A stretch of DNA of 64,000 nt from Vicinamibacteria bacterium (GTDB taxonomy: Bacteria; Acidobacteriota; Vicinamibacteria; Fen-336), in NCBI GenBank assembly GCA_023701125.1, contig JAMPXO010000009.1, positions 5,264 to 69,263 of the forward strand, in the 5' to 3' direction. Made by a program: the position numbers and the translations under genes. Positions 1 to 64,000 of this stretch are shown here, piece by piece; the stretch's first letter is position 1; every line of letters starts with the position of its first letter. A model generated the notes under the pieces. It was given only the letters and a program-made list of their open reading frames with translations. It did not search any database and was not told the origin of the DNA.

Positions 1-1109
1 ACCATCTCGGGCGCATCCTCGCGGTTGGTCAGGTCGTCGGTCGCCAGCAGCGCATCGGCGGCAGGCAGGCCGTTGCGGCCGATGATGTTGTAGTGGTCGA
101 GCTGGAACGTGCCCGTGAAGGTGTCGTTCGGGCTCGGCTGCCAGGTCAGCTTGCTGTTGAAGCGCGGCGACACCTCGTTCAGCCGGGTGATCGCGCTGGC
201 CGGGTCCTGGTCGCGCTCGAAGCGCTGCACGGACAGGAAGTAGAACAGCTCGTCCTTCACCAGCGGGCCCGAGACCTGGCCCGTGAAGTCGAGCAGCTTG
301 TTGAGCTTGGGCGACGCCGCCAGCGACGGGTTCTGGGCGATCTGCGCAGGCGTCACGTTGTCGGTCGCGAGGCTGTCCTCGCTGTAGATGACGTCGAACA
401 GGCCGCCCATGCGGTTGCCGCCCGAGCGGGTGACGGTGTTGACGACCGCACCGGTGAACGAGCCGAACTCGGCGGGTGCGCCGATGCCGCTGACCTGCAC
501 CTCCTCGACGATGTTGAAGTTGAAGAAGGTCCAGGCCGAGCCGCCCTCCGGGTCGCGGGTGTCGACGCCGTCGAGCAGCAGCGCGTTGCCCGTGTCGCCG
601 TCACCGCCGAAGGCCGAGCCGCCGTTGATGCCGGGCAGGAAGTTCATCAGGCCGACCGCCGCATTGGTCGGGCGCACGGGCAGGTTGAACAGCAGGTCCT
701 GGCCGAGCTTCTGGTCGCTCGACGAGCTGCTGGTGTCGACCACCGGCGCCTCGCCGGTGACGGTGATCGTCTCGGCCATCTGGCCGACGCCGAGCACGAA
801 GTCGATCTCCGAGGTCTTGCCGATCGAGACCGGGATCGCCGTGCGACCCTTCGGCGTGAAGCCCGACAGCTCGGCCCGGACCTCGTAGCTGCCCGGGTCG
901 AGGCCGACGAAGCGGTAGGCGCCGGAGCCGTCCGTCGTGGCCTGGCGGCTGCCGGTCTTGCTGACCAGCACGACGGTGGCGCCGGGCAGCGCTCCGCCCT
1001 GCTCGTCCCTCACCAGGCCCGCGATCGATCCGGTCAGCGACTGGGCCAGTCCGGGCCAGGCCGCCGCCAGGATCGCGAGCGCCGCGAGGTATGTCCTCAT
1101 CTTGCGCAT
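1..1109 (-). CDS. TonB-dependent receptor-like outer membrane protein (partial, C-terminus beyond window); signal peptide, carboxypeptidase-regulatory-like domain and plug region
   Basis: Hand translation of the minus strand gives MRKMRTYLAALAILAAAWPGLAQS signal peptide, then SGAYRFVGLDPGSYEV (CarbopepD_reg-like) and ETITVTGEAPVVDT plug-like motifs. Not in the ORF track because it runs off the window edge. The + ORF 93..1181 is its antisense artefact. Confidence 0.7.
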   Translation of the reverse strand, partial: MRKMRTYLAALAILAAAWPGLAQSLTGSIAGLVRDEQGGALPGATVVLVSKTGSRQATTDGSGAYRFVGLDPGSYEVRAELSGFTPKGRTAIPVSIGKTSEIDFVLGVGQMAETITVTGEAPVVDTSSSSSDQKLGQDLLFNLPVRPTNAAVGLMNFLPGINGGSAFGGDGDTGNALLLDGVDTRDPEGGSAWTFFNFNIVEEVQVSGIGAPAEFGSFTGAVVNTVTRSGGNRMGGLFDVIYSEDSLATDNVTPAQIAQNPSLAASPKLNKLLDFTGQVSGPLVKDELFYFLSVQRFERDQDPASAITRLNEVSPRFNSKLTWQPSPNDTFTGTFQLDHYNIIGRNGLPAADALLATDDLTNREDAPEM

Positions 1110-1126
1110 GGGCTCTCCTTCTCTCC

Positions 1127-1459
1127 TCAGTTGCGAATCGGCGACTTGACGCGGTCGTTGTCAGCCGAGTACACGGTGTAGCCGGCGGCCGCGACCAGCA
1201 GGGTCAGCACGGCCACGCCCTTGCCGGACTTGAAGAAGCCCTTCTCCGTGCCGCTGGCCTGGGCCTGGGCCGGCGCCAGCGCGGCGGCGGGCAGCGCCGC
1301 GGCGGCCTTCACGCCCGCGGCGTGGGCCAGGGTCGGGGTTGCGGTTGCGGTTACGGCGACGGGCTCGGGGGCGGGCTCCGCAGCCAGGGCCCGGCTCGGC
1401 CCGACCACGGCGGCGAGCGCCAGCGCGCCCACGACGGCGGATCGCAATGACTTGCGCAT
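1127..1459 (-). CDS. small secreted or membrane-anchored hypothetical protein (about 110 aa)
   Basis: Internal ATG at 1459 is preceded by GGAGGA. N-terminal signal peptide MRKSLRSAVVGALALAAVVGPSRALA. C-terminal hydrophobic helix. Ala/Pro-rich low-complexity middle. Confidence 0.45.
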   Translation of the reverse strand: MRKSLRSAVVGALALAAVVGPSRALAAEPAPEPVAVTATATPTLAHAAGVKAAAALPAAALAPAQAQASGTEKGFFKSGKGVAVLTLLVAAAGYTVYSADNDRVKSPIRN

Positions 1460-1504
1460 TCGTCCTCCAGGACTCTGAACAGACGGCTTGAAAACAGGCA
1501 CGGC

Positions 1505-1978
1505 CTACGACTCCTCGGCCTCCGCGACCGCGACCAGCGCGTCCTGGGCGAGCGGGCGCTTCATCACGTACAGGCCCCACTGGTACAGCGCGCCGACCAC
1601 CGGCTTGAGCGACTCGCCGACGGGCGTCAGCGAGTAGCCGGTGCTTCGGCCCGCCTCGAAGCGCACCTCGCGCCGGACCAGCCCGAGGCGCTCCATCTCG
1701 GCCAGCTCGCGCCGCAGCGTCTTCTTGCTGATGCCGGCCGTCAGCCGCATCAGCTCGCAGAACGGCCGCGCGCCCCAGAACAGGTGCCAGACGATCAGCG
1801 GCTTGTAGCGACCCTCGAGCACGTCGAGCGCGACCTCGACGGGCGTGCGGCCCGCCGCGGCCGGAGCCTCGGCGCGGGGCGACGCGGATGCCGGCCGGCG
1901 CACGGGCGGCACGGCGGCCAGCACGGGCGGGACCCGGGGTGTCGGGTACGGGGGGCGCAGCGCGAATGCAGTCGCCAT
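1505..1978 (-). CDS. HxlR-family winged-helix transcriptional regulator
   Basis: CELMRLTAGISKKTLRRELAEMERLGLVRR HTH typical of HxlR/MarR-like. Start re-set to the internal ATG (MATAFAL). Confidence 0.7.
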   Translation of the reverse strand: MATAFALRPPYPTPRVPPVLAAVPPVRRPASASPRAEAPAAAGRTPVEVALDVLEGRYKPLIVWHLFWGARPFCELMRLTAGISKKTLRRELAEMERLGLVRREVRFEAGRSTGYSLTPVGESLKPVVGALYQWGLYVMKRPLAQDALVAVAEAEES

Positions 1979-2159
1979 CGTCTCTCCTCCGGTTCGCGGT
2001 TCAGCGGTGAACCCACGCTGCGCAACGCAGAGCTCCGCCACCATGAGAGCGGAGTGATCGCGGGATGAGCCGGACCTGAGGCCGGAACCCGCTCGAGGGA
2101 GAAGAGTTAGAAGGGAGGGGCTGGCGCCCCTTCACGTCTTGCTACAACTGCGACGGGGG

Positions 2160-2327
2160 TTCGGGGGCGGAGGAGCGTCCGTCCGCGACGGAGCCCCCGA
2201 GGGCCCGAGCGCCGGGCTCTGCCCGGCCCGAGCCGCCCGATCATCGTTCGGGGGCGGAGGAGCGTCCGTCCGCGACGGAGCCCCCGAGGGCCCGAGCGCC
2301 GGGCTCTGCCCGGCCCGAGCCGCCCGA
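2160..2327. repeat. tandem pair of 81-bp repeat units (period 87 bp), a diverged member of the dispersed REP-like family
   Basis: Units 2160-2240 and 2247-2327 are near-identical (GGGGGCGGAGGAGCGTCCGTCCGCGACGGAGCCCCCGAGGGCCC...). They share the GGGGGCGGAGGAG...GCCCCC core with the other loci. Confidence 0.8.
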
Positions 2328-3731
2328 CGGGTGCTCGAAGTAGTTCAAGCCGCTGGCTTCGCTCGCCCGGCGCAGCATCGACTCCGAGATCGCGTTCGCC
2401 TCGCTGACCAGCGCGCCGACGTCGAGGCCGCGGATCTCGCCGCCTTCGACCCGCACACAGCCGTTGACGATCGCCAGGTCCACGGGCGACGGCCAGGGAG
2501 AGAAGACGAGCGCCGCCAGCGGATCGGAGGACGCGCCGGCGTACGACAGCCGGCGGGTGTCGATGGCGATCAGGTCCGCAGCCTTGCCCGGCTCGAGGCT
2601 GCCGATGTCGTCGCGGCCGAGGCAGCGGGCGCCTCCGCGGGTCGCCATCCACAGCACCTCGCGGGCCGTCACCCACTTCGCCGTGTCCTCGACCAGCCGG
2701 TGGGCCAGCAGTGCCTGGCGCAGTTCGGCCAGCATGTTGGACGCGTCGTTGGAAGCCGAGCCGTCGACGCCGAGGCCGACCGGCACCCCCGCCTGGATCA
2801 TCTTCTTGACCGGCGCGATGCCGGAGCCGAGCCGGAAGTTCGAGGACGGGCAGTGGGCGACGCCCGTGCCGGTCTCGGCGAACAGCACGATCTCCTCGTC
2901 GTTCAGGTGCACGCAGTGAGCCAGCCACACGTCGTCGCCGAGCCAGCCCAGCCGGCGCAGGAACTCGACCGGGCGGCAGCCGTAGACCTCTGCGCAGTAG
3001 ACCTCTTCGTCCCGGGTCTCGGCCATGTGGGTGTGCAGCCGCACGCCGTGCTCGCGGGCCATGTCGAGGGTGCGCCTCATCAGGTCCTCGGAGACCGAGA
3101 ACGGCGCGCACGGCGCCAGCGCGATCCGCGTCATCGCCCGCGGCTTGGGGTCGTGGTGCTCGCGGATCAGCCGCAGGCAGTCGGCGAGGATCGTTTCCTC
3201 GTCCTGGCAGACGTCATCGGGCGGCAAGCCGCCCTGGCTCTGGCCGCGGCTCATCGAGCCGCGCGTCGGCTGGAAGCGCATGCCGACCTCGCGCGCCGCC
3301 TCGATCTCGACGTCGATGAAGCGCTCCTGGCCGCGCGGGAACAGGTAGAGGTGATCGGTCGTCGTCGTGCAGCCGGTCAGCAGCAACTCGGCCCAGCCCA
3401 CCCGCGCCGCGGCCCGCACCGCCTTCTGGTCCCAGTAGCGCCAGACCTGGTACAGCTCGGTCAGCCAGCGGAACAGCGGCGCCTCCTGCACCCGCGGCAC
3501 GTTGCGGGTCAGGATCTGCGGCACGTGGTGGTGGGTGTTGACGAAGCCGGGCAGCAGCACGCGGCCGCGCAGGTCGATCACGCGCGCGCCCGCCAGCCGG
3601 TCGGGCGGCGGCTCGCCTTCGCCCAGCGCCGTGATCGCGTCGCCGTCGACGCGGACCCAGGCGTCCTTCAGCACGCGTTGTGCGTCGTCCATCGTGGCGC
3701 ACAGCAGGGCGTTGCGCAGCAGCAGGCTCAT
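2241..3731 (-). CDS. amidohydrolase superfamily protein, 8-oxoguanine deaminase / guanine-deaminase-like
   Basis: LPGFVNTHHHVPQ metal-binding motif, HTHMAETRDE, GVDGSASND. 496 aa. The last roughly 29 codons are encoded by repeat unit B and the stop lies in the inter-unit spacer. Confidence 0.7.
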   Translation of the reverse strand: MSLLLRNALLCATMDDAQRVLKDAWVRVDGDAITALGEGEPPPDRLAGARVIDLRGRVLLPGFVNTHHHVPQILTRNVPRVQEAPLFRWLTELYQVWRYWDQKAVRAAARVGWAELLLTGCTTTTDHLYLFPRGQERFIDVEIEAAREVGMRFQPTRGSMSRGQSQGGLPPDDVCQDEETILADCLRLIREHHDPKPRAMTRIALAPCAPFSVSEDLMRRTLDMAREHGVRLHTHMAETRDEEVYCAEVYGCRPVEFLRRLGWLGDDVWLAHCVHLNDEEIVLFAETGTGVAHCPSSNFRLGSGIAPVKKMIQAGVPVGLGVDGSASNDASNMLAELRQALLAHRLVEDTAKWVTAREVLWMATRGGARCLGRDDIGSLEPGKAADLIAIDTRRLSYAGASSDPLAALVFSPWPSPVDLAIVNGCVRVEGGEIRGLDVGALVSEANAISESMLRRASEASGLNYFEHPSGGSGRAEPGARALGGSVADGRSSAPER

Positions 3732-3769
3732 CGATCGCTCCAGTGGGGGCGGCGCCCCGGCATCGGCCC

Positions 3770-4570
3770 CTAGCGGCCCTCGAACTTCGGGGCCCGTTTC
3801 TCCACGTGGGCCGCGAGGCCCTCGCGGGCGTCGGCCGAGAGGAACAACTGCTGCTGCAGCTCGCGTTCGAGGGCAAGGCCCTCCGCGAAGCTCGCCTCGC
3901 CGCCGCTGATCACGGCGCGCTTGATCAGGCCGATCGCCTTCGACGAGCGCTTCGGCGGGATCAGCTCGCGCACCCGCTCGTGGACGGCGGCCAGGAACGC
4001 ATCCGCGCTCCCGGCCTCGATCACGTCGTGGACGAGACCGGCCTCGCGGGCCGCGTCGAAGTCCATCAGCCGGCCGTGGGCCATCAGCTCGAACGCGCGG
4101 GCGCGGCCGAGCAGCCGCACCAGGCGCTGGGTGCCGCCGGTGCCGGGCAGCACGCCGAGGGCCACCTCGGGCAGCCCCAGCTTGCCGGCGCCGCGGCGCG
4201 CGATCCGCAGGTCGGCGGCGAGGGCCACCTCGAAGCCGCCGCCGACGGTGTGGCCGTTGAGCGCTGCCACCACCAGCTTGGGCGTCTGCTCCAGCCGCTG
4301 CAGGGTCTCGTTGGCGTGCAGGCAGAACGCGTACTTGAAGCCGGGCGTCGCCTTCTGGAGCATCTTGATGTCGGCGCCCGCGCAGAAGAACTTCTCGCCG
4401 GCCCCGCGCAGCACGATCGCGTGCACCGAGTCGTCCATGCGCGCATCGAGGATCGCCGCGTCCAGGGCCCGCAGCATGTCGTACGAGTAGGTGTTGGCCG
4501 GCGCGTCGTCGAGGGTCAGGGTGAAGATGCCGTCGGCCGTCTGGTCGCGGCGGATGAGGTTGTCGTTCAT
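3770..4570 (-). CDS. enoyl-CoA hydratase/isomerase (crotonase family)
   Basis: FCAGADIK oxyanion-hole motif, GGGFEVALAADLRIA. Start set at MNDNLIRR (ATG 4570). Confidence 0.8.
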   Translation of the reverse strand: MNDNLIRRDQTADGIFTLTLDDAPANTYSYDMLRALDAAILDARMDDSVHAIVLRGAGEKFFCAGADIKMLQKATPGFKYAFCLHANETLQRLEQTPKLVVAALNGHTVGGGFEVALAADLRIARRGAGKLGLPEVALGVLPGTGGTQRLVRLLGRARAFELMAHGRLMDFDAAREAGLVHDVIEAGSADAFLAAVHERVRELIPPKRSSKAIGLIKRAVISGGEASFAEGLALERELQQQLFLSADAREGLAAHVEKRAPKFEGR

Positions 4571-4626
4571 GGTTCGTTTCGATTCTAGCCTCGCGCTAGG
4601 ATCGGGAACTTCGCGGAGGGTTCGAC

Positions 4627-6270
4627 ATGCGCAAGCCGCCGCCAGCCGACGCGCCGCCCCCGGTGTCCACTGCCGGCTCGCTCTCGATCCGCCTCGGCTG
4701 CCCCAAGTGCGGCGCACCGGAGTCGATCGACGACGAGACCGTCAGCCTGCGCTGCGACCACTGCGGCTCGCTGCTGGTCGTCGCGGCCCCCGACCGCACC
4801 GAGGTCTACCTCGCGGAAGGCACGGTCGCCGAGCCCGCGGCGCTGCTGGAGACGCTGATCGAGTACCGCGTGCGGGCCCACCGCGCGGAAGTGATCCACC
4901 GTTACAAGGACAAGGACGGCAACCCGCCCCCGGAGATCTTCATCGCCGCCCAGCTCGCCCGCTTCGAGTCGAAGCTCCGCGAGCGCGCGCGGATGGTCGA
5001 GGCCCACCGCTTCTTCGTGCCCTACTGGCACGTCTCCGGGAAGATCGTGCAGGCCGTGCTCGGCCGCCGTGGCGACGGTCCCAAGTTGACCCGGGTGCGG
5101 GCCTTCGCGGTGGAGCACACCGTGCCCGGCTACGACGTCGCCCGCGCCAACCTGCGCGACAAGGGGCTGCGGCTCGCCCGCTCGCGAGTGAGGCCGCTGC
5201 TGGCCCAGGACGTCGCCGACCTGAAGGCGTTCGTCGAGGACGCGCCGCTCGCCGAGAGCTCGTGGCGCGAGATCGACCGCTACCGCGGGCGCGATCTCGA
5301 GCGCGGCATCGAATCCGTCGCGAAGAGCGGCCAGTTCCTGTTCCAGCACCGCGTGCTCGTCTATCGGCCCTACTGGGTGGCGCTCGCCGAGGCCGACAAG
5401 GGGCCGGAGTGGGTGCTGTTCGACGGCGGCTTCGGCACCGTCGCGGGCTATCCCGACGCGGCCGAGGCGCGCGCGCTGCGGCAGCAGGCCCGCCACGACC
5501 CGCTGGGCGCGGGCGAGGCCGCGTACCGCCGGATCGTCGTCGCCGCCTCGCGCTGTCCCGACTGCGGCCACGAGCAGGCCTTCGACCCGCGCGACCACGT
5601 TTCCGTGTGCCCCAACTGCCACCTCGCGCTGGAGCCGCGGCCCGCGGGCATCGCGGTCACCGGCTACGACCACGTCGTGCCGCAGACCGGGGCTTCGCTC
5701 GACGCCACGTACGTGCCCGTGTGGAGCTTCCCGTTCGAGCTGCGGATCGGCAAGGCCGCGCCGATCACCACTCTGCCCGCGTGGGGCCAGGCCGTGATCG
5801 CCGGTGGCCTGCCCGCGCCTGCCGCGCTGGCGGGCGACCGCCTCCACGTACCGGCGCTGCGGCTGCTCGGCACGGAGCCGGGCGACGAGGTGTTCAAGGC
5901 GATGGCCGAGTGGCTGCACCGCGACCCGCCGCGGGTGGCCGACGGCAAGCTGCCGCTCGGTGGCCGGCCGCGCTTCGTCGGTGCCGCGTTGTCCGAGGCC
6001 GAAGCCCGCGAGTTGGGCCCGTTCGTGCTGCTGGGCGCCTGCGGCAAGGCGGCGGCGGCCCGCCTCAATGCGATGGGCCTGAAGCGCGCGCTGTTCGACG
6101 CGGCGCTGAGCCTGGGCCCCGGCCGTCTCTTGATGCTGCCGTTCGCTCGCAACGCGGAGGGCGACCTCGCGGCCGGCGGCAACGCGGTTCGCGTCCCACG
6201 CCTGCTGCTCGAAGGCGGCGAAGCGCTGGAGCAGATGCGGGCGACGGTCTGGAGCGAGGCCGCGAAGTAG
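4627..6270 (+). CDS. hypothetical protein with two Cys4 zinc-ribbon motifs
   Basis: CPKCG..CDHCG and CPDCG..CPNCH pairs. Coherent codon bias. No recognisable catalytic domain. Confidence 0.6.
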   Translation: MRKPPPADAPPPVSTAGSLSIRLGCPKCGAPESIDDETVSLRCDHCGSLLVVAAPDRTEVYLAEGTVAEPAALLETLIEYRVRAHRAEVIHRYKDKDGNPPPEIFIAAQLARFESKLRERARMVEAHRFFVPYWHVSGKIVQAVLGRRGDGPKLTRVRAFAVEHTVPGYDVARANLRDKGLRLARSRVRPLLAQDVADLKAFVEDAPLAESSWREIDRYRGRDLERGIESVAKSGQFLFQHRVLVYRPYWVALAEADKGPEWVLFDGGFGTVAGYPDAAEARALRQQARHDPLGAGEAAYRRIVVAASRCPDCGHEQAFDPRDHVSVCPNCHLALEPRPAGIAVTGYDHVVPQTGASLDATYVPVWSFPFELRIGKAAPITTLPAWGQAVIAGGLPAPAALAGDRLHVPALRLLGTEPGDEVFKAMAEWLHRDPPRVADGKLPLGGRPRFVGAALSEAEARELGPFVLLGACGKAAAARLNAMGLKRALFDAALSLGPGRLLMLPFARNAEGDLAAGGNAVRVPRLLLEGGEALEQMRATVWSEAAK

Positions 6271-6291
6271 GGCGTCGCGCGCTCGCGTCCT

Positions 6292-7242
6292 CTAGCGAAG
6301 TTCCTTGACCGTCGAGCCGCCCTGGACGCGAGCGGTGAACGACTCGCCGACCGCGAGCTGCTGCCAGCGCTCGCAGCCGAGGTCGGAGCGGTAGGTGCGG
6401 CTGGCGCCCTTCAGCACCGCGATGCACTCTTCCTTGCGCGCGCCCTCGCGCTCGTTCCGGTCCAGGTCGAGCTGCGGCCAGTAGCGTTCTTCGCCGCCCG
6501 GGCCGTCGGCCTTCTCGGTGCGCACCGTGACCCAGCGCTCGACCTCCCACGCCGCGCGCGTGTCCTTCACCTCGCGCTCGTCGTAGACGGGCTGGTCCTC
6601 GTAGACGTCCTCGAAGAAGCCGTTGCCCTTGTCGCGGACGCCGGTCTTGACCCGCTCGGTGCCGACCTGCACGCGCTCGGTCGAGCGTACCGCCTGCCAG
6701 CGGTTCAGGACCCGGGCGCCGCTCGGGCGCTCGTCGAGCCAGCCCTCCTCGCGCACCGTCTGCAGCGCCTCGACGTCGATGCTGCGCGACCACTCGAGGT
6801 TCTCGACGGTGACGGGCTCGTCGCTCTCGCGGAATGCGAAGTAACCGAGGCCGGCGCAGAACGCCAGGCCGAGCAGCAGCAGCCCGACGACCCACTTGAA
6901 GCAGCCCGAGGATGAAGCGGCCGGCGCCGGCATCGCGGGCACCGGGCCTGCCAGCGGGATCTCCTTCACCTCGCGGGCGCGCGCCTGCTCCCGTTCGGCG
7001 CCGCACTGCTTGCACTTCTTCTCGAGCGCCGGGTTGGAGGTGGAGCAGTACTCGCAGAGCCACTCCGCGCCCGCCTCGGCCCGGCGCAGCAGCTCGGCGT
7101 CGGTGACCTCCGCCGCGTCCTCCTCGAGGAAGAACGTGACGTTCTCGTCGCGGGTCGCCCCGCAGCCCAGGCACGCGAGCTGGGAGCCGCGCTCGACCCG
7201 CCCGCAGTTCGTGCAACGCCACTTGCCTTCCCGAATCGCCAT
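6292..7242 (-). CDS. membrane protein with N-terminal double zinc ribbon and a periplasmic charged domain
   Basis: WRCTNCG..CLGCG and CEYCS..CKQCG ribbons, one TM helix (WVVGLLLLGLAFCAGLGYFAF), Glu/Arg-rich C-terminal domain. Confidence 0.6.
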   Translation of the reverse strand: MAIREGKWRCTNCGRVERGSQLACLGCGATRDENVTFFLEEDAAEVTDAELLRRAEAGAEWLCEYCSTSNPALEKKCKQCGAEREQARAREVKEIPLAGPVPAMPAPAASSSGCFKWVVGLLLLGLAFCAGLGYFAFRESDEPVTVENLEWSRSIDVEALQTVREEGWLDERPSGARVLNRWQAVRSTERVQVGTERVKTGVRDKGNGFFEDVYEDQPVYDEREVKDTRAAWEVERWVTVRTEKADGPGGEERYWPQLDLDRNEREGARKEECIAVLKGASRTYRSDLGCERWQQLAVGESFTARVQGGSTVKELR

Positions 7243-7292
7243 ACCGGGGGCGAACGCTACGAGCGGAACGGCCGCGGGTCAAGGCGCCGGCC

Positions 7293-7544
7293 TCAGGCGG
7301 GGCCGGGCTCCAACAGCGCTCGCAACGTGGCCTCGTCGACGCGGTGGCGGGCGAGTTCGTGCCCGTCCCGCATCAGCACGGGGATCTCGAAGATGTAGCG
7401 CCGCTCGAGCTCGGGGTCGTCGGCCACGTCGACCTCCTGCAGCGGCAGCCCCAGCGGACCCGCGACAGCGAGCACGACGGCGCGCATCTCGTCGCAGAGG
7501 TGGCAGCCGGGTCGGCCCACCAGCACGAGCGGGCTCCGGCTCAC
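7293..7544 (-). CDS. glutaredoxin-like protein (DUF836/YruB-type thioredoxin fold)
   Basis: PGCHLCDEM active-site-like CxxC near the N-terminus. 83 aa. Confidence 0.6.
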   Translation of the reverse strand: MSRSPLVLVGRPGCHLCDEMRAVVLAVAGPLGLPLQEVDVADDPELERRYIFEIPVLMRDGHELARHRVDEATLRALLEPGPA

Positions 7545-7725
7545 GACCGCGCCGTCGCCCCAGCCGCGGCCCGGGGCAGGATCCTGGCGCGGACGGGCGA
7601 GAGGATGAAGGGGCTCGCGGCGCGCGGCGCGCCCCCAGGGGCCGAAGCGGTCGCAGCCATGGAGCGATCAGGTTAACAACGCGCGGCCGCGGCGGGCAAG
7701 GCGATCCCCCGACCGAGCGGCTAGA

Positions 7726-9483
7726 ATGCGCCCTTCGATGGCCTGGGGAGTGCAAACCGCGCTCGCCGCCCTGCCGGTGCAGCCGGCGGCGGCGCTCCGA
7801 AGATCGTGGGCCGAAGGCTACGGAGCGCCCCAACTCAAGGCCGACGCGATGGCCGGCGCCGTGGTCGGTATCGTGGCGCTGCCGCTGTCGATGGCGCTGG
7901 CGATCGCCTCCGGCGTCGCCCCCCAGCACGGGCTCTACACCGCGATCGTGTCCGGCTTCCTGATCGCGCTGCTCGGCGGCTCGCGGGTCCAGGTCTCGGG
8001 CCCGACCGCGGCCTTCGTCGTGATCCTGGCCCCGATCGCCACCCGCCACGGCCTCGGCGGCCTGCTGGTGGCCACCGTGCTCGCCGGCCTGATGCTGATG
8101 GCGATGGGCCTCGCCCGCTTCGGCAAGCTGATCGAGTTCGTGCCGTACCCCGTCACCACCGGCTTCACTGCCGGCATCGCAGTCGTGATCGCGACCCTGC
8201 AGGTGCGCGATTTCCTGGGCCTCGACGTGGCGAAGATGCCCGAGCACTTCCCCGAGCGGGTCGCAGCCCTGTTCCACGCGCTGCCGACCGCCCACCTCTC
8301 GGACGTCGTGATCGGCGGGCTGACGCTGGCCATCCTGCTGCTGTGGCCGCAGGCCTTCCGCCAGGTGCCGGCGCCGCTGGTCGCGCTGCCGCTGGCGATC
8401 GTCGCCGCCGCGCTGATCCAGAAGCTGATCCCCGGCATGCACGCGGCGACCATCGCCGACCGATTCGCCTACGACGCCGGCGGCGGCCTGATGGCGCCCG
8501 GCATCCCGCGCCTGCCGCCGCTGCCCGGCCTGCCGTGGAACTTCCCCGGCGGCGACGGCGCGCCGCTCGGCCTCGACTTCGCGCTGATCCGCGACCTCGC
8601 CCCGTCCGCGTTCGCGATCGCGATGCTGGGCGCGATCGAGTCGCTGCTCTCGGCGGTCGTGGCGGACGGCATGACCGGCCACAAGCACGACCCCGACGCC
8701 GAGCTGTTCGCCCAGGGCGTGGGCAACCTGGTCGGCCCGTTCCTGGGCGGCTTCGCGGCCACGGGCGCGATCGCGCGCACCGCGACCAACATCCGCTCCG
8801 GTGCGAAGACCCCCGTCGCCGCCATGATCCACGCGCTGATCGTGCTGGCGGCGGTCGTGCTGCTGGCCCCGCTGCTCGGCATGCTGCCGATGGCCGCGCT
8901 CGCCGCGCTGCTGTTTGTGGTGGCGTGGAACATGAGCGAGGCCAAGCACTTCGGCCACACGCTGCGGGCCGCGCCGCGGGCCGACGTGATCGTGCTGCTG
9001 CTCTGCTTCGGGCTGACCGTGGTCTTCGACATGGTGGTCTCGGTGACGGTCGGCGTGCTGCTCGCCTCGCTGCTGTTCATGAAGCGGATGGCCGAGGTCA
9101 GCGGCGTGCGACTGGTCGAGCCCGACGAGCACCCGCGCGGCGAGCCGCTGCCGCGCGGCGTGCTGCTGTACGAGGTGGCCGGCCCACTGTTCTTCGGCGC
9201 GGCGCAGAAGGCGATGAGCGCGCTGGAGACCGTCAACCCCGGCGTGCGGGTGGTGCTGCTCGACCTGCGCGCCGTGCCGGCGATGGACGCCACCGCGATG
9301 GTCAACCTGGAGTCCGCGTTCGAGCGCCTGCACCGCCACGAGGTGCTGATCGTGCTCGGCGGCGTGCAGCCGCAGCCGCTGCGGGCGATGGCCCGCGCCG
9401 GCTGGAGCGGCCGCAAGGGCCGGCTGCTGATCTACCGCTCGTGGGACAAGGCGGTCGCCGAGGTGCGGCAGGCTTTCGGATGA
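7726..9483 (+). CDS. SulP-family anion (sulfate/bicarbonate) transporter with C-terminal STAS domain
   Basis: Polytopic membrane N-terminus typical of SulP (GLYTAIVSGF..GGSRVQVSGPTAAFVV). C-terminal STAS-like region (VVLLDLRAVPAMDATA). Confidence 0.85.
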   Translation: MRPSMAWGVQTALAALPVQPAAALRRSWAEGYGAPQLKADAMAGAVVGIVALPLSMALAIASGVAPQHGLYTAIVSGFLIALLGGSRVQVSGPTAAFVVILAPIATRHGLGGLLVATVLAGLMLMAMGLARFGKLIEFVPYPVTTGFTAGIAVVIATLQVRDFLGLDVAKMPEHFPERVAALFHALPTAHLSDVVIGGLTLAILLLWPQAFRQVPAPLVALPLAIVAAALIQKLIPGMHAATIADRFAYDAGGGLMAPGIPRLPPLPGLPWNFPGGDGAPLGLDFALIRDLAPSAFAIAMLGAIESLLSAVVADGMTGHKHDPDAELFAQGVGNLVGPFLGGFAATGAIARTATNIRSGAKTPVAAMIHALIVLAAVVLLAPLLGMLPMAALAALLFVVAWNMSEAKHFGHTLRAAPRADVIVLLLCFGLTVVFDMVVSVTVGVLLASLLFMKRMAEVSGVRLVEPDEHPRGEPLPRGVLLYEVAGPLFFGAAQKAMSALETVNPGVRVVLLDLRAVPAMDATAMVNLESAFERLHRHEVLIVLGGVQPQPLRAMARAGWSGRKGRLLIYRSWDKAVAEVRQAFG

Positions 9484-9617
9484 GCGTCCCGCTCCCGCGC
9501 CGCGGCTTCCTGGCCAGCCAGCTCGCGGCTACGCGTGGGAGTCGCGGCTCGATTTCTCGTTCCGGCTGACCGAGATCACGCCCCCGCGCTGACGCCCCGC
9601 GCTACCATCGGCGGCCA

Positions 9618-10628
9618 ATGAGCGAACCCTTCGCCGCCTGGCCCAAGACCGAAGTCCACCTCCACCTCGAGGGCACCGTGTCGCCCGAGACGCTGTGGGA
9701 CCTGGCGACGCGCAACGGTGTCCCACTTCCGGCTGCGTCGCTCGCGGAGCTGAAGGCCCACTACGCGTTCGACGGCTTCGACCGCTTCCTCACGCTGTGG
9801 CTCGCGATGTGCCGCTCGTTGCGTCAGCCGCGCGACTACGAGGAGATGGTCGACGGCTACCTCGCCGAGTGCCGGCGCCAGAACGTGCGCTACGTCGAGG
9901 CCCACTTCACGCCCTACAACCACGAGCGCTTCGGCTTCGGCGGCCGCCGCGCGCTGGACATCGTCTGCGACCGGCTGCGCGCGGCCGAGGCCGCGGGTGG
10001 CCCGGTCACCCGGCTGATCCTCGACATCCCCAGCGAGTCGGTGCCCGAGAGCGGCCCGTACACGATCGAGTTGCTCGAGCAGATCGCCGAGCCGCTGGTG
10101 GTCGCGATCGGCCTCGGCGGCCCCGAGGAGGGCTTCCCGCGGGCGCTGGTCGCCCCGTTCTTCGAGCGCGCGCGGGCGGCCGGCTACCCGTGCGTCGCCC
10201 ACGCGGGCGAGACGGCCGGCGCGTCGTTCGTGCGCGAGGTGGTCGAGCTGCTGAAGGTCCGCCGCGTGCAGCACGGCATCCGCGCGCTGGAAGACCCGGC
10301 GCTGGTGCAGGTGCTGGCCGAGCGCGAGATCTGCTGCGACGTGGCGCTGACCTCGAACTCGCTGCTGACCATCCACCGCGAGATCGCCGCCCACCCGTTG
10401 CCCGCGCTGCTCGCGGCGGGCGTGCCCTGCACGCTGTCCACCGACGACCCGCCGTTCTTCGGCACCGACCTCGACCGCGAGTACGAGCTGGCCCACCACG
10501 TGCTCGGCCTCGACCCCGCCACGCTGTGGCAGCTCAACCTCAACGGCCTCCGCTTCGGCCTCGCCGACGTAGCACTGCGCCGCCGCCTGCTCCTCGAGTT
10601 CGCGGCCTGGCGCCAGGAGAACCCGTGA
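9618..10628 (+). CDS. add: adenosine deaminase
   Basis: EVHLHLEG, AHAGE, STDDP zinc and catalytic motifs. Confidence 0.85.
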   Translation: MSEPFAAWPKTEVHLHLEGTVSPETLWDLATRNGVPLPAASLAELKAHYAFDGFDRFLTLWLAMCRSLRQPRDYEEMVDGYLAECRRQNVRYVEAHFTPYNHERFGFGGRRALDIVCDRLRAAEAAGGPVTRLILDIPSESVPESGPYTIELLEQIAEPLVVAIGLGGPEEGFPRALVAPFFERARAAGYPCVAHAGETAGASFVREVVELLKVRRVQHGIRALEDPALVQVLAEREICCDVALTSNSLLTIHREIAAHPLPALLAAGVPCTLSTDDPPFFGTDLDREYELAHHVLGLDPATLWQLNLNGLRFGLADVALRRRLLLEFAAWRQENP

Positions 10629-12721
10629 CCCGAAACACCCTCGCCGCCTTCGCCCTTGGCGCCCTGCTCGCCCCCGTCGCCACGGCGCAGACGTCGCCAT
10701 TCCTGCCCGACGCCCTGCACCGCGCGCTGGTCAACGAGATCTCGGGCGACCGCGCGTTCGAGCACGTGCGCCACCTGTCCCACTTCCACCGCACGGGCGG
10801 CAGCCACGACTTCTTCGCGGCGACCGAGTACCTGCGCGGCGCGGCGGCCGCGGCCGGCCTGAAGGACGTGGCCCTCGTGCGCCAGAAGTGGCCGGGCGCG
10901 CACGCCTGGAGCGCGACGTCGGGCGAGGCCTGGGTGCGCGGCCCCGAGGAGTGGAAGCTCGCGTCCTACGGCGAGATCGCCCTGTCGGTGGCGGACAACA
11001 GCCGCACGACCCACGTCAAGGCCGCACTGGTCGACGTCGGCGCCGGCGTGACCGACGCGGACTACGAGGGCCGCGACGTGAAGGGCAAGATCGTGCTGGC
11101 CTCCGGCGCACCCGGCAAGGTCACCGAGCTGGCGGTGTGGAAGCGCGGCGCGCTGGGCATCGTCTCATCGGTCACCAACCGCAAGGAGGCGTTCGACGCC
11201 CCCGATCAGGTCGCGTGGGCGCGGGTGCCGTACGAGGCGAAGGGGATCGAGGGCGTGGCGGACGGCACCCCCGGGACCTTCGCGGTCGTGATCTCGCCGC
11301 GCCGCGCGCGCACCCTGCAGAAGCTGGTCGCCGCGGGCCCGGTCGAGGTCGCGGTCGACATCGAGGCGTCGTTCGCCGAGCCCGCCGAGCAGGCCTACGT
11401 CGAGGGCTACATCCGCGGCAGCGAGCCGGGCGAACCGCAGGTGGTGCTGACCGCTCACATCCAGGAGGAGATGACCTCCGCCAACGACGACGGCTCGGGC
11501 TGCGGCAACCTGCTGGAGATCGCCCGCGCGCTCGACGTGCTGATCGCGGAGGGCCGCGTGCCGCGGCCGCGGCGCGACATCCGCTTCTGGTGGGTCAACG
11601 AGTTCTCGAGCGAGGAGCAGTGGTTCCGCGAGAACCCCGAGGCCCCGCGCAAGATGCTGGTGGCGCTCAACCAGGACATGGTCGGCGCCCGCCAGAGCCA
11701 GGGCGGCCGCGTGCAGTACGCCTCGCGGCTGCCGTGGAGCCTGCCCCACGCCCTCGACGACGTGATGGAGAGCGTGCTGACCGCGGTCCGCGACGGCAAC
11801 AACGAGCTGCTGACCATGCGCGGGCAGAAGATCCCACAGCCGTTCTCGAAGGAGATCGTCGCGGTCAAGGGCTCGCGCGAGCCGTTCCACGCGCGGATGG
11901 TTCCCTACTTCGGCAACACCGACCACCACGCGTTCACGCCCGCCCGTATCGGGGTGCCGGCCACGACGCTCACCAACTGGCCCGACGAGTTCATCCACTC
12001 GACGGGCGACGAGCTCGACAACATCGACGCCACCCAGCTCGAGCGCAACGCGGTGGTGATCGCCGCCGTGGCCTGGTACTTCGCCAACGTCGGCGAGGCC
12101 GACGCGCCGCTGCTGGCCACCCAGGTCGCCGCGGGCGCCCGGGCGCGTGCCGCGCTCGACTTGCGCACCGCGCAGGCCCACCTGGCCCAGGCGAAGCCGG
12201 AGGAGCGTGCGGCCGCATTTCGGGCGGCGCGCAACCTGGTCAGCCAGGCGTACGCGAAGGAGTTGAAGGCGCTCGGTTCCGTGCGCCGCTTCGCCGGCAA
12301 GGGCCGCGCCGCCGAACTGGTCGCCGCCTTCTCGCAGCGCTTCGAGGGCGCCCGCGCCGCCGACTTCGAGGCGCTGGAGCGCGCCTTCACCGCCTTCACC
12401 GGTCAGCAGCCGCCGAACGTCGCGCTCTCCGCCGAGGAGCGCAAGATGGCCGAGGAGGTCTACGCCCCGCTCAAGGACCCGGTCGCCTGGGAGTCGGCGA
12501 TGGACAAGGCCAAGCTGCCCTCGGGCCTTCACCCGATCGTGCGCTTCGAGATCCTCAACCTGGCCGACGGCCGGCGCACGACGCTCGAGGTGCACGACGT
12601 CGTCGCCGCCCAGGCGCTTTCGGCCGGCGCCTGGTACTACGGGACTGTGACGCCGGCTCAGGTCAAGGCCGTGCTCGAGGCCGCCGCGACCGCCGGCGCT
12701 TACACCCGCAAGGGTCGCTGA
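10625..12721 (+). CDS. secreted M28-family metallopeptidase with PA domain
   Basis: GTG start overlaps the add stop (GTGA). Signal peptide VTRNTLAAFALGALLAPVATAQ. HIQEEMTSANDDGSGCGNL M28 zinc-ligand region. Confidence 0.75.
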   Translation: MTRNTLAAFALGALLAPVATAQTSPFLPDALHRALVNEISGDRAFEHVRHLSHFHRTGGSHDFFAATEYLRGAAAAAGLKDVALVRQKWPGAHAWSATSGEAWVRGPEEWKLASYGEIALSVADNSRTTHVKAALVDVGAGVTDADYEGRDVKGKIVLASGAPGKVTELAVWKRGALGIVSSVTNRKEAFDAPDQVAWARVPYEAKGIEGVADGTPGTFAVVISPRRARTLQKLVAAGPVEVAVDIEASFAEPAEQAYVEGYIRGSEPGEPQVVLTAHIQEEMTSANDDGSGCGNLLEIARALDVLIAEGRVPRPRRDIRFWWVNEFSSEEQWFRENPEAPRKMLVALNQDMVGARQSQGGRVQYASRLPWSLPHALDDVMESVLTAVRDGNNELLTMRGQKIPQPFSKEIVAVKGSREPFHARMVPYFGNTDHHAFTPARIGVPATTLTNWPDEFIHSTGDELDNIDATQLERNAVVIAAVAWYFANVGEADAPLLATQVAAGARARAALDLRTAQAHLAQAKPEERAAAFRAARNLVSQAYAKELKALGSVRRFAGKGRAAELVAAFSQRFEGARAADFEALERAFTAFTGQQPPNVALSAEERKMAEEVYAPLKDPVAWESAMDKAKLPSGLHPIVRFEILNLADGRRTTLEVHDVVAAQALSAGAWYYGTVTPAQVKAVLEAAATAGAYTRKGR

Positions 12722-12724
12722 GCC

Positions 12725-13702
12725 GTGATGTCCGAAGCGCCAGCCCTGCCCACCTTCGCCGACGTCGAGGCCGCCGCGACCCGACTGAAGGGCCTCGCCC
12801 ACCACACCCCGGTCGCCAGTTCGCGCACGCTGGACGAGCGGCTCGGGGCCCGCGTGTTCCTCAAGTGCGAGAACCTGCAGCGCGCCGGCGCGTTCAAGTT
12901 CCGCGGCGCGGCCAACGCCCTGCTGCAGCTCGACCCCGCCACCCGCGAGCGCGGCGTGCTCGCCTTCTCCTCGGGCAACCACGCCCAGGCGATCGCGCTC
13001 GCCGCGCGCCTGCTCGGCTCGAAGGCGACGGTCGTGATGCCGACCGACGCGCCGGCAGCCAAGCGCCGTGCCACCGAGGGCTACGGCGCCCGGGTCGTGC
13101 CCTACGACCCGGCGACCGAGAACCGCGAGGAGATCGCGCGCGCGATCGCGGAGCGGGAGCGGCCGGCGCTGATCCCACCCTACGACCACCCGCACGTGAT
13201 CGCGGGCGCGGGCACGGCGGCCTGCGAGCTGATCGACGAGGTCGGCGCGCTCGACCTGCTGCTGGTGCCGTGCGGCGGCGGCGGGCTGCTCTCCGGTTCG
13301 TCGCTGTCGGCCCGCGCGCTGGCGCCCGCCTGCCGCGTCGTGGGCGTCGAGCCCGAGGCCGGCGACGACGCCAACCGCTCGTTCCGCAGCAAGACGCTGC
13401 ACACGGTCCACAACCCGCGCACGATCGCGGACGGCGCGCGCACGCCGTCGCTGGGCAAGCTGACCTTCCCGCTGGTGATGGCCAACGTCGACGACATGGC
13501 GACCGCCAGCGACGCGCAACTGGTCGAGGCGATGCGCTTCGTCTGGGAGCGGATGAAGCTGGTGGTCGAGCCGACGGGCGTACTCGGCCTGGCCGCGGCG
13601 CTCGCGGGCACCGTGCCCGTGCGCGGCCTGCGCGTGGGCGTGATTCTCTCCGGCGGCAACGTGGACCTGGCGGATGCGGGAAGGTTGTTCGCGACGGCCT
13701 GA
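12725..13702 (+). CDS. PLP-dependent threonine/serine dehydratase-family enzyme
   Basis: FKFRGA lysine motif, SGNHAQ, GGGGL glycine loop. Confidence 0.8.
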   Translation: MMSEAPALPTFADVEAAATRLKGLAHHTPVASSRTLDERLGARVFLKCENLQRAGAFKFRGAANALLQLDPATRERGVLAFSSGNHAQAIALAARLLGSKATVVMPTDAPAAKRRATEGYGARVVPYDPATENREEIARAIAERERPALIPPYDHPHVIAGAGTAACELIDEVGALDLLLVPCGGGGLLSGSSLSARALAPACRVVGVEPEAGDDANRSFRSKTLHTVHNPRTIADGARTPSLGKLTFPLVMANVDDMATASDAQLVEAMRFVWERMKLVVEPTGVLGLAAALAGTVPVRGLRVGVILSGGNVDLADAGRLFATA

Positions 13703-13717
13703 GCGGCCGTCGGGTGG

Positions 13718-14065
13718 TCAGTCGAGCGGCGACGGCGAGACCAAGGGCGCGACTTGCGATCGCGTCGCTTCGGCCACCGCCACCGCCGCAGCCGCCGTCT
13801 CACGGTCCGGCCAGAACTCCACGTCGTAGCGAGAGTCGACGCCGTGGCTCGTGAGCTCCCCCAACTCCAGGTCAGCTAGCTGGAGCGACAGCTCGAGCCG
13901 CACGGCGCTTTGCGCGAGTTCCTCCAGGTCATGCGTTCTCGGAATCGCGTGGCCGCGAAGCGCCAGCACTGCCTTCAGGTACTTCTCCGCGGCCTGTCGG
14001 GCATGAAAACAGGCGGTGTCGTAAGGCCCCTCACTGGCGAGCGTCCGTCGCGCGTCCGAGATCAC
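13718..14065 (-). CDS. HEPN-domain protein (putative toxin of a HEPN/MNT pair)
   Basis: FHARQAAEKYLKAVL...IPRTHDLEEL HEPN signature. GTG start 46 nt after the MNT stop, same frame. Confidence 0.7.
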   Translation of the reverse strand: MISDARRTLASEGPYDTACFHARQAAEKYLKAVLALRGHAIPRTHDLEELAQSAVRLELSLQLADLELGELTSHGVDSRYDVEFWPDRETAAAAVAVAEATRSQVAPLVSPSPLD

Positions 14066-14110
14066 TGTCGCCCTTGCGGATCCAGCCGTCCGCGAGACCC
14101 CGCTGATCCT

Positions 14111-14449
14111 TCATCGCGGATACAGGGTTCTCCCTGCCGCCAGGATAGACGTGATGAACGCGTTCGGGACGTCTCGCCACTCGGCGATCTCCTGCGGCGT
14201 CCAGACCACGATGTCCTTCGAAGGAAACAGCCCCAGCAGCGCCCGCCGATAGCGGCCCGCCCGCCGATGGCGAGGGAGATCGGAGTCCTCCACGATCAAC
14301 AAGTCGAGGTCGCTGTCAGGGCTCGCGTCCCCGCGCGCGTGGGACCCGAAGAGCACAATGCGGCTCGGGCTGCCCGACGCGACGATGCGGGCGACGGCCT
14401 CGTCGAGGAGAGCCTCCGTCACGGGTGGGTACTCGACAGCAGCGAGCAT
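14111..14449 (-). CDS. minimal nucleotidyltransferase (MNT antitoxin of the HEPN/MNT pair)
   Basis: RIVLFGSHARGDASPDSDLDLL nucleotidyltransferase motif. ATG 14449 is immediately preceded by TACAAT. Confidence 0.75.
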   Translation of the reverse strand: MLAAVEYPPVTEALLDEAVARIVASGSPSRIVLFGSHARGDASPDSDLDLLIVEDSDLPRHRRAGRYRRALLGLFPSKDIVVWTPQEIAEWRDVPNAFITSILAAGRTLYPR

Positions 14450-14474
14450 GGGACATTGTAACGAGGCTATTCGC

Positions 14475-15083
14475 CTAGCGCAGCGCCTCGCGGACGCAGA
14501 TCCGCAGCGCTCTCTCGACCGTCTCCAGCGCCAGGCTGGGAGCGCCGGGCTTCGCGGCCGCCTGCTGCGGCGAGTACGGGATGTGGATGAAGCCCGCGCG
14601 GGTCGACGCACCCTGCTCCGTCAGCCGGTGGCACAGCGCGAACAGCACCGCGTTGCAGACGAACGTGCCGGCCGTGTACGAGACCTCCGTCGGCACGCCC
14701 GCGTCGCGCAGCGCGGCGGCCAGCGCCTTGACCGGCAGCGGCGCGAAGTAGGCCGCGGGCGCATCCTCGACCACCGGCACGTCGACCGGCTGCGCGCCCG
14801 CGTTGTCGCGGATGCGGGCATCGCAGAGGTTGACCGCGACGCGCTCCAGCGAGATGGCGGCCCGCCCCCCTGCCTGGCCGACGCACAACACCAGCGTCGG
14901 CTGGTGACGCGCCATCGCCCGGAACAACGCGCGCGGCGCGCGCGCGAACTCCGTCGGCAGTCGCGCGACAGCCACGGTGTGGCCGGCGATGCGCGCCCCG
15001 CGCAGGCGCTTGACGGCCTCCCATGACGGGTTGACGCGCTCGCCGTCGAACGGGTCGAAGCCCGTCAGCAGCACGGTCTTCAT
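14475..15083 (-). CDS. pcp: pyroglutamyl-peptidase I (peptidase C15)
   Basis: MKTVLLTGFDPFDGERVNPSWEAV N-terminus, catalytic Cys region GTFVCN, IHIPY. GGAGG RBS. Start re-derived at 15083. Confidence 0.85.
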   Translation of the reverse strand: MKTVLLTGFDPFDGERVNPSWEAVKRLRGARIAGHTVAVARLPTEFARAPRALFRAMARHQPTLVLCVGQAGGRAAISLERVAVNLCDARIRDNAGAQPVDVPVVEDAPAAYFAPLPVKALAAALRDAGVPTEVSYTAGTFVCNAVLFALCHRLTEQGASTRAGFIHIPYSPQQAAAKPGAPSLALETVERALRICVREALR

Positions 15084-15094
15084 CGGGCCTCCAC

Positions 15095-16045
15095 TCAGCG
15101 GAAGACGATCACGTACATCAACACGACGTTGACGCCCAGCAGCGCCAGGCCGGTCGGGGCCTGGGCCCGGATCACGGCGTGCGGGTCCTTCAGCTCCAGC
15201 AGCGCGGCCGGCACGATGTTGAAGTTGGCGGCCATCGGCGTCAGCAGCGTGCCGCAGTAGCCGGACAGCATGCCGATCGCCGCCATCGACGCGGGCTCCG
15301 CGCCGTGCATCTTGACCAGCAGCGGCAGGCCGATGCCCGCGGTCATCACCGGGAAGGCGGCGAACGCATTGCCCATCAGCATCGTGAACAGCGCCATCCC
15401 GACCGCGTAGGCGATCACGCACGCCAGCCGGCTCTCGACCGGGATCACGGCCGACACCCCGCGCGCCAAGAGGTCGCCCACGCCCGACACCGCGAACACG
15501 GCGCCCAGCGCCGCCAGCATCAGCGGCAGCACGCAGGCCCAGCTCATCGCCTCCAGCAGCTCGCGCGCCGCGTGGACCGCGTCGCCCGGGCCGCGCCGGG
15601 TCAGCGCCGCCGCCGCGGTGACGGCCAGCGCGCAGGCCAGGGCCAGCGCCCACAGGGTCTGGATCTGCGGCTCGACCAGCGGCCGGCCGTTCCACGTCGC
15701 GTTCCGCAGCACGAGCAGCAGCAGCACGGTCGCGGCCGGGATCGCGAGCGCGGGGCCGAACAGGCGATGGCCGAGTCGAGCCGCGGACGCCACCCGCTCC
15801 GCGGCCGGGTCTTCCTGCCGCGGCCCGCGGGTGACGCCGCCGGAGCCCGCCAGCAGAGCGAGCGCCACCGCGATCGCCCCTGCCGCGTGCGGCCCCATCA
15901 CATCGCCGGCGAGGAACAGCAGCGCCAGCAGGCCCCAGAACGCGCCGCTGGCCTTCCGCCGCGGGTTGCCGGGGTCGCGGCTCACGTGCCAGGCGGCGCC
16001 CGCGAGCAGCGCGCCGATCGCGAGATAGATCGGCAGCAGGGTCAC
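15095..16045 (-). CDS. DUF979 family membrane protein
   Basis: GTG start overlaps the DUF969 stop (GTGA). Polytopic. Always paired with DUF969 and commonly adjacent to pcp and pxpABC. Confidence 0.7.
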   Translation of the reverse strand: MTLLPIYLAIGALLAGAAWHVSRDPGNPRRKASGAFWGLLALLFLAGDVMGPHAAGAIAVALALLAGSGGVTRGPRQEDPAAERVASAARLGHRLFGPALAIPAATVLLLLVLRNATWNGRPLVEPQIQTLWALALACALAVTAAAALTRRGPGDAVHAARELLEAMSWACVLPLMLAALGAVFAVSGVGDLLARGVSAVIPVESRLACVIAYAVGMALFTMLMGNAFAAFPVMTAGIGLPLLVKMHGAEPASMAAIGMLSGYCGTLLTPMAANFNIVPAALLELKDPHAVIRAQAPTGLALLGVNVVLMYVIVFR

Positions 16046-16752
16046 GAGCGCTCCCCCTCGCCGGGGGGCGCGGCGCGTTCGGCCTCGGCCTCGCGGGCGA
16101 GCCGGGCGTCGAGCCGCGACAGCCGGAAGCCGTGGATCAGGAACGCGGCGATCGCGGTCGGCAGGCCCCACAGCGCGATCCGGATCGGCTCGACGACGAT
16201 CCCGTTCGTCTCCAGGAAGCCCTGGATCAGCAGCACGGCACCGAAGGCCACGAACACGTCCTCGCCGAAGAACAGGCCGACGTTGTCGGTGCCGGCGACC
16301 AGGCCCAACAGCCGCTCGCGGGTGCGCGGCGGCAGCGGGCCGCTCCTTTTCGCGGCCGCCGCCTCGGCCATCGGCGCGATCAGCGGCCGCACCGTCTGGG
16401 CGTGGCCCGCGATGTTGGTCAGGCCCAGCATCGACAGCGCCTGGCGCAGCGCGAGGTAGGCCAGCAGCAGCCGGCCCGCGGTCACGGCCCGCAACCGCGC
16501 GATGAAGGCCTGGGCGTGCTCGCGCAGTCCGGAGCGCTCCAGCAGACCGATCACCGGCAGCGTCAACACGAACAACAGCAGGTAGCGGTTCTTGAGCACG
16601 CCCTCGCCGAGCAGCCGCAGCACCTCGTCGGGCGGCAGGCCCGCGAACAGGCCCGTGGCCAGGCCGGCGACTACGACCACCATCAGCGGGTTGAGGCGCA
16701 GCGCGAAGCCGACGACGACCAGCGCGACGCCGAGCAGTGGCCAGGCGTTCAT
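16042..16752 (-). CDS. DUF969 family membrane protein
   Basis: 236 aa polytopic protein. Its start overlaps the pxpA stop (ATGA). Confidence 0.7.
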   Translation of the reverse strand: MNAWPLLGVALVVVGFALRLNPLMVVVVAGLATGLFAGLPPDEVLRLLGEGVLKNRYLLLFVLTLPVIGLLERSGLREHAQAFIARLRAVTAGRLLLAYLALRQALSMLGLTNIAGHAQTVRPLIAPMAEAAAAKRSGPLPPRTRERLLGLVAGTDNVGLFFGEDVFVAFGAVLLIQGFLETNGIVVEPIRIALWGLPTAIAAFLIHGFRLSRLDARLAREAEAERAAPPGEGERS

Positions 16753-17519
16753 GCAGCCTGCCCCGGCGCGGCGACGGCGAGCCCCGCGGCGGCCAGCGCC
16801 TCGCGCAGCGCGCGGGCGAACACCGCGGCATCTGGCCGGTCGCCGTGAACGCAGATCGTGTCGGCGCGCAGGTGCACCACGCCGCCGCCACGGGCCGCAA
16901 CCTCGCCGCGCAGCGCGATCCCCACCGCCTGGGCCGCGGCCTGCACCGGGTCCTCGATCACCGCGCCCGGCCGCGAGCGCGGCGTCAACTGGCCGTCGGG
17001 CTCGTAGCCGCGGTCGGCGAAGGCCTCCTCGGCGACCGCCAGGCCTGCCGCGCGCCCTGCCGTGATCAGCGCGCTGCCGGCCAGCCCGAACAGCACCAGC
17101 CCGCGGTCGAACGCGGCCACGGCCGACGCGATCGCCGCCGCCAGGGCCGCGTCGCGGGCGGCCATGTTGTACAGCGCGCCGTGCGGCTTCACGTGGGCCA
17201 CCCGCGCGTCACAGGCGCGCGCCACGCCGGCGAGCGCGCCCAGCTGGTAGAGCGTGAAGGCGTGGGCCTCGTCGGGCGTCACCTTCATCTCGCGACGGCC
17301 GAAGCCCTGCAGGTCGGGCAGCGCGACGTGGGCGCCGATGCGCACGCCGTGACGGGCCGCGGCGCGCACGGTCGCCAACATCACCTGCGGGTCGCCGGCG
17401 TGGAAGCCGCAGGCGACGTTGGCGGAGGTGACGAACGGCAGCACCGCTTCGTCCTGTCCCATCGTCCACGCCCCGAAGGACTCGCCGAGGTCGCAGTTGA
17501 GATCGATCGTCCCGCTCAT
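16749..17519 (-). CDS. pxpA: 5-oxoprolinase subunit A (LamB/YcsF family)
   Basis: IDLNCDLGES and ANVACGFHAGDP motifs. Confidence 0.85.
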   Translation of the reverse strand: MSGTIDLNCDLGESFGAWTMGQDEAVLPFVTSANVACGFHAGDPQVMLATVRAAARHGVRIGAHVALPDLQGFGRREMKVTPDEAHAFTLYQLGALAGVARACDARVAHVKPHGALYNMAARDAALAAAIASAVAAFDRGLVLFGLAGSALITAGRAAGLAVAEEAFADRGYEPDGQLTPRSRPGAVIEDPVQAAAQAVGIALRGEVAARGGGVVHLRADTICVHGDRPDAAVFARALREALAAAGLAVAAPGQAA

Positions 17520-18520
17520 GCCCCCCTCCGTCGACTGGCGATCGCCGCGCTCCGCTCCTGGAGGGCCCGCTGCCGCGCGTGCCACGCCGCCGCCGCCGCC
17601 TCGGGTTCGACTGGCGTGAGCCGCACCTCGTCACCCGCCCGCAACTGCATCGCGCGATCGAGGTCGGCGCGAATCACGTGGGCGACGATCGGGTACCCGC
17701 CCACGGTCTGGGCGTCGACCCCGAGCAGCACCGGGCGTCCACCCGCCGGCAGTTGCAGGCAACCCGGCAGCACCGGCGCGGAGACCCGGTCGGGCGCCAC
17801 AGCCAAGGTGAGCGCGGGTCCGTCGAGCGTCACGCCCATGCGGTCGGAGTCGGAGCCGACGCTCCACGTCGCCGCGAAGAGCGCAGCGCGGGACGCCGGA
17901 GCCACCGCTGCGAGGTCGGCGCCCGGCAGTACCCGCAAGAGCGCGCGGTCGCCCAGCGCGTCGAGCGGGTGGATCGACCACGGGGCGGCGGACACCGCGG
18001 CATTCTGCCCTGCCGCGCGCCGCGGCGACGGAGTCTTCCCGGCGCTGGAAGCCGACGCCGCCTGCTCGGCCAGCACGTCGCCCGGGCGCAGGGCACGGCC
18101 CGCGAGGCCGCCGAAGCCGCCCCGGCGGTCCGTGCTGCAGCTACCCATCACCTGCAGCACGTCGAGCCCGCCTGCGACGGCCAGGAAGGCGCGCGCGCCG
18201 CGGGTGACGCGACCCAACTCGAGCACGGCGCCCGCGGGCAGCGCGACCGGACGCCATCCCGGCACCGCTCGCCCCGCGCACCGGGCCTCGACCTCGCCGC
18301 CCGTCAGCGCGATCACCGCGGGCGCGCCGAAGCGCAACCGCGGCCCCAGCAGCGTCAGCTCCAGCCCCGCGGCCTCCGGGTCGTTGCCGACGAGGCGCTG
18401 GGCGAGGACGTGCGCGGCCTGGTCGGCGGCCCCCGCGTGGACCACGCCGAGGTGGCGCAGACCGGGGCGCCCGCGGTCCTGCACGGTCGTCAGCAGGCCG
18501 GCCGTGAGCACCTCGATCAC
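17516..18520 (-). CDS. pxpC: 5-oxoprolinase subunit C (KipA / allophanate hydrolase subunit 2 family)
   Basis: GLLTTVQDRGRPG N-terminal motif. GTG start overlaps the pxpB stop, and its own stop overlaps the pxpA start. Confidence 0.8.
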   Translation of the reverse strand: MIEVLTAGLLTTVQDRGRPGLRHLGVVHAGAADQAAHVLAQRLVGNDPEAAGLELTLLGPRLRFGAPAVIALTGGEVEARCAGRAVPGWRPVALPAGAVLELGRVTRGARAFLAVAGGLDVLQVMGSCSTDRRGGFGGLAGRALRPGDVLAEQAASASSAGKTPSPRRAAGQNAAVSAAPWSIHPLDALGDRALLRVLPGADLAAVAPASRAALFAATWSVGSDSDRMGVTLDGPALTLAVAPDRVSAPVLPGCLQLPAGGRPVLLGVDAQTVGGYPIVAHVIRADLDRAMQLRAGDEVRLTPVEPEAAAAAWHARQRALQERSAAIASRRRGA

Positions 18521-19197
18521 GGCGCGACCTCGACCAGAGCCGTGTCCAGCTCCGCCGCAGCGGTCGCGCGGAAGCGCACGTGGTCGCCGGGCAGCAGCAG
18601 CGAAGGCGGCTCGCGGTGCGGCTCGAACAGCACGGCGGAGGTGCGCCCGATCAGCCGCCAGCCACCCGGCGAGTCGCGCGGGTAGATGCCGGCCTGGGCC
18701 CCGCCGATCGCCACCGCGCCACGCGGCACGAGCGGGCGTGGCGCAGCGCGGCGCGGCATCGCCAGCGCGGGATCGAGGCCCAGCAGATATGGGAAGCCCG
18801 GCTGGAAACCGAGCAGGGCCACCGTGTAGACGCCGCCAGCATGGCGAGCGATCACCTCGTCGACCGACAGGCCCGCGTGGGCGGCCAGCTCGGCGAGGTC
18901 CGGGCCGTCGTAGCAGCACGGCAGCGTGACCGTGCGCACGGCGCCGGCGGCGCGGGCGGCGTGCGGACCCGGGACCGCCACCCGCACGAGCTCCGCGAGG
19001 ACCGCCTCCGGATTGCCCGCGGGCGCCAGCGCGACGGCGACGCTCGCATACGCGGGCACGACGTCGGCCACGCCCGGGATCGCGGCGGCCCGCACGGCTG
19101 CGGCCAGCGCGTGGGCCCGCGCGTTGGCCACGGCGTCGAGCGTGGTGGCGAAGACGAAGACGAACCCGGAGTCCCCGAGCGGCTGCCAGCGGCCCAT
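18517..19197 (-). CDS. pxpB: 5-oxoprolinase subunit B (KipI / allophanate hydrolase subunit 1 family)
   Basis: Carboxyltransferase-like domain (DSGFVFVFATTLD..., GFQPGFPYLLGLD). Confidence 0.8.
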   Translation of the reverse strand: MGRWQPLGDSGFVFVFATTLDAVANARAHALAAAVRAAAIPGVADVVPAYASVAVALAPAGNPEAVLAELVRVAVPGPHAARAAGAVRTVTLPCCYDGPDLAELAAHAGLSVDEVIARHAGGVYTVALLGFQPGFPYLLGLDPALAMPRRAAPRPLVPRGAVAIGGAQAGIYPRDSPGGWRLIGRTSAVLFEPHREPPSLLLPGDHVRFRATAAAELDTALVEVAP

Positions 19198-19304
19198 TGC
19201 GCGCGAGTCTAGTGCGCTCCCCGCCCGCGACGCGAAATCCCGTGCTTCGCCCTGCTGACGAGCGTACGATCCGCGCACCCACTCGACCAAGAAAGCGTGA
19301 GCCC

Positions 19305-20480
19305 ATGAGCGATGCCTGGTGGTACGCCGAAGGGGAGAACCGCATGGGCCCGGTGCGAACCCGGGACCTCGGCGCCCTGCTCCGGGGCTCGCTGCCCGCG
19401 GGCACGCTCGTCTGGCGCGAGGGCTTCCCCGACTGGAAGCCGGCGGACCAGGTGCCCGAGTTCCGCGCCTGGCTGGCGCCGCCGCTCGCGGCCGCGGCGT
19501 CTCACGCGGCCGGCGAGGAGGCCCCCACCTGGAACCCGATCCGGCTGGTCAGCCGATCCCTGGCCACGGGAGGTCGTTTCGACCGCAACGAGTACCTGCT
19601 CGCGAACCTGACCGCCATGGCGCCCGCGCTGCTGATCGAAGGCCTGGCCTTCTGGAAGACGCTGTCCGGCGAGCCGGCGCTCGTCGCCCATTGGCAGACC
19701 GTCGTCCGGCTGGTCTGGATTCTGACCGCCCCGATCTGGTTCTTCGTCGGGATCGGCAGCATCCTGCGCCGACTGAACGACCTCGGGAAACCGGGTTGGT
19801 GGCTGGTCGGCGCGTTCCTGCCTGGCGTCAACGCGATCGTCGGGTTGTACCTGCTGTTCACCCCGGGTGAGCCCTGGACTCCCGGCAGCGCCCGGTCGCC
19901 TGGAGGGCCCGCGCCACCGGCCGCCGGCCGCTCGGTCGCCTCGACGGTCGTGCTGGTGGGCGGCCTCGGCTGCCTCGGCGTGATGGGCCTCGGCATCGTC
20001 GCCGCGATCGTCGTCCCTTCGCTCGCGCGAGCCCGGCAAGCCGCCAACGAGGCGGGCGCGCTCGGCGACCTGCGCGCCATGGTCGCCGCGCAGAAAGCCT
20101 ACGCGCTCGTCAACGGCAGCTTCTTCGAGGGCGACGGAGCGTGCCTGAGCGCTCCGACCAGGTGCCTGGCGGGCTACAAGGGCGCGCCGCTGCTGGACCC
20201 GGCCGTGGTCGACTCCGCACGTAACGGCTATCGGTGGGAGATCTATCGTGGCCAGGTGTTCGCCCCCGGCACGGCGCCCCTGGGGCGCTCGCCGTCGAGC
20301 ACCAACGCCTTCGCCTTCGTCGGCGTGCCGCTCTCGGACCTCCACGGCCGCCGCCTGTTCTGCGCCGACTCCTGGGGGGCCCTCTGCGCCGCCGACACCG
20401 GACCACCGGCGCAGCTCGTCGAACAACTCCCGAGCACGCCCTGGGTGCGCTGCGCGAGCCGCTGTCAGCCGCTCCCGTAG
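19305..20480 (+). CDS. fusion membrane protein: N-terminal DUF4339 (GYF-like) plus DUF805 membrane core plus pilin-like C-terminal helix domain
   Basis: WWYAEGENRMGPV..TLVWREGFPDW (DUF4339). ILRRLNDLGKPGWW (DUF805). AAIVVPSLARARQAANEAGALGDL pilin-like helix. Confidence 0.6.
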   Translation: MSDAWWYAEGENRMGPVRTRDLGALLRGSLPAGTLVWREGFPDWKPADQVPEFRAWLAPPLAAAASHAAGEEAPTWNPIRLVSRSLATGGRFDRNEYLLANLTAMAPALLIEGLAFWKTLSGEPALVAHWQTVVRLVWILTAPIWFFVGIGSILRRLNDLGKPGWWLVGAFLPGVNAIVGLYLLFTPGEPWTPGSARSPGGPAPPAAGRSVASTVVLVGGLGCLGVMGLGIVAAIVVPSLARARQAANEAGALGDLRAMVAAQKAYALVNGSFFEGDGACLSAPTRCLAGYKGAPLLDPAVVDSARNGYRWEIYRGQVFAPGTAPLGRSPSSTNAFAFVGVPLSDLHGRRLFCADSWGALCAADTGPPAQLVEQLPSTPWVRCASRCQPLP

Positions 20481-20492
20481 CCATCGGAACGC

Positions 20493-21401
20493 CTACCGCG
20501 CGGGCATCGGGCGCTCGGCCGCCGCCGCGGCCAGTTCCGCGAGCAGTCCGGTGCCCGCGGGCACGATCGTGACCCGCAAGTCCGGGCTCTCCAGCAGTTG
20601 CTGGGTCTCCAGCACGTCGAACAACGCGCCGGCGACCTCCGGGTCGCGACTGACCTCGGCCAGTGCCGCGCCGACGATGCGCGGGCGCATCGCGCCGGCC
20701 TTCGCGAACTCGACCGCCGCTTCGCGCTCCGCCGTCGAGCGGATCACGTTGACGCGGTTGGAGCCGTCCTGCTGGATCGCCGCGGTCACCTGGCGCAGCC
20801 TGTTGACGACCTTCTGCTCGATCTGCGAGATCATGCCGTGGTCGCGGAAGTGGACCTTGCGGATGTAGACGCTGCCGAGCTTGTAGCCCCACTCCTGCGA
20901 CTTGGCCGAGACCTCCTCGCGCACCGTGCGGCTCATGGTGTGGCGGTCCTCCAGCATGCGCTCGAGCTGCATGTTGCTCAGGCTGCGCACGGTCGCGTTC
21001 GACACGTTGGCACGCAGCGAGCCGGCGGGGTCCGCGTTCTTGTACAGCAGCGCCTGCGGGTCGGAGACGACCATCTCGTACCAGACGCCGATGCCCATCG
21101 GCGCGCCTTCTTCGGAGTTGACCGGCTGGCTGCGCAGGTAGGCCTGGTCGAGCCGCAGGTCGACCCAGTGCTTGCGGCCGAAGAACGGGATCAGCGCCGC
21201 GAACGGCCCGATCCGCAACCACGGGAAGTACAGACCCGGCTCGGAGATCACGTCGCGTACCGTGCCGAACAGCTCGAACACGATGCACTGGCGTTCGCGG
21301 ACGATCACGTACATGCCGAAGGCGCGGGCCAGGCCGAGCAGGATCGGCACGCCGACGAAGCTGACGAAGAACGTGGCGAGGGCAGCGGTCAGGAAGCTCA
21401 C
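20493..21401 (-). CDS. SPFH/Band-7 (stomatin/prohibitin-like) domain protein
   Basis: GTG start overlaps the upstream SPFH stop. N-terminal TM then a band-7 domain. Confidence 0.7.
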   Translation of the reverse strand: MSFLTAALATFFVSFVGVPILLGLARAFGMYVIVRERQCIVFELFGTVRDVISEPGLYFPWLRIGPFAALIPFFGRKHWVDLRLDQAYLRSQPVNSEEGAPMGIGVWYEMVVSDPQALLYKNADPAGSLRANVSNATVRSLSNMQLERMLEDRHTMSRTVREEVSAKSQEWGYKLGSVYIRKVHFRDHGMISQIEQKVVNRLRQVTAAIQQDGSNRVNVIRSTAEREAAVEFAKAGAMRPRIVGAALAEVSRDPEVAGALFDVLETQQLLESPDLRVTIVPAGTGLLAELAAAAAERPMPAR

Positions 21402-22399
21402 GAGCGCACCCCCTCCGCCTGCACGGCGATCAGCGAGCGGCTGCGCGACAGCAGCTTCAACCGCGTGTTCCGCACGTAGGCCTGAAGCGCCCCGGCGCCC
21501 TGGGCCTTCAGCTCGCCGAGCTGCGCCGCCAGCGCCAGCAGCGGTTCGACCTCGGCCTGGGCGTTCAGGGTCTCGATCTCGACCGCCCGCTTCGACTGCA
21601 CGATCTTCTGGTCGGCCGCGGCCTGGGCCAGCGAGATCTCCGACGAGACCTGGTTGTGGGCGGTGTTGATCGCCGCCAGCGCCGAGTCGATCTCCGCAGG
21701 CGGGTCGATGCCCGTGATCAGCGCCGCGTCCAGGATGATGCCGTAGCGCGCCGCGGCCGAGGCGCACTCGTCGTCCATCCGCTCGTTGAGGTTGCGCAGG
21801 TTCTTGCGCAGGTCGTTGATCGAGATGCCCTGGGCGACGCCGAGGTCGGAGCCGCCGGCGGCTTCGATCGCGGCGGTGCGGTCCGGTGCCTCGAAGTTGG
21901 CAATGCGGTCGCGCAGGATCGAGACGAAGTAGCCCATCACGTGCGAGACCGGGTTCTTGACGCCGAACAGGTAGGCGTACAGGTTGCGCTCCGAGACGGT
22001 GTAGCGCAGCTGACCGGTGAGGCCGGTGTTGAGCTGGTCCTTGGTCACGGCCTCGAGCACCTGGCCGTGCTGGTTGGCGTCGGGCTGGTCGGGGTCGTGG
22101 GCGATCGACACCGTCACCGTCGCCACCGAGACCTTGTACACGTCCTGCCACGGGAACTTCCAGGAGAAGCCCGGCCCGATCACCCGCACCTGGGGGTACG
22201 CGTAACGCTCGACTTCTTCGGGGCGCAGGCCGTGGGCCACCGGGTCCTCGAGCGTCGTGTGATCGCCCAGCCGCTGGGCGCGGCCGAACGTCGTGATCAC
22301 CGCCCGCTCGTTGGGGCCGATCGTGTAGAAGCCACCCAGCCCGTACCGGACGAAGAACCAGGCCAGGAACCCGAACGCCACGCCCAACAAAGTCGCCAT
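21398..22399 (-). CDS. SPFH/Band-7 domain protein (HflK/C-like paralog)
   Basis: N-terminal TM, then NERAVITTFGR..., C-terminal coiled-coil. Confidence 0.75.
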   Translation of the reverse strand: MATLLGVAFGFLAWFFVRYGLGGFYTIGPNERAVITTFGRAQRLGDHTTLEDPVAHGLRPEEVERYAYPQVRVIGPGFSWKFPWQDVYKVSVATVTVSIAHDPDQPDANQHGQVLEAVTKDQLNTGLTGQLRYTVSERNLYAYLFGVKNPVSHVMGYFVSILRDRIANFEAPDRTAAIEAAGGSDLGVAQGISINDLRKNLRNLNERMDDECASAAARYGIILDAALITGIDPPAEIDSALAAINTAHNQVSSEISLAQAAADQKIVQSKRAVEIETLNAQAEVEPLLALAAQLGELKAQGAGALQAYVRNTRLKLLSRSRSLIAVQAEGVRS

Positions 22400-22459
22400 G
22401 GGGGGAAACCTCCGTGCCGGGAAGGTAGCAGACCCCGCGCGGCGCGGGTGTGACGGCCG

Positions 22460-23290
22460 CTACCCCAGCGCGGTGTCGAGCACCATCATCAGGGCGAAGC
22501 CGATCATCAGGCCCAGCGTGGCCGCGGTCTGGTGGCCGTTGCGGTGGGTCTCCGGGATCACCTCGTGGGAGACGACGAAGATCATCGCGCCGGCAGACAG
22601 GCCGAGGCCGATTGGATAAGCGAGGGCGAGACCGCTCGACAGCGACACGCCCAGCAGCGCGCCGGCGGGCTCCAGCAGGCCGGTGCCAGCCGCGACCGCC
22701 ACCGACAGCAGCGGGCGGAAGCCCGCGCTGCGCAGGGCCAGCGCGACGGCCAGCCCTTCCGGCACGTCCTGCAAGGCGATGGCGGTGGTCAGCGGCAGGC
22801 CCACGGCGAGGTCGGCCTGGGCGAAGCTGACGCCGATCGCCATGCCCTCGGGCAGGTTGTGCAGGGCGATCGCGAACACGAACAGCCACAGCCGGCCGCA
22901 GTGCTCGTGGCCCGGCCCGCAGGGGCCGGCGCTCTCGTGCTCGTGCGGCGTGAAGCGGTCGAGGCCGAGCATCAGCAGCACCCCGAGCGTCATCCCCAGC
23001 ACCACCACCGCGGAGCCGCGCGGGGCGGACCCCGTCAGGGCGGTGGCGGCCTCCAGGCCCGGCAGCAGCAGCGAGAACGCGCTGGCCGCCAGCATCATCC
23101 CCGCCGCCCAGCCCAGCAGCATGTCTTCGATCCGCTGCGGCAACCCGCGCAGGACCAGCGCCGGAGCGGCGCCCAGCGCGGTCGCCCCGAACGCCACGAA
23201 CCCGCCCATCAGCGCCAGCCGCACGGCCGCCGCGTTGGATGCGACGACGTGGGCGAGGCCCTGAACGAGCAGGCCGAGCACCACCAGCAA
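22460..23290 (-). CDS. ZIP-family divalent metal transporter (ZupT-like)
   Basis: HNLPEG and HEVIPE signature motifs, His-rich loop HEHESAGPCGPGHEHCG. The track ORF runs upstream into a repeat copy (ATGs at 23395/23404 are repeat-encoded). Start provisionally placed at TTG 23290 (or GTG 23284) downstream of the repeat. Confidence 0.65.
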   Translation of the reverse strand: MLVVLGLLVQGLAHVVASNAAAVRLALMGGFVAFGATALGAAPALVLRGLPQRIEDMLLGWAAGMMLAASAFSLLLPGLEAATALTGSAPRGSAVVVLGMTLGVLLMLGLDRFTPHEHESAGPCGPGHEHCGRLWLFVFAIALHNLPEGMAIGVSFAQADLAVGLPLTTAIALQDVPEGLAVALALRSAGFRPLLSVAVAAGTGLLEPAGALLGVSLSSGLALAYPIGLGLSAGAMIFVVSHEVIPETHRNGHQTAATLGLMIGFALMMVLDTALG

Positions 23291-23366
23291 CGCGACCCCG
23301 GAGGCCGCCGCCGCCCACGCGTTGCGGCGGGCGTGGTCGCGCAGCAGCGCCCCCCAGCCCACCGTC

Positions 23367-23447
23367 GGGTTCCGATGTCGGGCAGAGCCCGCCATCGGTC
23401 CCATGGGGGCTACGTCGCGAACGGAGCTCCTCCGCCCCCAAGCCCCG
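23367..23447. repeat. single 81-bp copy of the dispersed REP-like element (reverse orientation)
   Basis: GGGTTCCGATGTCGGGCAGAGCCCGCCATCGGTCCCATGGGGGCTACGTCGCGAACGGAGCTCCTCCGCCCCCAAGCCCCG is near-identical to the 31.4 kb and 56.5 kb copies. Confidence 0.85.
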
Positions 23448-23481
23448 TCGTGCTCGCCGTGCCGGTCGCCATGCTGCCGGG

Positions 23482-24390
23482 CTACCGCTTCTTCTTCGCG
23501 GCCTTGCCGCCGCCCTCGGCCTCGAGCAACGCGCGGGCCTCGGCGAAACCACGCCGCTGCTCTTCGCCCACCCTGGGGAAGTGCAGGTCGAGGCCCTCGA
23601 GTGTGTCGACGACAGCACGCGCGACCGCCAGCCGCGTGAACCACTTGTTGTCCGCGGGGATCACGTACCAGGGCGCGTCCTTCGTCGCAGTGCGGCGGAT
23701 GGCGTCCTCGTAGGCCGCCTGGTACTCGTCCCAGTGGCCGCGCTCGCGCACGTCGCCCGCCGAAAACTTCCAGTTCTTCTCCGGCTCGTCGAGCCGGGAC
23801 AGGAAGCGCCGCTTCTGCTCCGCCTTCGACACGTGCAGGAAGAACTTGACGATCTTCACGCCGTTGCGGGACAGGTAGCGCTCGTGGGCGGCGATGTCCT
23901 CGCAGCGCTGTTCCCAGATGCGCTTCGTCACCAGCTCCTCCGGCAGGTGCTGGCCCTTCAGGTACTCGGGGTGGACGCGGACGACCAGTACCTCCTCGTA
24001 GTACGAGCGGTTGAAGATGCCGATCCGCCCGCGCTCCGGCAGGCAGCGCGCGGTGCGCCACAGGAAGTCGTGGTCGAGCTCCTCGGGCGAGGGCGACTTG
24101 AACGAGAAGACCTGCACGCCCTGCGGGTTGACGCCGGACATCACGTGCTCAACCGCGCCGTCCTTGCCCGCCGCGTCCATCGCCTGGAACACGAGCAGCA
24201 CGGCCCAGCGGTCCTGGGCGTAGAGCTTCTCCTGCAGCGCAGCCAGTTGCTCGACACCCGCGGCCAACGACTCCCTGGCCTTGTCCTTGCTCTTGAGCCC
24301 GCCGGTGTCGCCGGGGTCGATGTCACGCAGCCGGAAGCGGCGACCGTCGGTGATGCGGTACGGGGCGGCGAAGTCCTTGTCCTGCGGCAT
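23482..24390 (-). CDS. polyphosphate kinase 2 (PPK2) family phosphotransferase
   Basis: Walker-A-like FQAMDAAGKDG, lid region. Start re-set to MPQDKDF, preceded by GGAGGGAG. Confidence 0.85.
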   Translation of the reverse strand: MPQDKDFAAPYRITDGRRFRLRDIDPGDTGGLKSKDKARESLAAGVEQLAALQEKLYAQDRWAVLLVFQAMDAAGKDGAVEHVMSGVNPQGVQVFSFKSPSPEELDHDFLWRTARCLPERGRIGIFNRSYYEEVLVVRVHPEYLKGQHLPEELVTKRIWEQRCEDIAAHERYLSRNGVKIVKFFLHVSKAEQKRRFLSRLDEPEKNWKFSAGDVRERGHWDEYQAAYEDAIRRTATKDAPWYVIPADNKWFTRLAVARAVVDTLEGLDLHFPRVGEEQRRGFAEARALLEAEGGGKAAKKKR

Positions 24391-24491
24391 CGGTCTCCCT
24401 CCGGGATCGGCGGCGCGGCAAGCATCCCATGGGTTGTATGCTGATCGCCTGCCGTTTCGCCCTCGCTCGCGGGCGACTCCAGCAAGAGGCC

Positions 24492-25814
24492 ATGCTCTCC
24501 ACCCGGGACGCGGAACTCGCACATGCGTTCGTCGAGGCGTCGTCGGACGCCCTGATCGTCGCCGACGATCGCGGGCGGATCCTGTTCGCGAACGCGTCCG
24601 CCGAGGCCCTGCTGGGCCACGAGCCCGGGTCGCTGCGCAGCCACGAGGTCGACGAGCTGGTGCCCGCGCGCTTCCACCAGCATCGGCAGCAGCGCGAGGA
24701 GTTCGCTGCCGATCCCCACCCGCGCCCGATGGGCCGCGGCCTGGAGCTGTTCGCGCGCCACGCCGCCGGCCACGAGATCCCGGTGGACATCGCGCTGACG
24801 CCGATCGTGGTGGGCGGGCGGCGGCTGATCGGCTGCGCGCTGCGCGACCTGCGCGGCCGCAGCCAGGGGCCTGATGCCCTGCGCATCCAGGCCACCGCCC
24901 TGCGCTCCGCCGCCAACGGCATCGTGATCACCGACAAGCAGGGCTACATCACGTGGGTCAATCCCGCCGCCTGCACGATCACCGGCTACCGCGCGTTCGA
25001 GCTGATCGGCCAGCACACCCGCATCCTCAAGTCCGGGCACCACGACCCCGCCTTCTACAAGGCGATCTGGGAGACGATCACGCGCGGCGAGACGTGGTCG
25101 GGGACGATCGTCAACCGCCGCAAGGACGGCACCCTGTGCGACGAACAGCAGACGATCGCGCCCGTCTCCGACGACCAGGGCTGGGTCACCCACTTCATCG
25201 CCATCAAGCAGGACGTGACCGAGCAGCGGCGGACCCAGTCCGCGCTGGCCGCGGCCCACGCGGAGTTGGCCGCGCGGCTGGTGGAGATCGAGAGCCTCAA
25301 CTCCATGCTGCGCGAGCAGGCGGTCCGTGACCCGCTGACCGGCCTGCACAACCGCCGCTTCCTGCACGAGTCGATCGAGCGCGAGATCGCCCGCGCGGCG
25401 CGCAGCGGCCAGCCGATGGCGGTCGTCGCCCTGGACCTCGATCACTTCAAGGCGGTCAACGACGTCCACGGCCACGCCGCCGGGGACGCCGTGCTGCGAC
25501 ACGTCGGCCTGCTGCTGCGCAGCCACGTGCGGGCCTCGGATCTGGCCTGCCGCACCGGCGGCGAGGAGTTCGCGGTCGTGTTGCCGGGCAGCCCGCTGCC
25601 GATCGCGCTCGACCGCGCGGAGGCCTGGCGCACCGCGCTGGCGGCGGCCCCGGTCGAGACCGCCGGCACCGCCGTCGCCTGCACGATGTCCGTCGGCGTC
25701 GCCCTGCTGCACGCCGAGGGCGAGACCTTCGAGCAGTGCTGGGCGCGCGCGGACGGCGCGCTCTACCGCGCGAAGCAGCAGGGCCGCAACCGCGTGGTCT
25801 GCGCGGAGGACTGA
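24492..25814 (+). CDS. PAS-PAS-GGDEF diguanylate cyclase
   Basis: Two PAS-like blocks and RTGGEEF with DLDHFKAVND. Confidence 0.8.
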   Translation: MLSTRDAELAHAFVEASSDALIVADDRGRILFANASAEALLGHEPGSLRSHEVDELVPARFHQHRQQREEFAADPHPRPMGRGLELFARHAAGHEIPVDIALTPIVVGGRRLIGCALRDLRGRSQGPDALRIQATALRSAANGIVITDKQGYITWVNPAACTITGYRAFELIGQHTRILKSGHHDPAFYKAIWETITRGETWSGTIVNRRKDGTLCDEQQTIAPVSDDQGWVTHFIAIKQDVTEQRRTQSALAAAHAELAARLVEIESLNSMLREQAVRDPLTGLHNRRFLHESIEREIARAARSGQPMAVVALDLDHFKAVNDVHGHAAGDAVLRHVGLLLRSHVRASDLACRTGGEEFAVVLPGSPLPIALDRAEAWRTALAAAPVETAGTAVACTMSVGVALLHAEGETFEQCWARADGALYRAKQQGRNRVVCAED

Positions 25815-25878
25815 GGCCGCCTCTGGCCCGCGGCCATCCAGTTGTACGCACCAGAACGCGGCGCTAGGCTCGGCCCGC

Positions 25879-26316
25879 ATGAAGGTCACCCGCGCTTCGT
25901 CCGGTTCCACGTGGGAACGCACGTTCGGCTACGCGCGCGCGGCGCGGGCGGGCGACACGATCGTCGTGTCCGGCACCGTCGGCGCCGACGCCCTCGGCCG
26001 GCCGGCGACGCCCGACGCCCACGGCCAGACGCGGGCGGCGCTGGCGATCGTCGACGAGGCGCTGCGCAAGCTGGGCGGCTCGCTCGACGGCGTGCTGCGG
26101 CTGCGCGTCCATTTCGTCGACCCCGAGGTCGGGCCCGGCGTGATGGCGGCGCTGCACGAGGCCTTCGGCGAATCGCTTCCCGCGCTGACGACGCTCCGGG
26201 TCGCAGGGCTGGCCGATCCCGGGTTCCTGGTGGAGCTGGAAGTCGACGCGGTCGCGCTCGACGACGACCCGCGGACGACGCGCCTTCGCCCGGCGTGGGA
26301 CGAAGAAGCGGACTAG
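25879..26316 (+). CDS. RidA/YjgF-family protein
   Basis: 145 aa. TIVVSGTVG..., size and fold consistent with the Rid family. Confidence 0.65.
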   Translation: MKVTRASSGSTWERTFGYARAARAGDTIVVSGTVGADALGRPATPDAHGQTRAALAIVDEALRKLGGSLDGVLRLRVHFVDPEVGPGVMAALHEAFGESLPALTTLRVAGLADPGFLVELEVDAVALDDDPRTTRLRPAWDEEAD

Positions 26317-26331
26317 CAAGGAAGGCACAGC

Positions 26332-27405
26332 ATGGGACTGCACCTCGTCACCGGCTTTCCGGGATTCCTCGGCGCGCGCCTGCTGCCCCGGCTGCTGGAG
26401 CTGGCCCCGGAAGACCGCGTCGTCTGCCTCGTCCAGCCCAAGTTCGCGGACTTCGCGAAGGCCGAGGTCGCGCGGCTGGAGGCCGCCCACCCGCACGTGC
26501 GCGGGCGCATGGAGCTGACGGAGGGCGACATCGTCGCGGCGGACCTCGGCCTGCGCGATGCCACCCTGAAGGACCGCGTCACCAGCGCCTTCCACCTCGC
26601 CGCCGTCTACGATCTCGCAGTGGGCCGCGACTTCGCCATCAAGGTCAACGTCGAGGGCACCCGCAACGTGTTGCGCTTCCTCGCCAGCTGTCGGCAGCTC
26701 GAGCGCCACCACTACATCTCGACCTGCTACGTCTCCGGCGACCACAAGGGCGTGTTCAGGGAGACGGACCTCGAGCTGGGCCAGGGCTTCAAGAACTTCT
26801 ACGAGGAGACCAAGTACCTGGCCGAGGTCGAGGTCGCACGCTCCGGCCTGCCGACGACCGTCTACCGGCCCGGGATCGTCGTCGGCGACTCGCGCACCGG
26901 CGAGACCGCCAAGTTCGACGGCCCGTACTTCGTGATGACCGCGATGGAGCGGCTGCCCTCGCCCGGCGTGTTCCTGCGCGTGGGCAGCGGCCGCTCGCCG
27001 GCGGGCATCGTGCCGGTCGACTACGTGATCGAGGGCATCGCCCGCCTCGCCACCTCGTCCGTCAGCCTGGGCAAGACCTACCAGCTCACCGACCCCGAGC
27101 CGCTCACGGCCTTCGAGTTGTCGAAGGTGGTCGCTGCGGCGCTGGGCCGCTCGTTCGTCTACCTGCCGGTACCCGCGGGCTTCGCGCGCGCGCTGTTCCA
27201 GCCGAAGTTCGTGCAGCGGCTGCTGGGCCTGCCGCTGCAGTCGCTCGACTACTTCGACCACGACTGCGCGTACGACACGACCCGGGCCGTCGCCGACCTC
27301 GGCGCGATGGGCGTGCGCTGCCCGCGCTTCGCCGACTACGTCGGGACGCTGGTCGCCTTCTACCGGAAGGAGCGCGACCGGGTGCGCCGCACCGCGATGG
27401 TGTAG
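26332..27405 (+). CDS. NAD(P)-binding SDR-family oxidoreductase (thioester-reductase / male-sterility-like domain)
   Basis: TGFPGFLG Rossmann motif, YxxxK-like region. Confidence 0.7.
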   Translation: MGLHLVTGFPGFLGARLLPRLLELAPEDRVVCLVQPKFADFAKAEVARLEAAHPHVRGRMELTEGDIVAADLGLRDATLKDRVTSAFHLAAVYDLAVGRDFAIKVNVEGTRNVLRFLASCRQLERHHYISTCYVSGDHKGVFRETDLELGQGFKNFYEETKYLAEVEVARSGLPTTVYRPGIVVGDSRTGETAKFDGPYFVMTAMERLPSPGVFLRVGSGRSPAGIVPVDYVIEGIARLATSSVSLGKTYQLTDPEPLTAFELSKVVAAALGRSFVYLPVPAGFARALFQPKFVQRLLGLPLQSLDYFDHDCAYDTTRAVADLGAMGVRCPRFADYVGTLVAFYRKERDRVRRTAMV

Positions 27406-29265
27406 GTGCCGGCCCTCGCCTGGTCGACCTGGGCGGCCTGCGCCGCCGCGGGCCTGCTGCTGACGCTCGCCTGGGACCGCACCCCCGGCCGCCTCGCCGA
27501 GCGCGCGGCCGCCGGGGTGGCCATCGGGGTGACCCTGCTCGGCCTCGGCTCCGCCGCGCTGGCCCCGTTGCTCGGCTTCGCCGCCGCTTCAGCGAGCACG
27601 CTCACGCTGCTGCTGCTCGCCGCGATGACTGTGGCGGCGCGGGCGGGCCTCGTCGCCCTGAAGCCGCGGCGCTCGGCTTCCGCCGCGCTCGCCCTCGGCC
27701 TCGTCGGCGCCGTCGCCATCGCGGTCCCGCTCTCGCGCGCCGTGTGGGTCGAGCCCGCGGGGCTGTACACGGGCGGCGACCACAACCTGGGCGACCTGCC
27801 GTTCCACCTCGGCATCGTCCACGCCTTCCTGCACGGCGACGGCAGCCGCCCCGAACACCCCGAGCTGTCCGGCGTCGCCCTCACCTACTCGTGGGCGATC
27901 GATGCGGCGGCCGCGGCGGCTGCGGCGCTCGGGGCCGAGCCCGCGAGCGCCCTGAACAGCCAGGGCATCGCGCTCGGCATCGCACTGGTCGGGCTGCTGT
28001 GGGCATGGGGTCATGCGCTCACGGGCTCGCGCGCGGCGGCGTGCCTGGTGCCGGCACTGGTGCTGCTCAACGGCGGCCTCGGCGTGTTCCGGCTGGCGGC
28101 CGAGGCGGGCGGCGTGGAGGCGGCGTGGGCCGCGCTCGTCCGCGCGTCGCACGACGTCACCATCCACGACCCGTGGGGCCTGCGCTGGGGCAACGCGTTG
28201 GCGGTGCTGCTGATCCCGCAGCGCGCGTTCCTGCTCGGCCTGCCGCTCGGGCTCTACGCCTCGCTGCTGGCGTGGCGCGCCCTCGAAGCCGAACCCGGTT
28301 CGGCCGAGGAGCGGAGGACGATGCTCGGCGCGGGCGCCGTGCTGGGCCTGATGCCGCTCGCCCACGCCCACAGCTTCGCCGCGACGGGCCTGCTGCTGGC
28401 GGTCGCCGCCCTGCTCTTCCGCCGCCTCTCGTTCTGGCGGCTGTTCGCGCTGGCGGCGGCACTCGCCCTGCCACAGGCGCTCGCGCTGGCCGCGGGCAGC
28501 GGCACCGGGCTCGGACGCTTCGTCGCCTTCCACGTCGGCTGGGACCGCGGCGAGCGCGGCGTGCTGGCATTCTGGCTGCAGAACGCGGCGCCCTACCTGC
28601 CGCTGGCGCTGCTCGCCTTCGCCCTGCTGTGGCGCGAACGCGTGACCCGCTTCCTGGCCGCGTCGGCGCTGCTGTTCGTCGTCCCCAACCTGCTGCGGCT
28701 GTCGCCGTGGATCTGGGACAACGTCAAGCTGCTGTACTGGGCCCACGTCGCCGCCGCCCCGCTGGTCGCGCTGCTGCTGGTCCGTCTCGCGCGCCGCGGA
28801 CGGACGAGCGCCGTGGGTGCCGCGCTGCTGCTGCTGGCCAGCGTCGCCTCGGGTGCCAGCGACGGGTGGCGACTCGCCCGCGGCGGCCGCGCCCACCGCG
28901 TGTTCGACGCCGACGCGCTCGCCTTCGGCGCGGAAGTCGCGCGCGTCACGCGGCCCGGCGAGCGCCTGCTGACGGCGCCGACGTACGACCACCCCGCGCT
29001 GCTGTCCGGGCGCGCACAGTACCTCGGCTACGAGGGCCACATCTGGTCGCAGGGCCTCGACGCGAGCGGACGCCGCGAGCGGGTCGCGGCCGCCTACGCG
29101 GGAGACCCCGCCGCGTGGCGCGAGTTGCGGGCCGCGGGCCTGACGGCGGCGGTCGTCGGCCCCCACGAGCGGGCGGCCTTCGCCGGGGCGGAGGCCGCCT
29201 TCGGCGGCCGGCGCTTGCTCGCGCGGCGCGGACCGTGGAGCCTGTACGCTCTGGAACTCGAATGA
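27406..29265 (+). CDS. polytopic integral membrane protein, possible GT-C-like glycosyltransferase
   Basis: More than 10 predicted TM segments, with conserved-looking loop GDHNLGDLPFHLGIVHAFLHGDG. GTG start right after the SDR stop. Confidence 0.5.
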   Translation: MPALAWSTWAACAAAGLLLTLAWDRTPGRLAERAAAGVAIGVTLLGLGSAALAPLLGFAAASASTLTLLLLAAMTVAARAGLVALKPRRSASAALALGLVGAVAIAVPLSRAVWVEPAGLYTGGDHNLGDLPFHLGIVHAFLHGDGSRPEHPELSGVALTYSWAIDAAAAAAAALGAEPASALNSQGIALGIALVGLLWAWGHALTGSRAAACLVPALVLLNGGLGVFRLAAEAGGVEAAWAALVRASHDVTIHDPWGLRWGNALAVLLIPQRAFLLGLPLGLYASLLAWRALEAEPGSAEERRTMLGAGAVLGLMPLAHAHSFAATGLLLAVAALLFRRLSFWRLFALAAALALPQALALAAGSGTGLGRFVAFHVGWDRGERGVLAFWLQNAAPYLPLALLAFALLWRERVTRFLAASALLFVVPNLLRLSPWIWDNVKLLYWAHVAAAPLVALLLVRLARRGRTSAVGAALLLLASVASGASDGWRLARGGRAHRVFDADALAFGAEVARVTRPGERLLTAPTYDHPALLSGRAQYLGYEGHIWSQGLDASGRRERVAAAYAGDPAAWRELRAAGLTAAVVGPHERAAFAGAEAAFGGRRLLARRGPWSLYALELE

Positions 29266-30731
29266 ACAAGCGACTCCTCGCCAGCCTGCTGGTCCTCGCC
29301 ACGGCGGCCGCGCTGCGCTTCCACGACCTGCCTGCCCGCCCCTTCCACCACGACGAGGGCGTCAACGGCTTCTTCCTGCAGCGGCTGCACGAGTTCGGCG
29401 AGTACAAGTACGACCCCGCCAACTATCACGGCCCGACGCTCTACTTCCTGACCCTGCCGCTGACGAAGCTCTTCGGCCTGCGCGACGAGGCGCTGCGCGG
29501 CCTGACCGCCCTCGCCGGCCTCGGCGCCGTGCTGATCGCGCTCTCGATGCGCGGTGTGCTCGGCCGCACCGGCGCGCTCGTGGCGGCCGCCCTGCTCGCG
29601 GTCTCGAATTCCGCCGTCTATTACTCGCGCTACTACATTCACGAGTCACTGGTCGTGCTGTTCGGCCTCGGCGCGGCGGCTGCGGCGCTGCGCTACCTGC
29701 GCACCGGGCGCCCGCTGTTCCTGTACCTGGGTGGCGCCAGCCTCGGCCTGCTGCTGGCGACCAAGGAGACGACGGTCGTCCACATCGCGGTGGCGCTGAT
29801 CGCCGCCGCGCTCGCGATGCTGACGCGGCCCGGGCGCGCGCTGCCGCGGCCGTCGCCTGCACAGCTCGGGTCGGCCTTCGGCGTCCTGCTCGGTGTCGCC
29901 GCGGTCTTCTACTCCTCGTTCGGGCGCGACCCGCAGGGTCTCGAGGGCGCGCTGAAGACCCTCGCGATCTGGGCCAAGACCGGCCGCGAGGCCCACGTGA
30001 ACCCCTGGTACCAGCACGCGCTGTGGCTGTGGGAGGGCGACCCCGCGCTGCTCGTCGCGGGCTCGATCGGCCTGCTGCTGGTGCTGGTCCCGACCGTGAT
30101 CGGGTTGCCCGCGCGCTGGCGCGAGCTGCGCGGCGGCGCCACCGAGCTGGCGGGCCGCCCCGGCCGTGCCGACGTCGCCCTCGCCGCGGGCGCGATCGGC
30201 ATCCTCTGCGCCTACTCGCTGGTCGCCTACAAGACGCCGTGGCTCGCGCTCAACGTGTCGGTGCCGCTGGCGCTGCTCGGCGGCCTCGCCGTCGACCGCG
30301 TCGGCAGCCGCAGCCGGCTGGCCGCGGCGCTGCTGCTGGTCGCGGCGCTCGGCTTCAGCGCGCGCACGACGATGGTCCAGTCCTTCGAGCGGCCCGCGGA
30401 CGAGACCCTGCCCTGGGCCTACGCCCACACCGACCCGCGCTATCCGGAGCTGGTGCGCGCGATCCGGAGCTTCGCGGAGCGCAGCGGCGCCGGCACTTCC
30501 CAGGCCGTCACGGTCACCTCGCCGGACTACTGGCCGCTGCCGTGGACGCTGCACGACTACCCCGCGATCGGCTATTGGGGCAAGGTCCCGGAGAACATCC
30601 CGAAGGGCCTGATCCTGGCCACCGCGGTGCAGCTCGAGGAGATCGGGCGCGGGGCCGCGGCCGCGCCGCGCGAGATCAGCCGCTTTCCGCTGCGGCCCGG
30701 CGTGGAGCTGGTGCTGCTGGAGAAGCCGTAG
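29262..30731 (+). CDS. GT39/ArnT-like membrane glycosyltransferase-family protein (TIGR03663-like)
   Basis: ATG overlaps the upstream stop (ATGA). RFHDLPARPFHHDEGVNGFF N-terminal motif typical of PMT/ArnT-like GT-C enzymes. Confidence 0.65.
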   Translation: MNKRLLASLLVLATAAALRFHDLPARPFHHDEGVNGFFLQRLHEFGEYKYDPANYHGPTLYFLTLPLTKLFGLRDEALRGLTALAGLGAVLIALSMRGVLGRTGALVAAALLAVSNSAVYYSRYYIHESLVVLFGLGAAAAALRYLRTGRPLFLYLGGASLGLLLATKETTVVHIAVALIAAALAMLTRPGRALPRPSPAQLGSAFGVLLGVAAVFYSSFGRDPQGLEGALKTLAIWAKTGREAHVNPWYQHALWLWEGDPALLVAGSIGLLLVLVPTVIGLPARWRELRGGATELAGRPGRADVALAAGAIGILCAYSLVAYKTPWLALNVSVPLALLGGLAVDRVGSRSRLAAALLLVAALGFSARTTMVQSFERPADETLPWAYAHTDPRYPELVRAIRSFAERSGAGTSQAVTVTSPDYWPLPWTLHDYPAIGYWGKVPENIPKGLILATAVQLEEIGRGAAAAPREISRFPLRPGVELVLLEKP

Positions 30732-30734
30732 CGC

Positions 30735-30884
30735 TCAGGCCCGTTCGATACGGCCGTTGTAGCAGCCGGGGCGGGCGTTGTGCAGGTGCAGGTAGCGGAC
30801 CTCGGGGTCCTCGAACGGGCGCTCGATCGCGGCCTCGAGCTCCACGCCTTCCACCACCTCCGCGCCCACCATCATCGCGGCCAC
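30735..30884 (-). CDS. possible small ORF (about 49 aa) or gene remnant
   Basis: Strong GC3 codon bias over VAAMMVGAEVVEGVELEAAIERPFEDPEVRYLHLHNARPGCYNGRIERA. No recognisable family. Upstream region is AT-richer. Confidence 0.25.
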   Translation of the reverse strand: MAAMMVGAEVVEGVELEAAIERPFEDPEVRYLHLHNARPGCYNGRIERA

Positions 30885-31022
30885 GAAGCGGAAGCAAGGG
30901 GGGGCCTGACCCCGGAGATTAGGACGGGACGCCGGCTGGGGGCGAGCATTTCGTGCCGGCCTCGGGTAGTTTCGGAGGATGCGTCCCGGCAGGGGGCCGG
31001 GCGCAGAGGAGGTCGACCAAGG

Positions 31023-31385
31023 ATGAAGAGGCAGAAGCTGGTGCTGGCCGCGGTGGCTGGCCTGGTCGCCGGTGTCGGTGCCGGGGCGCAGTCCCCGGCC
31101 GCCAAGCCGGAGAACGTTCAGTGCTGGGGCGTCAACAGCTGCGGCGGGCAGGCGAAGTGTTCGGTCACCACCGAGGACCTGGCGGCCGTCAAGAAGCTGA
31201 TGGGCGACGCCGAGTACCAGAAGAAGTTCGGCAAGTCCGAGGTCCACTCCTGCTCGGGCAAGGCCAAGTGTGGCGGCACGATGGGCGTCCTCAACTGGAT
31301 GGAACTCCCCGGCGACGTCTGCAAGGCCCGCGGCGGCCTGCTGCTCGAGGGCAAGCCCGGCGCGCGCGTCGCCCGCAAGGCGTAA
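31023..31385 (+). CDS. small secreted Cys-rich protein, DUF2282/bufferin-precursor-like
   Basis: GAGGAGG RBS. Signal peptide MKRQKLVLAAVAGLVAGVGAGAQS. Core with CWGVNSC, HSCSGKAKCGG and NWMELPGDVC, resembling the DUF2282 pattern (C-Y/W-G ... SC-A/S-G ... W..VP.G.C). Confidence 0.6.
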   Translation: MKRQKLVLAAVAGLVAGVGAGAQSPAAKPENVQCWGVNSCGGQAKCSVTTEDLAAVKKLMGDAEYQKKFGKSEVHSCSGKAKCGGTMGVLNWMELPGDVCKARGGLLLEGKPGARVARKA

Positions 31386-31390
31386 CCTCC

Positions 31391-31575
31391 CGGCGCCGGA
31401 ACCCACCGGGGGTTTGGGGGCGGAGGAGTTCCGTTTGCGACGTAGCCCCCATGGGACCGGCGCCGGGTTCATCCCGGCGTCGGAACCCACCGGGGGTTTG
31501 GGGGCGGAGGAGTTCCGTTTGCGACGTAGCCCCCATGGGACCGGCGCCGGGTTCATCCCGGCGTCGGAACCCGAC
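31391..31575. repeat. tandem pair (plus a partial) of 84-bp REP-like units
   Basis: GGAACCCACCGGGGGTTTGGGGGCGGAGGAGTTCCGTTTGCGACGTAGCCCCCATGGGACCGGCGCCGGGTTCATCCCGGCGTC occurs twice head-to-tail. It has internal palindromes CCCATGGG and CGCCGGG-ttcat-CCCGGCG. Confidence 0.9.
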
Positions 31576-31635
31576 GGGCGGCCCTCCCTGGCGAGTGGCC
31601 GCCCCGCGTCGTTTCTGCGCCGCGCCGGAGGACGA

Positions 31636-32871
31636 ATGAGAACCCGCACCGTGGCCTTCACCCTCGCGAGCCTGCTGCTGCCGGCCGCGGCATCCGCAGC
31701 GGAGGCGCCCGACGTGCTCGACCAGATCCTGCGCGGGCGGCCGGAGCTCGCCACCGTGCTGCAGCAGGCCGAGCGGCACCGGCTGCAGATCCTCTACACC
31801 CAGATCGACCGCGACGCGGCCAACAAGCCGACCTTCCGCTCGTACGGCTACCGGCTCGACGACCCGCGCTACTTCTACCCCGCGAGCACGGTGAAGCTGC
31901 CCGCCGCAGTGCTGGCGCTCGAGAAGCTGCACGACCTGAAGGTCCCGGGCCTGACCCGCGACACGCCGCTGCGGATCGAGGCCGGCACGCCGCGCCAGAC
32001 GGCCGTCGACCGCGACGAGAGCAAGGCCGACGGCCTGCCGACGATCGCCCACTTCGTGAAGAAGATCTTCCTGGTCAGCGACAACGACGCCTTCAATCGG
32101 CTGTTCGAGTTCCTCGGCCAGCGCGGGCTCAACGAGCGATTGTGGGAGCTTGGCCACCAGGACGCCCGCATCCTGCGCCGACTGGAGGCCGGGATGGACG
32201 ACGCGGAGAACCGCGTCACCAACCCGTTCGTGTTCTTCCAGGGGCCGAAGGAGATCCACCGCCAGCCGCTCGCCCGCAACGACGCGGAGTGGACGATCGA
32301 CAGGCCCGACGTGCGCCAGGGTCGCGGCTACATCAAGGACGGCGCGCTGGTCGAGCAGCCGATGGACTTCAGCCGTTCCAACTTCCTGTCGCTGAAGACG
32401 CTGCAGGACGTGCTCAAGGCCGTCGTGTTCCCCGAGGCGATGCCGCAGGAGAAGCGCCTCCGGTTGAGCGAGGACGACCGCCGCTTCCTGCTGCGCGCGA
32501 TGTCGACGCTGCCCCGCGAGAGCACCGAGCCCGCCTACCCGAACCGCGACGAGTTCCCCGACGCGTACGTGAAGTACTTCCTGTACGCCGGCTCGAAGCA
32601 GCCGATCCCCGCCAACATCCGCATCTACAACAAGGTGGGCCAGGCCTACGGCTACCTGCTCGACGACGCCTACGTGGTCGACTTCGACAACGGCGTCGAG
32701 TTCCTGCTGACCGCGGTGCTGCAGGTCAACGACGACCAGGTCTACAACGACGACAAGTACGAGTACGACACCGTCGGCTTCCCGTTCCTGGCCCAGCTCG
32801 GCCGCGCGGTGTACGAGCACGAGCTGAAGCGCCCCCGCCCCCGCCGCCCGGACCTGTCCCACCTGCGTTGA
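31636..32871 (+). CDS. class-A beta-lactamase-like serine hydrolase (secreted)
   Basis: Signal peptide. STVK (SxxK), SDN, and a K-V-G (KTG-like) motif. GGAGGA RBS. The track ORF start at 31270 is an artefact of translating through the repeats. Confidence 0.7.
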   Translation: MRTRTVAFTLASLLLPAAASAAEAPDVLDQILRGRPELATVLQQAERHRLQILYTQIDRDAANKPTFRSYGYRLDDPRYFYPASTVKLPAAVLALEKLHDLKVPGLTRDTPLRIEAGTPRQTAVDRDESKADGLPTIAHFVKKIFLVSDNDAFNRLFEFLGQRGLNERLWELGHQDARILRRLEAGMDDAENRVTNPFVFFQGPKEIHRQPLARNDAEWTIDRPDVRQGRGYIKDGALVEQPMDFSRSNFLSLKTLQDVLKAVVFPEAMPQEKRLRLSEDDRRFLLRAMSTLPRESTEPAYPNRDEFPDAYVKYFLYAGSKQPIPANIRIYNKVGQAYGYLLDDAYVVDFDNGVEFLLTAVLQVNDDQVYNDDKYEYDTVGFPFLAQLGRAVYEHELKRPRPRRPDLSHLR

Positions 32872-32896
32872 GGCTTGTGCCGGGCGCCCGCCCGCC

Positions 32897-32980
32897 GACG
32901 GGGTTTGGGGGTGGAGGCCCTCCGTTCGGGCCGGAGCCCCCATGGGACCGGCGACGGGTTCATCCCGGCGCCGGAACCCA
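32897..32980. repeat. single diverged copy of the REP-like element
   Basis: GGGGTTTGGGGGTGGAGGCCCTCCGTTCGGGCCGGAGCCCCCATGGGACCGGCGACGGGTTCATCCCGGCGCCGGAACCC. Confidence 0.85.
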
Positions 32981-32997
32981 TCCCGATGCGACGACGC

Positions 32998-33417
32998 TCA
33001 GCGCCAGAGCTTCACGCCGGCGCGGCGGGCGGCCTCGCGCAGCGGACCGTCCTTGCAGGCGAGCTCCAGCCTTCGCCGCTGCGCCAGCTCGAGATAGGCC
33101 GCGTCGTAGACGGAGATCTCGTGCGTCATCGCCAACTCGGCCAGCCGCGAGAAGGCCAGCGCGGCCATCTCGTGGTCCACGCGAAGCGCGAGGCCGCCCA
33201 GCCAGCCGAGTGCCTGCTGCCGCTCCTCGGCGGTGAGCTTCTTCCTGCGGACCAGCACCGTCAGCGCGTTCGCGACCTCCAACGGCCACAGCGCCGGCAC
33301 CTCGACGGCCGCACCTTGGACCAGGGCGTCGAGCATCGACTCGGTCGCCGACGTCGCCTGTCCCGGATGTACCCAGGCCACGGCGACTGATGCGTCTGCC
33401 ACGAAGGCGGGTTTCAA
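32998..33417 (-). CDS. vapC: PIN-domain toxin VapC
   Basis: PIN fold: acidic residues (FVADASV ... YDAAYLELA). 139 aa. Confidence 0.8.
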   Translation of the reverse strand: MKPAFVADASVAVAWVHPGQATSATESMLDALVQGAAVEVPALWPLEVANALTVLVRRKKLTAEERQQALGWLGGLALRVDHEMAALAFSRLAELAMTHEISVYDAAYLELAQRRRLELACKDGPLREAARRAGVKLWR

Positions 33418-33671
33418 GCGCGCCCGTCGTCGATGGCCGCCCGGACCTCGCGGTCACTGAGGCCGGCCTTGCTCCGCCGCCGGATCTGCTGCTGCAAGCC
33501 ACGCAGGCCAGCGACGGCGCGACCCACCGCCTCCAGCCGTTGGCCTCCCTCCGGGATCACGCGAGCGACGGGCTTGTCGTGGCGGGTGATGACGATCTCC
33601 TCGCCGCGGGCCACCCGGCCCAGCAGCGCGCCGAAGTGGGTCTTGGCCTCCAGGGCCGTCACTCTGGCCAC
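33414..33671 (-). CDS. vapB: Phd/YefM-type antitoxin VapB
   Basis: 85 aa. GTG start with GGGAGGGAA RBS. ATGA overlap with vapC. TGATCA-N5-TGATCA inverted boxes in its promoter. Confidence 0.8.
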   Translation of the reverse strand: MARVTALEAKTHFGALLGRVARGEEIVITRHDKPVARVIPEGGQRLEAVGRAVAGLRGLQQQIRRRSKAGLSDREVRAAIDDGRA

Positions 33672-33747
33672 AAATTCCCTCCCGTTCGATATTGATCAGT
33701 CGATGATCATTCTAGCCGGTCGCGAGGTCCGGTAAGCTCGCGGCTCC

Positions 33748-35430
33748 ATGGCCGCCCTCGCCCTGTTCGTGATGATCGTGCTCGCCGCCGGGTACCGCCT
33801 GTACGGCGGCTGGGTGGCGGCGCAGTTCTCCCTCGACGACGGCCGCACCACGCCCGCCGTCTCGCGCGAAGACGGGGTCGATTTCGTGCCCACCCGTCCG
33901 TTCTACCTGATGGGCCAGCACTTCAGCGCGATCGCCGCCGCCGGCCCGATCGCCGGCCCGATCCTCGCCGCGCAACAGTTCGGCTGGCTGCCGTGCATCC
34001 TCTGGATCGGGCTCGGCGTGATCTTCATCGGCGCAGTGCACGATTTCTCCGCGCTGGTCGCCTCCGTGCGCCACGAGGCGCGCTCGATCGCGGAGATCGT
34101 GCGCATCCACCTCGGCACGCGGGCGTGGAAGGCGATCATGGCCTTCATCTGGCTGGCCCTCGTCTACGTGATCCTGGCCTTCACGGACATCACCGCCGCC
34201 ACGTTCGTGGGCGTGACGGAGGACATCGCGGGTCTCTCCTTCTCCTTCAATCCCGGCGGCGCGGTCGCGCTGGCGTCGGTGCTCTACCTGGTGCTGTCGA
34301 TGCTGCTCGGCCTCGCCGAGCGCTACCTGCACCCGCCGCTGTGGCTGACGACGGTGATCGGCGTGCCGGCCACGCTGCTGTGCGTCTGGCTCGGCACCCA
34401 GTACTCGACGCTGCTGGTCGCGGACGCCCGCACCTGGGGCGTGATCATCCTGCTCTATTGCCTGGTCGCCTCGCTGACCCCCGTGTGGCTGCTGCTTCAG
34501 CCGCGCGGATATCTCGGCGGCTTCGTGCTCTACATGGCGATCGCGGTCGGCCTGATCGGCATCTTCTTCGGCGGCTTCGAGATCCAGCAGGACGCGTTCA
34601 AGACCTGGCACGCGCCCGGCGCCACCGGCGCGCTGTTCCCGTTCCTGTTCGTGACCATCGCCTGCGGCGCCTGCTCCGGCTTCCACGGCCTCGTCTGCTC
34701 GGGCACCACGTCGAAGCAGATCGCCCACGAATCGGACACGCGGCCCGTCGGCTACGGCGCGATGCTGCTCGAGGGCTTCGTGGCGCTGATCGCGCTGTCG
34801 ACCGTGATGATCGCGGTGCCGGCCGAGCTCGCCGGCAAGGGCCCGGGGGCCATCTACGGCGCCGGCCTCGGCCGCTACCTGACCGTGTTGATCGGCGAAC
34901 AGCACCTGCTGTTCGCCACGACCTTCGGCGCGATGGCGTTCTCGACCTTCGTCTTCGACACCCTCGACGTCACCACCCGGCTCGGCCGCTACATCGTCCA
35001 GGAGCTGTTCGGGGCGACCAGCCGCACGGGCGCCTGGATCGGCACCGCGGTCACCGTGCTGGTGCCGCTCGCGCTGCTGCTGCTGGCCGGCGAGGGCGCG
35101 TACCGCTCGTTCTGGGTCCTGTTCGGCACCTCGAACCAGTTGCTGGCGGCGCTGAGCCTGCTCGGCATCTCGGTGTGGCTGCGGCGAACCGGGCGGCGCA
35201 GTCTCTTCACGCTGCTGCCGATGGCGTTCGTGCTGACGATCACGCTGGCCTCGCTGGTGATCCAGATCCGGGCCGCGGCGGCCCAGGTCGCGGCCCGCGG
35301 CGTCGCCTTCGATGTGGGGGATCTCAACGGTTTCGTCTCCGTGCTGCTCTTCGGGCTGGCGCTGGTCCAGGTCGTGGAGGCCGTGCGGGCCTGGAAGCGC
35401 CCCCTGGACGCTGCCGGGGCCATCGCGTAA
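33748..35430 (+). CDS. cstA: carbon starvation protein A (peptide transporter family)
   Basis: Strong CstA-like N-terminus (FYLMGQHFSAIAAAGPIAGPILAAQ..) and length. Confidence 0.85.
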   Translation: MAALALFVMIVLAAGYRLYGGWVAAQFSLDDGRTTPAVSREDGVDFVPTRPFYLMGQHFSAIAAAGPIAGPILAAQQFGWLPCILWIGLGVIFIGAVHDFSALVASVRHEARSIAEIVRIHLGTRAWKAIMAFIWLALVYVILAFTDITAATFVGVTEDIAGLSFSFNPGGAVALASVLYLVLSMLLGLAERYLHPPLWLTTVIGVPATLLCVWLGTQYSTLLVADARTWGVIILLYCLVASLTPVWLLLQPRGYLGGFVLYMAIAVGLIGIFFGGFEIQQDAFKTWHAPGATGALFPFLFVTIACGACSGFHGLVCSGTTSKQIAHESDTRPVGYGAMLLEGFVALIALSTVMIAVPAELAGKGPGAIYGAGLGRYLTVLIGEQHLLFATTFGAMAFSTFVFDTLDVTTRLGRYIVQELFGATSRTGAWIGTAVTVLVPLALLLLAGEGAYRSFWVLFGTSNQLLAALSLLGISVWLRRTGRRSLFTLLPMAFVLTITLASLVIQIRAAAAQVAARGVAFDVGDLNGFVSVLLFGLALVQVVEAVRAWKRPLDAAGAIA

Positions 35431-35438
35431 CTGCCCGT

Positions 35439-35522
35439 CGGTTCCGTCGCCGGGGGAACCCGGCGCCGGTCCCATGGGGCCTACGTCGCCAACGGCGGCT
35501 CCTCCGCCCCAAACCCCCGTCG
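35439..35522. repeat. single copy of the REP-like element (reverse orientation)
   Basis: CGGGGGAACCCGGCGCCGGTCCCATGGGGCCTACGTCGCCAACGGCGGCTCCTCCGCCCCAAACCCCCG, starting 9 bp after the cstA stop. Confidence 0.85.
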
Positions 35523-35692
35523 AAGTTCGCGAAACCGGGCTCCTCATGGGCGCCTCATCGACGGCTCGGCAACAACATTCAATTTTCACGAAACCCCCGC
35601 GTCGCTGCCGGCGTCTTACTCGGCAGTCCAGCACATTCGACGCGGGCGCCCGAGGGGGGCTTCGGAGCGGCCTGCGAGGAGCACAGCACGCG

Positions 35693-35947
35693 ATGAAGCG
35701 GATCCTGCCCACCCCGGACGGTCGCCCCGGCCTGCGCCACCTGCTCGACGCATACGAGCGCCAGATCATCGAGGCCGCGCTGCGCACCCGCCACGGCAAC
35801 CAGCGCCGCGCCGCGGCCGATCTCGGGCTGCTGCCGACGACGCTGCACGAGAAGATGAAGCGGCTGGGCCTGCTGCGGCGCGAGCGGGCGGCCGCGGTGC
35901 CGGCAGCGAGCGCGAGCGGCGTGGCGGGCTGGGCCCAGGCCAGCTGA
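35693..35947 (+). CDS. small Fis-family HTH DNA-binding protein
   Basis: 84 aa. QRRAAADLGLLPTTLHEKMKRLGL is a Fis-type C-terminal HTH. Confidence 0.55.
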   Translation: MKRILPTPDGRPGLRHLLDAYERQIIEAALRTRHGNQRRAAADLGLLPTTLHEKMKRLGLLRRERAAAVPAASASGVAGWAQAS

Positions 35948-35954
35948 CCGCGGG

Positions 35955-37340
35955 TCAGGCGCGCGCGGTCTCGTCGAGCCGGCGGCATCCCTCCAGCAGG
36001 AGCTGCGCGAAGTTCTCGCCCAGCGCGGCACCGCGCGCGGCGGGCCCCGGCCGGAACTCGAAGTCGCCGCGGGTCAGGCCGATCACCCCGTAGACCGCGG
36101 CCTCGGCCTCGAGCCCCGGGCCGCGTGCGCCGACGATCTCGCCAAGGGCGAAGTCCACGTCCCACGACTGCTGGCCCGAGCGCAGCTCGAGCCGGCCCGT
36201 CATGCGGCCGAGGTGACACATCTGCAGTGCGCCGGGCGCGCCGACCGCTTCCAGCCGGCCCTCGACCCCGGTGCCAGGCGCGCGGCGCTCGCGGCGGCCG
36301 AGGTCGGAGAAGCGCTTGAGGATCAGCCGCACGCGGATCAGCAACTCGCGCACCGGCGTGTCCTTGGAGAGGAACTCGTCCGCGCCGGCCTCCAGGCCCT
36401 CGTAGCGCTGCTCGTAGCCGTCCCAGCCCGAGAGGAAGATGAGCGGCACGTGGCGAGTCAGGCTGTGGGCGCGGATCTCGCGGCACAGGGCGAGGCCGTC
36501 CATGCCACTCATCGCGACGTCGGTGAGGATCAGCCACGGCCGCCGCTCCAGCGCGACGTGGACCGCCTCTTCGCCGCCCGAGGCCTCCAGCACCTCGAAG
36601 CCCTGGGCCAGGAACAGGCTCTTCAGGAAGCTGCGGAACGTGAGGTTGTCGTCGACCAGCAGCACGCTGCGCAGTGGCTGCGGGATGTCGTCGAAGCTCG
36701 GCAGCTCGGGCAGCGAGCCCGGCAGCCGGCTCGGCTCCGGCGTGGCGACGACCTCGCGGGTGGGATCGAGCTCGCGGAACAGGACGCGGGCCCCGGGTGC
36801 CGCCTGGACCGCGCCCGCGACCACCGCCCCGGCGTGGACGAGGGCCGTGCCGCCGCCCTCGACCGAGACGAGCCCGCTGCGCTGCTCGCGGCCGACCTCT
36901 TCGAGCAGCTCGCGAGCGCCGTCGGGGCCGGCGGTCTCGGCGACGGTGCCGCTGCGGTCTGCGAGCGACTCCAGGATGCGAGCGATGCGGCGCAGCAGCA
37001 GCTCGCGGGTGAACGGCTTGGTCATGTAGTCGACGACACCGTAGCGGAAGGCCTCGACCCGCGAGGTGAACTCGCGGTGAGCGGTCAGGAAGACGACGGG
37101 GCGATCGACGGTCTCGGGGTCGGCCTGCAGCGCGCGCAGCACACCGTAGCCGTCGAGGCCGGGCATCGAGATGTCGCACAGCACGAGGTCGGGCTGCTCG
37201 CGGCGCACGATCGGCAGCGCGTCGTGGGGATCGCCGGTCGAGACGACCCGGTAGCCGGCCGACCCGAGCAATGCCTCGAGCAGCTCCCGGATCGCGGGCT
37301 CGTCCTCGACGACGACGATGGAGCGCTGGCGATCGGGCAC
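35955..37340 (-). CDS. dual receiver-domain response regulator with C-terminal DUF4388-like domain
   Basis: Two REC domains (IVVVEDEPAIRELL..DLVLCDISMPGLDG and VLLVDDNLTFRSFL..LILTDVAMSGMDG). C-terminal domain GRMTGRLELRSGQQSWDVDFALGEIV. Confidence 0.75.
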   Translation of the reverse strand: MPDRQRSIVVVEDEPAIRELLEALLGSAGYRVVSTGDPHDALPIVRREQPDLVLCDISMPGLDGYGVLRALQADPETVDRPVVFLTAHREFTSRVEAFRYGVVDYMTKPFTRELLLRRIARILESLADRSGTVAETAGPDGARELLEEVGREQRSGLVSVEGGGTALVHAGAVVAGAVQAAPGARVLFRELDPTREVVATPEPSRLPGSLPELPSFDDIPQPLRSVLLVDDNLTFRSFLKSLFLAQGFEVLEASGGEEAVHVALERRPWLILTDVAMSGMDGLALCREIRAHSLTRHVPLIFLSGWDGYEQRYEGLEAGADEFLSKDTPVRELLIRVRLILKRFSDLGRRERRAPGTGVEGRLEAVGAPGALQMCHLGRMTGRLELRSGQQSWDVDFALGEIVGARGPGLEAEAAVYGVIGLTRGDFEFRPGPAARGAALGENFAQLLLEGCRRLDETARA

Positions 37341-37408
37341 GGGGGGCTAGGGTACACGAAGCGCTACCATCGCGGCAGGGCGGGCGGTTCCGTGCGCGAG
37401 GAGACCAG

Positions 37409-37738
37409 GTGGCGATCGAAGCCGTGCCGTTCACGACGACGGACTGGGCGAAGGTACCGGTGACCGAGCACCCGGGCACCACCGGTGTGGCTCGCTGGCG
37501 CACCGTCCTGCAGGGCAACGTCCGGGTCAGGATGGTCGAGTACAGCCCGGGGTACGTGGCCGACCACTGGTGCGAGCGCGGTCACGTGCTGCTGGTGCTG
37601 GAGGGCGAGCTGGTCACGGAGCTGGCGGACGGCCGCGAGGTCCGCCTGCGGCCCGGCACCAGCTACCAGGTCGGCGACGGCGTGATGGCGCACCGCTCAC
37701 GAACCGCCGGCGGCGCCCGGCTGTTCATCGTGGATTGA
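37409..37738 (+). CDS. small cupin-fold protein (DHCW-motif type)
   Basis: GTG start after GAGGAG. GYVADHWCERGHVLLVLEGEL. Confidence 0.55.
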   Translation: MAIEAVPFTTTDWAKVPVTEHPGTTGVARWRTVLQGNVRVRMVEYSPGYVADHWCERGHVLLVLEGELVTELADGREVRLRPGTSYQVGDGVMAHRSRTAGGARLFIVD

Positions 37739-37750
37739 GGCGACGCCGGG

Positions 37751-38662
37751 CTAGAGGCGGACCCAGCGGCCCGTGCGCTTCTTGTCCGCGAGCCAGGCGC
37801 CGAGCCACGGGGCGTCATCGCCCGAGGTGGCCGCCGGCCAGGTGACGCGCGCGATCACGTCGTGCTCCGGTTCGCCCGGGCGGCCCACGACGACGCCATC
37901 GTCGAGCACGCGCCAGCCCGCGACCGGGTGGACCTCGAAGGCCCCGTCCGCGAGGCTCTCGACCACCAGCGCCTTGCCGGCACGGGGCCCGGCGCAGGCC
38001 GGCAGCAGTGCGTCGTGCTCCGGGGGCGCCGCGAGCCGCGCGGCCACGCTCGCGGCGCGCGCGCGGTAGGTCGTTTCAGCCTCGCGGGCAAGGCAGGGCG
38101 CCGCGCAGGTGCGGACCTGGGCGTAGACGCAGCGCAGGCCCGTCGGCCACGCGGGGTCCGGTGCGAAGTCGAAGTCGCAGGGGCGCAGCAGGTGCTGCTT
38201 CTGCAGCGCGTCGCGGGCGCGCGTCGCCGTCTTCGCATCGCGGAACGGGCCGAAAACGTCGCCGCCGAAAGCACCGTGGGCGAGCAGCCGCGGGAAGCGC
38301 TCCGCCGTCAGCCACAGCCAGCCCGGGGGCCGCAGGTCGCGGCGGCGGGAGAGCGGCACGAGCGGGGCCATCAGCCGCTCGAAGAGCAGCCGCTCGTGGA
38401 ACGGCGAGCGGGCAAGCGCGAAGCGAATCGAGGCCGCCAGCTTCGACAGGTCGACGCGGGGTCGCGCACCCGGCTTCGGGCTCGGCCGGGCGCGGCCGAG
38501 CTGGCCGCGGGCCCAGGATCGGATCGAGGCGCCGCGGCCGACGACCAGGCTCTCGCCACGGGCGTCCAGCAACTGGGCCACGCCGCGCGCCGCCGGCAGT
38601 GCGAGCAACGCGGCAGCGAGATCCCCGGCGAGCGGCCGAAGGACGAAATCCGGAGCCGTCAC
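37751..38662 (-). CDS. UvrC N-terminal-half homolog (Cho-like) with degenerate GIY-YIG motif
   Basis: GVAQLLDARGESLVVGRGASIRSWARGQL aligns to GIY-YIG but the Tyr positions are replaced by A/V. FGPF...LRPCDFDF...CVYAQVRTCAAPCL matches the UvrC Cys-rich region. Confidence 0.6.
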   Translation of the reverse strand: MTAPDFVLRPLAGDLAAALLALPAARGVAQLLDARGESLVVGRGASIRSWARGQLGRARPSPKPGARPRVDLSKLAASIRFALARSPFHERLLFERLMAPLVPLSRRRDLRPPGWLWLTAERFPRLLAHGAFGGDVFGPFRDAKTATRARDALQKQHLLRPCDFDFAPDPAWPTGLRCVYAQVRTCAAPCLAREAETTYRARAASVAARLAAPPEHDALLPACAGPRAGKALVVESLADGAFEVHPVAGWRVLDDGVVVGRPGEPEHDVIARVTWPAATSGDDAPWLGAWLADKKRTGRWVRL

Positions 38663-38682
38663 CCGCGCGGGGCCTTCGCGGA

Positions 38683-39150
38683 CTAGACCTGGTCGTGGAT
38701 GGTGACGAGCTTGACGATCTCGAAGTGGCGAGTGCCGGACGGGACCTTGGCCTCGATCTCGTCGCCCTCTTCGCGACCCAGGAAGGCCTTGCCGATCGGC
38801 GAGCCGGGCGAGATGCGGCCCAGGGTCGGGTCCGCCTCCTCCGGGGTCACGATCGCGTAGACCACCTCGTCACCGCTCTGCACGTCGCGCACGGTGACCG
38901 TGGAACCGAGGCCGACCTTGTCGCGCGGGATCTTGTCGAGGTTGACCATCGAGAGCGCGGCGACGCGGCCCTGGAGCTGGCTGATCCGGGCCTGGATGAA
39001 GCTCTGGCGCTCCTTCGCGGACTTGTACTCCGCGTTCTCGCGCAGGTCGCCGTACTCGCGGGCGCGCTGGATCTCTTTCGGCAGGACGACCTTCAGCTCG
39101 TAGTCGAGCGTCTTGATCTCCTCTTCCAGGCGCTTCTTGATATCGTTCAT
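38683..39150 (-). CDS. greA: transcription elongation factor GreA
   Basis: [20 protein letters not shown]...[11 protein letters not shown] hallmark. Confidence 0.9.
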
Positions 39151-39199
39151 CGGTCGACCGTCCCCAAAAGTCCATCCTAGCGGAAAACGCCCGAAAGCA

Positions 39200-39999
39200 A
39201 TGGCCGTCGAGACCATCCGCAGCCGCAGCAACCCGCTGTTCCGTCGCCTCCGCGAGCTGCGCGAGCACGCCGCGGACGACGGCCTCGCGCTGCTCGAGGG
39301 GCCGAAGCTGATCGAGGAGGCGCTGCTGTCCGGCGTCACGGTGCTGGAAGTGGCGGCATCGCCGCGCGCCGAACGCTCCCAGCGCGGCGCGCGGGTGCTG
39401 CGCGAGCTGGCGGCGCGGGGCGTGACCGTGCGCGCGATGAGCGACGAGCTGGTGGCCTCGCTGTCCGAGGCCGAGTCGAGCCAGGGCCTGCTGGCGCTGG
39501 CGGCACGGCCGGCCTTCGACGAGGCGGCGCTGTTCGCGGGCGTGCCGCTGATCGCCGTCGCGGTCGGCGTGCAGGACCCGGGCAACCTCGGTGGCCTGCT
39601 GCGCACGGCGGAGGCCGCGGGCGCCACCGGCGCCTACCTCACGCCCGGCTGCGCCGACCCGTTCGGCTGGAAGGCGTTGCGCGGCTCGATGGGCAGCGCG
39701 CTGCGCCTGCCTCACGTGCGCGGCGTCGAGGCTGCCCTGGTCGTGTCGCGACTCAAGGCGCGCGGGGTGCGGGTGGCCGCGACCGCCACGGATGCGGCCC
39801 AGGCCTACGACGAGGCCGACCTGAAGCGGCCCGTCGCGATCCTGCTCGGCAACGAGGGCGCGGGGCTGCCGGACGAGTTGCTGCGGGCAGCGGACATCAC
39901 GGTGCGCATCCCGCTGGCCGGCCACGCCGAGAGCCTCAACGTCGGTGTCGCGGCCGGCGTCGTGTTGTTCGAGGCCGCCCGACAGCGGCGGCAGCGGCC

Positions 40000-40003
<4 letters not shown>
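39200..40003 (+). CDS. TrmH/SpoU-family RNA 2'-O-methyltransferase
   Basis: SPOUT motifs ([44 protein letters not shown]). Confidence 0.8.
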
Positions 40004-41411
<1,408 letters not shown>

Positions 41412-41415
<4 letters not shown>

Positions 41416-42947
41416 GAGGCCCTCGACTGGTCGAGCGCCGGGGGCGGCGCGGGCAGCGGCGTCGCCGGCGCAAGGGTCGGCGCCACCGCCCGGATCGGCA
41501 GCGCCATCCGCGCCCGGGTGCCGTGGCCGAGCGCACTCTCGAGCGTCAGCCGGCCGCCGTGGTCTTCGACGATCTTGTGGGTCAGCGCCAGGCCCAGCCC
41601 CAGCCCCGCCTCCTTGGTCGAGAAGTAGGGCTCGAAGGCCTGCGCCACCTGCTCCTCGCTCATGCCCGCGCCGGTGTCGGCGACCATGATCACCGCCAGC
41701 TCGCCCTCGCGCGCCAGCGAGACGCCGAGCTGGCCGCCCGAGCCCATCGCGTCGAGCGCGTTGATCGTCAGGTTCAGCAGGCAGGTCTTGAGCAGCTCGG
41801 GGTCGACGCGCACGTCGGGCAGCCCGGCCTCGACGTCGAGCGACATGACGACGCCCTGGGCGCGGGCCTTGGGCTCGACCAGCCCCGCCACGTCGCGGAC
41901 CAGGCTGTCGAGCGCGCACTCGCGGACGTGGAGCTGCATCGGCTTGCCGAAGCGCAGGAACTCGGCGACCAGGCGGTTGATGCGGCTGATCTCGCCCTTC
42001 ACGCTCTGCAGCACGCGCTGGAACTCCTCGCGCCGGCTCTCGTCGTCGGGGCCGAGCCGGCTGCGCACGTGGTCGATCGACAGGTTGATGAAGTTGAGCG
42101 GGTTGCGCACCTCGTGGGCGACGGCCGAAGCCAGCCGGCCGAGCGCCGTCGAGCGCTCGGCGAAGTGCAGCCGCTCCTCGAGCGCCCTGTTCTCGCGCAG
42201 GCGCACGACCATCTCGTTGAAGGCGCGGCCCAGCGACGCCAGCTCGTCGGTGCCCCGCACCGCGACCTGGACCGAGAGGTCGCCGCCCGCGACCCGGCCG
42301 GCGGCTTCCGACAGCTCGGACAGGGGCCGGGTGAACGAGACGGACAGGTAGAGCGCCAGCAGGATGCCGAGCGCGAACACCGCGAGGGTGGCGGCCAGGC
42401 GCGAGAACAGGCCGCGCTGCGACAGCATCTCGAAGTCGTCGAGGTAGCGGGTGACCAGCAGCGAGCCGATGCGCTGGTCGCCGACGACGATCGGGATCGC
42501 CAGCGTCGACGTGCGCTGCGAGCCGGGCGGCCCCGACTCCTCGCCGAGCACGCCGCGCACGACGTACCGGGTCGGGCCCTTGCGTCGCACCAGCCGCTTG
42601 CCGACGATCTTGGGGTTGGTCGAGGCCTGCACGACCTCCTCGGAGGCGTCGGCCAGGGTGACGTCCTTCACGCCGAGCTGGCGCAGCTTGTCGGCGTAGG
42701 CCTCGAGCGCCTCGGTGGGGCTGCGAGCGCCGGCCGCCGGCTGCTCCTGGGCGATCTCCAGCGTGGTCGACAGCTCGTCCGTGTAGTCGCGGATCTGGTT
42801 GAGCAGCTCGCGCTCGGAGTACAGGTGGATGTTGAACAGCGACACCACCGACAGCACCAGCAGCGACACCAGCATCAGCAGCAGCCGGGTGCGCAGCGAG
42901 AGGTGGCGCAGCCCGGCGCCGGCTGCGGCCAGCGCGCGCTGAATCAC
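41412..42947 (-). CDS. sensor histidine kinase (TM, HAMP, HisKA, HATPase)
   Basis: HEVRNPL H-box, DTGAGM G-box, HAMP (RPLSELSEAAGRVAGGDLS). GTG start overlaps the clpA stop. Confidence 0.8.
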
Positions 42948-45295
42948 GGCTCGGGCTTGGACGGACCGGGCGCGTCGGCGCCTGGGGCTGCGGGGGCGGC
43001 TGCGCCGTCCGACGGGTCGGTCCCTTCGGTGGGAGGCAGCGGCGCGAACGAGAAGTGGAGGACCTCCTCGACCACGCTCAGCGTCACCTCGCCGCCGTGC
43101 TCGAGGGCGCCGAACAGGATCTCGTCGGTCAGCCGGTCGCGGACCTCGGACTGGATCACGCGGGCCAGCGGGCGCGCGCCCATCCGCGGGTCGAAGCCCT
43201 TCTGCGCGAGCCAGGCGCGGGCGTCGGGCTGCAAGGTGATCGCCACCTTGCGCTCGCGCAACTGCGACTCCAGCTCCAGCACGAACTTCTCGACGATCGT
43301 CTCCATCGCCGCGGGCGACAGCGAGTCGAAGGTGACGATCGCGTCGAGCCGGTTGCGGAACTCGGGCGAGAACAGCCGCTCGACCGCGTGCTTGCCGCGC
43401 GCGCCCTGCTCCTTGGCGTCGTCGCGGCCGATGCCGATCAGCTTCTGCGCCATCTCGCGCGAGCCGGCATTGCTGGTCATGATCAGGATCACCTGGCGGA
43501 AGTCCGCCTTGCGGCCGCTGTTGTCGGTCAGCGTCGCGTGGTCCATCACCTGCAGCAGGATGTTGTAGATGTCGGGGTGGGCCTTCTCGATCTCGTCGAG
43601 CAGCACGACCGCGTACGGATGCTGGCGCACGGCGTCGACGAGCTGGCCACCCTGCTCGAAGCCGACATAGCCGGGCGGCGCGCCGATCAGCCGCGCGACC
43701 GCGTGCTTCTCCATGTACTCGGACATGTCGAAGCGCAGGAACTCGTTGCCGAGGTGGCGGGCGAGCTGCTTGGCGAGCTCGGTCTTGCCGACGCCCGTGG
43801 GGCCGGTGAACAGGAAGCAGCCAGCGGGGCGCTCGGGCGCGGCGAGGCCGGCGCGCGAGCGCTTGATGGCGCGCGCGACCTGGGCGACCGCGGGCTCCTG
43901 GCCGAACACCACCCGCTGCAGCGACTCCTCGAGCGTGCGCAGCCGCTCCTTGTCGGAGGTCGTGGCCTGCTTCTCGGGGATGCGCGCCATGTGCGCGATC
44001 ACGCGCTCGATTTCGGGCACGTCGACGCTCATCGGCGAGCCGGGCGCCGCCGCCAGCCGTAGCTTGGCGCCGGCCTCGTCGAGCACGTCGATCGCGCCGT
44101 CGGGCAGCCGGAAATCGCGCAGGTGGCGCTGGGCCAGCTTGGCCGCGGCCTCCAGCGCGCCCTTGGTGTAGGTCACGCCGTGGTGCTTCTCGTACCGCGT
44201 GCGCAGCCCTTCCAGGATGCGCACGGATTCCTCGAGCGACGGCTCCTCCACCGCGATCTTCTGCACCCGGCGGAACAGCGCGCGGTCCTTCTCGATGTGC
44301 TTGAACTCCTCGAACGTGGTGGCGCCGAGCAGCCGGATCTCGCCTTCCGTCAGGATCGGCTTGATCAGGTTGGCGAGGTCCATCGTGCCGCCCGTGGTGG
44401 CGCCCGCGCCGACCATCGTGTGCAACTCGTCCACGAACAGGATCGGCTTGCCGCGCTTCTTGAGCGCCGCGATCAGCGCCTTGAAGCGCTCCTCGAAGTC
44501 GCCACGGTAGCGGGTGCCGGCCAGCAGCGAGCCGGTGTCGAGCGCGAACACCTCGACCCCCTTCAGCACGTCCGGCACGTCGTCCTGCAGCAGGCGCTGG
44601 GCCAGGCCCTCGACCAGCGCGGTCTTGCCGACGCCGGGGTCGCCGACGAAGACCGGGTTGTTCTTGCGCCGCCGGCACAGGATCTCCATCGCCCGCGTCA
44701 GCTCGCGGGCGCGGCCGATCAGCGGGTCGAGCTGGCCGGCCCGCGCCTTCTCGGTCAGGTTGACCGCGTAGGCGACCAGCGGTTCGCGGGAGGCCCCGGG
44801 GCCCTCCTCGCCGTCCCCCGCGGGCGCGCCGCCGCCGGGCTCGGGCTCGACAGGCGTCGGCATCCGCGAGATGCCGTGGGAGATGAAGTTCAGCACGTCG
44901 AGCCGGCTGACGCCCTGCTGGCCGAGCAGGTCCGCGGCGTGCGAGCGCGGCTGCGCCAGCAGCGCCGCCAGGATGTCGCCGAGGTCGGCCTCGGTCTTGC
45001 CCGCGCTCTGCACGTGCAGCACCGCGGTCTGCAGTGCGCGGCGGAACGCCACGGTCTGCTCGGGTGGCTTGCGGCGGCCGCCGTCGGGCTGGCGCTCCAC
45101 GTGCTCCTCGAGGAAGGCCTTGAGGTCGCGGCGCAGGCGCTCGACGTCCGCGCCGGAGCTGCCGAGGATGCGCTCGCCGCCGGGGTCGTTGGCGAGCGCG
45201 TAGAGCAGGTGCTCGAGGGTGAGGTAGGCGTGGCGCCGCGCGACCGCCTCGCGCGAGGCGACCACCAGCACCCGTTCGAGGGCCGCGCTGAACAC
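42944..45295 (-). CDS. clpA: ATP-dependent Clp protease ATP-binding subunit ClpA
   Basis: ClpA N-domain, two AAA+ modules (GDPGVGKT, GPTGVGKT). Confidence 0.9.
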   Translation of the reverse strand: MFSAALERVLVVASREAVARRHAYLTLEHLLYALANDPGGERILGSSGADVERLRRDLKAFLEEHVERQPDGGRRKPPEQTVAFRRALQTAVLHVQSAGKTEADLGDILAALLAQPRSHAADLLGQQGVSRLDVLNFISHGISRMPTPVEPEPGGGAPAGDGEEGPGASREPLVAYAVNLTEKARAGQLDPLIGRARELTRAMEILCRRRKNNPVFVGDPGVGKTALVEGLAQRLLQDDVPDVLKGVEVFALDTGSLLAGTRYRGDFEERFKALIAALKKRGKPILFVDELHTMVGAGATTGGTMDLANLIKPILTEGEIRLLGATTFEEFKHIEKDRALFRRVQKIAVEEPSLEESVRILEGLRTRYEKHHGVTYTKGALEAAAKLAQRHLRDFRLPDGAIDVLDEAGAKLRLAAAPGSPMSVDVPEIERVIAHMARIPEKQATTSDKERLRTLEESLQRVVFGQEPAVAQVARAIKRSRAGLAAPERPAGCFLFTGPTGVGKTELAKQLARHLGNEFLRFDMSEYMEKHAVARLIGAPPGYVGFEQGGQLVDAVRQHPYAVVLLDEIEKAHPDIYNILLQVMDHATLTDNSGRKADFRQVILIMTSNAGSREMAQKLIGIGRDDAKEQGARGKHAVERLFSPEFRNRLDAIVTFDSLSPAAMETIVEKFVLELESQLRERKVAITLQPDARAWLAQKGFDPRMGARPLARVIQSEVRDRLTDEILFGALEHGGEVTLSVVEEVLHFSFAPLPPTEGTDPSDGAAAPAAPGADAPGPSKPEP

Positions 45296-45607
45296 CTACT
45301 CCTCCTCCAGGGTCGCGCGCAGCGGGTAGCCGGCCTCGCGCGCCTCGTCGTGGACGCGGTCGACCTTGGTCTCCGCGATCTCGTGAGTATAGGTGCCGCA
45401 GACACCGACGCCCTGCGTGTGGACGAACATCATGACGCGGTGGGCCTCGGCCGGCGACTTGTCGAAGATGTTCTCCAGCACGTGGATCACGAACTCCATC
45501 GTCGTGTAGTCGTCGTTGTGCAGGAGCACCCGGAAGAGCGGCGGCTTCGCCGTCTTCGTGCGGGTCTTCTCCTGGACGTTCCCCTGCCGGTCCGGGCTGC
45601 GTGCCAT
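45296..45607 (-). CDS. clpS: ClpS adaptor protein
   Basis: FRVLLHNDDYTTMEFVIHVL... Confidence 0.85.
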   Translation of the reverse strand: MARSPDRQGNVQEKTRTKTAKPPLFRVLLHNDDYTTMEFVIHVLENIFDKSPAEAHRVMMFVHTQGVGVCGTYTHEIAETKVDRVHDEAREAGYPLRATLEEE

Positions 45608-45649
45608 TCGATTCGATTGTAGTCCCCGCCCCGCGCGGCGAAATCGGGC

Positions 45650-45678
45650 TTGACAGATATTTTAGTTATAACTAAATT
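45650..45678 (+). promoter_or_regulatory. sigma70-like promoter in an AT-rich island (TTGACA -35 with -10 candidates TATAAC / TAAATT)
   Basis: CTTGACAGATATTTTAGTTATAACTAAATTG in an otherwise 72% GC context. The track's TTG start at 45650 is the -35 hexamer itself. Confidence 0.5.
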
Positions 45679-45685
45679 GCTGCCC

Positions 45686-46054
45686 GTGGGCCTGGAAACG
45701 GCAGCGCTGGCGGCGATCGCCAGCCCGCGACGGCGCGAGATCCTGCGCCTCGTGTGGCGCGAGGAACGGGCGGCGGGCGAGATCCATCGCGCGATGGGAG
45801 ACGTCACGTTCGGTGCGGTGTCGCAGCAGTTGCGAGCGCTCTGCGAATCGGGACTGCTCGAGGCGCGGGCCGACGGGCGGCAGCGCTTCTACAAGGCACG
45901 ACGGGAGGCCATGGGCCCGGTCGGCGAGCTGCTGGAACGGATGTGGGACGACGCGCTGTGGCAACTGAAACAGCGCGCCGAGCTGGCGGAGCGGCGCCGG
46001 GGGCCGAGGGCCGCGCGCCCGCGCGGCAGCCGGCGCAAGAAAGGAACGGCATGA
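45686..46054 (+). CDS. ArsR/SmtB-family transcriptional regulator
   Basis: ETAALAAIASPRRREILRLV HTH start. GTG 45686 (or TTG 45677) is in frame and lies directly downstream of the promoter, so possibly leaderless. Confidence 0.7.
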   Translation: MGLETAALAAIASPRRREILRLVWREERAAGEIHRAMGDVTFGAVSQQLRALCESGLLEARADGRQRFYKARREAMGPVGELLERMWDDALWQLKQRAELAERRRGPRAARPRGSRRKKGTA

Positions 46055-46827
46055 GCGGACGTGAGCACTCCCTCGAACGCGAGCTGGTGATCGAGGCCCG
46101 GCCGGAGACCGTGTTCTCCTTCTTCACCGACAGCGCCCGCTGGGCGTCCTGGTGGGGCGCCGGCTCGACCATCGAACCGTCCGTCGGCGGCGCGATGCTG
46201 ATCCGCCATCCCAACGGGCTCGAGGTCGTGGGCGAGGTGGTGGCATTCGAGCCGCCGCGTGCGATCGCGTTCACCTACGGCTACGCCTCGGGCGCGCCGA
46301 TCGCGCCGGGCGGCTCACTCGTGCGCATCGAGCTCGCGCCCGAGCCGAGCGGCACCCGCCTGCGCCTCCACCACGAGTTCGACGCGGCCGCGCCGCGCGA
46401 CCTGCACGTCCAGGGCTGGCGCTTCCAGCTCTCGCTGTTCGCGAACCTCGTCGCGGACCGGGTGGCGTCCACGGCGGCGGAGACCGTCGACGCCTGGTTC
46501 GCGGCCTGGGCCGAGCCCGAGGCCGCGGCTCGCCAGGCGGCTTTCGTTCGCCTCGCCACCGCCGACGTCCGCTTCCGCGACCGCTTCAGCCGCCTGGACG
46601 GCCTCGCCGAGGTGCTGCCCCACGTCGAGGCCGCGCAGCGCTTCATGCCCGGGATGCGCCTCGCCCGCCGCGGCGAGCTGCGCCACTGCCAGGGCACCGT
46701 GCTCGCCGACTGGACCGCGACCGGCCCCGATGGCGCGGAGCGCGGCCGCGGCACCAACGTCTTCACGCTCGACGCCGACGGCCGGATCGCGACGGCGACG
46801 GGCCTGTGGGAGGGCCCCGACCACTGA
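46051..46827 (+). CDS. SRPBCC (Aha1/polyketide-cyclase-like) domain protein with C-terminal SnoaL/NTF2-like domain
   Basis: ATGA overlap with arsR. ETVFSFFTDSARWASWWG SRPBCC start. Classic ArsR plus Aha1-domain pair. Confidence 0.7.
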   Translation: MSGREHSLERELVIEARPETVFSFFTDSARWASWWGAGSTIEPSVGGAMLIRHPNGLEVVGEVVAFEPPRAIAFTYGYASGAPIAPGGSLVRIELAPEPSGTRLRLHHEFDAAAPRDLHVQGWRFQLSLFANLVADRVASTAAETVDAWFAAWAEPEAAARQAAFVRLATADVRFRDRFSRLDGLAEVLPHVEAAQRFMPGMRLARRGELRHCQGTVLADWTATGPDGAERGRGTNVFTLDADGRIATATGLWEGPDH

Positions 46828-46924
46828 GCAGGCGGGGTGCTAGCATCCGACATCCAACGCAAGATTCTGCCCCGGGGCCGCTGTTTTCCGTCCTGGGGCC
46901 GAGGGGCTCGAGGGGAGGTGCTGG

Positions 46925-47503
46925 ATGCGCGCGCCCAAGCCACGCCCGGCGACACGACGGGCCGCGGGCCTGCTCTCACCCCGCGAGGGCTTCCTTCGCG
47001 GTGCGGCGCCCGACGCCCAGCAGGTGCGCAGCGATTGGCTGCCGCACCAGGCCGCGATTGAGGGCGTCTCGGTACGCGAGACCCGCAACGTCTCCAAGGG
47101 CAGGGGTTACCTGACGGAGATGTGGCGGTCCGAGTGGCAGCTCGGCGGCAGCGTCGAGCAGGTGTTCCAGGCCCTGCTGGGGCCCCACGAGATCTCTGCC
47201 TGGCACGTCCATCAAACGACCTGCGACCGGCTGTTCGTCAACCACGGGTCGGTCCGGGTGGTGCTCTACGACGCGCGGCGCGGCGGCTCCAGCTTCGGGG
47301 TCGTGAACACGTTCCGTTTCGGCGCCCATCGCCCCGCGCTGTTGATCGTGCCTGCCGGGGTCTGGCACGGGCTGCAGAACCTGCTGGACACGCCGAGCAG
47401 CGTGATCAACATCGTCGACCACGCCTACTCGTACGAGGCGCCGGATCACTGGCGGCTGCCGGCGGACTCGCGGCGCATCCCGTATCGTTTCCCGGCCCCT
47501 TGA
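46925..47503 (+). CDS. RmlC-like cupin (dTDP-sugar epimerase-like)
   Basis: Cupin with GVWHG-type motif (LIVPAGVWHGLQNL). Confidence 0.55.
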   Translation: MRAPKPRPATRRAAGLLSPREGFLRGAAPDAQQVRSDWLPHQAAIEGVSVRETRNVSKGRGYLTEMWRSEWQLGGSVEQVFQALLGPHEISAWHVHQTTCDRLFVNHGSVRVVLYDARRGGSSFGVVNTFRFGAHRPALLIVPAGVWHGLQNLLDTPSSVINIVDHAYSYEAPDHWRLPADSRRIPYRFPAP

Positions 47504-48375
47504 GCGCGACGAGGCCTGCGGCTGATCGCCGGGTCGACGTGCTGCTGGCCACCTACTGCCGGCCACACACGATCCGATACGCGATCGAGGCCGTGCTGCA
47601 GCAGACCCACGCCGACTTCACCCTGCACGTGGTCGGCGACGGTTGCGACGACGAGACGGAGCGGATCGTGCGTTCGTTCGCCGATCCGCGCCTTCGCTTC
47701 TACCGCTTCCCGAAGGCGATGGGCTTCGGCTACGTCCACCGCAACACGGTGCTGCGCCAGTGCGACGCGCCGTTCGTCGCCTACATGACGGACGACGACC
47801 TCTGGTTCCCGGACCACCTGCAGCGCGGCGTCGAAACGCTCGTCGAACGCGAGCTGGGCCTGGTCGCCTTCCGCTCGATCCAGGTCCGCTACCCGAACCT
47901 GCTCGACCCGTACTTCTTCGCCTTCGACTGGCGGCTGGGGCCATGGTCGCGCTGGCTCCGCAACTGGTTCATGGGCGCCGTCGGCTGCGTCCACCGGCGC
48001 GAGGTCTTCACCGCGGTCGGTTACTGGGACGAATCGCTGTTCCGCTTCGGCGACCGCGACTTCTACCACCGCGTGCGGGTCTCGCCGGTGCCCTCGAGCT
48101 ACGAGGACCGGGTGACCGTGCTGCGCTTCTACGCCCAACACTGGGACCCGTGCTACGCGCTGGTCGCGGAGCCGCCGCAGAAGGCCTGGGTGGGGCGCCT
48201 GCGCGAGCCCGGCTTCCGGGCCGAGGTCGAGGCCGCGCTGGCGGGACCGCGCGACCTGCTGGCCCGCTGGCGACAGGCCGACGACTTCGTGGCCTTCGCG
48301 GTGCGCTCGGGGCCGAGGTTCTTGCGGTTCCTGTTCCACAAGGCGCGGGCATGGGCGACCGGGTCCAGGCGCTGA
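47500..48375 (+). CDS. family-2 glycosyltransferase (polyprenyl-phosphate sugar transferase-like)
   Basis: VDVLLATYCRPHT..., VVGDGCDDET, DDD motif region. In-frame TTG 47500 overlaps the cupin stop (TTGA). Start uncertain. Confidence 0.65.
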   Translation: MSATRPAADRRVDVLLATYCRPHTIRYAIEAVLQQTHADFTLHVVGDGCDDETERIVRSFADPRLRFYRFPKAMGFGYVHRNTVLRQCDAPFVAYMTDDDLWFPDHLQRGVETLVERELGLVAFRSIQVRYPNLLDPYFFAFDWRLGPWSRWLRNWFMGAVGCVHRREVFTAVGYWDESLFRFGDRDFYHRVRVSPVPSSYEDRVTVLRFYAQHWDPCYALVAEPPQKAWVGRLREPGFRAEVEAALAGPRDLLARWRQADDFVAFAVRSGPRFLRFLFHKARAWATGSRR

Positions 48376-49631
48376 GCCGGCGCCAGGCGTGGCTCGTGCT
48401 CGGCGTCGCGCTGGCCGCCCGGCTGACGACAGCCGGCTTCGCCTGGGCGCGCGATCCGGGCGCGCTGATCGCGAGCGACTCCGAAGGCTACGTCGCGCTG
48501 GCCCACGGGCTGCTCGACCAGGGGCGCTTCCAGGCGCCCGGGGAGACCCTCGGCCACACCCGGCGTACCCCCGGCCTGCCGCTGCTGATCGCGGCCGTCT
48601 ACGCGCTGTGCGGTGAGCGCCCCGAGGCGGCGGTGCTCGTCGGCGTGCTGCTGAGCGCGGCGACCGCCTGGCTCACGGCGGCGACCGCGGCCGCGCTGGC
48701 TGGCCCGGTGGCCGGCCTGGCCGCAGGGCTGCTGCTGGCGCTGGACACGGCCTCGATCGTCGGTTGTCACCAGTTGCTGACCGAGCCGGCCTTCACGTTC
48801 CTGCTCGCCGCCGCCACGCTGTGCGCCGTGCGCGGACCGCAGCCCGGCCTGGGCAGCGCCGGGGGCTCGGGCCTGTTGCTGGCCGCCGCCGTGCTGACGC
48901 GCCCGGTGGGGCTGGTGCTGATCCTGCCGTTCGCCGCCTGGGTCGCGGCGCTCGCCGCGCCGGGCCGGCGGGCCCGCACGCTCGGCGCGTTCGTCATCCC
49001 GTTCGTGGTGCTGGTCGGCGGCTGGCAGGTGCGCAACGGACTGGTGGCCGGGGCCTACACTCCCTCGCACGGGCCGGCGAAGTTCTTGCTGCTGAGCCGC
49101 GGCTCGGACATCGTGTCGCAGCGCGACGGCCTCCCCTTCCGGGCGGCCCGGACGCGTCTCGAGACCGAGGTCGAGACCGCTCCTTTGCCCTCCGGCCGCC
49201 GGCGCGAGTCGCTCTACCTCGACCGCGCCCTGGAGCTGTTCACGGCCCACCCAGGGCTGCTGCTGTGGACCCAGGTGCGCTGGTTGCCCGAGCTGATGCT
49301 CGGCACCGGCGCGGCGGGACTCACCGCGCGGCTGGGACTCGCCGAGCCCGGCGGGCAGACGGTATCGTCCATGACGTTGTCGGCCGCTGCTGCCATGCAC
49401 CTGCTGTTGCTCTACGTCGGCACGGGGCTGGCCCTGCGCGACCGGCTGTGGAGTTCGGGCCGCACGCAGCGGACCGTTGCGGGCCTGGCGGCGCTCATCC
49501 TCGCGCTGGTGCTTGCGTCCACCGGGCCCCAGGGCTACTCGCGACTCCGCGTCCCGTTCGCACCGCTGCTCGCGGTCCTGGCCGGCGTGGGACTCTCCCC
49601 GCTCGTGCAGCGTCCGCCGGAGCGACAATGA
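48351..49631 (+). CDS. GT39/PMT_2 (ArnT-like) membrane glycosyltransferase-family protein
   Basis: Polytopic, with conserved loop ASDSEGYVALAHGL. Begins 25 bp before the GT2 stop. Confidence 0.65.
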   Translation: MGDRVQALSRRQAWLVLGVALAARLTTAGFAWARDPGALIASDSEGYVALAHGLLDQGRFQAPGETLGHTRRTPGLPLLIAAVYALCGERPEAAVLVGVLLSAATAWLTAATAAALAGPVAGLAAGLLLALDTASIVGCHQLLTEPAFTFLLAAATLCAVRGPQPGLGSAGGSGLLLAAAVLTRPVGLVLILPFAAWVAALAAPGRRARTLGAFVIPFVVLVGGWQVRNGLVAGAYTPSHGPAKFLLLSRGSDIVSQRDGLPFRAARTRLETEVETAPLPSGRRRESLYLDRALELFTAHPGLLLWTQVRWLPELMLGTGAAGLTARLGLAEPGGQTVSSMTLSAAAAMHLLLLYVGTGLALRDRLWSSGRTQRTVAGLAALILALVLASTGPQGYSRLRVPFAPLLAVLAGVGLSPLVQRPPERQ

Positions 49632-49634
49632 GGC

Positions 49635-50648
49635 GTGGCGCGCCGCCCCGAGCAGATGGATCTCTTCGGCCCCGACCCCGCCCCGGTTCCGCCACGGCCT
49701 GCCGGCCCGACACCCCGACCGGCCGAGTTGCCCGACCTCGCCGGCCTGCGCGCGCTCGCCGCCCGAGTGCCCCCCGGGCTGCACTTCGGCACCTGCTCCT
49801 GGGCCTTCCCGGGCTGGGCCGGCCTCGTCTATGCCGAGCAGCGCAAGGCCAGCGACCTCGCCCACGACGGCCTCGCGGAGTACGCGCGCCACCCGCTGCT
49901 GCGCACGGTGGAGATCGATCGTTCGTACTACGCACCGGTACCCGAGGCCGACTTCGAGCGCTACGCCTTCCAGCTGCCGCCCGGCTTCCGCTGCGCGCTC
50001 AAGGCGCCGGCCGCGGTGACCTCTCTTCAACTCCCCCACAAGCGCGAGGTCCGCCCCAACCCCGATTTCCTGAGCGCCGCCCGGCTCGAGCGGGAGTTGC
50101 TGGAGCCCGCCCATCGCGCCTTCGCGTCTCACCTCGGGCCCGTGATCCTCGAGTTCCCCGCCCCGCGATTTCCGCTCGCCCTGCCGCCGCGGGTCTTCGC
50201 CGAGCAACTCGACGAGTTCCTGTGCCGGCTTCCGACCGGCTTCGACTACGCCATCGAGTTGCGGGACGCGAGTTGGCTGTCGCCGCTCTACCGCCAGGTA
50301 CTGGCCCGCCACCGGGTCGCCCACGTCTACAGCTACTGGAGCCACATGCCGCGCCCCGTTGCGCAGGAGCGCCTGGTGCCGATGGCGGGCGCACGGTTCC
50401 TGCTGTTGCGGCTGTTGTTGCCACCGGGTGCGCGCTACGACGACAAGAAGGACGCCTTCGCCCCTTTCGACCGACTCGAGGCACCCGACCCGGCGATGCG
50501 GCGCGAGGTGGTCGCGTTGTGTCGGGCGGCGCTCGCGCGCGGGATGCCGGCCTTCGTGCTGGTCAACAACAAGGCCGAGGGCTCGTCACCGCTGACGGTG
50601 CGCGCGCTGGCGGAGGCGCTGGCGGTGGACCTCGACAGCGGGGACTGA
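49635..50648 (+). CDS. DUF72 family protein
   Basis: GTCSWAFPGW.GLVY and characteristic YSYW.HMP motifs. Confidence 0.75.
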   Translation: MARRPEQMDLFGPDPAPVPPRPAGPTPRPAELPDLAGLRALAARVPPGLHFGTCSWAFPGWAGLVYAEQRKASDLAHDGLAEYARHPLLRTVEIDRSYYAPVPEADFERYAFQLPPGFRCALKAPAAVTSLQLPHKREVRPNPDFLSAARLERELLEPAHRAFASHLGPVILEFPAPRFPLALPPRVFAEQLDEFLCRLPTGFDYAIELRDASWLSPLYRQVLARHRVAHVYSYWSHMPRPVAQERLVPMAGARFLLLRLLLPPGARYDDKKDAFAPFDRLEAPDPAMRREVVALCRAALARGMPAFVLVNNKAEGSSPLTVRALAEALAVDLDSGD

Positions 50649-50650
50649 CG

Positions 50651-52564
50651 ATGTGCGGGATCTGCGGCTACGCGGGCTTCGAGGCAGCCCCGGGCCTGCT
50701 CGATCGCATGGCGGACTCGATCCGCCACCGGGGCCCGGACAGCCAGGGTCGCTTCCGCGGCGTCGCGTCGGGCCTGGCCGTCGAGCGCCTCGCCATGGTG
50801 GACCTCGCCCGTGGCGAGCAGCCGATCCGGAACGAGGATGGGTCCGTGGTCCTCGTGCTCAATGGCGAGATCTACAACCACGCCGAGCTGAGGGCCGGAC
50901 TGGAGGCGCGCGGGCACCGCCTGCGCTCGGGGTCGGACGCGGAGGTGGTGGTCCACCTCTACGAAGAGCAGGGCATCGCCTGCCTGAACAGGCTGCGCGG
51001 CATGTTCGCCCTCGGCTTGCACGACCTGCGCCGCGGCGAGACCTTTCTGGCCCGCGACCGCCTGGGCCTCAAGCCTCTCTACTACTGGTCGCAGGGCGGT
51101 CGGCTGCTCTTCGCTTCCGAGACCAAGGCCCTGCTCGAGTCCGGCCTGGTGTCCCGCGAGGTGCGCCTCGAGGCGGTCGACGCCTACCTGCGGCTGCGCT
51201 TCGTGCCTGGCCCGGCCACCATGATCCAGGGCGTGAACAGGCTGCCGGCGGGACACTGGCTGTGTCACCGTGGTCACGAGGTCCGCATCGAGCGCTACTG
51301 GCAGCTCCCGATCGACGACGGCGGTCGCGAGCAGACCGACCGCGAGTGGGTCGAGCAGTTCGAGCACCTCTTCGACGAGACCGTGCGGCTCCACATGCGC
51401 GGCGACGTCGCGGTCGGCGCGTACCTGAGCGGCGGCCTCGACTCGAGTCTCGTGGTGGCCGCGGCGGCACGCGTGGACGATCGCCTCCACACGTTCTCGA
51501 TCGGCTTCGCCGGCGAGGCCGACGAGGGCTCCGCGGCGCGCGCGATGGCCGCCCATGCAGGCACGGTGCACCACCGGTCCGCCTGCGACGCCGATGCGCT
51601 TCGCTTCTTGCCCCAGGTCGTCTGGCATGCGGACGAGCCGCCAGCGGCCGTGGCGTTGCCTCTCTTCCTGCTCGCCCGTGACGCCCGGCCGCACGTGAAA
51701 GCGGTGCTCAGCGGTGAAGGGGCCGACGAGGTGCTGGCCGGCTACGCGGCCCATCGTGCCCTCGAGGCGCTCCGCCGGACCCGCTCCCTGGCGGCACCCG
51801 CCGTGCTGCGCGGAGCGGCCTGGTTGGCTTCCCTTGCGAGTCGCAGCGGCATCGACCTGCGCCTCGACCATCCCGCGCCGCTCGGCCGCAGCGGCTGGCA
51901 GCGGATCGAGCACGTGCTGAAGGCCGCCCGCGGATCGCTCGCCGCGACCTGGGAGGCGGCCATCTCGCTGTTCGCCGACGTCGAACTCGAGAGGCTGTAT
52001 CGGCGGGGCGGACCGCTCGTTCACCTCGCCCGCCGCCTGCACCCGGTGGCGGGGCCGGACGCTGCGCCGGGCAGCCTGGACGCCGTGCTCGCGCAGCAGT
52101 TCGACACCTGGCTGCCCGACAACGTGCTCTCCCGCCAGGACAAGATGTCGATGGCCCACTCGGTCGAAGTCCGCCTGCCCTACCTCGATCACGTCCTCGT
52201 CGAGTTCCTCTTCACCGTGCCGCCGCACCTGAAGCTGAGGCTGCTCCCGCCCGGCGGCAAGATCCTGTCCCGGCGCCTGGCTCGACACCGGCTTCCGGCG
52301 GCGTTGGCCAGCCGCCGAAAGCAATCGCTGACGGTGCCCCTGGAGGCGCACCTGGACAGCGCCACCTTCGGCGAACTGCTGGCATCCACGCTGAACGAAG
52401 CCCGGGTTCGGCGCCGGGGCTACTTCGAACCGGCCGCCGTTCGCGACCTCGTCCAGCGCGCGCGGCAGACGCGCGAGTTCGTGCTCGCCAAGCAGGTGCT
52501 GGCCCTCGTCCTGTTGGAGCTCTGGCACGAGCAGTTCGTCGACGGCGTCCGCCGATCGGCCTGA
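50651..52564 (+). CDS. asnB: asparagine synthase (glutamine-hydrolysing)
   Basis: MCGICG Ntn-glutaminase start, SGGLDSS PP-loop. Confidence 0.85.
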   Translation: MCGICGYAGFEAAPGLLDRMADSIRHRGPDSQGRFRGVASGLAVERLAMVDLARGEQPIRNEDGSVVLVLNGEIYNHAELRAGLEARGHRLRSGSDAEVVVHLYEEQGIACLNRLRGMFALGLHDLRRGETFLARDRLGLKPLYYWSQGGRLLFASETKALLESGLVSREVRLEAVDAYLRLRFVPGPATMIQGVNRLPAGHWLCHRGHEVRIERYWQLPIDDGGREQTDREWVEQFEHLFDETVRLHMRGDVAVGAYLSGGLDSSLVVAAAARVDDRLHTFSIGFAGEADEGSAARAMAAHAGTVHHRSACDADALRFLPQVVWHADEPPAAVALPLFLLARDARPHVKAVLSGEGADEVLAGYAAHRALEALRRTRSLAAPAVLRGAAWLASLASRSGIDLRLDHPAPLGRSGWQRIEHVLKAARGSLAATWEAAISLFADVELERLYRRGGPLVHLARRLHPVAGPDAAPGSLDAVLAQQFDTWLPDNVLSRQDKMSMAHSVEVRLPYLDHVLVEFLFTVPPHLKLRLLPPGGKILSRRLARHRLPAALASRRKQSLTVPLEAHLDSATFGELLASTLNEARVRRRGYFEPAAVRDLVQRARQTREFVLAKQVLALVLLELWHEQFVDGVRRSA

Positions 52565-52594
52565 GCTGGTCCCGGGCCCTAGAATGCACACGTC

Positions 52595-52837
52595 ATGAGC
52601 ACGATCTTCGTGATGGTGAAGTGCGAGCTCGGTCGCGCCTACGAGGTGGCCGCCGCGATCGCGGACCGGGTCGAGGAGGCGTCCGAGGTGTGGTCCACCT
52701 CGGGCCAGTACGACCTGCTCGTGAAGTGCGTGCTGGCGCCGGGGCGCGACGCCGGCCACTTCGTGACGGAGTCGCTGCAGCGCCTGCCCGGCGTGCGCGA
52801 CACCTTCACCCTGATCGCGTTCCAGGCCTTTCGCTAG
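52595..52837 (+). CDS. stand-alone Lrp/AsnC-type RAM (ligand-binding) domain protein
   Basis: 80 aa. VMVKCELGRAYEVAAAIA..VWSTSGQYDLLVKCVLA is a RAM-domain pattern without an HTH. Confidence 0.6.
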   Translation: MSTIFVMVKCELGRAYEVAAAIADRVEEASEVWSTSGQYDLLVKCVLAPGRDAGHFVTESLQRLPGVRDTFTLIAFQAFR

Positions 52838-53496
52838 GAGATCGAGCCCCCAGGCTTGCGGCCACCCGGCTTGCGCGGGCGTGCGTCCGACCACGGCGTC
52901 AGCGGCGCGCGCGCCCAGGCGGGCGCGGGCTGTGGATCGGGGGCCAGGTCGCGGAAGTCGGCGATCTCCCGGATGCGCCCTGCGCGGGTGCGGAACAGCC
53001 GGCCCTCGCGGGTGAACACGATGTCGCCCGCGTGGTCGCGGCCGGCCCACTCCTCGGAGCGGAACGTCGCGGGCCGCCAGCCGGTCGCCACTTCGAGGCC
53101 GATGGCCGGGTGGTCGGGATGGGTGCGGAGATCGCCGCCGAAGACGACGACCTGGCGGCGACCGGCGAAGTAGCCGCCGCCGCCCCAGGTGCTGCCGTGC
53201 GGCCACAGCGCCAGCGCGTGCAGCCAGGGCGCGCGGCTGACCGCCGTCCACGACCCGGTGTACGAGGTCCCGAACTTCCGCCCCTGCAGCGCGAAGTACA
53301 GGAACAGCTTGCCGTCCGGCGAGAGGTCGCAGCGCTCCTCGTAGAGGCGGCCCCGGAACCACGCACCCGGCTCCAGGGCGTCGGTGTCGGTGTGCCAGCG
53401 GATCAAGTGGTACCACTGGGTGGGCCCGCGGCGCAGGATCAGCCCGATCGGCGTGTCGCGGGCGAGCAGCACGTGGAGTCGCGGCGGGGAGGCCAT
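52834..53496 (-). CDS. hypothetical protein
   Basis: 220 aa. Coherent composition (WYHLIRWHTDTDALEPGAWFRGRLYEERCDLSPDGKLFLYF...). Divergent from padR. Confidence 0.45.
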   Translation of the reverse strand: MASPPRLHVLLARDTPIGLILRRGPTQWYHLIRWHTDTDALEPGAWFRGRLYEERCDLSPDGKLFLYFALQGRKFGTSYTGSWTAVSRAPWLHALALWPHGSTWGGGGYFAGRRQVVVFGGDLRTHPDHPAIGLEVATGWRPATFRSEEWAGRDHAGDIVFTREGRLFRTRAGRIREIADFRDLAPDPQPAPAWARAPLTPWSDARPRKPGGRKPGGSIS

Positions 53497-53519
53497 GCGC
53501 CCGCCATGGTAATCGTCCC

Positions 53520-53547
53520 TTGACATTGTGTGCGTCACGCATATATT
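53520..53547 (+). promoter_or_regulatory. strong sigma70-like promoter: TTGACA, 16-bp spacer, TATATT
   Basis: CCTTGACATTGTGTGCGTCACGCATATATTCCACGCGTG. The GTG at 53554 lies 7 nt after the -10. The track's GTG start 53530 sits inside the spacer. Confidence 0.6.
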
Positions 53548-53553
53548 CCACGC

Positions 53554-53913
53554 GTGACTATCGAACGCGACGCCGCGGCCCTGCTGCCGCTGCCTGAGGT
53601 GACCTTCCACGTGCTCGTCGCGCTGGCGGATGGCGAGCGGCACGGCTACGCCATCCTGCAGGATGTCGAGGCGCGCACGGACGGCGCCGTGCGCCTCTCC
53701 GCAGGCACCCTGTACCGGGCGATCCACCGCATGCTCGAGCAGGGCCTCGTCGTGGAGAGCGACGACCGCCCCGCCCGCAGCGAGGACGACGAGCGTCGGC
53801 GCTACTACCGCATCACGGTGCTGGGGGCTGCGGCCGTGCGCGCCGAGTCCGCGCGCCTGTCGCGGCTGGTCGAGCTGGCCCGGGCCAAGGGGCTGGCGCC
53901 GCGCCGGAGCTGA
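53554..53913 (+). CDS. PadR-family transcriptional regulator
   Basis: HVLVALADGERHGYAILQDVE winged-helix. Likely leaderless GTG start. Confidence 0.75.
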   Translation: MTIERDAAALLPLPEVTFHVLVALADGERHGYAILQDVEARTDGAVRLSAGTLYRAIHRMLEQGLVVESDDRPARSEDDERRRYYRITVLGAAAVRAESARLSRLVELARAKGLAPRRS

Positions 53914-53915
53914 CG

Positions 53916-56504
53916 ATGCGACTGCACCGCCTGCTGCTGCTGCTGTTCCCCGCCGCGTTCCGCGCCGAGTACGGGGCCGAGCTGCTGCGCGACCTCGCGG
54001 CGCGCCACCGCGAGCGCGAGGGGCTGGCCCGCGCGGCATTGCTGGTGCACGACGTGCCCGAGCTGCTGCTGGACGCCATCGCCGCGCAGTGGGACGTGCT
54101 GACCCAGGACCTGCGCCAGGCGCGGCGCTCGCTGCGCCGACAGCCGGGCTTCTGCGCGGCGGTCGTGACGGTGGCGGCGCTCGGCATCGGCGCCAACACC
54201 GCCGTGTTCTCGGCCCTCGACCGCACGCTGCTGCGGCCGCTGCCCTATCCCGAGCCCGATCGGCTCGTGCGCCTGTTCGAGCGCGAGCCCGGTTACGGCC
54301 GGCTGGAGACCTCGCCTGCCAACTACCGCGACTGGAAGGCGCAGGTGGGCTCGTTCACCTCGATCGCCGCCCACCACACGCAGTGGGTGAACCTCGTCGG
54401 CCGCGGCGAGCCGCAGCGGCTGGCGGCGACCGCGACGGAGGCCGCGCTGTTCCCGATGCTCGGCGTGGAACCACTGCTGGGGCGGCTGATCGACGCCGCG
54501 GACGACGTGGTCGGGGCGCCGGGCGTGCTGCTGCTGAGCCACGCGCTGTGGGTCCGCGAGTTCGGCGCCGATCCGGCCGCGATCGGGGCGCAGGTGAGGC
54601 TGGACGACGAGCCGTTCACGATCGTCGGCGTGCTGCCGCCCGCGTTCAGCTACCCGACCCGCGACACCCCGCTCTGGGTGCCGCTGCGGCTGGGCACAGG
54701 CGGCTCGTTCGACGACCGCGAGAACCACTACCTGTGGACCCTGGCGCGGCTCCGGCCCGGCGTTTCGCACGAGCAGGCGCAGGCCGAGATGGACGTGATC
54801 GCCGCCCGCCTCGCCGCCGCGTACCCGGAGCCGATGGCCCGCAAGGGCGTGAGCGTCCGCGCGCTGGCCGACGAGGTGCCGGTGCAGGCCCGCCAGCTCC
54901 TGCTCGGGCTGGCCGCGGCCGCGGGCCTCGTGCTGCTGGTCGCCTGCGCCAACCTCGCCAACCTGCTCCTGGCGCGGACGCTGTCGCGGGTGCGCGAGCT
55001 GTCGGTGCGCGCCGCGCTGGGCGCCGGCCGCGAGCGCCTGCTGCGCCAGATCCTGGCCGAGTCGCTGCTGCTGGCAGCCTGCGGCGGCCTGGGCGGCCTC
55101 GCCCTCGCCGCCGCCCTGCTGCCGGTCGCCGCGAGCCTGGTGCCGACGCTGCTGCCGGTACCGGCGCCGGTTGCGCTCGACCTGCGCGTGCTGGCGCTGG
55201 GCGCAGGGCTGACGCTCGTCACCGGCCTCGGCTTCGGCGTGCTGCCGGCGCTGCGCCTGGGCGCGCGGCCGGACCTGCGCACGCTGCGCGAGACGTCGCA
55301 GACGAGCCGCGGCAGCAGCCGCGCTGGCGTGCGCCAGGCACTGGTCGTCGCGGAGGTGGGCGCCGCGGTGGCACTGATGTTCGCGGGTGGCCTGCTGCAC
55401 GCGGCGCTGCAGCGGGTGGAGGCCGTCGATCCCGGGTTCGAGGCGCGCGGCACCCTCGCGCTGCAGACTCCGCCGCCGTTTCCGCGATATGCCGAGGTTG
55501 GCCGCCGCGAAGCGCTCTACGCGAGCGTGCTCGACGACGTGCGGGCGCGGCCCGGGGTGACGGCGGCGGGCTACGGCAGCTTCCTGCCGATGACGATGCG
55601 CGGCGGCGTGTGGCCGGTGCGCGAGGCTGGCGGCGCGGCGCAGGACGGCGAGCGCCCGACGGCGCTGCTGCGCCTCGTCACGCCGGGCTTCCTGGAGGCG
55701 CTGGGGGTGCCGCTGCAGCGCGGACGCACGATCGCCCGCGAAGACGTGCGCGAGGCGCAGGCCGTCGCCGTGGTCAGCGAGTCGTTCGCGCTCCGGCACT
55801 GGCCCGGCCAGGACCCGCTCGGCCGCTCGTTCGCGATCGCGTTCTCCGAGCCCGTCGTCGTGGGCGTCGTCGGCGACGTCCGGGTGCGCGGCCTGGAGCG
55901 CGAGAGCGAACCCCAGGTCTACCTGTCGAGCGCTCAGGTCGCGGACGGCTCGCTCGTCTTCTACGTGCCGAAGGAGCTGCTGATCCGTTTCGAGGGCAAC
56001 CCCGCGGCGCTGGCCACTGCCGCCCGCGCGGCCGTGCATCGCGCCGATCCGGACCTGCCGATCGCCGAGGTGCGCGGGCTCGACGACATCGTCGCCGCCG
56101 ACTCCGGACAGCGGCGGCTGCAGGCGCAGATGATCGCGGCGTTCGGCGCGCTCGCGGTGCTGCTGGCCGCGGTCGGCCTGCACGGCCTGCTGGCGTTCAC
56201 GGTGACCCAGCGACTGCCGGAGTTCGGCCTGCGCCGCGCGCTGGGAGCCAGTTCGTGCCAGCTCCTGCAACTCGTGCTCGGCGACGGCTTGCGGCTGGCG
56301 ATGCTCGGTTGCGTCGTCGGTGCCCTGCTCGGCTGGGGCGCCTCGCGCGTGCTCGAGTCGCTGCTGTTCGGCGTGCCGCCGAGCGAGCCGACGGTGGCGC
56401 TGGTCGCGTTCGCCGTCGGCATCGGCATGACGCTCGCTGGCAGCCTCGGCCCCGCCCTGCGAGCGCTGCGAGCCGACCCGCTGCTGGTGCTGCGCGCCGA
56501 CTGA
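53916..56504 (+). CDS. ADOP-type (MacB/FtsX-like duplicated) ABC permease
   Basis: 862 aa with two FtsX-like 4-TM modules and large periplasmic domains. PadR plus ADOP pairing is typical of Acidobacteria. Confidence 0.8.
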   Translation: MRLHRLLLLLFPAAFRAEYGAELLRDLAARHREREGLARAALLVHDVPELLLDAIAAQWDVLTQDLRQARRSLRRQPGFCAAVVTVAALGIGANTAVFSALDRTLLRPLPYPEPDRLVRLFEREPGYGRLETSPANYRDWKAQVGSFTSIAAHHTQWVNLVGRGEPQRLAATATEAALFPMLGVEPLLGRLIDAADDVVGAPGVLLLSHALWVREFGADPAAIGAQVRLDDEPFTIVGVLPPAFSYPTRDTPLWVPLRLGTGGSFDDRENHYLWTLARLRPGVSHEQAQAEMDVIAARLAAAYPEPMARKGVSVRALADEVPVQARQLLLGLAAAAGLVLLVACANLANLLLARTLSRVRELSVRAALGAGRERLLRQILAESLLLAACGGLGGLALAAALLPVAASLVPTLLPVPAPVALDLRVLALGAGLTLVTGLGFGVLPALRLGARPDLRTLRETSQTSRGSSRAGVRQALVVAEVGAAVALMFAGGLLHAALQRVEAVDPGFEARGTLALQTPPPFPRYAEVGRREALYASVLDDVRARPGVTAAGYGSFLPMTMRGGVWPVREAGGAAQDGERPTALLRLVTPGFLEALGVPLQRGRTIAREDVREAQAVAVVSESFALRHWPGQDPLGRSFAIAFSEPVVVGVVGDVRVRGLERESEPQVYLSSAQVADGSLVFYVPKELLIRFEGNPAALATAARAAVHRADPDLPIAEVRGLDDIVAADSGQRRLQAQMIAAFGALAVLLAAVGLHGLLAFTVTQRLPEFGLRRALGASSCQLLQLVLGDGLRLAMLGCVVGALLGWGASRVLESLLFGVPPSEPTVALVAFAVGIGMTLAGSLGPALRALRADPLLVLRAD

Positions 56505-56506
56505 CG

Positions 56507-56703
56507 GCGCGCGGGGGTTTACTGGGTTCCGTTGCCGGGCAAAGCCCGTCACCGGTCCCATGGGGGCTACGTCGCAAACGGAAGCTCCTCCGCCCCCAAA
56601 CCCCAGCCGGGTTCCGTTGCCGGGCAAAGCCCGTCACCGGTCCCATGGGGGCTACGTCGCAAACGGAAGCTCCTCCGCCCCCAAACCCCAGCCGGGTTCC
56701 GTT
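56507..56703. repeat. tandem array of REP-like units (2 full 85-bp units plus an 11-bp partial, reverse orientation)
   Basis: GGGTTCCGTTGCCGGGCAAAGCCCGTCACCGGTCCCATGGGGGCTACGTCGCAAACGGAAGCTCCTCCGCCCCCAAACCCCAGCC repeated at 56524 and 56609. Fills the whole gap between the permease stop (56504) and the DinB-like stop (56704). Confidence 0.9.
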
Positions 56704-57192
56704 CTAGGACGAAGCCGAGTCCGCCGACGGACCGTAGATCGACGGCACCTTGCCGCCCATCGGGCGCAGGTAGGTGCTGAGCTGGCCGCGGTGGTGGATC
56801 GCGTCGAACAGGAAGCCCCACACGAACTCGGCCAGCGAGTCGGTCCACGGCTCGGGCATGCCCTCGACGACGAAGCTGACCTTGCGCTCCCACGCGGCGT
56901 CGTCGAGCTTCGCCAGCCGCTCGTTGACCGCCTCGAACGACTTCTCGTAGTGGGCGACGACCGCGTCGTAGCGGGCCGGCGGCGGCGTCTCCTTCCACTC
57001 GATGCGGCCGGTGTCGATCAGCGTCACCAGCGACGCTTCCTCTTCCGCCAGCAGCCAGGTCAGGGCCGCGGCGGTGCGCGCCTTCGGGTCCGGCTTGTAG
57101 TCCAGCCGGTTCGTCGGGACGGCCTTCAGCACGCGCTGGAAGGCCGGGAACTCCGCCTTGCGGCGGGACAGACAGAACTCGCGGTTGTTCAT
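56704..57192 (-). CDS. DinB/YfiT-like four-helix-bundle protein
   Basis: FDAIHHRGQLSTYLR motif. GGGGAGCGAGG RBS. Confidence 0.65.
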   Translation of the reverse strand: MNNREFCLSRRKAEFPAFQRVLKAVPTNRLDYKPDPKARTAAALTWLLAEEEASLVTLIDTGRIEWKETPPPARYDAVVAHYEKSFEAVNERLAKLDDAAWERKVSFVVEGMPEPWTDSLAEFVWGFLFDAIHHRGQLSTYLRPMGGKVPSIYGPSADSASS

Positions 57193-57331
57193 GACGCCTC
57201 GCTCCCCCGTGTTTCGGATGGAAGAAAGATAGGCGAACGAAAAGCGAAGGTCAAGGTGTTTCTGTAGGCCGAATTCAAATCGAGTGCACCGCCGTGGCGC
57301 GGGGCGTAGGCTCCCGCCGGAGTTCCAGCGA

Positions 57332-58984
57332 ATGGCGACCACGTGCGCGGCTTGCGGCAGCCCGCTCGACGCCTCGGCGCGCTTCTGCCCGGGCTGCGGC
57401 GAGCGGGTCCGCGTCGTGGAACCGCCCGTCGATCCGACCCGCCACCTGCTCGAGCGGGCGCTCGGCACTCACTACCGCATCGAGCGCGAACTGGGCCGCG
57501 GCGGAATGGGGGTCGTCTACTTCGCCCACGAGGGCGGCCTCGACCGCGACGTGGCCATCAAGGTACTGCCGCCCGACAAGGCCGAGTCGGAGCTGCACCG
57601 CGAGCGCTTCCGGCGCGAGGCGCGCACGGCCGCCCGACTGAGTCACCCGAACGTCGTACCGCTCCACGCGTTCGGCGAGCACCAGGGAATGCTCTATTAC
57701 GTGATGGGGTACGTCGACGGCGAGTCGCTCGCCGAGCGGATGCAGCGCGAGGGGCCCATGTCCGAGCCCGAGACCCGGCGCATCCTGACCGCCATCGCCG
57801 ACGCGCTCCACCATGCCCACCAGCAGGGCATCGTCCATCGCGACGTGAAGCCGCAGAACGTCCTGCTCGAGGCGGGCTCGGGTCGACCGATGCTGACCGA
57901 CTTCGGCATCTCCAAGCTCGCCGCCGAAGGCAGCGCGCTGACCGCGGCGGGCCTCGTCATCGGCACGCCCGACTACCTGTCGCCCGAGCAGGCCTCGGGC
58001 AGCACCGAGGTCGGACCGCTGGCGGACATCTACTCGCTCGGCGTGGTCGGCTACGCGATGCTCTCGGGCCGGTTGCCGTTCGCGAGCCGCACCGCGGGCG
58101 AGGCGATCGTCAAGCGGTTGACGACCGCGGCGCCACCGCTGGCCGCCGTCGCGCCGGCCACGAGCCCCGCGATGGTCGAGGCCGTGATGCGGTGCCTCGC
58201 GAAGGACCCCGCGCAGCGCTGGCCCGACGCTGCGGCCTTCGCCCGCGCGATCGCCGCACCGGGAGATGAGGAGCAGGGACAGTTCGAGAGCGTCGGCCTG
58301 CTGACTCTCGCCCTGGTGTACTACGCGCTGGTGTCGCGACTGATCTGGGCGGTCGCCGAGCAGGCCGGGCCCGTGATCGAGATCGCCAGCCAGGCGTTGC
58401 CTGCGCTGGCCACGCTCGGGCTGCTGGTGATGGCCGGCAGCTTCGTTCACCTCCGGCGCCAGGGCCACTCGCTGTCGGCCTGGGCCCACGAGATGTTCCG
58501 CGAGCCGCCGGTCTGGATCCTGTGGTACCCGCGCCCGCTGCGCCGCGCCGGCAACGTGTGGGACCAGCTTCCTCGCGACGTGCGCTGGCTGCGGGCGGGT
58601 TTCAGCGCCTTCGTCGCCGGAACGCTCCTCGTCCTCGTTCCGCTGCTGGTGGTGGTGGCCGTGACCCCGAGCGGGCCGGGCCGCTGGCTGAGCACCTGGC
58701 CGCGTTCCGTACGCGTCGCGAGCGGACTGGGCACCACCGCGGCGTTCCTCGCGTGGCTCGTCGCCGCCTGGCGGGTCCCGGAGCGCCTGCGTCGGCGTGG
58801 ACTCAGCCATTGGGAGGCAGAGAGTGTCGCTGTCGGCTCGCCCCTGGCGCGCGCGGCGTTCTGGTCGCGGCCGGCCGTCGCGGTTTTGCTCGGCGCGGCG
58901 AAACAGCCGCGCTCCACGACCGCCGCCGCTGGCCCCTCGACCCACGACGACACCCGCACGATGGGCGGTGGTGGGCCGTGCTAG
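57332..58984 (+). CDS. Ser/Thr protein kinase with N-terminal zinc ribbon and C-terminal membrane region
   Basis: CAACG..CPGCG ribbon. GRGGMGVVY, VAIKVL, HRDVKPQNVLL, DFGISK, GTPDYLSPE. Confidence 0.8.
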   Translation: MATTCAACGSPLDASARFCPGCGERVRVVEPPVDPTRHLLERALGTHYRIERELGRGGMGVVYFAHEGGLDRDVAIKVLPPDKAESELHRERFRREARTAARLSHPNVVPLHAFGEHQGMLYYVMGYVDGESLAERMQREGPMSEPETRRILTAIADALHHAHQQGIVHRDVKPQNVLLEAGSGRPMLTDFGISKLAAEGSALTAAGLVIGTPDYLSPEQASGSTEVGPLADIYSLGVVGYAMLSGRLPFASRTAGEAIVKRLTTAAPPLAAVAPATSPAMVEAVMRCLAKDPAQRWPDAAAFARAIAAPGDEEQGQFESVGLLTLALVYYALVSRLIWAVAEQAGPVIEIASQALPALATLGLLVMAGSFVHLRRQGHSLSAWAHEMFREPPVWILWYPRPLRRAGNVWDQLPRDVRWLRAGFSAFVAGTLLVLVPLLVVVAVTPSGPGRWLSTWPRSVRVASGLGTTAAFLAWLVAAWRVPERLRRRGLSHWEAESVAVGSPLARAAFWSRPAVAVLLGAAKQPRSTTAAAGPSTHDDTRTMGGGGPC

Positions 58985-59020
58985 GGTGCGCGTTCCCAAA
59001 TTCCCTGGAGTGAGAACGAG

Positions 59021-59527
59021 ATGGTGTTGACGAAGGCCGAGTTGATCGCATCCCTGCAGAACGAAGTCCGCATCCTGCTGCACCTCGCCGGCAAGATCGA
59101 TTCGGCGAAGCTCGACTACCGGCCGACGCCGAAGCAGCGCAGCACGTTCGAACTGCTCAAGTACCTGAGCATGATGGGCCCGGCCCTGGTGCGGGCCGCG
59201 AAGACGGGCGCGTTCGACGAGGCCGCGTGGACGGCGGAGGAGAAGTCGGCCGCGGCGCGCAGCTTCGACGAGACGCTGAAGGCGATCGCGAACCAGTCCG
59301 ACGCCTACGCGAGCCTGCTCGCGGACGTCTCGGACGCCGACCTGCGCGCGGAGGTCGACCCGTTCGGCATGGGCAAGACCTCGCGCGGGGCGTTCATCGT
59401 CAACGTGGTGCTCTGCGGCTGCGCCGCCTACCGCACCCAGCTCTTCCTTTACCTCAAGGCCTGCGGCCGCGAGGAGCTGAGCACGATGAACCTGTGGGGC
59501 GGAGTCGACGCGCCAGCCGAGGGCTAG
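59021..59527 (+). CDS. hypothetical helical protein (DinB_2-like)
   Basis: 168 aa, coherent composition. No firm family call. Confidence 0.5.
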   Translation: MVLTKAELIASLQNEVRILLHLAGKIDSAKLDYRPTPKQRSTFELLKYLSMMGPALVRAAKTGAFDEAAWTAEEKSAAARSFDETLKAIANQSDAYASLLADVSDADLRAEVDPFGMGKTSRGAFIVNVVLCGCAAYRTQLFLYLKACGREELSTMNLWGGVDAPAEG

Positions 59528-59556
59528 CCGAGCGTTCCGGCCACCGGGCCAGAAGC

Positions 59557-59585
59557 GCGAGGGGAGGCGCCGGCCCTCCCCTCGC
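59557..59585. terminator. GC-rich hairpin between convergent genes (11-bp stem, 7-nt loop)
   Basis: GCGAGGGGAGG-cgccggc-CCTCCCCTCGC. No T-tract, as is usual for high-GC genomes. Confidence 0.4.
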
Positions 59586-59608
59586 TCACGTCGCTCGCGA
59601 CGAGCCGA

Positions 59609-60973
59609 CTACTGGACGGCGCGCCCCGCGTTCACGAAGCCCTTGCCGTAGACGGGGTCGGTCCCCTTCTTGCCCTCGTCGTCCGCGCTCTGCGCGAGCT
59701 TCGCCTTCAGCTCGCCGAGCGAGATGCCGGGGTTCTTCTGCTTGATCAGCGCCGCCACGGCCGAAGCGGCCGGGGCCGCCATGCTGGTGCCAGCCGTCCA
59801 GGTGTACGAGCTGATGCTGGCGCCCGAGCCGCGGCTCGTGCTGATCACCATGTCGAACGCCCAGCAGGGGATCGTCGCGCTGCCCGATCCGGTCGAGAAC
59901 GGCAGGGTGCAGCCGGCGTTGCCCGGCAGGGCGAAGTCGCCGCCGGGCGCCGCCACGTGGATCACCGAGGTGCCGATGTTCGTGTAGGAGGCCTGGCGCC
60001 GGAAGTTCGTCGCGCCGAGGGCGAACCCGACCGGTCCGGTCGACGAGACCGCGATGCCGCTGCCCGACTCGGCCGGCACGGAGATCAGCGACGCCGACTG
60101 GTCGAGATCGAGCCCGTCGTTGCCCGCCGCCGAGACGACCAGCACGCCGTGACGGTCGGCGTAGTTCACCGCCTTGGCCATCGCCGCGACCAGCGGACCG
60201 GCGCCCGTGTTGCCGCCGCCCCGCGGGAAGACCGCACCCAGGCTCATGTTGATGATGTCCGCTCCACCGCCGCCCTCGGCCAGCGGCGTGGCCGCGTAGA
60301 GGATGCCGGCGATCACCCAGCCGAAGCTGCCGGAGCCGCTGTGCAGGACCTTGACGCCGACGAGCGTCGCGTCGGGCGCGATGCCGACCGAGCCGATGCT
60401 GTTGTTGGCCGCCGCCACGATGCCCGCGACGTGGGTGCCGTGCCACAGCGTCCCGGTGTCCTGGTTGAAGGCGAAGCCCGGCACGAACGAGCGCGACGCC
60501 GCGACGTCGAGATTGGTCCGCAGGTCGATGTGGGTCGAGTGGATGCCGCCGTCGACGATCGCGACGCGCACGCCGCGGCCCGTGTAGCCGGCATCCCAGG
60601 CCGCCGGCGCGTCGACCGCCTGCGGCGCCCACTGGATGTAGCGGTAGTAGTGGTCGTTCGGGGTGACGGCCAGTTCTTCGAGCGCCACCGTCTGCGTCGG
60701 CTTCTGCCACTCGACGACCATGTCCTCGTCCACCGACGAGAACGCCCCGCTCGCCCTCAGGCGTGCGGCGAAGTCGTCCGCCTCGGACGAGACGACGGCG
60801 AGGCCGGCGCCGTCATGCGAAAAATCGACGCTGCCGCCGGCCGCGGCCACGGCCGCCGCCTGATCCTGCCCCCAGTGGGGCGCGTTCACGACATAAGTCC
60901 GAGGCGTGGCCTGGGCCGACACGGCGCCGACGGCCACCACGACTGAGAAAACGAGCGTTCTGCGGAGGTCCAA
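59609..60973 (-). CDS. secreted S8-family subtilisin-like serine protease
   Basis: Signal peptide. D/H/S triad regions (VAIVDGG, HGTHVAGIVAA, GTSMAAP). Confidence 0.85.
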   Translation of the reverse strand: MDLRRTLVFSVVVAVGAVSAQATPRTYVVNAPHWGQDQAAAVAAAGGSVDFSHDGAGLAVVSSEADDFAARLRASGAFSSVDEDMVVEWQKPTQTVALEELAVTPNDHYYRYIQWAPQAVDAPAAWDAGYTGRGVRVAIVDGGIHSTHIDLRTNLDVAASRSFVPGFAFNQDTGTLWHGTHVAGIVAAANNSIGSVGIAPDATLVGVKVLHSGSGSFGWVIAGILYAATPLAEGGGGADIINMSLGAVFPRGGGNTGAGPLVAAMAKAVNYADRHGVLVVSAAGNDGLDLDQSASLISVPAESGSGIAVSSTGPVGFALGATNFRRQASYTNIGTSVIHVAAPGGDFALPGNAGCTLPFSTGSGSATIPCWAFDMVISTSRGSGASISSYTWTAGTSMAAPAASAVAALIKQKNPGISLGELKAKLAQSADDEGKKGTDPVYGKGFVNAGRAVQ

Positions 60974-61121
60974 GCTGGGGTACTCCTCTGAGCTTGCGAC
61001 TCGGGTCTCGCCACCGGCCGAGAAGGCCTTGGCATACAGGGGGTTGGACGGAAGGTTCGTACCATGGGCCGAGCGCCGCAGTCAAGGACTTTGGGACGGG
61101 GTCGACGCGCCCGCCGAGGTT

Positions 61122-61697
61122 CTAGGCCAGCGTCCCCAGCCACCAGGCGTGGAGATCGTCGGCGCCGGTGATCTCCGGGTGGAAGGTCGCGGCGACCACA
61201 CGGCCCTCGCGGACGAGGACCGGGGCGTCGGCGTGGGCGGCGAGCACCTCCACGCCGGCGCCCAGTTGCACGAAGCGCGGCGCGCGGATGAACGCCACGC
61301 CCAGCGGGGCGGCCAGCACGCTGACCGCGAGGTCCGTCTCGAACGAGTCGACCTGGCGGCCGTACGCGTTGCGTTCGATCGTGGCGTCGAGCAGGGCCAG
61401 GCTCTCCTGCGCGGGGTGGCGCACCTCGCGCGAGAGCAGGATCGCGCCAGCGCACGTGCCGAACAGGCTCGCGCCGCGGGCATGGAACGCGCGCAGCGCC
61501 TCGAACCACGGCTCGTCGCGCATCAGGTTGAGCAGCGTGCTGCTCTCGCCGCCCGGGATGACCAGCCCCGCGAGGCCGTCGAGCTGCGCCACGCGGCGGA
61601 TCTCGAGGGGCGCGGCGCCGCAGCGCGCCAGCGCCTTCGCGTGCGCGTCGTAGTCGCCCTGCAGGGCCAGGACGCCGACGGGTGGCATTGCGCTCAT
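61122..61697 (-). CDS. pdxT: pyridoxal 5'-phosphate synthase glutaminase subunit PdxT
   Basis: VGVLALQGD, GTCAG catalytic Cys. Start 61697 gives an ATGA overlap with the PhzF stop. ATG 61688 is the alternative. Confidence 0.85.
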   Translation of the reverse strand: MSAMPPVGVLALQGDYDAHAKALARCGAAPLEIRRVAQLDGLAGLVIPGGESSTLLNLMRDEPWFEALRAFHARGASLFGTCAGAILLSREVRHPAQESLALLDATIERNAYGRQVDSFETDLAVSVLAAPLGVAFIRAPRFVQLGAGVEVLAAHADAPVLVREGRVVAATFHPEITGADDLHAWWLGTLA

Positions 61698-62599
61698 TCC
61701 GGACATTCCATCTCGCCGGAGGACACGCGCACCGCGGTGCCGCCGACTCGGGTCGCCACCACTTCCCCGCCATGCTTGACGGCCTCGATCTCGAGCCGCG
61801 ACGGGCGGCCCATCTCGGTCCCCTGCAGCAGGGTCCAGGCCAGCACGCCGTCGGGCCGCGGGTCGAGGGCGCCGAGCAGGCCCGCGAACGCGACCGCCGC
61901 CGCGCCCGTCGCCGGGTCCTCCGGGATGCCGATCCCGGGCCCGAACATCCGCACCCGCAGCGGCTGCGAAGAATCCGGATCGCCCGCGACGACGTACACC
62001 TGCGGCGACCACTCGGCGGCCAGCGTGCGCTGCCACTCGGCCATCTGCAGCCGCGCGCGGCCGAGGGCGTCGACGTCGCGCAGCGGGACCACCAGGAAGC
62101 GCCCGCCCGCCGAGATGAACGTGGGGCCGAGCGTCGGGTGGTCGAGATCGTCGTCGCTCAGCCCGAGCATCGCGGCCAGCGCGGGCACGCGCGGTGGCCG
62201 CGGGCCGAGCTCGGTCGCCCGCGCCTCGAGTTGCGCGAACTGCAGCACGCCTCCACTGCCGCGCAGGCGGACCTTGATCGGCCCCACTCCTTCTTCGAAC
62301 ACGATTTCGGCTTGGGGGTCGGGCGTCGGCACCAGGCCGAGCGCCGCCAGCAGGAACGCGGTGCCGATCGTCGGGTGGCCCGCGAACGGCAGCTCCGCGC
62401 CAGGCGTGAAGATGCGCAGCTTCGCCAGCCCGCCCTGCTCCGGCGGACGCACGAACACGGTCTCCGACAGGTTCAACTCGCGGGCGATCGTCTGCATCTG
62501 CGCGTCGGACAGCGCCGGTGCGTCCGGAAAAACCGCGAGCGGGTTGCCGGTGAAGGGCTTGTCGGTGAAGACGTCGAGCGTGTGGAAGGCGAGCTTCAT
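61694..62599 (-). CDS. PhzF-family (phenazine-biosynthesis-like) isomerase
   Basis: MKLAFHTLDVFTDKPFTGNPLAVF..., two-domain DAP-epimerase-like architecture. Confidence 0.8.
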   Translation of the reverse strand: MKLAFHTLDVFTDKPFTGNPLAVFPDAPALSDAQMQTIARELNLSETVFVRPPEQGGLAKLRIFTPGAELPFAGHPTIGTAFLLAALGLVPTPDPQAEIVFEEGVGPIKVRLRGSGGVLQFAQLEARATELGPRPPRVPALAAMLGLSDDDLDHPTLGPTFISAGGRFLVVPLRDVDALGRARLQMAEWQRTLAAEWSPQVYVVAGDPDSSQPLRVRMFGPGIGIPEDPATGAAAVAFAGLLGALDPRPDGVLAWTLLQGTEMGRPSRLEIEAVKHGGEVVATRVGGTAVRVSSGEMECPE

Positions 62600-62612
62600 C
62601 TCGGATCGGGGG

Positions 62613-63266
62613 TCAGAGGATCGCGAACGCGCGCACCGTGAACGTGCCGAGGCCGCGGATCGGCGGCGGCACGGCGAAGAAGCGGAAACCGCTGGCCGGC
62701 AGTTGGTCGAGGCCGGTCAGGTGCTCGCAGACCGGGATGCCCGCGGCGAGCAGGTGCGTGTGGGCGGGCCGGCGCAGGTCGGCGGTGTCGTCGATGTTGA
62801 AGGAGTCGATGCCGACCAGCGCGGCTCCGGCCGCGACCAGCGCCTGCGCCGCGTCCTCGGCGACAAAGGGGTGGCCCTCGGCGTAGGCGTCGGTCGCGAA
62901 GTGGCGCGACCAGCCGGTGCGGAACAGCACGGCGCAGCCGCGCAGGTCGCGACCGGTCACGGCCGCGGCGGTGATCGCGCGAGCGTCGATGCCGGCGTCG
63001 ACCACCACGCCCGGCAGGTCGGCGACGCTCGCCAGCGGCAGCGCCGACACATCGGGCCGGCCCTCGAAGCGATGCGCCGGCGCGTCCACGTAGGTGCCCG
63101 TGTTGGCGATCATGTCGATGCGGCCGATGTGGAACGTCGTCCCGGGGGCGTAGCGCCCCGACGCGTCGGCGTAACCGAGGTACTCGGAGAGCCGCGGCGC
63201 GGGCAGGCCCTTGTAGGTGACGAGGCCGTCGTGGACGACGTGCGACAGGTCGACGAGCCGGCTCAC
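62613..63266 (-). CDS. cyclase-family protein (kynurenine-formamidase-like, PF04199-type)
   Basis: GTG start overlaps the pdxS stop. Motif region [13 protein letters not shown] resembles HxGTHxDxPxH but with two His positions substituted. Confidence 0.7.
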
Positions 63267-64000
63267 CAGCCCCGGCCCTGGAGCCGCTCGGCCTCGGGGA
63301 TCGTGCTGATCTCGATGCCCTTCATCGGGTCGCCCAGGCCCTTCGAGACCTCGAGCACGATCTTCGCGTCCTGCCAGTGGGTGGTGGCGCGCACGATCGC
63401 CTTGGCCACCAGCGCGGGGTTCTGCGACTTGAAGATGCCCGAGCCGACGAAGTTGGCCTCGGCGCCCAGCGCGCGCATCAGCGCGGCGTCGGCCGGGGTG
63501 GCGATGCCGCCCGCCGAGAAGTTCGGCACCGGCAGCTTGCCGTCGCGGGCGACCATCCGCACCAGCTCGTACGGCGCGCCTAGGTTCTTGGCCTCGGCCA
63601 TCAGCTCCTCGGGACCGAGGATGGTCAGCCGCCGGATGCCGCCCATCAGCGCGCGCATGTGGCGCACGGCCTCGACCACGTTGCCGGTGCCCGCCTCGCC
63701 CTTGGTGCGGATCATCGCGGCGCCTTCGCCGATCCGGCGCAGCGCCTCGCCCAGGTTGCGGCAGCCGCACACGAACGGGACCGTGAAGGCGTGCTTGTCG
63801 ACGTGGAACTCCTCGTCGGCCGGGGTCAGCACCTCGGACTCGTCGATGTAGTCGACGCCCATCGCCTCCAGCACCCGGGCCTCGGTGAAGTGGCCGATCC
63901 GGCACTTCGCCATCACCGGGATGGAGACGGTCTCCATGATCTGCTCGATGATCCGCGGGTCGGTCATGCGGGCGACGCCGCCGTCCCTGCGGATGTCGGA
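63263..64000 (-). CDS. pdxS: pyridoxal 5'-phosphate synthase lyase subunit PdxS (partial, N-terminus beyond window)
   Basis: [28 protein letters not shown], and a C-terminus typical of PdxS. The true start lies past 64000 (the track's M at 63967 is internal). Confidence 0.85.

Follow-up and report, generated by a model that had tools for sequence, protein, structure and literature searches.

A PLP-synthase operon with pdxS and pdxT separated by a cyclase-family and a PhzF-family gene in a narrow, probably vicinamibacterial clade

We analysed a stretch of 64,000 nucleotides from a Vicinamibacteria bacterium (contig JAMPXO010000009.1; hereafter the window) and found that four genes on its minus strand run in the order pdxS, a PF04199 cyclase-family gene, a PhzF-family gene and pdxT, with the following features.

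63263 to >64000, minus strand: pdxS, PLP synthase lyase subunit (PF01680, 3.4e-82; NF003215, 422.9 against a cut-off of 395)
63263 to 63266, minus strand: GTGA, shared by the GTG start of the cyclase gene and the TGA stop of pdxS (direct sequence reading)
62613 to 63266, minus strand: cyclase-family (PF04199) metallohydrolase-like gene of the N..Y motif subfamily (217 aa, GTG start; PF04199, 1.4e-22, 80.8 bits against 23.1)
63072 to 63104, minus strand: motif N55-T-G-T-Y59-V-D61-A-P-A-H65 (residues 55-65) in place of HxGTHxDxPxH (profile alignment)
62724 to 62762, minus strand: His169 and Glu181-His182, the second metal site, equivalent to KynB His161 and Glu173 (retained; invariant columns in alignment A1)
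61694 to 62599, minus strand: PhzF-family isomerase gene (301 aa; PF02567, 6.7e-59; TIGR00654, 224.9 against 76.2)
61694 to 61697, minus strand: ATGA, shared by the ATG start of pdxT and the TGA stop of the PhzF gene (direct sequence reading)
61122 to 61697, minus strand: pdxT, PLP synthase glutaminase subunit (191 aa; PF01174, 1.2e-42; TIGR03800, 192.4 against 105.55)

Domain calls and junction sequences agreed with the preliminary description of this DNA on the identities of the genes, their order and the 4-nt overlaps at pdxS/cyclase and PhzF/pdxT. Its statement that all four genes are translationally coupled holds for these two overlaps but is slightly overstated for the window, because 13 nt lie between the cyclase stop and the PhzF start. 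At this junction the relatives L001, L082 and L166 have a 1-nt overlap; the 4-nt pdxS/cyclase overlap is also present in their gene calls, and the PhzF/pdxT ATGA overlap recurs in relatives. Scanning positions 60700-64000 revealed no promoter-like sites, and hence none between the four genes, and no terminator-like sites between them. The genes are thus closely packed, with start/stop overlaps and no such internal signals. Searched against Rfam at gathering thresholds, the whole window returned no riboswitch and no other RNA. The genes adjoining the PhzF gene are pdxS, the cyclase gene, pdxT, an S8 peptidase gene and a gene for a DinB-like protein; the single terminator-like hairpin in the scanned region sits within the S8 peptidase gene, which is the level expected by chance. 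Recent horizontal transfer was rejected on composition, since GC3 is 92-99% in every one of the four genes.

Both subunits of PLP synthase are recognizable. The window holds the 3' 245 codons of pdxS and its stop, the 5' end lying beyond the end of the window, and the encoded protein terminates in ERLQGRGW. Despite this truncation, the 245-aa product passes the NF003215 equivalog cut-off; it scores 398.6 with TIGR00343, under the cut-off of 438.45, as expected for a product that misses approximately 50 N-terminal residues. MAKCRIGHF and a second motif were seen by eye in the PdxS translation; the catalytic lysines of PdxS are Lys81 and Lys149 (B. subtilis numbering). PdxT passes its equivalog, and GTCAG and FHPE are visible in its translation, motifs that we take to belong to the Cys-His-Glu triad from class I glutamine amidotransferases generally. 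The PLP-synthase operon in the window is thus predicted to be working, with pdxS and pdxT intact.

The protein encoded directly after pdxS belongs to PF04199 by its gathering score and fold but departs from the classical motif of the family, H-x-G-T-H-x-D-x-P-x-H. In profile alignments its motif lies against HTGTHIDAPLH of PDB 1r61 and against the KynB motif, and N55 and Y59 stand opposite the two histidines of 1r61, 8hmo and KynB; the aligned counterparts of His169 and Glu181 in 1r61 and KynB are likewise His and Glu. In Bacillus anthracis KynB, His50 and His54 are the two histidines of one zinc site (PMC4243253). These are the residues replaced by Asn55 and Tyr59, whereas the other four of the six metal or base residues are kept: Asp61, His65 (the general base), His169 and Glu181, the residues of the other metal site (roles from PMC4243253). 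The alignment to KynB/PF04199 that had been proposed as a check therefore bears out the replacement of two His ligands, with Asn and Tyr opposite them. The accompanying suggestion of altered or lost zinc binding does not hold as decay, because the motif is invariant across the subfamily and the four other residues are kept.

No variation was seen at N55, Y59, D61 or H65, either in alignment A1 or among the 120 best homologues, all 120 of which carry the Asn and the Tyr. Among the 150 best cluster representatives at 50% identity, 97 have N..Y and none has H..H. The 120 protein matches and 150 cluster representatives are independent counts; by contrast, the 80 of 80 N..Y count among cyclase genome loci is circular, because the pattern used to retrieve those loci contained ANTGTY. 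The N..Y subfamily comprises about 200 clusters at 50% identity (E below 1e-30) spread over Acidobacteriota, Gemmatimonadota, Chloroflexota, Planctomycetota, Proteobacteria, Actinomycetota and Bacteroidota, and we found no characterized member. We rejected decay of the gene into a pseudogene on the grounds of its unbroken frame, a dN/dS of 0.21-0.25 and active-site columns without variation. Judged from these alignments, the motif described as 'His-depleted' is not a local decay or a defect: it invariably marks a large, uncharacterized subfamily that is strongly conserved and occurs in many phyla.

Structural comparison was consistent with this assignment. An AF2 model of the protein (pLDDT 86.6) matched 8F9X, 5NNA, 3KRV, 4M8D and 4COB, among them isatin hydrolases and KynB, with TM scores of 0.77-0.82 in Foldseek. 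The protein thus shares the fold (TM ~0.8 for the AF2 model) and the PF04199 match of KynB (PDB 4CO9, 4COB, 4COG), isatin hydrolase and the 8F9X cyclase-phosphotriesterase, at 21-28% sequence identity to the solved PF04199 structures. Like KynB, it keeps the Asp, the His that serves as general base and the His/Glu pair at the second metal site; unlike KynB, it has Asn and Tyr for the two His of HxGTH, it scores 52.6 with the arylformamidase equivalog TIGR03035 against a cut-off of 223, and we saw no kynurenine-pathway genes among the neighbours in the window or in L166. Nothing supports the kynurenine-type chemistry raised in the preliminary description, and the pipeline label 'kynurenine formamidase' is unsupported for this gene. 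A precedent for activity is provided by the metagenomic MGS0169 carboxylesterase and the trans-dienelactone hydrolase of Pseudomonas reinekei, PF04199 enzymes with the motif Q-x3-Q-x-D-x3-H that are active and stimulated by Mn2+ (PMC5341072). They, too, miss the two motif histidines and keep the Asp and last His, but have Gln/Gln where the cyclase protein has Asn/Tyr; furthermore, MGS0169 is larger, with its motif at residues 127-137, and 5IBZ fits the AF2 model less well (TM 0.73). We consider it most likely that the cyclase protein is a functioning hydrolase whose metal centre is altered: either the Asp/His/Glu site would act by itself, or Asn and Tyr would hold a harder metal, for example Mn.

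The PhzF-family protein has the full catalytic residue set of its family. Alignment to 1t6k and 1u1v showed Glu45, His74 and Asp208 of Pseudomonas fluorescens PhzF to be identical, and TIGR00654 membership and these three residues are features shared with PhzF (PDB 1U1W, 1T6K), E. coli YddE and PA4716. The protein nevertheless differs from YddE, scoring 114 with the YddE-type equivalog against 386, and from the phenazine-biosynthetic PhzF of phzA-G clusters (with PhzE, PhzD and PhzG), as no phz genes lie beside it in the window or in L166. Set against PhzF, YddE and PA4716, its clade is also distinguished by fusions: some close homologues are joined to RidA imine/enamine deaminase-family domains. 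A literature search on PhzF-RidA fusions found no paper. The pipeline label 'trans-2,3-dihydro-3-hydroxyanthranilate isomerase' is unsupported here.

The order pdxS-cyclase-PhzF-pdxT was present in the window and in six further loci (L001, L082, L166, L167, L168 and L169), a narrow clade of soil Acidobacteria that is probably Vicinamibacteria. Identity to the window among L001, L082 and L166 is 83-96% for pdxS, 84-89% for the cyclase gene, 79-82% for the PhzF gene and 86% for pdxT; for the L169 PhzF (P0125) it is 76%. Comparison of the window with L166 or L001 gave dN/dS values of 0.15-0.17 for pdxS, 0.21-0.25 for the cyclase gene, 0.24-0.26 for the PhzF gene and 0.21 for pdxT, which are rough because a GC3 of ~95% constrains dS. 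By these measures, the two inserted genes are intact and under purifying selection.

The arrangement does not extend beyond this clade. In relatives whose pdxT is 61-68% identical, pdxS and pdxT are adjacent in the canonical way, and cyclase homologues at 70% identity or less and PhzF homologues at 59% or less lie in unrelated contexts. Conservation of the gene order, proposed earlier as a check, thus extends to six close relatives and no further along these comparisons, and the pattern named beforehand as speaking against a functional link, canonical pdxST in relatives with the two genes elsewhere, mostly holds. Altogether, pdxS and pdxT are adjacent in 70 of 74 pdxT relatives and separated by other cargo in four; cargo at this junction in other lineages includes a PALP enzyme, GNATs and a PIN toxin. 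The split between pdxS and pdxT is therefore a real but local operon rearrangement. The cyclase loci outside the clade included pdxS or pdxT in none of 80, a distant PhzF paralogue in three and a MocR gene in two. ORF clustering within ±3 kb in these 80 genomes revealed no recurrent neighbour family of the N..Y cyclase in more than six loci, and targeted tblastn found PNPOx-like and glyoxalase genes near one locus, PhzF-like genes near three, MocR genes near two, and EamA, decarboxylase or RidA genes near none of the 80. In an independent lineage (L105), a PhzF gene lies directly 3' of pdxT.

Relatives also show what lies upstream of pdxS. The L166 operon reads decarboxylase-EamA-pdxS-cyclase-PhzF-pdxT and is divergent from a MocR-type (GntR+aminotransferase) gene, whose product is a regulator of the PLP-sensing type; the decarboxylase is PLP dependent (PF00282), and EamA is a DMT permease with weak matches to exporter models for amino acids/amines and for aromatic amino acids. 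Orthologues of the MocR gene (51-56% identity) are divergent beside pdxS-pdxT in L087, L088 and L094, partial orthologues cut by the contig end are found in L091 and L102, and further orthologues lie beside decarboxylase-pdxS-pdxT in L086 and L104, L086 having the decarboxylase without cyclase or PhzF. The PdxR-type MocR divergon layout is thus present in L166 and seven pdxST relatives. All eight intergenic regions share the palindromic box ATTGTCAYGGTGACAAT, followed by -35-like and -10-like hexamers, and the box overlaps the regulator's own start. The window, which ends inside pdxS, holds no match to the ATTGTCA-N3-TGACAAT box with two or fewer mismatches.

The closest known arrangement is the PdxR-pdxST divergon, in which a MocR-type regulator and the PLP synthase operon are transcribed divergently in Corynebacterium glutamicum, Listeria, Streptococcus and Bacillus clausii, as described in the regulon reconstructions of PMC5320631. 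Shared features are pdxS and pdxT within one operon, relatives with a divergent GntR+aminotransferase regulator and a palindromic box over its start, and the joining of additional PLP-related genes to such regulons. The same study lists PhzF-like proteins (COG384), DMT transporters, GNATs and PLP-dependent enzymes as recurring in PdxR/PdxQ and other MocR regulons. The window differs in its phylum, Acidobacteriota, and in having two genes that split pdxS and pdxT, a layout that the excerpted text of PMC5320631 does not mention; each of the four split relatives has other cargo. A further difference concerns the regulator, which for the window would lie beyond its end and in L166 is named EhuR (ectoine utilization) by NCBIfam, at 502 against a cut-off of 480, and scores 211 with PdxR, under the cut-off of 320.

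The reading that we hold to be, on balance, probable is that the locus is a PdxR-like PLP-synthase operon that has accreted co-regulated passenger genes in a narrow clade. To judge from L166 and the plain-pdxST relatives, transcription would start at the upstream promoter beside the divergent MocR-family regulator and its ATTGTCA-N3-TGACAAT box. That promoter would drive plain pdxS-pdxT in sister lineages and decarboxylase-EamA-pdxS-cyclase-PhzF-pdxT in the clade of the window. One MocR-adjacent promoter driving the whole operon would mean that all six proteins are made together. PdxR control in other phyla is activation at low PLP, and by analogy the six proteins may be made under PdxR-like control when PLP is low. 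The cyclase and PhzF proteins would then be co-regulated passengers of the PLP regulon and, like the decarboxylase and the exporter, probably have a link to PLP-dependent amine or amino-acid metabolism; they would not be parts or modifiers of PLP synthase, and their pairing would be lineage specific, with no conserved pathway module. We counted against this that the regulator, decarboxylase and EamA genes were read only in relatives, the window ending within pdxS, that the L166 regulator passes the EhuR model and not that of PdxR, and that neither inserted family is associated with pdx outside the clade, so that co-transcription may carry no functional meaning. The locus would thus exemplify a MocR-controlled pdxST operon gaining cargo, even between its subunit genes, in line with the regulon reconstructions of PMC5320631, where PLP regulators are linked to PhzF-like proteins and DMT transporters. 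The PLP-linked pathway of the preliminary description draws weak support from L166, with its PLP-dependent decarboxylase, DMT permease and divergent MocR gene, and from the recurrence of PhzF-like and DMT genes in MocR/PLP regulons (PMC5320631), whereas the canonical pdxST of relatives and the unrelated contexts of the homologues count against it.

One possible, though less probable, explanation is that the cyclase-PhzF pair inserted once in the ancestor of the clade and was harmless, the enzymes performing unrelated housekeeping or detoxification and the co-expression having no metabolic meaning. The narrow distribution, the predominance of adjacent pdxS-pdxT, the unrelated cargo at the same junction elsewhere (including toxin-antitoxin-like genes), the 80 genomes without conserved cyclase neighbours and the unrelated contexts of PhzF relatives at 58-59% identity are all consistent with such hitch-hiking. 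However, the rest of the accreted L166 operon is clearly PLP related, the tight overlaps are kept across the clade and a PhzF gene follows pdxT in the independent lineage L105. In addition, the non-toxin cargo elsewhere (the PALP enzyme and GNATs) is also of PLP-regulon type, and PhzF-like genes recur in MocR/PLP regulons of other phyla, both according to PMC5320631.

We consider it unlikely that the decarboxylase, N..Y hydrolase, PhzF and EamA proteins form a dedicated small-molecule pathway that makes and exports one amine or aromatic metabolite with PLP synthase supplying the cofactor, the form taken by the earlier aromatic amine or kynurenine idea. The gene content of L166, the exporter models matched by EamA, the complete PhzF catalytic residues and the RidA-fused homologues would fit such a pathway. 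Against this, the four non-pdx genes are not found as a set elsewhere, as illustrated by L086 and by the lack of EamA or decarboxylase genes near any of the 80 cyclase loci; the cyclase protein fails the arylformamidase equivalog; no tryptophan/kynurenine or chorismate/phenazine genes were seen; and the gene set is small, without a recognizable scaffold-forming enzyme. It is very improbable that PLP synthase or its product is the target of the inserted proteins, whether through tailoring of PLP or a B6 vitamer, repair of a PdxS side product or binding to the PdxS/PdxT complex: for all their position between the subunit genes and their translational coupling, such neighbours are missing from nearly all PdxST organisms, both families are abundant in genomes without pdx linkage, we know of no interaction or chemistry of this kind, and the PdxST-associated tailoring function suggested earlier found no support. 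PMC5320631 does speculate that PdxQ-regulated PhzF-like proteins might have a part in PLP metabolism.

A bolder proposal, to which we give little credence, is that the N..Y cyclases are a large, phylum-spanning class of PF04199 hydrolases with a rebuilt metal centre (Asn/Tyr for His/His, or a single Asp-His-Glu site) and that the cyclase, with the RidA-associated PhzF type, is a genuine member of a PLP-responsive MocR regulon, acting in an undescribed B6-linked route of amine/imine metabolism or damage control alongside the decarboxylase and DMT exporter. The N..Y subfamily itself is the more useful lead and a reasonable target for enzymology, for which the pdx operon gives one testable regulatory handle.

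Four minus-strand genes with GC3 values of 92–99% fill the final 2.9 kb of the window, which has a G+C content of 72.6%:

63263 to >64000, minus strand: pdxS, 245 codons visible (PF01680, 3.4e-82; NCBIfam PdxS 422.9, cut-off 395)
62613–63266, minus strand: PF04199-family cyclase gene, GTG start, 217 aa (PF04199, 80.8 bits, cut-off 23.1)
61694–62599, minus strand: PhzF-family gene, 301 aa (TIGR00654, 224.9, cut-off 76.2)
61122–61697, minus strand: pdxT, 191 aa (TIGR03800, 192.4, cut-off 105.6)

Gene calls and junction sequences bear out the order and the two 4-nt overlaps of the preliminary description: as read from the sequence, pdxS ends and the cyclase begins within a shared GTGA, and PhzF ends and pdxT begins within a shared ATGA. 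Its claim that all four genes are translationally coupled finds support at these two junctions but not at the third, where a spacer of 13 nt separates the cyclase from PhzF. No promoter-like or terminator-like sites were found between the four genes.

The window ends inside pdxS, and the upstream layout was taken from the relative L166 (GCA_011526565.1). There, pdxS is preceded on the same strand by genes for a group II PLP-dependent decarboxylase and an EamA/DMT permease, and upstream of these lies a divergent MocR-family (GntR plus aminotransferase) regulator gene (L166:501-1907, minus strand). Orthologues of this regulator (51–56% identical) are divergent beside plain pdxS–pdxT in L087, L088 and L094 and, in copies truncated where the contig stops, in L091 and L102; in L086 and L104 they adjoin decarboxylase–pdxS–pdxT. 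When L166:1880-2030 was compared with the matching parts of these seven loci, the palindrome ATTGTCAYGGTGACAAT, which overlaps the MocR start codon, was invariant in all eight intergenic regions; it is followed by −35-like (TTGACA/TTGCAT) and −10-like (TAnATT) hexamers, and a second palindrome, ATTGTATCGATACAAT, is usually present. In this group, ATTGTCAYGGTGACAAT may serve a PdxR-like regulator as its operator; it is absent from the 64-kb window, which stops within pdxS. The L166 regulator scores 502 against the NCBIfam model EhuR (ectoine utilisation; cut-off 480) and 211 against PdxR (cut-off 320). The EhuR name may be an automatic misnaming, because orthologues adjoin pdxST in several relatives, and we consider the conserved position beside pdxS the better guide.

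The same layout is known from the PdxR–pdxST divergon of Firmicutes and Actinobacteria, in which apo-PdxR activates pdxST and PLP counteracts this (summary in PMC5320631); according to that paper, the genes that repeatedly join the regulons of PdxR, PdxQ and other MocR proteins include those for PLP-dependent enzymes, GNATs and DMT transporters as well as PhzF-like COG384 members. The best-supported reading is that a PdxR-like pdxST operon accreted four genes in one Vicinamibacteria lineage, two of them inserted between the synthase subunit genes, and that these would be expressed together with pdxST. The data show directly what the genes are, that they are intact, tightly packed and under purifying selection, that their order is limited to the clade, and that relatives have the regulator/operator pattern. 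We infer that the region upstream of pdxS in the window resembles that of L166, that a promoter under MocR control drives transcription and that PLP acts on the regulator. Both the gene families and the regulatory theme have been described before; a pdxST split by cyclase–PhzF cargo is a local departure from a known type of operon. We lean towards regarding the inserted enzymes as co-regulated passengers of the PLP regulon; neutral hitch-hiking is a less likely alternative.

The four-gene order, with the same overlaps, recurs in six further fetched loci of the clade (L001, L082, L166, L167, L168 and L169) but not outside it. Identity to the window in L001, L082 and L166 is 79–82% for PhzF, 84–89% for the cyclase, 86% for pdxT and 83–96% for pdxS, and the PhzF of L169 (P0125) is 76% identical. 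All four genes are under purifying selection (dN/dS 0.15–0.26, a rough estimate because GC3 constrains synonymous sites). Canonical adjacency of pdxS and pdxT, which the preliminary description took as the norm, prevails outside the clade, whereas clade members keep the split order: in a set of 74 metagenomic loci carrying the pair (pdxT 43–68% identical), the two lie ≤300 nt apart in 70 (median gap 22 nt). The other four have insertions, each with different cargo:

L093:251-1207: PALP-fold PLP-dependent enzyme
L151:930-2592: two GNAT acetyltransferases, a 103-aa ORF and a TumE-like toxin gene
L120:2695-3356: a pair, 76-aa ORF and PIN toxin
L130:1590-2000: small ORF of ~130 aa

In L105, pdxS and pdxT are adjacent (pdxT 64% identical to that of the window), and pdxT is immediately followed by the start of a PhzF-family gene (L105:1228-1394), which runs off the contig end and whose first 55 residues are 51% identical. 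This is an independent pdx–PhzF adjacency.

Cyclase homologues that are 66–70% identical are surrounded by unrelated genes. Neither pdxS nor pdxT was found within 6 kb of a 52–63% identical cyclase in any of 80 genome loci, three of which carry a distant PhzF paralogue, and clustering of all flanking ORFs gave no neighbour family recurring in more than six of the 80. PhzF homologues that are 58–59% identical likewise sit away from pdx genes. A dedicated decarboxylase/hydrolase/isomerase/exporter pathway is improbable, and direct action of the inserted proteins on PLP synthase or its product very improbable. Separately, the second closest cyclase homologue found outside the clade (69% identical; L172:299-1876) heads a trio of overlapping or abutting genes, of which the next encodes a glyoxalase-fold protein and the last a PNPOx_N (pyridoxamine-phosphate-oxidase-like) one; the same trio occurs at L046:6001-7577, one of the 80 genome loci.

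The preliminary description considered the cyclase His-depleted and took this to suggest altered or lost Zn binding. Two His of the HxGTHxDxPxH motif (residues 55–65) are indeed replaced, but the replacement is subfamily-wide and the other active-site residues are kept. A profile built from the window cyclase and 20 homologues pairs the motif with HTGTHIDAPLH of PDB 1r61 and with that of KynB. In Bacillus anthracis KynB, His50, His54 and Asp56 bind the first Zn, Asp56, His161 and Glu173 bind the second, and His60 is the proposed general base (PMC4243253). The window cyclase has Asn55 and Tyr59 (N..Y) in place of His50 and His54 but, like KynB, keeps the remaining metal and base set as Asp61, His65, His169 and Glu181; all six columns are invariant in the cyclase alignment. 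N..Y occurs in all 120 best database homologues (59–94% identical). An exhaustive HMMER search over 1.84 billion cluster representatives gave 209 clusters below 1e-30, and the best 150 of these include 97 with N..Y, seven with S..Y, two with A..Y and none with H..H, the rest being mostly fragments without the motif region. Homologues occur in Acidobacteriota, Gemmatimonadota, Chloroflexota, Planctomycetota, Verrucomicrobiota, Proteobacteria, Actinomycetota and Bacteroidota.

An AlphaFold model of the cyclase (pLDDT 86.6) has the family fold, and its best PDB matches (TM ~0.8) are the cyclase-phosphotriesterase 8F9X, isatin hydrolases, 3KRV/1R61, 8HMO and KynB. Two PF04199 enzymes that lack the two His, the MGS0169 esterase and a trans-dienelactone hydrolase, have Q..Q..D..H instead and are nevertheless metal dependent and active, with a preference for Mn2+ (PMC5341072). 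Because N..Y is subfamily-wide and such His-less enzymes are active, the motif points to a different metal centre rather than to loss of function. This large subfamily, in which our searches found no characterised member, is the most useful lead. The cyclase is not KynB, since it scores 52.6 against the arylformamidase equivalog model (cut-off 223). Among the cluster representatives are also longer N..Y proteins of 357–500 aa with a C-terminal cyclase domain (P0242, P0246, P0247, P0254, P0268 and P0373), which may be fusions or have mis-called starts.

The window PhzF keeps Glu45, His74 and Asp208 of Pseudomonas fluorescens PhzF in alignment. No phz genes lie nearby, which places it with the numerous PhzF homologues outside phenazine synthesis. 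Several homologues (55–59% identical) carry a C-terminal domain of the RidA/L-PSP family of imine/enamine deaminases (P0138, P0152, P0153, P0171, P0181, P0184, P0186, P0196 and P0240); in P0184, PF02567 spans residues 8–290 and PF01042 residues 313–423. A literature search found no paper on the PhzF–RidA fusion.

Downstream of pdxT, the window has an S8 subtilase gene (59609–60973, minus strand; PF00082, 4.4e-48), whose position in L001, L082 and L166 is occupied by a 170-aa gene of unknown function, and a DinB-like gene (59021–59527, plus strand). A probable Ser/Thr protein kinase ORF (57284–58984, plus strand) begins with a Cys-rich segment.
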